64,000 nt of DNA from Amoebidium appalachense (taxonomy: Eukaryota; Protista; Ichthyosporea), in the NCBI GenBank assembly GCA_963693365.1, contig CAVNZM010000013.1, positions 8,246,940 through 8,310,939 on the forward strand. The letters are read 5' to 3'. The notes under the pieces are model-generated. The model was not told the DNA's origin, searched no databases, and worked only from the letters and a program-made list of their open reading frames with translations. The translations under genes and the position numbers were made by a program. Below are positions 1-64,000 of the stretch, in pieces (the stretch's first letter is position 1; each line of letters opens with the position of its first letter).

Positions 1-167
1 CAACTAGAATAGGTGTGTGATGTCACGCAACATCCACACGGGAAAATGTGCCAACTATGAGTCTGGATGGCTGGAGCAAGTATTGTGTGCTTTCGATCCG
101 CTTTGATTGGCTGTGCATTCATACATCTACGTTTAAACTGAATTTGATTGGGGGAGGGGGGCAAGAC

Positions 168-10096
<9,929 letters not shown>

Positions 10097-10776
10097 GGTG
10101 CCCTAGTGATGTGCTGCAATATATGTGTCTACCGGTATGGCTACTGGCCTTTCTAGCAACTCAAAGCCAAAGAAAGCATCAGGCGGTCAGCTAATCTGTG
10201 CCAGCACTGCTTTACTACAGTAACTTGAGGGGTGCAGTACAACGAGCACGTCAGGGCCTGTGGCCCCGTTGAAGTACGAAGTTGGTTGCTGCGAAAACGC
10301 ATCACGTACAGTCGCACCTTTTGTTTTTTTTTGATTCAAGAGCAGAATCATTTTCTGATTGGCAAATACTCTGAATATTTGAGCAAGATCTGCTCATCTA
10401 ATTGGTTGGCCTGTGAGCCACGCTCAACACACACACACGTGAAAACGTGAAAAAAAGGGGGGTGCGGCATGCCAGGAGCTACTACTAGAGAGAAGGGGGG
10501 GGTATGATTGGAGGGGGGGGTGTTCAGCTAACCTTATATGGATAAAGCAAAGTTACAAGGATTCAAGCCATTGGTTGGGCAAGACCCCTTTTGCCGAATA
10601 TGGATAACAGATCATACACTGCTGTAGGCGGCGGTCAGGAATTGGCGCGCTCTTTACTGGTCACAACCAGTCCGGGAAGGCCATGAGCAGCATTGCCGAG
10701 CACACTGGAATACGGGAATGTTTGCGGTAACGTAGTCGCACTAGGGGGGCAGGGGGCCAGGCCCCAAGTGTTTAAA

Positions 10777-12285
10777 ATGAAGCCAGGCTGCCCTAAGGGC
10801 ACAACACAGCGCCCTGGGCATAAAACAGGCGGAGCTAGGGAGGGAGCTGGGCGCAAAAAAAAAGATGCTGCATTTGTTCAGCCTTTAGCGAACTTTGCAG
10901 GTTTTGGGACGGCAAACAAAGCTGTTTTGCAGGAACTAAACGTAAACGTACAACCCGAACAGCCCCCTCTATCTAAGGCCGCCGACATAAGGGCCCGTGT
11001 AGTTGAGGCAGGTAGCGTCCATTCGTTACCAAGAGAAATGGATCGGGCCCCTGCTCCACACCCACCAGACATACAGGTGCAACCCGACGAGGAACCTTTG
11101 CTAAATGCAGCAGCAGATGCGTACCGGGTAGACGAGGATGAAGGGGAGGAAGAGGGAGAAGATAATACGGACGGGGATGACGGTGGAGAGGAGTTTTCTG
11201 ACGCGGCGGGCGAAACAATCAAGTCGCACCTGCACACAGTGAAAGAGAGTCTCAAAGATGAGAAGACGCCTGTGGGGTGGCATCTTCCACCTCCCATTAT
11301 AGGCTTTAATTTTGGGGGCGATCCAGCGCCTTTCTACAAACCCAGATGTTTTGCCTGGCTTCCGGAAAGGTTGTCTCCCGGTTTCATGGTGCCGTGCCCC
11401 TTCGATGATCACTACGTGGACCCCCACAACCACCCCAACCCACACCGTACTTCTCGCAATGGGTTCATGAGCAACCCCGTAGGACGGCGTGTTATCGACT
11501 TTGACAGCTGCTACTACATTATCACGGCCCGGTACTTTTGTGACACATGCAAAAAAAACTTTGCCGGCACAAACCCCCAGACAATTAAACGCCTTCCACT
11601 CTTCATGCGTGATCAGTTTCCGGCCTACCTTAGCCACCGCAGTGGGCTCGACCTAAAGGTGGTAACATTGTTGCGTGCACTGGCAGACAAAGGTGTGGGC
11701 CCAAACGCCTTTGCCACCCTCCTCTCGGAGCTCCACAAGCAGCGATACGACGAGCAGCGGCTCCTGTATTACTCGAGGGCGCTGCATTGGACCAAGTATG
11801 AACTCAAAAAGCGTAACGATTTCCGCCCCCACGACCAGCGCCTGACAGAACTTCCCCCAGAGGAGCAGGCGGCTAAGTTCTCGGCGTTTGGTGACAAAAA
11901 TGGTTACGCTGGACATGTGCCTTCAGGCAAGTGTGCACTGCATTTTGGGTGTGTAAATGGTCCCCATTGTTTTGTATGCACGTGCTTGGGCATTTTTTGG
12001 GTTGGCTTGGTAGGGTTTTGTTTTATTATTTTTTATTTTTTTTTTAGGGGGGGGGGGGGACTTGGAAATGGGTTTTGGAAGTGTGGTCAATAAGTTTCTA
12101 TTATGGTGGTGGTGGATGTGTGGTGGTGGATGTGCGCCTGTGAGTGTGCGTGTACTTGTGGGTCCGTGTGTGTGTGTGTGTGTGTGGGGGAGGGGGGGGG
12201 GGGGGGAGGGGGGAGGGGGGACATGGTGATGGATTAGGTGGTGGTGGTGGCAATCAGTCATGGTGGTGGTGGTGGTGGTGGTGGT

Positions 12286-12337
<52 letters not shown>

Positions 12338-12481
12338 AGGGATCATCAGAGGGGTGAAAGCATAACGGTCCATGTACCAGTGAGTGTGCTTGGGAAATCG
12401 TGGAGAACTGTTATGCCTGAAATTAGATGGTGGGTGTGCGCATGTGTGTCTGTGTGTGTTGGGGGAAAGGAGGTGGAGAGG

Positions 12482-12515
<34 letters not shown>

Positions 12516-12713
12516 GGGGCACATGGTGGTAGACTGGATCTTGGTGGCGGTACTTAATGGTTATTATAGTAGTGGCAGGAGGGTGTGGGGGGAAGGGCAA
12601 ACGGACGTGCAGGGGACAAACTGCAGATGGGGCACAAAGGGGAAAGAAGGTGAAAGTTGGTGCAATGACTTGGAGGGTTTGCGCGCGCCGGGAGGCGGGG
12701 GGAGGGGGGGGGG

Positions 12714-12749
<36 letters not shown>

Positions 12750-13179
12750 AACGGCCGGAGATGGGTGTGTAGCGTTTTTGAGATGGGAAAAGCCATACAG
12801 ACTTACGAAAATACAGAGAGGTGAGATGAACACGAGGGACTAGAGGGAATGGGGGGGATGGTCCTGATGGGAGGGTGGTGGAGTTCTAACAGTACTTGGG
12901 GTTCAGGCAAATACCTGAGTGCCGTGTATACTGAGTTCAGCGACCGCACGGCAAAGTACCAGAGCCTGGACACGCAGCTCAAGCCCGTAAACAACGTGCT
13001 CAAGGCCGACCACACCTTCCAAATTGGGAAGCTCACCGGCATCAATGGGGAGCCTCTGTACCGAGGCCTATGGACTTGTGTAAACGAGCTTGGCGGTGTG
13101 TGGTCCCTCCTCTTCTCCCCCCTCCCCCCACTCTCCCCCAGGCCCCCTTCCCCCCCCCCCCCCCCCCCCCCCACACCCC

Positions 13180-13210
<31 letters not shown>

Positions 13211-14989
13211 ACACGCCCCCCTCCCCCCCCCTCCCCCCCCTCCCCCTCTAGGGCCTTTAAATCTCTTAGGCTCCACATTTAATGAGGTGGCACACTGTGA
13301 GTAGAGGTTTGTAGTATGTGGGTTTTGGGGACAATTCTTGCCCTGTCGAGCAAAAACTAGGAAGCTCCAGATATGTGTGTATGTGTTTTTGCTGGGTAGA
13401 GATTGGGGTGGGCTGGGGTGGAGCTTTCTTTTGGCGGGGAATCGGGGGGGGGGGGGGGGGGGGGGGGGGAGGGGGGGGGGGGGGGGGGGGGGGGCAAGCT
13501 TCTGCCAAGCAGAATGGGAGTAGGGGCCAGTGATTGCAAGGGATGCAGGGGGGGGGGGGGGGGGGGGGGGGAGACACCACCGTCGGGGTTGAAGGTAGAG
13601 AGGGCAAGAGGCCCGGGGTGGGGTGGGGGGGGGGGGGGGGGGGGACAGTAGGTGCCATATGGAGGGCTGTCCCATGGTTTGGGGGGAGGGGGGAGTGGGG
13701 AAGGATCGTGGGCACATGGGTTTGGGGGGAAGGCAGAGAGGGGGAAAGGATTGTGATCACAAGGGTTTAGGGGGAGGAAGGGGGAAGGATTGTAGGTACA
13801 TGGGTTTAGGGGGGAGGGGGGGGGGGGAAGATTTTGGGGGAAAGGGAGGCCTGGGGAAAGTATGTGGGCACATGGGTTTGGGGGGAAGGAGGGGGAAGGG
13901 TTTTGGGGGAGAGGGAGGGGAAAGTATGTGGGCACATGGGTTTGGGGGGAGGGAGGGGGAAAGGATTGTGTGGGCACTGAAGTCTCGTGAAGGGCCATGT
14001 GGTAAGGGAAGCTAGAACATGCATGGCCGCTCGGAGATGCCCTCTCACACAGTGCGGCACCCCAGAGATCCGGGCGCAGGTATTTACACGGGACTGCAGC
14101 CACCAGGAGATTGAGCCCGTGATCCAGCGCATCTCTGCCACCACGGCGGCGCTCAACAGCAAGGGCCCGGCCTTCTTCTACACAGATCGGTGCTGCCAAG
14201 ACCGGGCGTTTGTTGAGCGCATGTTTCCAACCCTAGCCCGGCCAAAATGCCCCGTCCGTCTGAACGAGGCTGCGCTGGTAAGCGTGACGGACGGTCTGCC
14301 TGGGCTGGAGCTGCCGGCCAACTACCCTAAGCCGGTGTACACCGACTGCCAGGGGGCGGTGGTGGCTACAGCGGCCATTCGTGCCGACCTGGAGGGGCAG
14401 CAGCACCGCGTGGTGGGGCTGGACTGCGAGTGGGTCTATCGGGTGGGCCAGGCGCGGTCCAAGGTTTGCACGCTGCAGATTGCCACCGCACGGGCCGTGT
14501 ACATCTTCCACTTGGCACGCATGGGCCCCAACCACAGCCCGCCCGCGCGGCTGGTGGACGAGCTGATTGCGCTGCTTAGGGACCCCAGCATCATCAAGGT
14601 GGGCAAGCAGATCGGCACGGACTCGGCCCACCTCAACAAGGACTACGGCACCCCTGTGGCCAGCTATCTGGAGCTGGGCCGGTTCTGCTATGCCCGTGCA
14701 GCTATCACCTCTGCGGCCCGGGGCTTGGCCGACATCACTGCCCAGGTCATAGGCAAGAAGCTGCCCAAGCCGGCACTTGTTCGATGCTCCAACTGGCACG
14801 AGCCGCTATCAGAGGTGCAGGCCACCTACGCTGCCCTTGATGCATATGCGTCCCTGCAGGTCTACTCGGCCGTGGTCGATAGGCCAAACCTGTCAGGTGT
14901 GTATCCCACCTGCTTTTTGCCCCAGTGCTTATGTGCTTATGCCAGATATAGAAAGATTGTGGGCCCCCCAGAGGAGAGGGGGAGGGGGA

Positions 14990-15026
<37 letters not shown>

Positions 15027-15117
15027 GGCTGACCACATGGGCCAGTGTTCCAGTTGTGTTATGCTGGGTGTCGGGTGGCTATCAAAGGAGGGGGTGATTG
15101 GTGGTGGTGGTGGTGGT

Positions 15118-15150
<33 letters not shown>

Positions 15151-16197
15151 CTATAGCACTGTTAACACGTGCAAGTGCCACACAAGCTGGGCACTGGGAG
15201 AGGGGGGGGGGGGGAGGGAGAAGGGGGGGGGGGGGGGGGGGGAAGGGGGTTGCTAAGGAATATGCATTTGATTTTTGTGGAGCGAAGAGAAAAACGTTGG
15301 TGCTGTGGCTTTTTGGCTGAGTTTTTTGCTTCCCTCTATGACATGCAGCGCGGCTTCATGCAAAGGCACTCGGTGAAGGGGTTGAGATTGTGCCCCGGCG
15401 GGGCCCACATGCTGCAGCAGCCACCGGGGTGGTGCTGGCTGTGCAGCCGGAGCGCTGGGGGGGCATGAAGGTGGGCAAGAAGCATGCAGTGGTGCGGGTG
15501 GATCAGGTGCTGTCGCCGGCCATGCAGGTGCCCTTTGGCCCCGACAAGGGCAAGACCCTGGGAGAGCTGGGCCCGCCGCCCTTTGAGCTGATGGTGCACC
15601 TGCAGTGGCTACGGCCCATTCAGCCCCCACCGGACCCAGGTGCCGAGGTGCCGGTGGTCCCTGACCCAGCCCCTCCCCCTGCCAGTCCTCCCCCTGCCGA
15701 GCAGCAGCAACCCCTTGCCGGCCCACAGGCACCCCCCCAGGACCCCCAGGCAGCCCCGGGGGGCCTTGAGGCAGCCCCAGGGGGACCCGAGGCAGCTCCC
15801 AGAGAGGGCATGTTGGGCCAGGCACCGCCTGGGGAGGTGGTGTGGCAGACTGTGCTGAATGACGCCTTCCACTCCATTGCAAACACGGCGGACGGCACGT
15901 ACAAGTCACACCCCCGCAGGGCTGAGTACGCACGCGCACTCAGCGAGGCAATATTTGTGTGGAATGAAGAGGATTACGGACATGTGAAGGTGCCCCCCCC
16001 CCCTCCCCCCCCCCCCCCCAAAATAAAAAATAAAAAATAAAAATAAAAAAAACGGCAACAACAACATGCGTGACTGACGCGCACACACACATACACTCGT
16101 TAGCACACACTCACCATTCCACCCACAACCATGCACACCTTCGACAAAACTTCTGAGGGAAGAGAGAGAGCCTGAGCCTCAGAGAGAGGGGGGGCAA

Positions 16198-16251
<54 letters not shown>

Positions 16252-16824
16252 GGAGAGTGGGGGTTATTCATATGCCTAGAGAGAAATAATGTAGGGTTGT
16301 GGGGGGAAATAGCCACATGCATTTTTTACTTGTGTTGGGGGAGAAGATGGGGGGGGTGGAGGGGAGGGGTCCTACAATAACGGCAGGTATCAAAGTCTAC
16401 CAAACCCAAATTGCAGTGTGCGTAGTAAATTAATATTGGCATCCTGCCTCACAGGGGGTGCTGGAGCAGAAGGGCATCGACATTGAAACCGAGCTCAAGG
16501 GCGGCGACCTGAGCTACTTCATGGAGCGCATCCGGCGGGTTATTCCCGACCCATACACGCTGGTCTCGCGGCTGGTGGAGTTCAAAAACACCTACAAGGA
16601 TGTGCCGCCCGGACCGGATGGCAAGCCTCTGTTCAAGAAGGATGGCTTTGAAAGACTCGAGGCAACATCCCCCCCCCCCCCCCCCTCCCCCTGCAGGCGC
16701 CCAACAACTCCACCACCACAGAAAAGATTCTTCGCTTATTTGTCATCCTTGGTTCATCTGCACACACACGCACACCCTAGCCTCCCCCCCCCCCCCCCCC
16801 CCCCCCCTCCCCCCCCCCAAACAT

Positions 16825-16894
<70 letters not shown>

Positions 16895-16966
16895 CCCGCA
16901 CGGCCCTTGCTGCCTAGCCAGTTGTTTTTTGCCTTTCCCTGCTCGTTTTTTTCCTTAGCAACCCCA

Positions 16967-17046
<80 letters not shown>

Positions 17047-18695
17047 CCACCACCACCACCCACCCATCTCTCTGATGTTTGCTTGTGCCCCCACAGTCGC
17101 TGCTCGAACACGCCCAAAATGGCTGTCTGTCGGACCCCCCCGGCCTGCCCCTCTACTACGAGACCACTGCCGACGCAGATGGGCTCATGCGCTACCGCTG
17201 CATCCGGGGCACCAACGAGGTGGAGGGGGCAGTGCACAACCCCCTGGCCACCCACTTTGGGGCCACACGCATGTCGCTGCGCCTGCTGGACGCCACCATG
17301 TCCAATAGGCGCCACCGCCACAACCTGCGTGCACACTACCGCAACCGCCTGGGCCAGGCATCGGGGCCCCCCCACTACAGCCCCTGGATTGTTGACGACA
17401 TGGAGGCACTGGCGCTGATGCTGTACGGCCATCACCTCGACCCCCAGTGGGTACCCGTAGGCTGCTACAAGCTACCGGAGGAGTACTTCAACTTTGCCCC
17501 GCTCTCCTGTGTGGCCAATGCCCCGGCGCAGGAGCCAGTTGCGGTGCCCGCACCCCCACCTCCGTCTGATAACATCGAGCCTGCAGCCAATGGCGTGATG
17601 GGCGGGCCAGAGGACTGTGAGGTCGAGGAGGGTGACGGTGCTGCCATGGGGGGGGGCAACCAGGTGGCGCGTGGTGCACCACAGCCGGACCCTGCACTGA
17701 GGGGCGACTACAAGTTCCTGGCGCAGAAGCAACATGTGGCCATCCCCTTCCTTCCGGTGCTTACCCCTCAGGAGCGCAAGCTATTCAGCACGCTGCTCCT
17801 GGGCACCTACAAGGCACATGCAAAGCCCAACGGCCAGCTGTTCGAGGCTTTGGCCCAAGACTTCAACAAGGCTGCCTCTGTGGCTGGGGGAATCTACATG
17901 AAGGATGCGGCCTACATCAAGAAGCATTTCGACAAGTGGAAGACCTGGCAGACGGCACATGCACAGCGCTCCACACACGAGGGCCTGGCAGATCACCGCA
18001 AGCGTATGCGCGAGGAGAGGGCAGACGCTGTGCCAGCAACCATACGGCCTGCCCCCTTGCCACCCCTCCCTGTTCCAGACGGTGTCGATGCAGGGGCGCA
18101 GCGTGAGCGGCCCTTGCCCATGCTAGTGGGCAAAAAGCATCGCAACATTGGCCCTGAGGGGCCCCTGCAGATGGATTTGCCGGTGCCCCCTCCTATGCAG
18201 CCACCCCAGAGAGCCCCCAAGACCTGCAAGACGTGTGGCCGCCAGGGCAAGGGCTGCCCCGGCTCCAATCGGGCCAAGAGCTGCCCACGTTGGGTTGCAG
18301 CCAATCAGGATGCCATGCCACCAGCACCCGCGCTTGACATGCAGCAGGGCCATGTGCCGCACATGCCCCCTGCACCCCATCCAGGCCCGCACCACCCACA
18401 TGGCTGGCCCCCACCGTGGGGCATCATGCCGCCTCAGCCCGGCCCTGCCTTCCCCATGCCTGGGCTACTGCCGCAGCACGGTCCCCATCCTTACTTGGGC
18501 CATGTGGGCCAGCCCTCGGCTGGTGGGCAGTTCCCACCCCCTTCTCGTGCATCTGCTGTGCTGGGCCTGGCGTTGCCACCTGCTGGAGAGACGCAGCTGC
18601 AATGGCACGATCGAAAGCAAAGTAATCGTGGCCGCAAGTCTGCAGGCAGCCAATCAGGATCTCAGAGTAGTCAGAGTAGCCAAACTAGTGTCTAA
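10777..18695 (+). CDS. DUF6729-like DDE transposase (Mutator/ISL3-like D-D-DxxH-E pattern) with an inserted DEDDy 3'-5' exonuclease domain, ~1538 aa
   Basis: Exons 10777-11926, 12907-13095, 14066-14896, 15349-15989, 16455-16661, 17097-18695 total 4617 nt, phase-consistent and open. Motifs in order: GGAREGAGRK; VPCP..RRVIDFDSCYYIITARYFCDTC..FPAYLSHRSGLD; LKADHTFQ; VNELGEI; FFYTDRCC; exonuclease VGLDCEW / QIGTD / VRCSNW / YAALDA; LNDAFH; GCLSDP; YRCIRGTNEVEG; C-terminal CKTC..CPG..C. Family names are from motif recall, not a database search. Confidence 0.8.
13670..13976. repeat. G-rich ~42-bp degenerate tandem repeat in intron 2 of the transposase gene
   Basis: About 7 recurrences of GTGGGCACATGGGTTTGGGGGGA...GGGGAAAGGATT-like units. 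Confidence 0.8.
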
Positions 18696-18781
18696 TATTG
18701 GAATGTACACCAATGTAACGGATCTCATATGTGTTGTAGTGCTTCAAGTTATACCTGTTCTTCGTACAGTCATGTTAGGGG

Positions 18782-18812
<31 letters not shown>

Positions 18813-19115
18813 CTAGCTTTCATTCCGAAGTTTACTGTAAAGAATTAAAATTTAGAATCTGAGTAATAGTACAGAGCCTTTGCACTTTTCTCTGTTTGTT
18901 AGGAATTCTTTGTGATCGAGAGTATGGTGTGTTAGACTATTGGTGTTAATGTGTCCTGGAAGGTGTATAATGTCTGCTGGCCGTAGTCAGTATCTATTTT
19001 TAGGTATATAGTATATTTTTAAATGTTGGCCGCTGGCCAATAAATAGCAAATAATAAACACACGATAAAGTCAACAGCGTGCCAAAAAACTAATCCCCAG
19101 CGAGCGCACCCAGTG

Positions 19116-19208
<93 letters not shown>

Positions 19209-20541
19209 CGCGCGCGCGTGCGTGCGTGTGTGTGTGTGTGTGTGTGCGTGCGTGCGTGCGTGTGTGCGTGTGTGCGTGTGTGCGTGTGTGCGTGTGTGTG
19301 TGTGAGTGTGTGTGTGTGTGTGTGTATGTGTGGTGTGGTGTGTGCGCGGCTTGTACATATGTACGTGTTCATGTGCACCTGTGTCGGACCTACGAAGTAC
19401 ATGAAAGTAAATTTTGACAGCATCGATCTGCCGGTGTGTATGTGTATGTGTGCCAGTGCAGCAGGTGTGCCTTGTAACTGATAGCTTCGCATTTTACGTG
19501 TGTGTATATATAGTAGTACGCATAGACACTTGCTGATCATTCGGATCGACATTAATATTTAATCTGTCGGTCCTCGGTTTTTTGAGTGAATGATGATCAA
19601 GTGTAAGAGCATTCACTTGGCAAGTATTAATGTTGCAGAGGCTAGCTGCAGCTGCAAGCGTCGGATGCACACTGACAATTGTCTTTTCAGCGAGTCTAAC
19701 CTGCAGGCAGCAGCTGCACACATATAGGGTTGTTATCTTGCGGCACATGCACGGTGATCATTTCAGAGTAATAGAGTTCAGAGCAATGAAAATAATGAAA
19801 ATAACTAAACTTTGTGACTACTTTAAAGTTGCTGAGATCATACGTGGTGCAAGCTGCACTATGAACACATGTATAGTGCTAGTAATTAATACATTTTTGT
19901 TGCCTTCTGCAGGGTTATCGTAGCTACGTCACGGCCTGCACTCAGGGGGGGGGAGGGGGGGGGGAGGGGGAGGGGGGATGATTCGAAGGGGGTATAAATA
20001 AGAACATGCACCTAAAGGTCTTTCCCGTGGATCCTCCCCCCTCCCCCCCCACCTCTCCCTCCCCCGGGGCCCCATACTATGATATCTAGGCCCAATATTA
20101 TATGCCCCCTTCCCCCCCCCCCCCCCCCCCTCCCCTCTCCGGATCCCCGGACCCCACTTCCCTACCCGGAGGCTCAAGAGCTCCCCCTTCCCCTTCCCCC
20201 CCCCCCCCCCCCCCCAAGGCTTACGGGGGCCCTTCTTCATCGAGGGGGAGGGGGTGGGGGTGGGGGGGTGGGGGGAGGGGGTGGGGGGGAGGGGAAGTGG
20301 AAGGCGGGGGGTGGATGCATGTCAGCCTAGGTGAATTCAATTGTTTAACTCCAGTGTGCAGGACTGGTCTGAAGGCTTAAGAAAACAACGAGGAAATGGG
20401 GTCCAGTGGAGGTGGTGGTGGTGTTCTGTGTGTGTGTGTACACGTGCACGTATGTGTGTGGTTTTTTTAAGGGGTGAGTGGTGGTGGTGGTGGTGGTGGT
20501 GGTCACCGTGGTGGTGGTGTGTGTGTCTGGTGTGTGTGTGT

Positions 20542-20586
<45 letters not shown>

Positions 20587-23056
20587 TAGAAAGAAAAACT
20601 GCTCGTGGGTCACTGTTTTTCGTCACTGTATTTGTAACGGGCCGCTCATATTTATATAACTACTTTAATTTAAGTACACGTGTTCATTATCATATACGAT
20701 GGCCAAATATAGAAATTTTGGCGTCGAAGTTCTTGGAGCTAAAAAAACGTTTAAAAGGGGGAAATAATAGCTTGGCCCCAAATTTACCTTGCCGTTTTTA
20801 GCGAATGTATTTTTTATTCATGAGTTCTAGTGATTCAGTGAGTGCACGTGCCTGCCTCAGGCTGATCATGACAACTGCAACACACCATTCCTACATGGAT
20901 ATCAACCAAAAGAAAATAGTATATACTGTGGTGGTCTCCTAAACCTTGTGCGGCATGCGCATACATGATATTACAGTGACGCATGTGCATATTATTGTTC
21001 TGTACACCGGAGTGTGCCGGTGCACGTGGCTGTTTTGTGCACATGTTACAATAGCAGCACGATCTCCCTAAACTCCATGTTTACACATCCCTCACCCTGG
21101 CTCTGCCTTGTCGGTGCTCCAAAACACACATACAAATCCCCCTAGACTCAGTGCCTGCACATGGTCGCATTCACGTGCAGGTCACGTGACACATGCGATG
21201 CCATACTGCCGTCTACAGCAACAACCACGGCAGCATGTATACCGGCCCAGCACGAAATATACTTATCGGCAGCCCACTGAACTCGCCCATTTTCTCTTTT
21301 TCATGTATGTCCCTCCTTTTTTGTAAAATCACCCTTTTTGGCCTCCCGGTAGTGGATTTTGCAGGATTTGACTTCTTTGAGGTCCAAAAACCTCAAATTT
21401 TCCCCGGCGGGGCCGGGGAGGGAGAATTCAAAAATTGCCCGCTCCTGATATGGTACCCGGGCCCGTGAAAATATCACACACAGTGACATGACCGTGGCAC
21501 ACACACATGTTCTCTCTCTCAACCCCTCAAGCAAAAGTCGCACTGCACAGATCAGGCAGTCCATGTACAGTAGCTATGTGGTGTTCGAAACTGGTAAGTA
21601 CACCACATGTTAGCTAACGAAATAGAACCGGAGGTGATGGGCGGTTTTATTCTCTTTACCACCTCCCTTCCTCAATATCATTGTTTTAAAATGACTATTT
21701 TAGATCACCTTAAGAATGCTGCACAGTATGATATTGTGATACGGTGTCTTAACTTTCTTTCGGAGTTACCAATGCTAGCCTCTGCTTACCCATAATATGT
21801 AATAGGGTTGTCATATGCTACGACGGCACTAAATGTTGCTTAGCATGTACATATGTCACTAGCTGCATTTGATTGGCTGCGCTGGAAAACGCAGTAGGCC
21901 GTTGAGTGAGGCTGGGCCCCAGACAGTGTCCACAGCAATAAATAGTGTGTAAACCCCCCTGTATGCAAAGTGGCAGCTGTGTGCGGACCATAGGCAATCG
22001 ATAATAAGGAAGGGGACTCATTATTGACAACATGTGCGTATTTGTTACACCACGTTTATATATAATACGAAACCTGGGTGTGTGACTGGATGTGTGTGTG
22101 TGTGTGTCTGTGTGTGTCTGTGTGTGTGTGATACTGTGTGCGTGCGTGCGTGCGTGTGTGTTGAGAAGCGGGCGGCAGGGGGTAAGGGGGGGGGGGGGGG
22201 GGGGGGTTCAGGCACACGTGTGACAACGATTCTATCTCTTGTCTTTACTTATTTCTTTTTTTCTGCGGGCCGGCCGCAACCGCTTCACACACACAAAAAC
22301 CGAAGAAAAAAAATTGCCATTCGTGATCAACTAGCACGTGAACACCATCAGTCAACTCTAGCATGCTACCTATGTGCGAATGTGCAAGCGCCATGCACAC
22401 AAACAGCGTATTTATGTCGGGGAGGATTCTTGTGTCTGCCTTCAATGGCTTTAATCGAGCATCTGAGAGCATACTGCAAGTAATCTACAAACAAAAAACG
22501 AATAACTGTACATGCATGCAAGGGGGGCATAAAAAACTCAGTGTGATGTGTGGTGTCGTTTCATTCAGGCCACCCTTCATGCTGGCTGTGTAGTGCTGTG
22601 AAGGCCTTGCCGCATTGCCGCAAACACAAACCAGAAGTGTTGAATTTAATTGGTCGAAAATCATTGCTGTGGAATATACACACAGCTTGTGGTGGACAGC
22701 TACCTTTACAACATTCGAGAATACACGGACTCGATTCAACAATTAACACTCAGATGTACATGCGAAGAGGTATACTATGCATGGTTTTACAGGAAGAGAA
22801 TGAATGCTACATAACCGAAGGTAAACCGAAAGTGAACGATTGGGACGCGAAAGGAGTAGTAGGAGACCGGGGTGAGGGGTGTTCTTTTGCCTTTGTGTGT
22901 GTGTAGGTGTGTGTGTGTGTGTGTGTGTGGTGGTGGTGGTGGTGGTGGGGGGGGGGGGGGGGGGGGGGGGGAGGGGGGGGGGGGGACGTACCAAGCTTAA
23001 ACTATTGGCAGCAGCAGCATACCTAGGGGGCCTCGCTTTAAGTCTGGAGTGCTGCC

Positions 23057-23139
<83 letters not shown>

Positions 23140-23593
23140 GTGTGTGTGTGCGCGCGCATGTGCCTGCCTATGTATGTGTACTTTGATGCTAAGATAAAAA
23201 GTTGATTGCCTACATGAAATGACATTAACTATAGACATCATTCGCATTAGATATCTGTTGGTGTGCATTCAACGTCATAACAGCCAGCAGCAAGCCTTGA
23301 GGATGTAAATTCAGCAGAGCAATGGTATCTAACCAGGTTTGGGCATGCATCTTATGCTTTGCTCTGTGTGCGTGTATGTGCGCGCATGTATGTGTGTGGG
23401 TGTGCACGTCGTGCATGCGCATGTGGGTGTTGTGTGTTCGTGTTCGTGTGTGGGGGCGGGCATGTGTGCACGCGCATGAACGGGTGTGGTGTGTATCGGC
23501 AAGAGAGTGTGCCGTGTGCATGTGCATGCAATCGTGCGGTGGGAGGCTGTATATGCAATTGGGGTGGTTTCAACTGTGTCAGCTCATTACCAG

Positions 23594-23625
<32 letters not shown>

Positions 23626-23784
23626 TTTTTTTCCGAGCCAGGGAGGCAAAAAAAGGAAATGCTTCTCTAGGTCCACCCCCGGAGCCATAACCAGCAACGC
23701 AGCACCACCGCACCACGAGGTTAACCTCAGCACCTCACCACAAGACAGCAAGCAGCACATACACACGGCCAGGTCTATCCCGAA

Positions 23785-23837
<53 letters not shown>

Positions 23838-24267
23838 CCCCCCCTCCCCCTCCTCGAACAAAATTCAAGGGCAAACACATGCATAAGGTGTGCAGCAGGT
23901 GAGGAAGTGTGCCGGCATGCACCCACCTGAACACCCAGCTGCCCTGGCCCCCCGGTATGTGCCGCCACCATCCTGCCACCCCTCAAAAAAACTTAGCGTA
24001 CCATAAACATTCATTCGAATAGTCAACTCACCATTGGTCATACAAGCATACATATAAAAAACAGTATTAACGACGACATCCGCGCATTCATGATCAAACA
24101 ACCCGGCTCACGAGACATTCATTCTTGAAACCTCCCCCCCCCCCCCTCCCCCCCCCCCCCCCTCTCCCCCAAACACACACACCCGAATCATCACACTTCC
24201 TCTCCATCTGAATGCTACACCACCCGCAGGCACACCAGCAAGGGCTGCATTCCATTCCCATATATGG

Positions 24268-44605
<20,338 letters not shown>

Positions 44606-44848
44606 TTCTAGGCTTAATAACCCTCGTCCTCACTCCGACCGTGCCGGGAGTCGGAGGGGCTTCCTAGCACGTTGTATATTTGGCTGGTGCCTGCCTGTGT
44701 ACAGATACAGCCAGCCTCTCCAAAGCAAAAAAGTAGTCACATACGCGGTTTGGGCGACCCACTGCGGCAGAGCGAGTTTTGGAAAGGCAGCTGGCGCAAG
44801 CGCAACAGGCGGCACTTGCAACCGGCGGCCACTGGCCATGCACAATCG

Positions 44849-44875
44849 TGACGTCATCGATTGGTGGTGACGTCA
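44849..44875. promoter_or_regulatory. Two CRE palindromes flanking a CCAAT box, ~250 bp upstream of the ZFC3H1 ATG
   Basis: TGACGTCA at 44849-44856 and 44868-44875, ATTGG at 44860-44864. Confidence 0.6.
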
Positions 44876-44897
44876 TGTATCTGGGGGTATGTAATTA

Positions 44898-45094
44898 GGG
44901 GGGTTTACGCTGTTTACTCGAGGCAAAGAGAACCAGTCTCAGGTATGGGGGGGGGGGTTTTGCTCGGAATATCCCCTCAGCGGTATATCATGATCACGTA
45001 CATAGATGTCGGGTGGTGACTATATATCAGGGTTTACTTTCTCTACGAGACACCATAAAGACTACAAGGAGAAATCAATTAGTTGGGGTTCCCC

Positions 45095-45158
<64 letters not shown>

Positions 45159-45190
45159 GGGCTCCCCTCGGGACACTCGGTATCAGCTGG

Positions 45191-45256
<66 letters not shown>
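44898..45256 (+). mobile_element. SINE-like dispersed element, copy A2, intergenic
   Basis: Colinear with 1341-1602 from GGGTTTA.GCTGTTTACTCGAGGC to GGGACACTCGGTATCAGCTGG; longer T-run and (TG)n tail; TAATT on both flanks. Confidence 0.75.
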
Positions 45257-45261
<5 letters not shown>

Positions 45262-45814
45262 TGCGCTATAATTTTGTAGTGATGTGTTTCTCAAGCCAAT
45301 CAATACATCTAATAAACAGGTCGTAGTTACGCGTGTTTAGTATAAAATCAAGGATGTTGTAATTTACAGGTAGGCTATCTTTCTGGGTGTCTGTTGTGAA
45401 TGTGACGTGTGTGTGTTGCGGTATTATGTGGTCTATCAAACTACATTTGGTGATACATGACCGGTTAAACTGGTGTGTGTGTGTGTTGTTTGGGCATGCA
45501 AATGATGCCACCTTATACTTATTAGATCTCCACTGTATAGCACGTGTACAGTAAAAGCGTGGTAATTGATATAGTTTAGGGAGGGAGGGGGGGGGGGGGG
45601 AGGAAGAGGTGTGGATGAACCCATCAAGGGGTGTGCAAGAAACTGTAAAAGCGTTAAAGTAAGCCTTGTCGACAACGCAAGCGCCTTTTAAAGGAAGCCG
45701 CATACTCAAGATCGAGTACAAAACTGAATCATAGCTGGCTGCTATATTCTTTTCACTTTCTTGTTCTGCGCCTTTTTTTTTTTTTTTTTTGGTGGTGGTG
45801 GTGGTGATATGGGG

Positions 45815-45852
<38 letters not shown>

Positions 45853-45936
45853 CATGGGGGGGTTGCGTACATATACGTAACGGGGAAATTTAAAGGGTGT
45901 GCTTCTGAATCGATATGATTTTATCGAATATTTTTT

Positions 45937-45990
<54 letters not shown>

Positions 45991-46213
45991 GTGCTTTCGA
46001 TCCGGATCCTTTTTCGTTTTGCACGGTGTCAGTGGCCCACGGTACATAGGTTCCCGGTGCAAATTCATGAAAATATCAAGTGACAGCGCCCTCCCCCTCT
46101 CCCCCCCCCCCCCCTCCCCCTCCCCCCCCCCCCCCCCCCCCCTGCCCTACCCATTCCGGGCCTCCCCCCCCCCCAAAAAAGTCACACACGTACACACGTG
46201 TACGTACTCGGAC

Positions 46214-46254
46214 CAAGGCCTCCTATATACTAACTGTTAGTATATGAGGCCTTG
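46214..46254. repeat. Near-perfect inverted repeat
   Basis: CAAGGCCTC-ct-ATATACTAAC-T-GTTAGTATAT-GAGGCCTTG. Confidence 0.85.
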
Positions 46255-46757
46255 CTTGACTCGGACACAAACTCGGAAGTTCAGGTATGTACAGCGTCAT
46301 TTGTGTGTGTGTGCACATGTATATATGTGTACATGGGGGGGAAGGGGGGGGATGGTGGGGGGGGGGGGGGGGAAGGGGGCGGGGAGGTTCATATTACATG
46401 TACAAATGCATGCACCGGGATTCTCCTAATAATAGCATGATTACACACTATTGAATAGCTCGATAAGGTTGGAGAGAGTTCACTTTGGTTTCTGAGCACG
46501 TGTGGCACTACTGCTACTAGTTTGAAGTGGATGGCCAGCCAGGGAATCATCTCTTCTTTGTGTTTCTATATTGATATCGACTTTATCATTTACAATTCTA
46601 CAATTGCCAACGGTTATAACTACCATTGAAAAGTCAGTGCTCTCAACTCTCAACATTTAACTTTCTTTTGGTAACTCCAGGCAGCCAGCCGACGTGCAGT
46701 CCCACTAGGCTTCCTCCTTCAATCTCCACGCGCGGGGAGGGGGGAGGGGCGAGGGGA

Positions 46758-46815
<58 letters not shown>

Positions 46816-46841
46816 ATTTTGCATTCCAGTAGTACAGCGGC

Positions 46842-47051
46842 CTGCCAGTGGGGCTCGAGAGGGCCCCGTGATGATATTTAGGCTTCTAGTCGAGGAGCAT
46901 AACTTGGTAGGTATGGAAATAATTGGCTTCAGGCCACCAATAACCTACACCATTCCCGCAAGACTAACTGGGTTCAACCCCGGAGTCTAGGGATACTTTC
47001 TAGTGCAAAAACATCCCACAGCACACTGAGGTCCCCTGTGACGGGGGGCAG
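46842..47051 (+). other. Hairpin-rich ~210-nt element, probably a divergent relative of the SINE-like A family or a structured ncRNA
   Basis: Multiple stems (GGGGCTC-GAGA-GGGCCCC; GTAGGT/ACCTAC; AGACT/AGTCT; GGGAT/ATCCC; terminal CTGCC/GGCAG), plus motif blocks shared in order with copies A1/A2. Confidence 0.45.
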
Positions 47052-47616
47052 TGGTGGTGGTGGGAGGGGGGAGGGAGGGGGGGGGGGGGGGGGGGGTATA
47101 CGTCAAGTCAACCTAGAGCCCCCCGTTTTTTCTCAACATTTCTTTTTCTTTTCTTTCTTTTTTTTTCTTTGCACCGGGGGGAGGGGGAAAGGGGGGGGGG
47201 GGGAGATAATAAAAAAGACATGCCAGACTCCAGAGGCGTGCAAAATTTCAACTTCTATTATGCATATATGTACATCTAGTGGTGTAGGTAATATACCGAA
47301 ACATCTATCTCAAGTTACTGAACGATCTCTAATTCACCAAACTGCCACACATTCGTTCGTAGCCCAAATTGGTAACGACTATATTACACGGTTCACTTCC
47401 TTTATCTCCCGAACTACCCTATGCTGCAACACTCAGCGTGCAGGAAGTGTGGTGTGACATGTTACTGCCAGCTTGGCCGGTGCACTCGATCATGTGTGTA
47501 TCATCAGAAATGTGGATGTTTGTTAGCAGCCCTATATGTCATCTGTACCATTTGCCCACCTGTCTGTCTGTGTGTGTTCGTGCCCGTGTGTTTGTGTTTG
47601 TCTCTGTGTGTGTGTA

Positions 47617-47648
<32 letters not shown>

Positions 47649-47737
47649 CTCACTGGCGCGCACATGTGTGTGCGTGCGCTCGCGCTCGCGAATGTGTGTC
47701 TAGTGTGCCGGTGTGTTCTGATGTGTTGCAAGATCTC

Positions 47738-60143
<12,406 letters not shown>

Positions 60144-61225
60144 GGTGGGACTGCTGCCCTAGGTTGCACCGTCAAAAAGCGCCCGATAACTATGCACGTT
60201 CATTATGCATGTTAGAAAATGTGTAAACCGTTAGAACATTCTGCAGACCTGGATATTCCACCCGGCTTTTCTTTGGTTTCTTATCTTATCTATCTCGCAT
60301 AGGGCACATAGGGCTGTACAGCTTTGGCCGTGCGACGTTGGGCAGCGCTGCGGTTCTGGTTTGTGTTCAGACGTCTGACAGAGGACCATGTTCTGTTTGC
60401 GCTCACATACCAAGTTAAACTTCCCTAGAATGAGAAAGATAGTTACTCAAGATATTCTTACTCTTCTTCTAATATCTATACGGACACGATTTCTTGCGCC
60501 ATGGTAAATTTTGAGCAGCAAAAAGGCTCTTAATATAATAAAAAGCTTTTAAATATTCATTTGCCTAACTTTTGCTGTTTGTACATTAATTAAAAATCAC
60601 AGAAGCAGTTAAGCAAAAGTTCCAATTACCGTAATTTGAGCTTAAATCGAATATGGACGATTTATGGTGAACAATGCTTTTAGATCGACTAATCATGTTA
60701 TTCAATTTTAGCCTAGCCAGCAGTCCCCTCAGTCTTGGGCATGGGTACTACATTGGGTAGGCTAGGCTGTCTGTACACCCCCTCAATTTTTAATAGCAGC
60801 CTAAGAAGGCAAGTTAGTTTCCAACAACCCCAGTATAAGGTCAACAACTGTAACAAACTAGAAAAATATTTTCATGTTTCAATTATTGTTTTACGAGATC
60901 ATTTAGGGGAACGTGTGTTTTTAGCAAACCTATAGTTGTTATATGATGATTATGATCAGTCATGATGCGAAAAAAAAAAATGATGCGATATGATTTTTTG
61001 AGATAGTGCAACTTAATAGTCTAGGGTGAATGTAGCCGGATGACGGCCGACTTGACTGACTGTGAGGTGAGGCGAGCTGCCCTATGTAGCCGCTCACTAA
61101 TTACAATAGCCCCACTCCACCACTGCGTTACAGTTATAGCCGCGGCTTAGCCTGATGAAGTATGCCTTTTTAAGCAATAGCACTTCCTAACAGCCCCCGG
61201 GGCACACTTTAGCCAAGAGTGCATT

Positions 61226-61960
61226 ATGAGAGCCACCATGAGGCGGCTTCTTCTTTCGTTTGCACTCATAGTGGGCCAGTCACGGGCAGACGGCACTCCC
61301 TGGCCCCAAATACCAAAGTCCCCACTCCCACAGGCACTTAGTGATTACTGCAACATAGAAAACTGCCAGCTAGTAAGGGTATTTAGTGAGGGAAACGCAA
61401 ACCCACCCAAATACGTGAGTGAGTGCGCGACATCCGACTTTTCCAAGGCGAGCTTGTCTCTCAAAGTTAACGAGACAAGCTATTTTCTTGTCAAAGATGA
61501 TGTCTCACTTGCTCAGACACTGAACATAACCCTTATTGCAAAAGACAACGCAAGTAGGGTCGATGTTCACCTGGTGTCATGTGGCTTTGACAAGACACCC
61601 CGCGAAACAAAACGGTTGTCCTGCGTTCAGAGCGCAACACAAGGAGTAGTTTTCTCTTTCATTCAGTCGCGCTTCACCCTTGTGGGTTTGTGGGGATTGG
61701 AAGTCAGTGGCTGCTCGTTTCGTGGGGTACGTGTGGATTCCCAGAACCTGTGGGTGACGGGGTCCCTCTTTGCCAATAATGGTGGTGTATACCCAAAAAT
61801 CCAGAATCTATCTGTGCCCAAGCTGCTGGAAACGTACGCTGTAAGTGACCCCAACCACTCCCCCCTCCCACCCTCCCACTTTTCAAGAGCACACACACAC
61901 ACATAGCTCACAGGCGTCACTTGCGCATGTGAGCACCACACAGTGTGCACCCGCCTCACA

Positions 61961-62008
<48 letters not shown>

Positions 62009-62140
62009 CACACCCACACACAACACACAAACAAACACACCCACACACAACACACAAACAAACACACACACACACAAGCACACATGCTCACGCACATGCA
62101 TTACACACATACACACACACTTGCGGACGCGCATGCGCGC

Positions 62141-62211
<71 letters not shown>

Positions 62212-62306
62212 ATGCATTTACACACACGCACACACAAACACAAACATGCATACACAGGCGCGCACACACAAACACGCACACACACGCTCGCGCGCGCGCA
62301 CGCGGG

Positions 62307-62390
<84 letters not shown>

Positions 62391-63806
62391 AACACATAGA
62401 CAAGCGCACACACACACACAAACACAAGCACACACGCACAAGCACATGCACACATACATACTCACACACTTGCGAGTGGGGGCGCGCACACACACACACA
62501 TACACACACACACAGACACACACACACAACACACACACACACACAAACACGCATACACATACTCGAACACACAAGCACAAACATGCATACACAAACGCGC
62601 ACACACAAACACAAACACAAACACACACACCTCCTCTACTCTTCGTGCCCATCCATTCAGAATCATCACTCCATGTGCTATTGCTACTGTGTTAGTCATA
62701 ACCAGGATCCCAAAGACCCCCTGGCACCACAGCCCCCGCCTTCCCCTCCCCCCTCTCCCCCCTTCCCTCCCCCCCCCCCCCCCCGTTCTTCCTTTCCCCC
62801 CATTCATTCCATGCTCCCCCCCTCACCCCCTCCCCCCCCCCCCCCCCCCCCCCCACCCGCCCTTTTCCCCTCCAGTCCTCCCTCCCCGGGGCAGCCCACT
62901 CTGCATTGTACATCTCCCTGGGATATTACACCAATAAATACCCCCCCAGTTTCTGTTGGGTCACCACCATTCAACTAGATCTGTTCCAAACTAAACTTCT
63001 GCAACAGCCTACGGGCACTGACGACAGACTGACCATTATCCCTGCATGTGAGCCTACTGGTTGGATAATACAGAACAGAGTTGCCTTATTCTCAAGTAAG
63101 CAAAGACCACGCACAAGTAGTCTAACACGTGCTTACCCCATGAACAGCAATACGGTGGAGCTATCTCTTCTCTGTCGCAAGCCATCATCGACGACAGCAG
63201 GTTCATAAACAATTCCGCTGACTCTGCCGGTGGGCTCTTTGTGGCAAATGGGGATGTGCATGTTTCGAACAGTGTGTTTGAGAGCAACAGGGGCACGAAC
63301 GGGGATGGTGGTGCCATCAATGCACTTGCAGGGAGCATTTGGATGCGCGAGTCGAAGTTTGTAGGGAACTCTGCGCAGTCAGGGGGGGCCGCGTGTTCAA
63401 AAAGGGACATTTTCGCTAATACGAGCATTTTTCTGAGTAATTCTGCCTCCGAATATGTCAGCAGCGAAGACTTAATGATGGGGATGGCTCAAAATTACGG
63501 GGGGGCTCTATTTGCATTTGGAAATATCACGGCCTACAACTGTGCAATAGAAAACAACAGTGCCATTGTAGATGGCGGTGCAATTTACACGGTGGCAATG
63601 GGGGTCCTTGCAAATTGCACGGCACGGAATAACTCGGCAGTGGGTTATGGGGGGGTTGTACGGGCAGGGGCGACAGTTTTCATAGTAGATGGGGGTCCGT
63701 ACGAAAATAATACGGCAGGTCTGGGTGGGGGGGTGGCCAGTCTCTACCAGGGCAATGCAACCATTGGGGCTGGCTATGCATCAGACACCGTGTTTATTTC
63801 AAACAG
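61226..63806 (+). CDS. Paralogous GGA-repeat secreted or receptor protein, first two exons; continues beyond the right edge
   Basis: Exon 61226-61840 (signal peptide, Cys-patterned N-terminal domain) and exon 63148-63806 (QYGGAIS...FINNSA...NYGGAL...VFISN). Same intron positions and phases as the neighbouring RTK. Confidence 0.85.
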
Positions 63807-63938
63807 GTAAGTCGTCTTTGCTGTGCATGCCAGAGAGTAATGGGGGTGCAAGTTGGAGTGAGAGAGCGATGGGACGGAGGTGTAGAGAATACGGAGGGGT
63901 GAGGATGGGAGGGGGAGTGGGCGTGTGTGTGTGTGTTT

Positions 63939-63969
<31 letters not shown>

Positions 63970-64000
63970 GGGGGGGCGTATCTGTCATTGTTCTACTAGC

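Follow-up and report, generated by a model that had tools for sequence, protein, structure and literature searches.

The transposase locus

The window, the whole 64,000-nucleotide stretch of Amoebidium appalachense DNA analysed here, carries on its plus strand a six-exon transposase gene (10777-18695) that encodes 1538 amino acids in a single open frame. Exon 1 (10777..11926) encodes a basic N-terminus, an acidic tract and DUF6729 (11239-11802) with putative zinc ligands C207, H212, C255 and C258. The first candidate catalytic residue, D418 (codon 13008, ADHTF), lies in exon 2 (12907..13095) together with RNase H fold strands 1-3, and the second, D487 (14185, YTDRCC), in exon 3 (14066..14896), which also holds an entire WRN-type DEDDy exonuclease (about 14293-14886). 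Exon 4 (15349..15989) adds an SH3/KOW/Tudor-like barrel (15351-15629), a Pro-rich linker and DxxH (residues 895-898; 15861, DAFH), exon 5 (16455..16661) a helical insertion domain, and exon 6 (17097..18695) the candidate catalytic E1049 (17223, RGTNEVE), a helical region, a C-terminal Cys cluster (18225-18284), a disordered tail and the stop. A first-pass annotation, made from the letters of the DNA, had placed the two aspartates, DAFH, the glutamate and the exonuclease motifs DCE, QIGTD, YAALD and RCSNW; all of these positions hold on our re-derived 1538-aa frame, and the Cys cluster it reported is present (C-x2-C-x6-C-x8-C).

The gene is intact, spliced and transcribed. Introns 1 and 5 have GC-AG borders and the remaining three GT-AG. 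A protein from a transcript assembly of Amoebidium parasiticum (P0009) equals the gene model at 1537/1538 residues, with N178K as the sole difference; the exonuclease therefore belongs to the same polypeptide as the transposase, and the two are not, as the first-pass annotation had kept in view, the products of separate transcripts. Contigs of run X11 gave splice joints for introns 1, 3 and 5, with a loose end where exon 2 ends at intron 2, and several assembled isoforms kept part of intron 1 or stopped after exon 4.

Head-to-head with the element, and outside it, lie the 5' exons of a host P-type cation ATPase gene (7475..10096, minus strand), delineated by splice joints and translation. Its ATG is at 10096, minus-strand joints define introns 8494-8804 and 8875-10030, and its translation has a Cation_ATPase_N match above cutoff (E 1.1e-4). 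We place the putative left end of the element at 10455..10457 (plus strand), where a G6 run follows an A7 run: in each of runs X2 and X3 a contig at single-copy depth ends at 10484, 30 letters beyond 10454, at a graph fork, and a flat-depth contig begins at 10457 in run X15, which has the element without its left flank. No empty site was observed. This end, near 10457, would lie 361 bp upstream of the ATPase gene.

Downstream of the stop, non-coding DNA at 18696..19117 (plus strand) still belongs to the shared multi-copy sequence. An X3 contig covers 18826-19077 at depth 1915, an X15 contig covers 18863-19110 and runs on, and the RNA-like X11 contig listed ends at 18739. The left flank finishes with an A7 run, and runs of A6-A8 are also found downstream, where the right end is unmapped. 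Comparing 10457-10540 with 18696-23000 gave no exact terminal inverted repeat of at least 9 bp, only matches of 7-8 bp, an absence conditional on a right end short of 23000; the 40 longest exact inverted matches included none at the left end. A GGGTGCG pair (10460 and 19105) was considered as the element ends and rejected, being one of 16 seven-base matches. Microsatellites dominated the output of a repeat finder run on the whole window.

Conserved catalytic residues and a predicted split core

Homologs were collected with HMMER, which returned 3819 from a search of representatives at E up to 0.001; word-based searches, with 4 and 5 hits, did not pick up the family. D418 is conserved in 90 of the 98 homolog rows spanning that position, the other 8 being gaps. 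Across 113 homologs, conservation is 100/103 for D487, 108/113 for D895, 109/113 for H898 and 108/112 for E1049; for the exonuclease it is 96/107 (D566), 97/108 (E568), 102/112 (D632), 110/113 (Y701) and 107/113 (D705). These counts bear out the first-pass description, that of a DDE transposase in which an intact DEDDy exonuclease separates the second aspartate from DxxH. The annotation was right that the exonuclease is complete, but the stretch it gave as about 200 aa is an insert of 408 aa, in which the exonuclease is accompanied by an SH3-like barrel of ~90 aa and a linker that is Pro-rich and disordered.

The exonuclease carries DCE (14422-14430; residues 566/568), QIGTD (D632), RCSNW and YAALD (Y701/D705). 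As the first-pass annotation had anticipated, Pfam found both DNA_pol_A_exo1 (residues 557-715, E 5.9e-14) and DUF6729 (residues 155-342, E 2.7e-17). The predicted exonuclease fold superposes on WRN exonuclease with Z 27.5 and rmsd 1.7 over 184 aligned residues, and WRN is the best match both by sequence (E 8.4e-49) and by fold (RNase D reaches a Z of only 20.2). The two share fold and DEDDy motifs (PDB 2e6l, 2fbt), although in WRN the exonuclease is fused to a RecQ helicase whereas in the window protein it interrupts a transposase. The barrel that follows was considered as a Transposase_23 domain, but Pfam gave no such match, and the top scores in the fold comparison (Z up to 6.8) indicate no more than the common SH3-type arrangement.

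The segments flanking the insert are predicted to fold together as an ISCth4-like RNase H transposase core, with exonuclease and barrel projecting as an insertion that parts strand 4 from strand 5. With the predicted structure (pTM 0.69), a wide fold search aligned 249 residues with ISCth4 transposase (Z 13.9, rmsd 4.4), which ranked 25 and was the best transposase among the 50 matches listed. The alignment pairs model 7..727 with chain 130..390, a range that includes ISCth4 D175, D241, C262/H265 and E348 (PMC7780238). Among the matches listed, Foldseek and its second look gave only exonucleases and polymerases, and a PDB sequence search (41 sequences) gave exonuclease-type matches only. ISCth4, of the IS256 family (PDB 6xg8), has an RNase H core in which C/DxxH opens a helical insertion, as predicted for the window protein, but it has no inserted exonuclease; it has terminal inverted repeats and moves by copy-out/paste-in (PMC7780238). 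The C/DxxH clan groups MULE, hAT, P and Kolobok with ISCth4.

The element is an exonuclease-bearing Dada

An exonuclease within the DDE domain was described by Kojima and Jurka in 2013 in Dada elements from Laccaria and Ectocarpus (PMC3706591). Dada-1_LB and Dada-2_LB (Laccaria bicolor) and Dada-1_ES (Ectocarpus siliculosus) have the DDE residues, the DxxH and the exonuclease position of the window protein, and are also like the window element in having introns and no terminal inverted repeats found (PMC3706591). The window element, at least 8.66 kb long, falls within the published Dada range of 4.7-11.0 kb.

Two homologs tie the window protein to named families, through the exonuclease sequence of Fig. 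S1 and published residue numbers. The first, P0085 (E 2e-47, core identity 30%), has an exonuclease identical to that of Dada-1_LB at 98/161 residues (about 60%) by hand count (PMC3706591 Fig. S1). The second, the exonuclease-free fish protein P0175, matched the family profile at E 2.5e-45 in two blocks flanking the insert position; 27 residues separate its second aspartate from DxxH, vs 408 in the window protein. P0175 reproduces the published spacings of Dada-U6_DR: 5/32/3 vs 5/35/3 in the zinc finger, 134 vs 135 from zinc finger to first aspartate, 69 vs 68 between the aspartates (69 also in the window protein) and exactly 3/10/9 at the C-terminus. The window protein thus has the DDE triad with DxxH after the second aspartate, homology to published Dada transposases through P0085/Dada-1_LB and P0175/Dada-U6_DR and, as in the exonuclease-bearing families (PMC3706591), complete DEDDy residues between second aspartate and DxxH. 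In a FastTree of 51 core sequences rooted on a single fish protein, it fell with P0085 in a 43-leaf clade (support 0.97); its nearest relatives within that tree, which has one outgroup only, had support of 0.136.

P0175 also matched DUF6729 over all 229 positions (E 2.1e-91), and the target-specific Dada transposases (U6, U1, tRNA, 5S; PMC3706591, PMC8869645) have a core and DUF6729 region homologous to those of the window protein. By these sequence matches DUF6729 marks the Dada N-terminal region, a new tie; a literature search for 'DUF6729' found no paper. The putative N-terminal ligands are spaced 5/43/3 vs 5/35/3 in published Dada and read C-H-C-C, with His second, whereas the Dada finger is CCCC; C207 is conserved in 50/50 homologs, C255 in 48/50 and C258 in 30/50, and H212 is not aligned in homologs. 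We suggest that this DUF6729/zinc region binds the element ends. At the C-terminus, a CCCC cluster at the equivalent place (3/7/9 vs the published 3/10/9) differs from the CCHC stated for all Dada transposases (PMC3706591); among 131 homolog matches with RGT[NS]xxE, 20 had CCCC, 1 had CCHC and 110 neither. The core of an AT-hook is RGRP, which the N-terminus lacks; no AT-hook matched there in Pfam at E up to 10, and we drop the first-pass reading of that segment as AT-hook-like.

The window element is a fresh example of a published design and not a new kind of system, its architecture having been in print since 2013; the first-pass reading of a poorly described transposon group finds no support, the group being Dada (PMC3706591). 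Its additions to that design are small: DUF6729 as the Dada N-terminal region, and the SH3-like barrel after the exonuclease, which is absent from the 2013 text (PMC3706591). The host, an ichthyosporean and thus a single-celled relative of animals, differs from the published hosts, Laccaria and Ectocarpus. A literature search on Dada in ichthyosporeans found no paper, and 'Dada' is absent from the main text of PMC11244446.

Copy number, dispersal and target

Read depth suggests roughly 70-150 near-identical copies of the element, although contig depth is not a copy number, depth was summed over contigs and the DNA/RNA labels of the runs are guesses. In run X3, flank contigs had depths of 19.4-21.8 and element contigs 1460-2873; run X15 gave the element a flat depth of 2.4-5.1, and the depths of run X2 were very uneven (flank 3.8-79.6, element 179-13757). 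Only five substitution sites were listed across 10457-19110. The element is likely young and multi-copy, and its likely 70-150 copies compare with 15 for Ectocarpus Dada (PMC12477816). The intact frame, the transcripts and the near-identical sequence at high depth are indirect signs of an active transposon.

Depth could also be raised by tandem copies, by an episomal form or by very strong expression, without dispersed recent transposition, and the guessed run types, the summing over contigs and further copies evident from depth, none having been seen directly, leave room for this. We consider it improbable, since several features argue for DNA: the X3 contig at depth 1460 crosses both exon 2 borders unbroken and unspliced, flank depth is uniform over an ATPase intron/exon border, and high depth extends 3' of the RNA end. 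The graph fork, moreover, implies other neighbours at the element's left end.

Still more improbable is a single-locus host gene domesticated from Dada and acting as a DNA- or RNA-processing nuclease, as the first-pass annotation had entertained. An intact frame, five introns, strong presence in transcript assemblies and head-to-head placement 361 bp from a host gene would suit such a gene, and a domesticated Dada (dDada) is known in cypriniform fish (PMC8869645). However, dDada has mutated DDE/DxxH residues (PMC8869645), whereas every one is intact here; introns are normal in Dada transposase genes (PMC3706591); the roughly 70-150-fold X3 depth step from flank to element includes introns and 3' non-coding DNA; and X15 has the element without its left flank. 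With its full set of catalytic residues preserved and a depth indicative of many near-identical copies, the gene is unlikely to be domesticated.

Every Dada family whose termini are defined sits in small-RNA genes, and copies with one non-target flank or at off-target sites have been described (PMC3706591). Target site duplications (TSDs) of 6-7 bp are a trait of the superfamily. The window copy could be an off-target or one-ended insertion of a family that normally targets a multi-copy small-RNA gene, the more so as its right end is unmapped. Unlike target-specific Dada, however, it has no flanking small-RNA gene, its left flank being the upstream region of the cation-ATPase gene. ARAGORN found 0 tRNA genes in the window, Rfam gave 0 matches at gathering there, the 90 matches that a cutoff of E 10 allowed over 5000-26000 included no tRNA, snRNA or 5S, and a scan for pol III boxes gave scattered matches only. 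The X15 contig breaks off one letter before 10457 and does not continue into a shared flank, one contig and a weak point, and the published exonuclease-bearing families are named without a target (PMC3706591 Table 1). A target-specific family thus appears unlikely to us, if less so than an array or a domesticated gene.

We put forward tentatively, as possible and short of even odds, that exonuclease-bearing Dada is target-unrestricted, that Amoebidium harbours an expressed family of ~100 copies amplifying outside small-RNA genes, and that its three-domain insert breaks the TSD rule of fish Dada. On this reading the window copy landed in a host promoter, and the insert (WRN-type exonuclease, SH3-like barrel and linker) reshapes ends such that the 6-7 bp rule would not hold.

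A putative end-trimming role for the exonuclease

We regard it as highly probable that the window holds an intact transposase gene, spliced and transcribed, of an exonuclease-bearing Dada that is likely young and multi-copy. Its split DDE/DxxH core is predicted to carry out cut-and-paste movement of the element, and the inserted exonuclease, its activity and substrate both predicted, would trim the 3' ends of DNA that become exposed as the element moves. In DDE chemistry generally, degrading the transposon's own 3'-OH would abort integration; the likeliest substrate would for that reason be 3' ends of host DNA, either where the donor site is broken or at gaps after strand transfer. End trimming was also the first-pass suggestion, and the same role has been proposed in print. 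KolobokD, a C/DxxH-clan transposon, has a 3'-5' exonuclease of DnaQ type, for which degradation of DNA intermediates has been proposed (PMC9587614); it is likened here by description only, being DEDDh, of the Kolobok superfamily and with a TTAA TSD, whereas the window protein is DEDDy.

The exonuclease might instead be a passenger whose substrates are RNA or stray single-stranded DNA, for example to counter host silencing, and not transposition ends. RNases (RNase D, Nibbler, RRP6) are among its close structural relatives, and the exonuclease is dispensable for the Dada superfamily, since fish Dada proteins (P0175) are without it. WRN, its best match by sequence and fold, is however a DNA enzyme, and the exonuclease is held within the catalytic core and has stayed intact in about 90% of homologs. 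Because the homologs were ranked with an exonuclease-containing query, the frequency of the insert among them is inflated. A passenger role seems doubtful to us on balance, and we favour end trimming.

Our literature search found no paper that tests the exonuclease of Dada transposases. An intact, spliced and apparently high-copy exonuclease-Dada in a protist with sequenced isolates is of modest practical value: comparing copies in Amoebidium could define the ends, the TSD and any target preference, and the trimming idea is directly testable. If the family is indeed target-unrestricted, it would offer a ready, intact test system for the role of a transposase-borne proofreading-type exonuclease.

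Gene structure and transcript

The gene rebuilt from the window has six exons on the + strand (10777-11926, 12907-13095, 14066-14896, 15349-15989, 16455-16661 and 17097-18695), which total 4617 bases and together encode 1538 aa without a break in frame. Introns 1 (11927-12906) and 5 (16662-17096), two of the five, have GC-AG borders; poly-G/C and dinucleotide runs are abundant in introns across the window. Pfam matches in the protein are DUF6729 and DNA_pol_A_exo1, and the catalytic motifs located by the first-pass annotation all recur at the same positions in the rebuilt gene.

Using exon 3 as the query, we retrieved a 100% identical transcript-assembly protein from a cluster of 18 members (among the 15 listed, 14 are labelled Amoebidium parasiticum; EukProt). 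P0009, a transcript-assembly isoform from this cluster, equals the gene model at 1537/1538 residues, and contigs of the RNA-like run X11 have joints at introns 1, 3 and 5, plus a loose end that fits intron 2. The P0009 identity and the X11 joints therefore place the exonuclease on the same transcript and protein as the transposase, which removes the separate exonuclease transcript that had been named as a route to refutation. Two differences, each a variant copy or allele, were also seen: run X15 and isoforms such as P0006 lack 15 nt, in frame, at 15672, and one X11 contig carries a 22-nt insertion at 10516.

Predicted fold around the exonuclease

An AlphaFold2 model of P0005 (aa 365-1538 of the window protein; 71 sequences, pTM 0.69) begins with three strands (D418 in the first), a helix and a fourth strand ending at D487; the insert follows, then a short fifth strand, the DxxH motif, a helical region and finally the helix that carries E1049. 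This predicted order reads as an RNase H fold. In a wide fold search of the model, WRN exonuclease ranked first (Z 27.5, rmsd 1.7, 184 aligned) and the IS256-family transposase ISCth4 ranked 25th (Z 13.9, rmsd 4.4, 249 aligned). The ISCth4 match (model residues 7-727) extends to either side of the insert, and the matched part of the ISCth4 chain (130-390) contains its DDE and CxxH residues, as described in PMC7780238. In the model, an RNase H core is predicted to surround the exonuclease. C-terminal to the exonuclease lies a barrel of ~90 aa that the first-pass annotation lacked (predicted fold pLDDT 92.5), and visual inspection recognises it in 36 of 44 displayed homolog rows; its resemblance to KOW/Tudor/PWWP barrels (Z up to 6.8) reflects a common arrangement only.

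Homologs and relation to Dada

Among 1.84 billion representative proteins searched with HMMER, 3819 matched at E up to 0.001, and the best 150 of them were examined; pairwise alignments covered all four catalytic motifs in 73 of the 149 non-self matches (best 149 of 3819). Across an alignment of 113 homologs, the transposase residues were kept in most spanning rows (D418 90/98, D487 100/103, D895 108/113, H898 109/113, E1049 108/112), as were D566, E568, D632, Y701 and D705 of the exonuclease (96/107, 97/108, 102/112, 110/113 and 107/113), in a set skewed to insert-bearing members because the query included the exonuclease. Nine of 20 homologs looked up had an organism name, all fungal, from eight genera (Mycena, Panaeolus, Candolleomyces, Leucocoprinus, Hymenopellis, Ephemerocybe, Podochytrium and Circinella). 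As leads only, Atlas clusters combining DUF6729 with the exonuclease occur in Basidiomycota and Mucoromycota, and those for the C-terminal core include Chordata. The Podochytrium homolog (P0019) has three tandem units and an extra OTU-like protease domain, and Dada homolog P0025 has a Ulp1/Peptidase_C48 match.

Two sequence comparisons tie the window protein to Dada, a superfamily defined in PMC3706591. The homolog P0085 (HMMER E 2e-47), 30% identical to the window protein in its core, has an exonuclease identical at 98/161 residues, counted by hand, to Dada-1_LB in Fig. S1 of that paper. The family profile also finds a stickleback protein without the exonuclease, P0175 (E 2.5e-45), over profile positions 2-198 and 577-773; the two matching blocks lie nine residues apart in P0175. 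The spacings between residues in P0175 agree with those published for Dada-U6_DR, and the D1-D2 spacing is 69 in the window protein against 68 in Dada-U6_DR (PMC3706591). P0175 matches the entire DUF6729 domain, and DUF6729 therefore marks the Dada N-terminal region. The window protein differs from Dada as printed there in its C-terminal cluster (CCCC rather than CCHC) and in having His as the second N-terminal ligand. The gene is real, intact and correctly read, and is of a kind described in 2013; the suggestion of a poorly described transposon group is not supported.

Elsewhere, Dada profiles gave 1,023 transposase-bearing elements across four fungal phyla (PMC5751038), 15 Dada copies are reported from Ectocarpus (PMC12477816), and KolobokD bears a DEDDh exonuclease (PMC9587614); the word 'Dada' appears nowhere in the main text of PMC11244446, whose supplements may list it. 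Fish have target-specific Dada lineages as well as a domesticated copy whose DDE residues are mutated (PMC8869645); that the window gene, with its catalytic residues in place, is likewise domesticated seems very improbable.

Probable element borders, depth and surroundings

We compared four of the 23 listed sequencing runs over 7300-19110. In X3, three flank contigs had depths of 19.4-21.8 and five element contigs 1460-2873 (ratio ~70-150). One X3 element contig spans both exon 2 borders unbroken and another lies 3' of the listed X11 contig end, which argues that X3 is DNA; that the depth stems from an array or from expression is quite unlikely. Copy number is inferred, because depth is not copy number, run types were guessed and X2 depths are very uneven. 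In X15, eight contigs (depth 2.4-5.1) start at 10457 and continue past 19110 with the introns present, and the left flank is absent. In X2 as in X3 the flank contigs stop at 10484, which with the X15 start places a fork at 10455-10457, likely the left end of the element; the right end is at or beyond a TG array at 19117. Five substitution sites were listed across the element; the one at 11310 (codon 178) accounts for the N178K difference and appears private to the window copy.

No TIR was found as exact inverted matches of at least 9 bp between 10457-10540 and 18696-23000. The 10-bp direct repeat ATATGGATAA occurs twice (10536-10545 and 10598-10607), each time in a CArG-box-like context, shortly before position 10632, where the 5'-most of the listed RNA contigs begins; both copies are possible promoter or transposase-binding sites. 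To the left, a P-type cation ATPase gene, which we take to be PMCA-like from its motifs, has its 5' exons at 7475-10096 (-) and is transcribed head-to-head with the transposase; its ATG is 361 bp from the inferred element end, and the element could affect ATPase expression.

The window also contains AT-rich repeats (a 91-bp tandem repeat at 6499-6944, 4.9 copies, 96% matches, and a 19-bp repeat array at 6032-6192), tyrosine-kinase-type protein kinase exons (47741-52285, -; PK_Tyr_Ser-Thr, E 2.8e-21), and two ORFs with Chlamydia PMP-type repeats (58008-58673, -; 63121-63807, +), one also matching right-handed beta helix, which are possibly extracellular parts of receptor-like proteins. Searches of the window found no tRNA, snRNA or 5S genes; a family that targets small-RNA genes, with the window copy off target, is unlikely.

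Proposed mechanism

In the scheme we consider most likely, the N-terminal Zn/DUF6729 region would bind the element ends, the split DDE/DxxH core, as predicted from fold and conservation, would cut and join DNA, and the looped-out exonuclease would act on 3' ends exposed during the reaction, a putative role already proposed in print. An unrelated role for the conserved exonuclease, on RNA or ssDNA, is rather unlikely; like domestication, small-RNA targeting and an array or expression origin of the depth, it is compatible with the Dada assignment. Within the three-part scheme, the likelier substrates would be ends of host DNA, either where the donor is broken or in the gaps that follow integration, because strand transfer needs the element's own 3'-OH. 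It is possible, if less likely than not, that the family is target-unrestricted, with ends shaped by its exonuclease.
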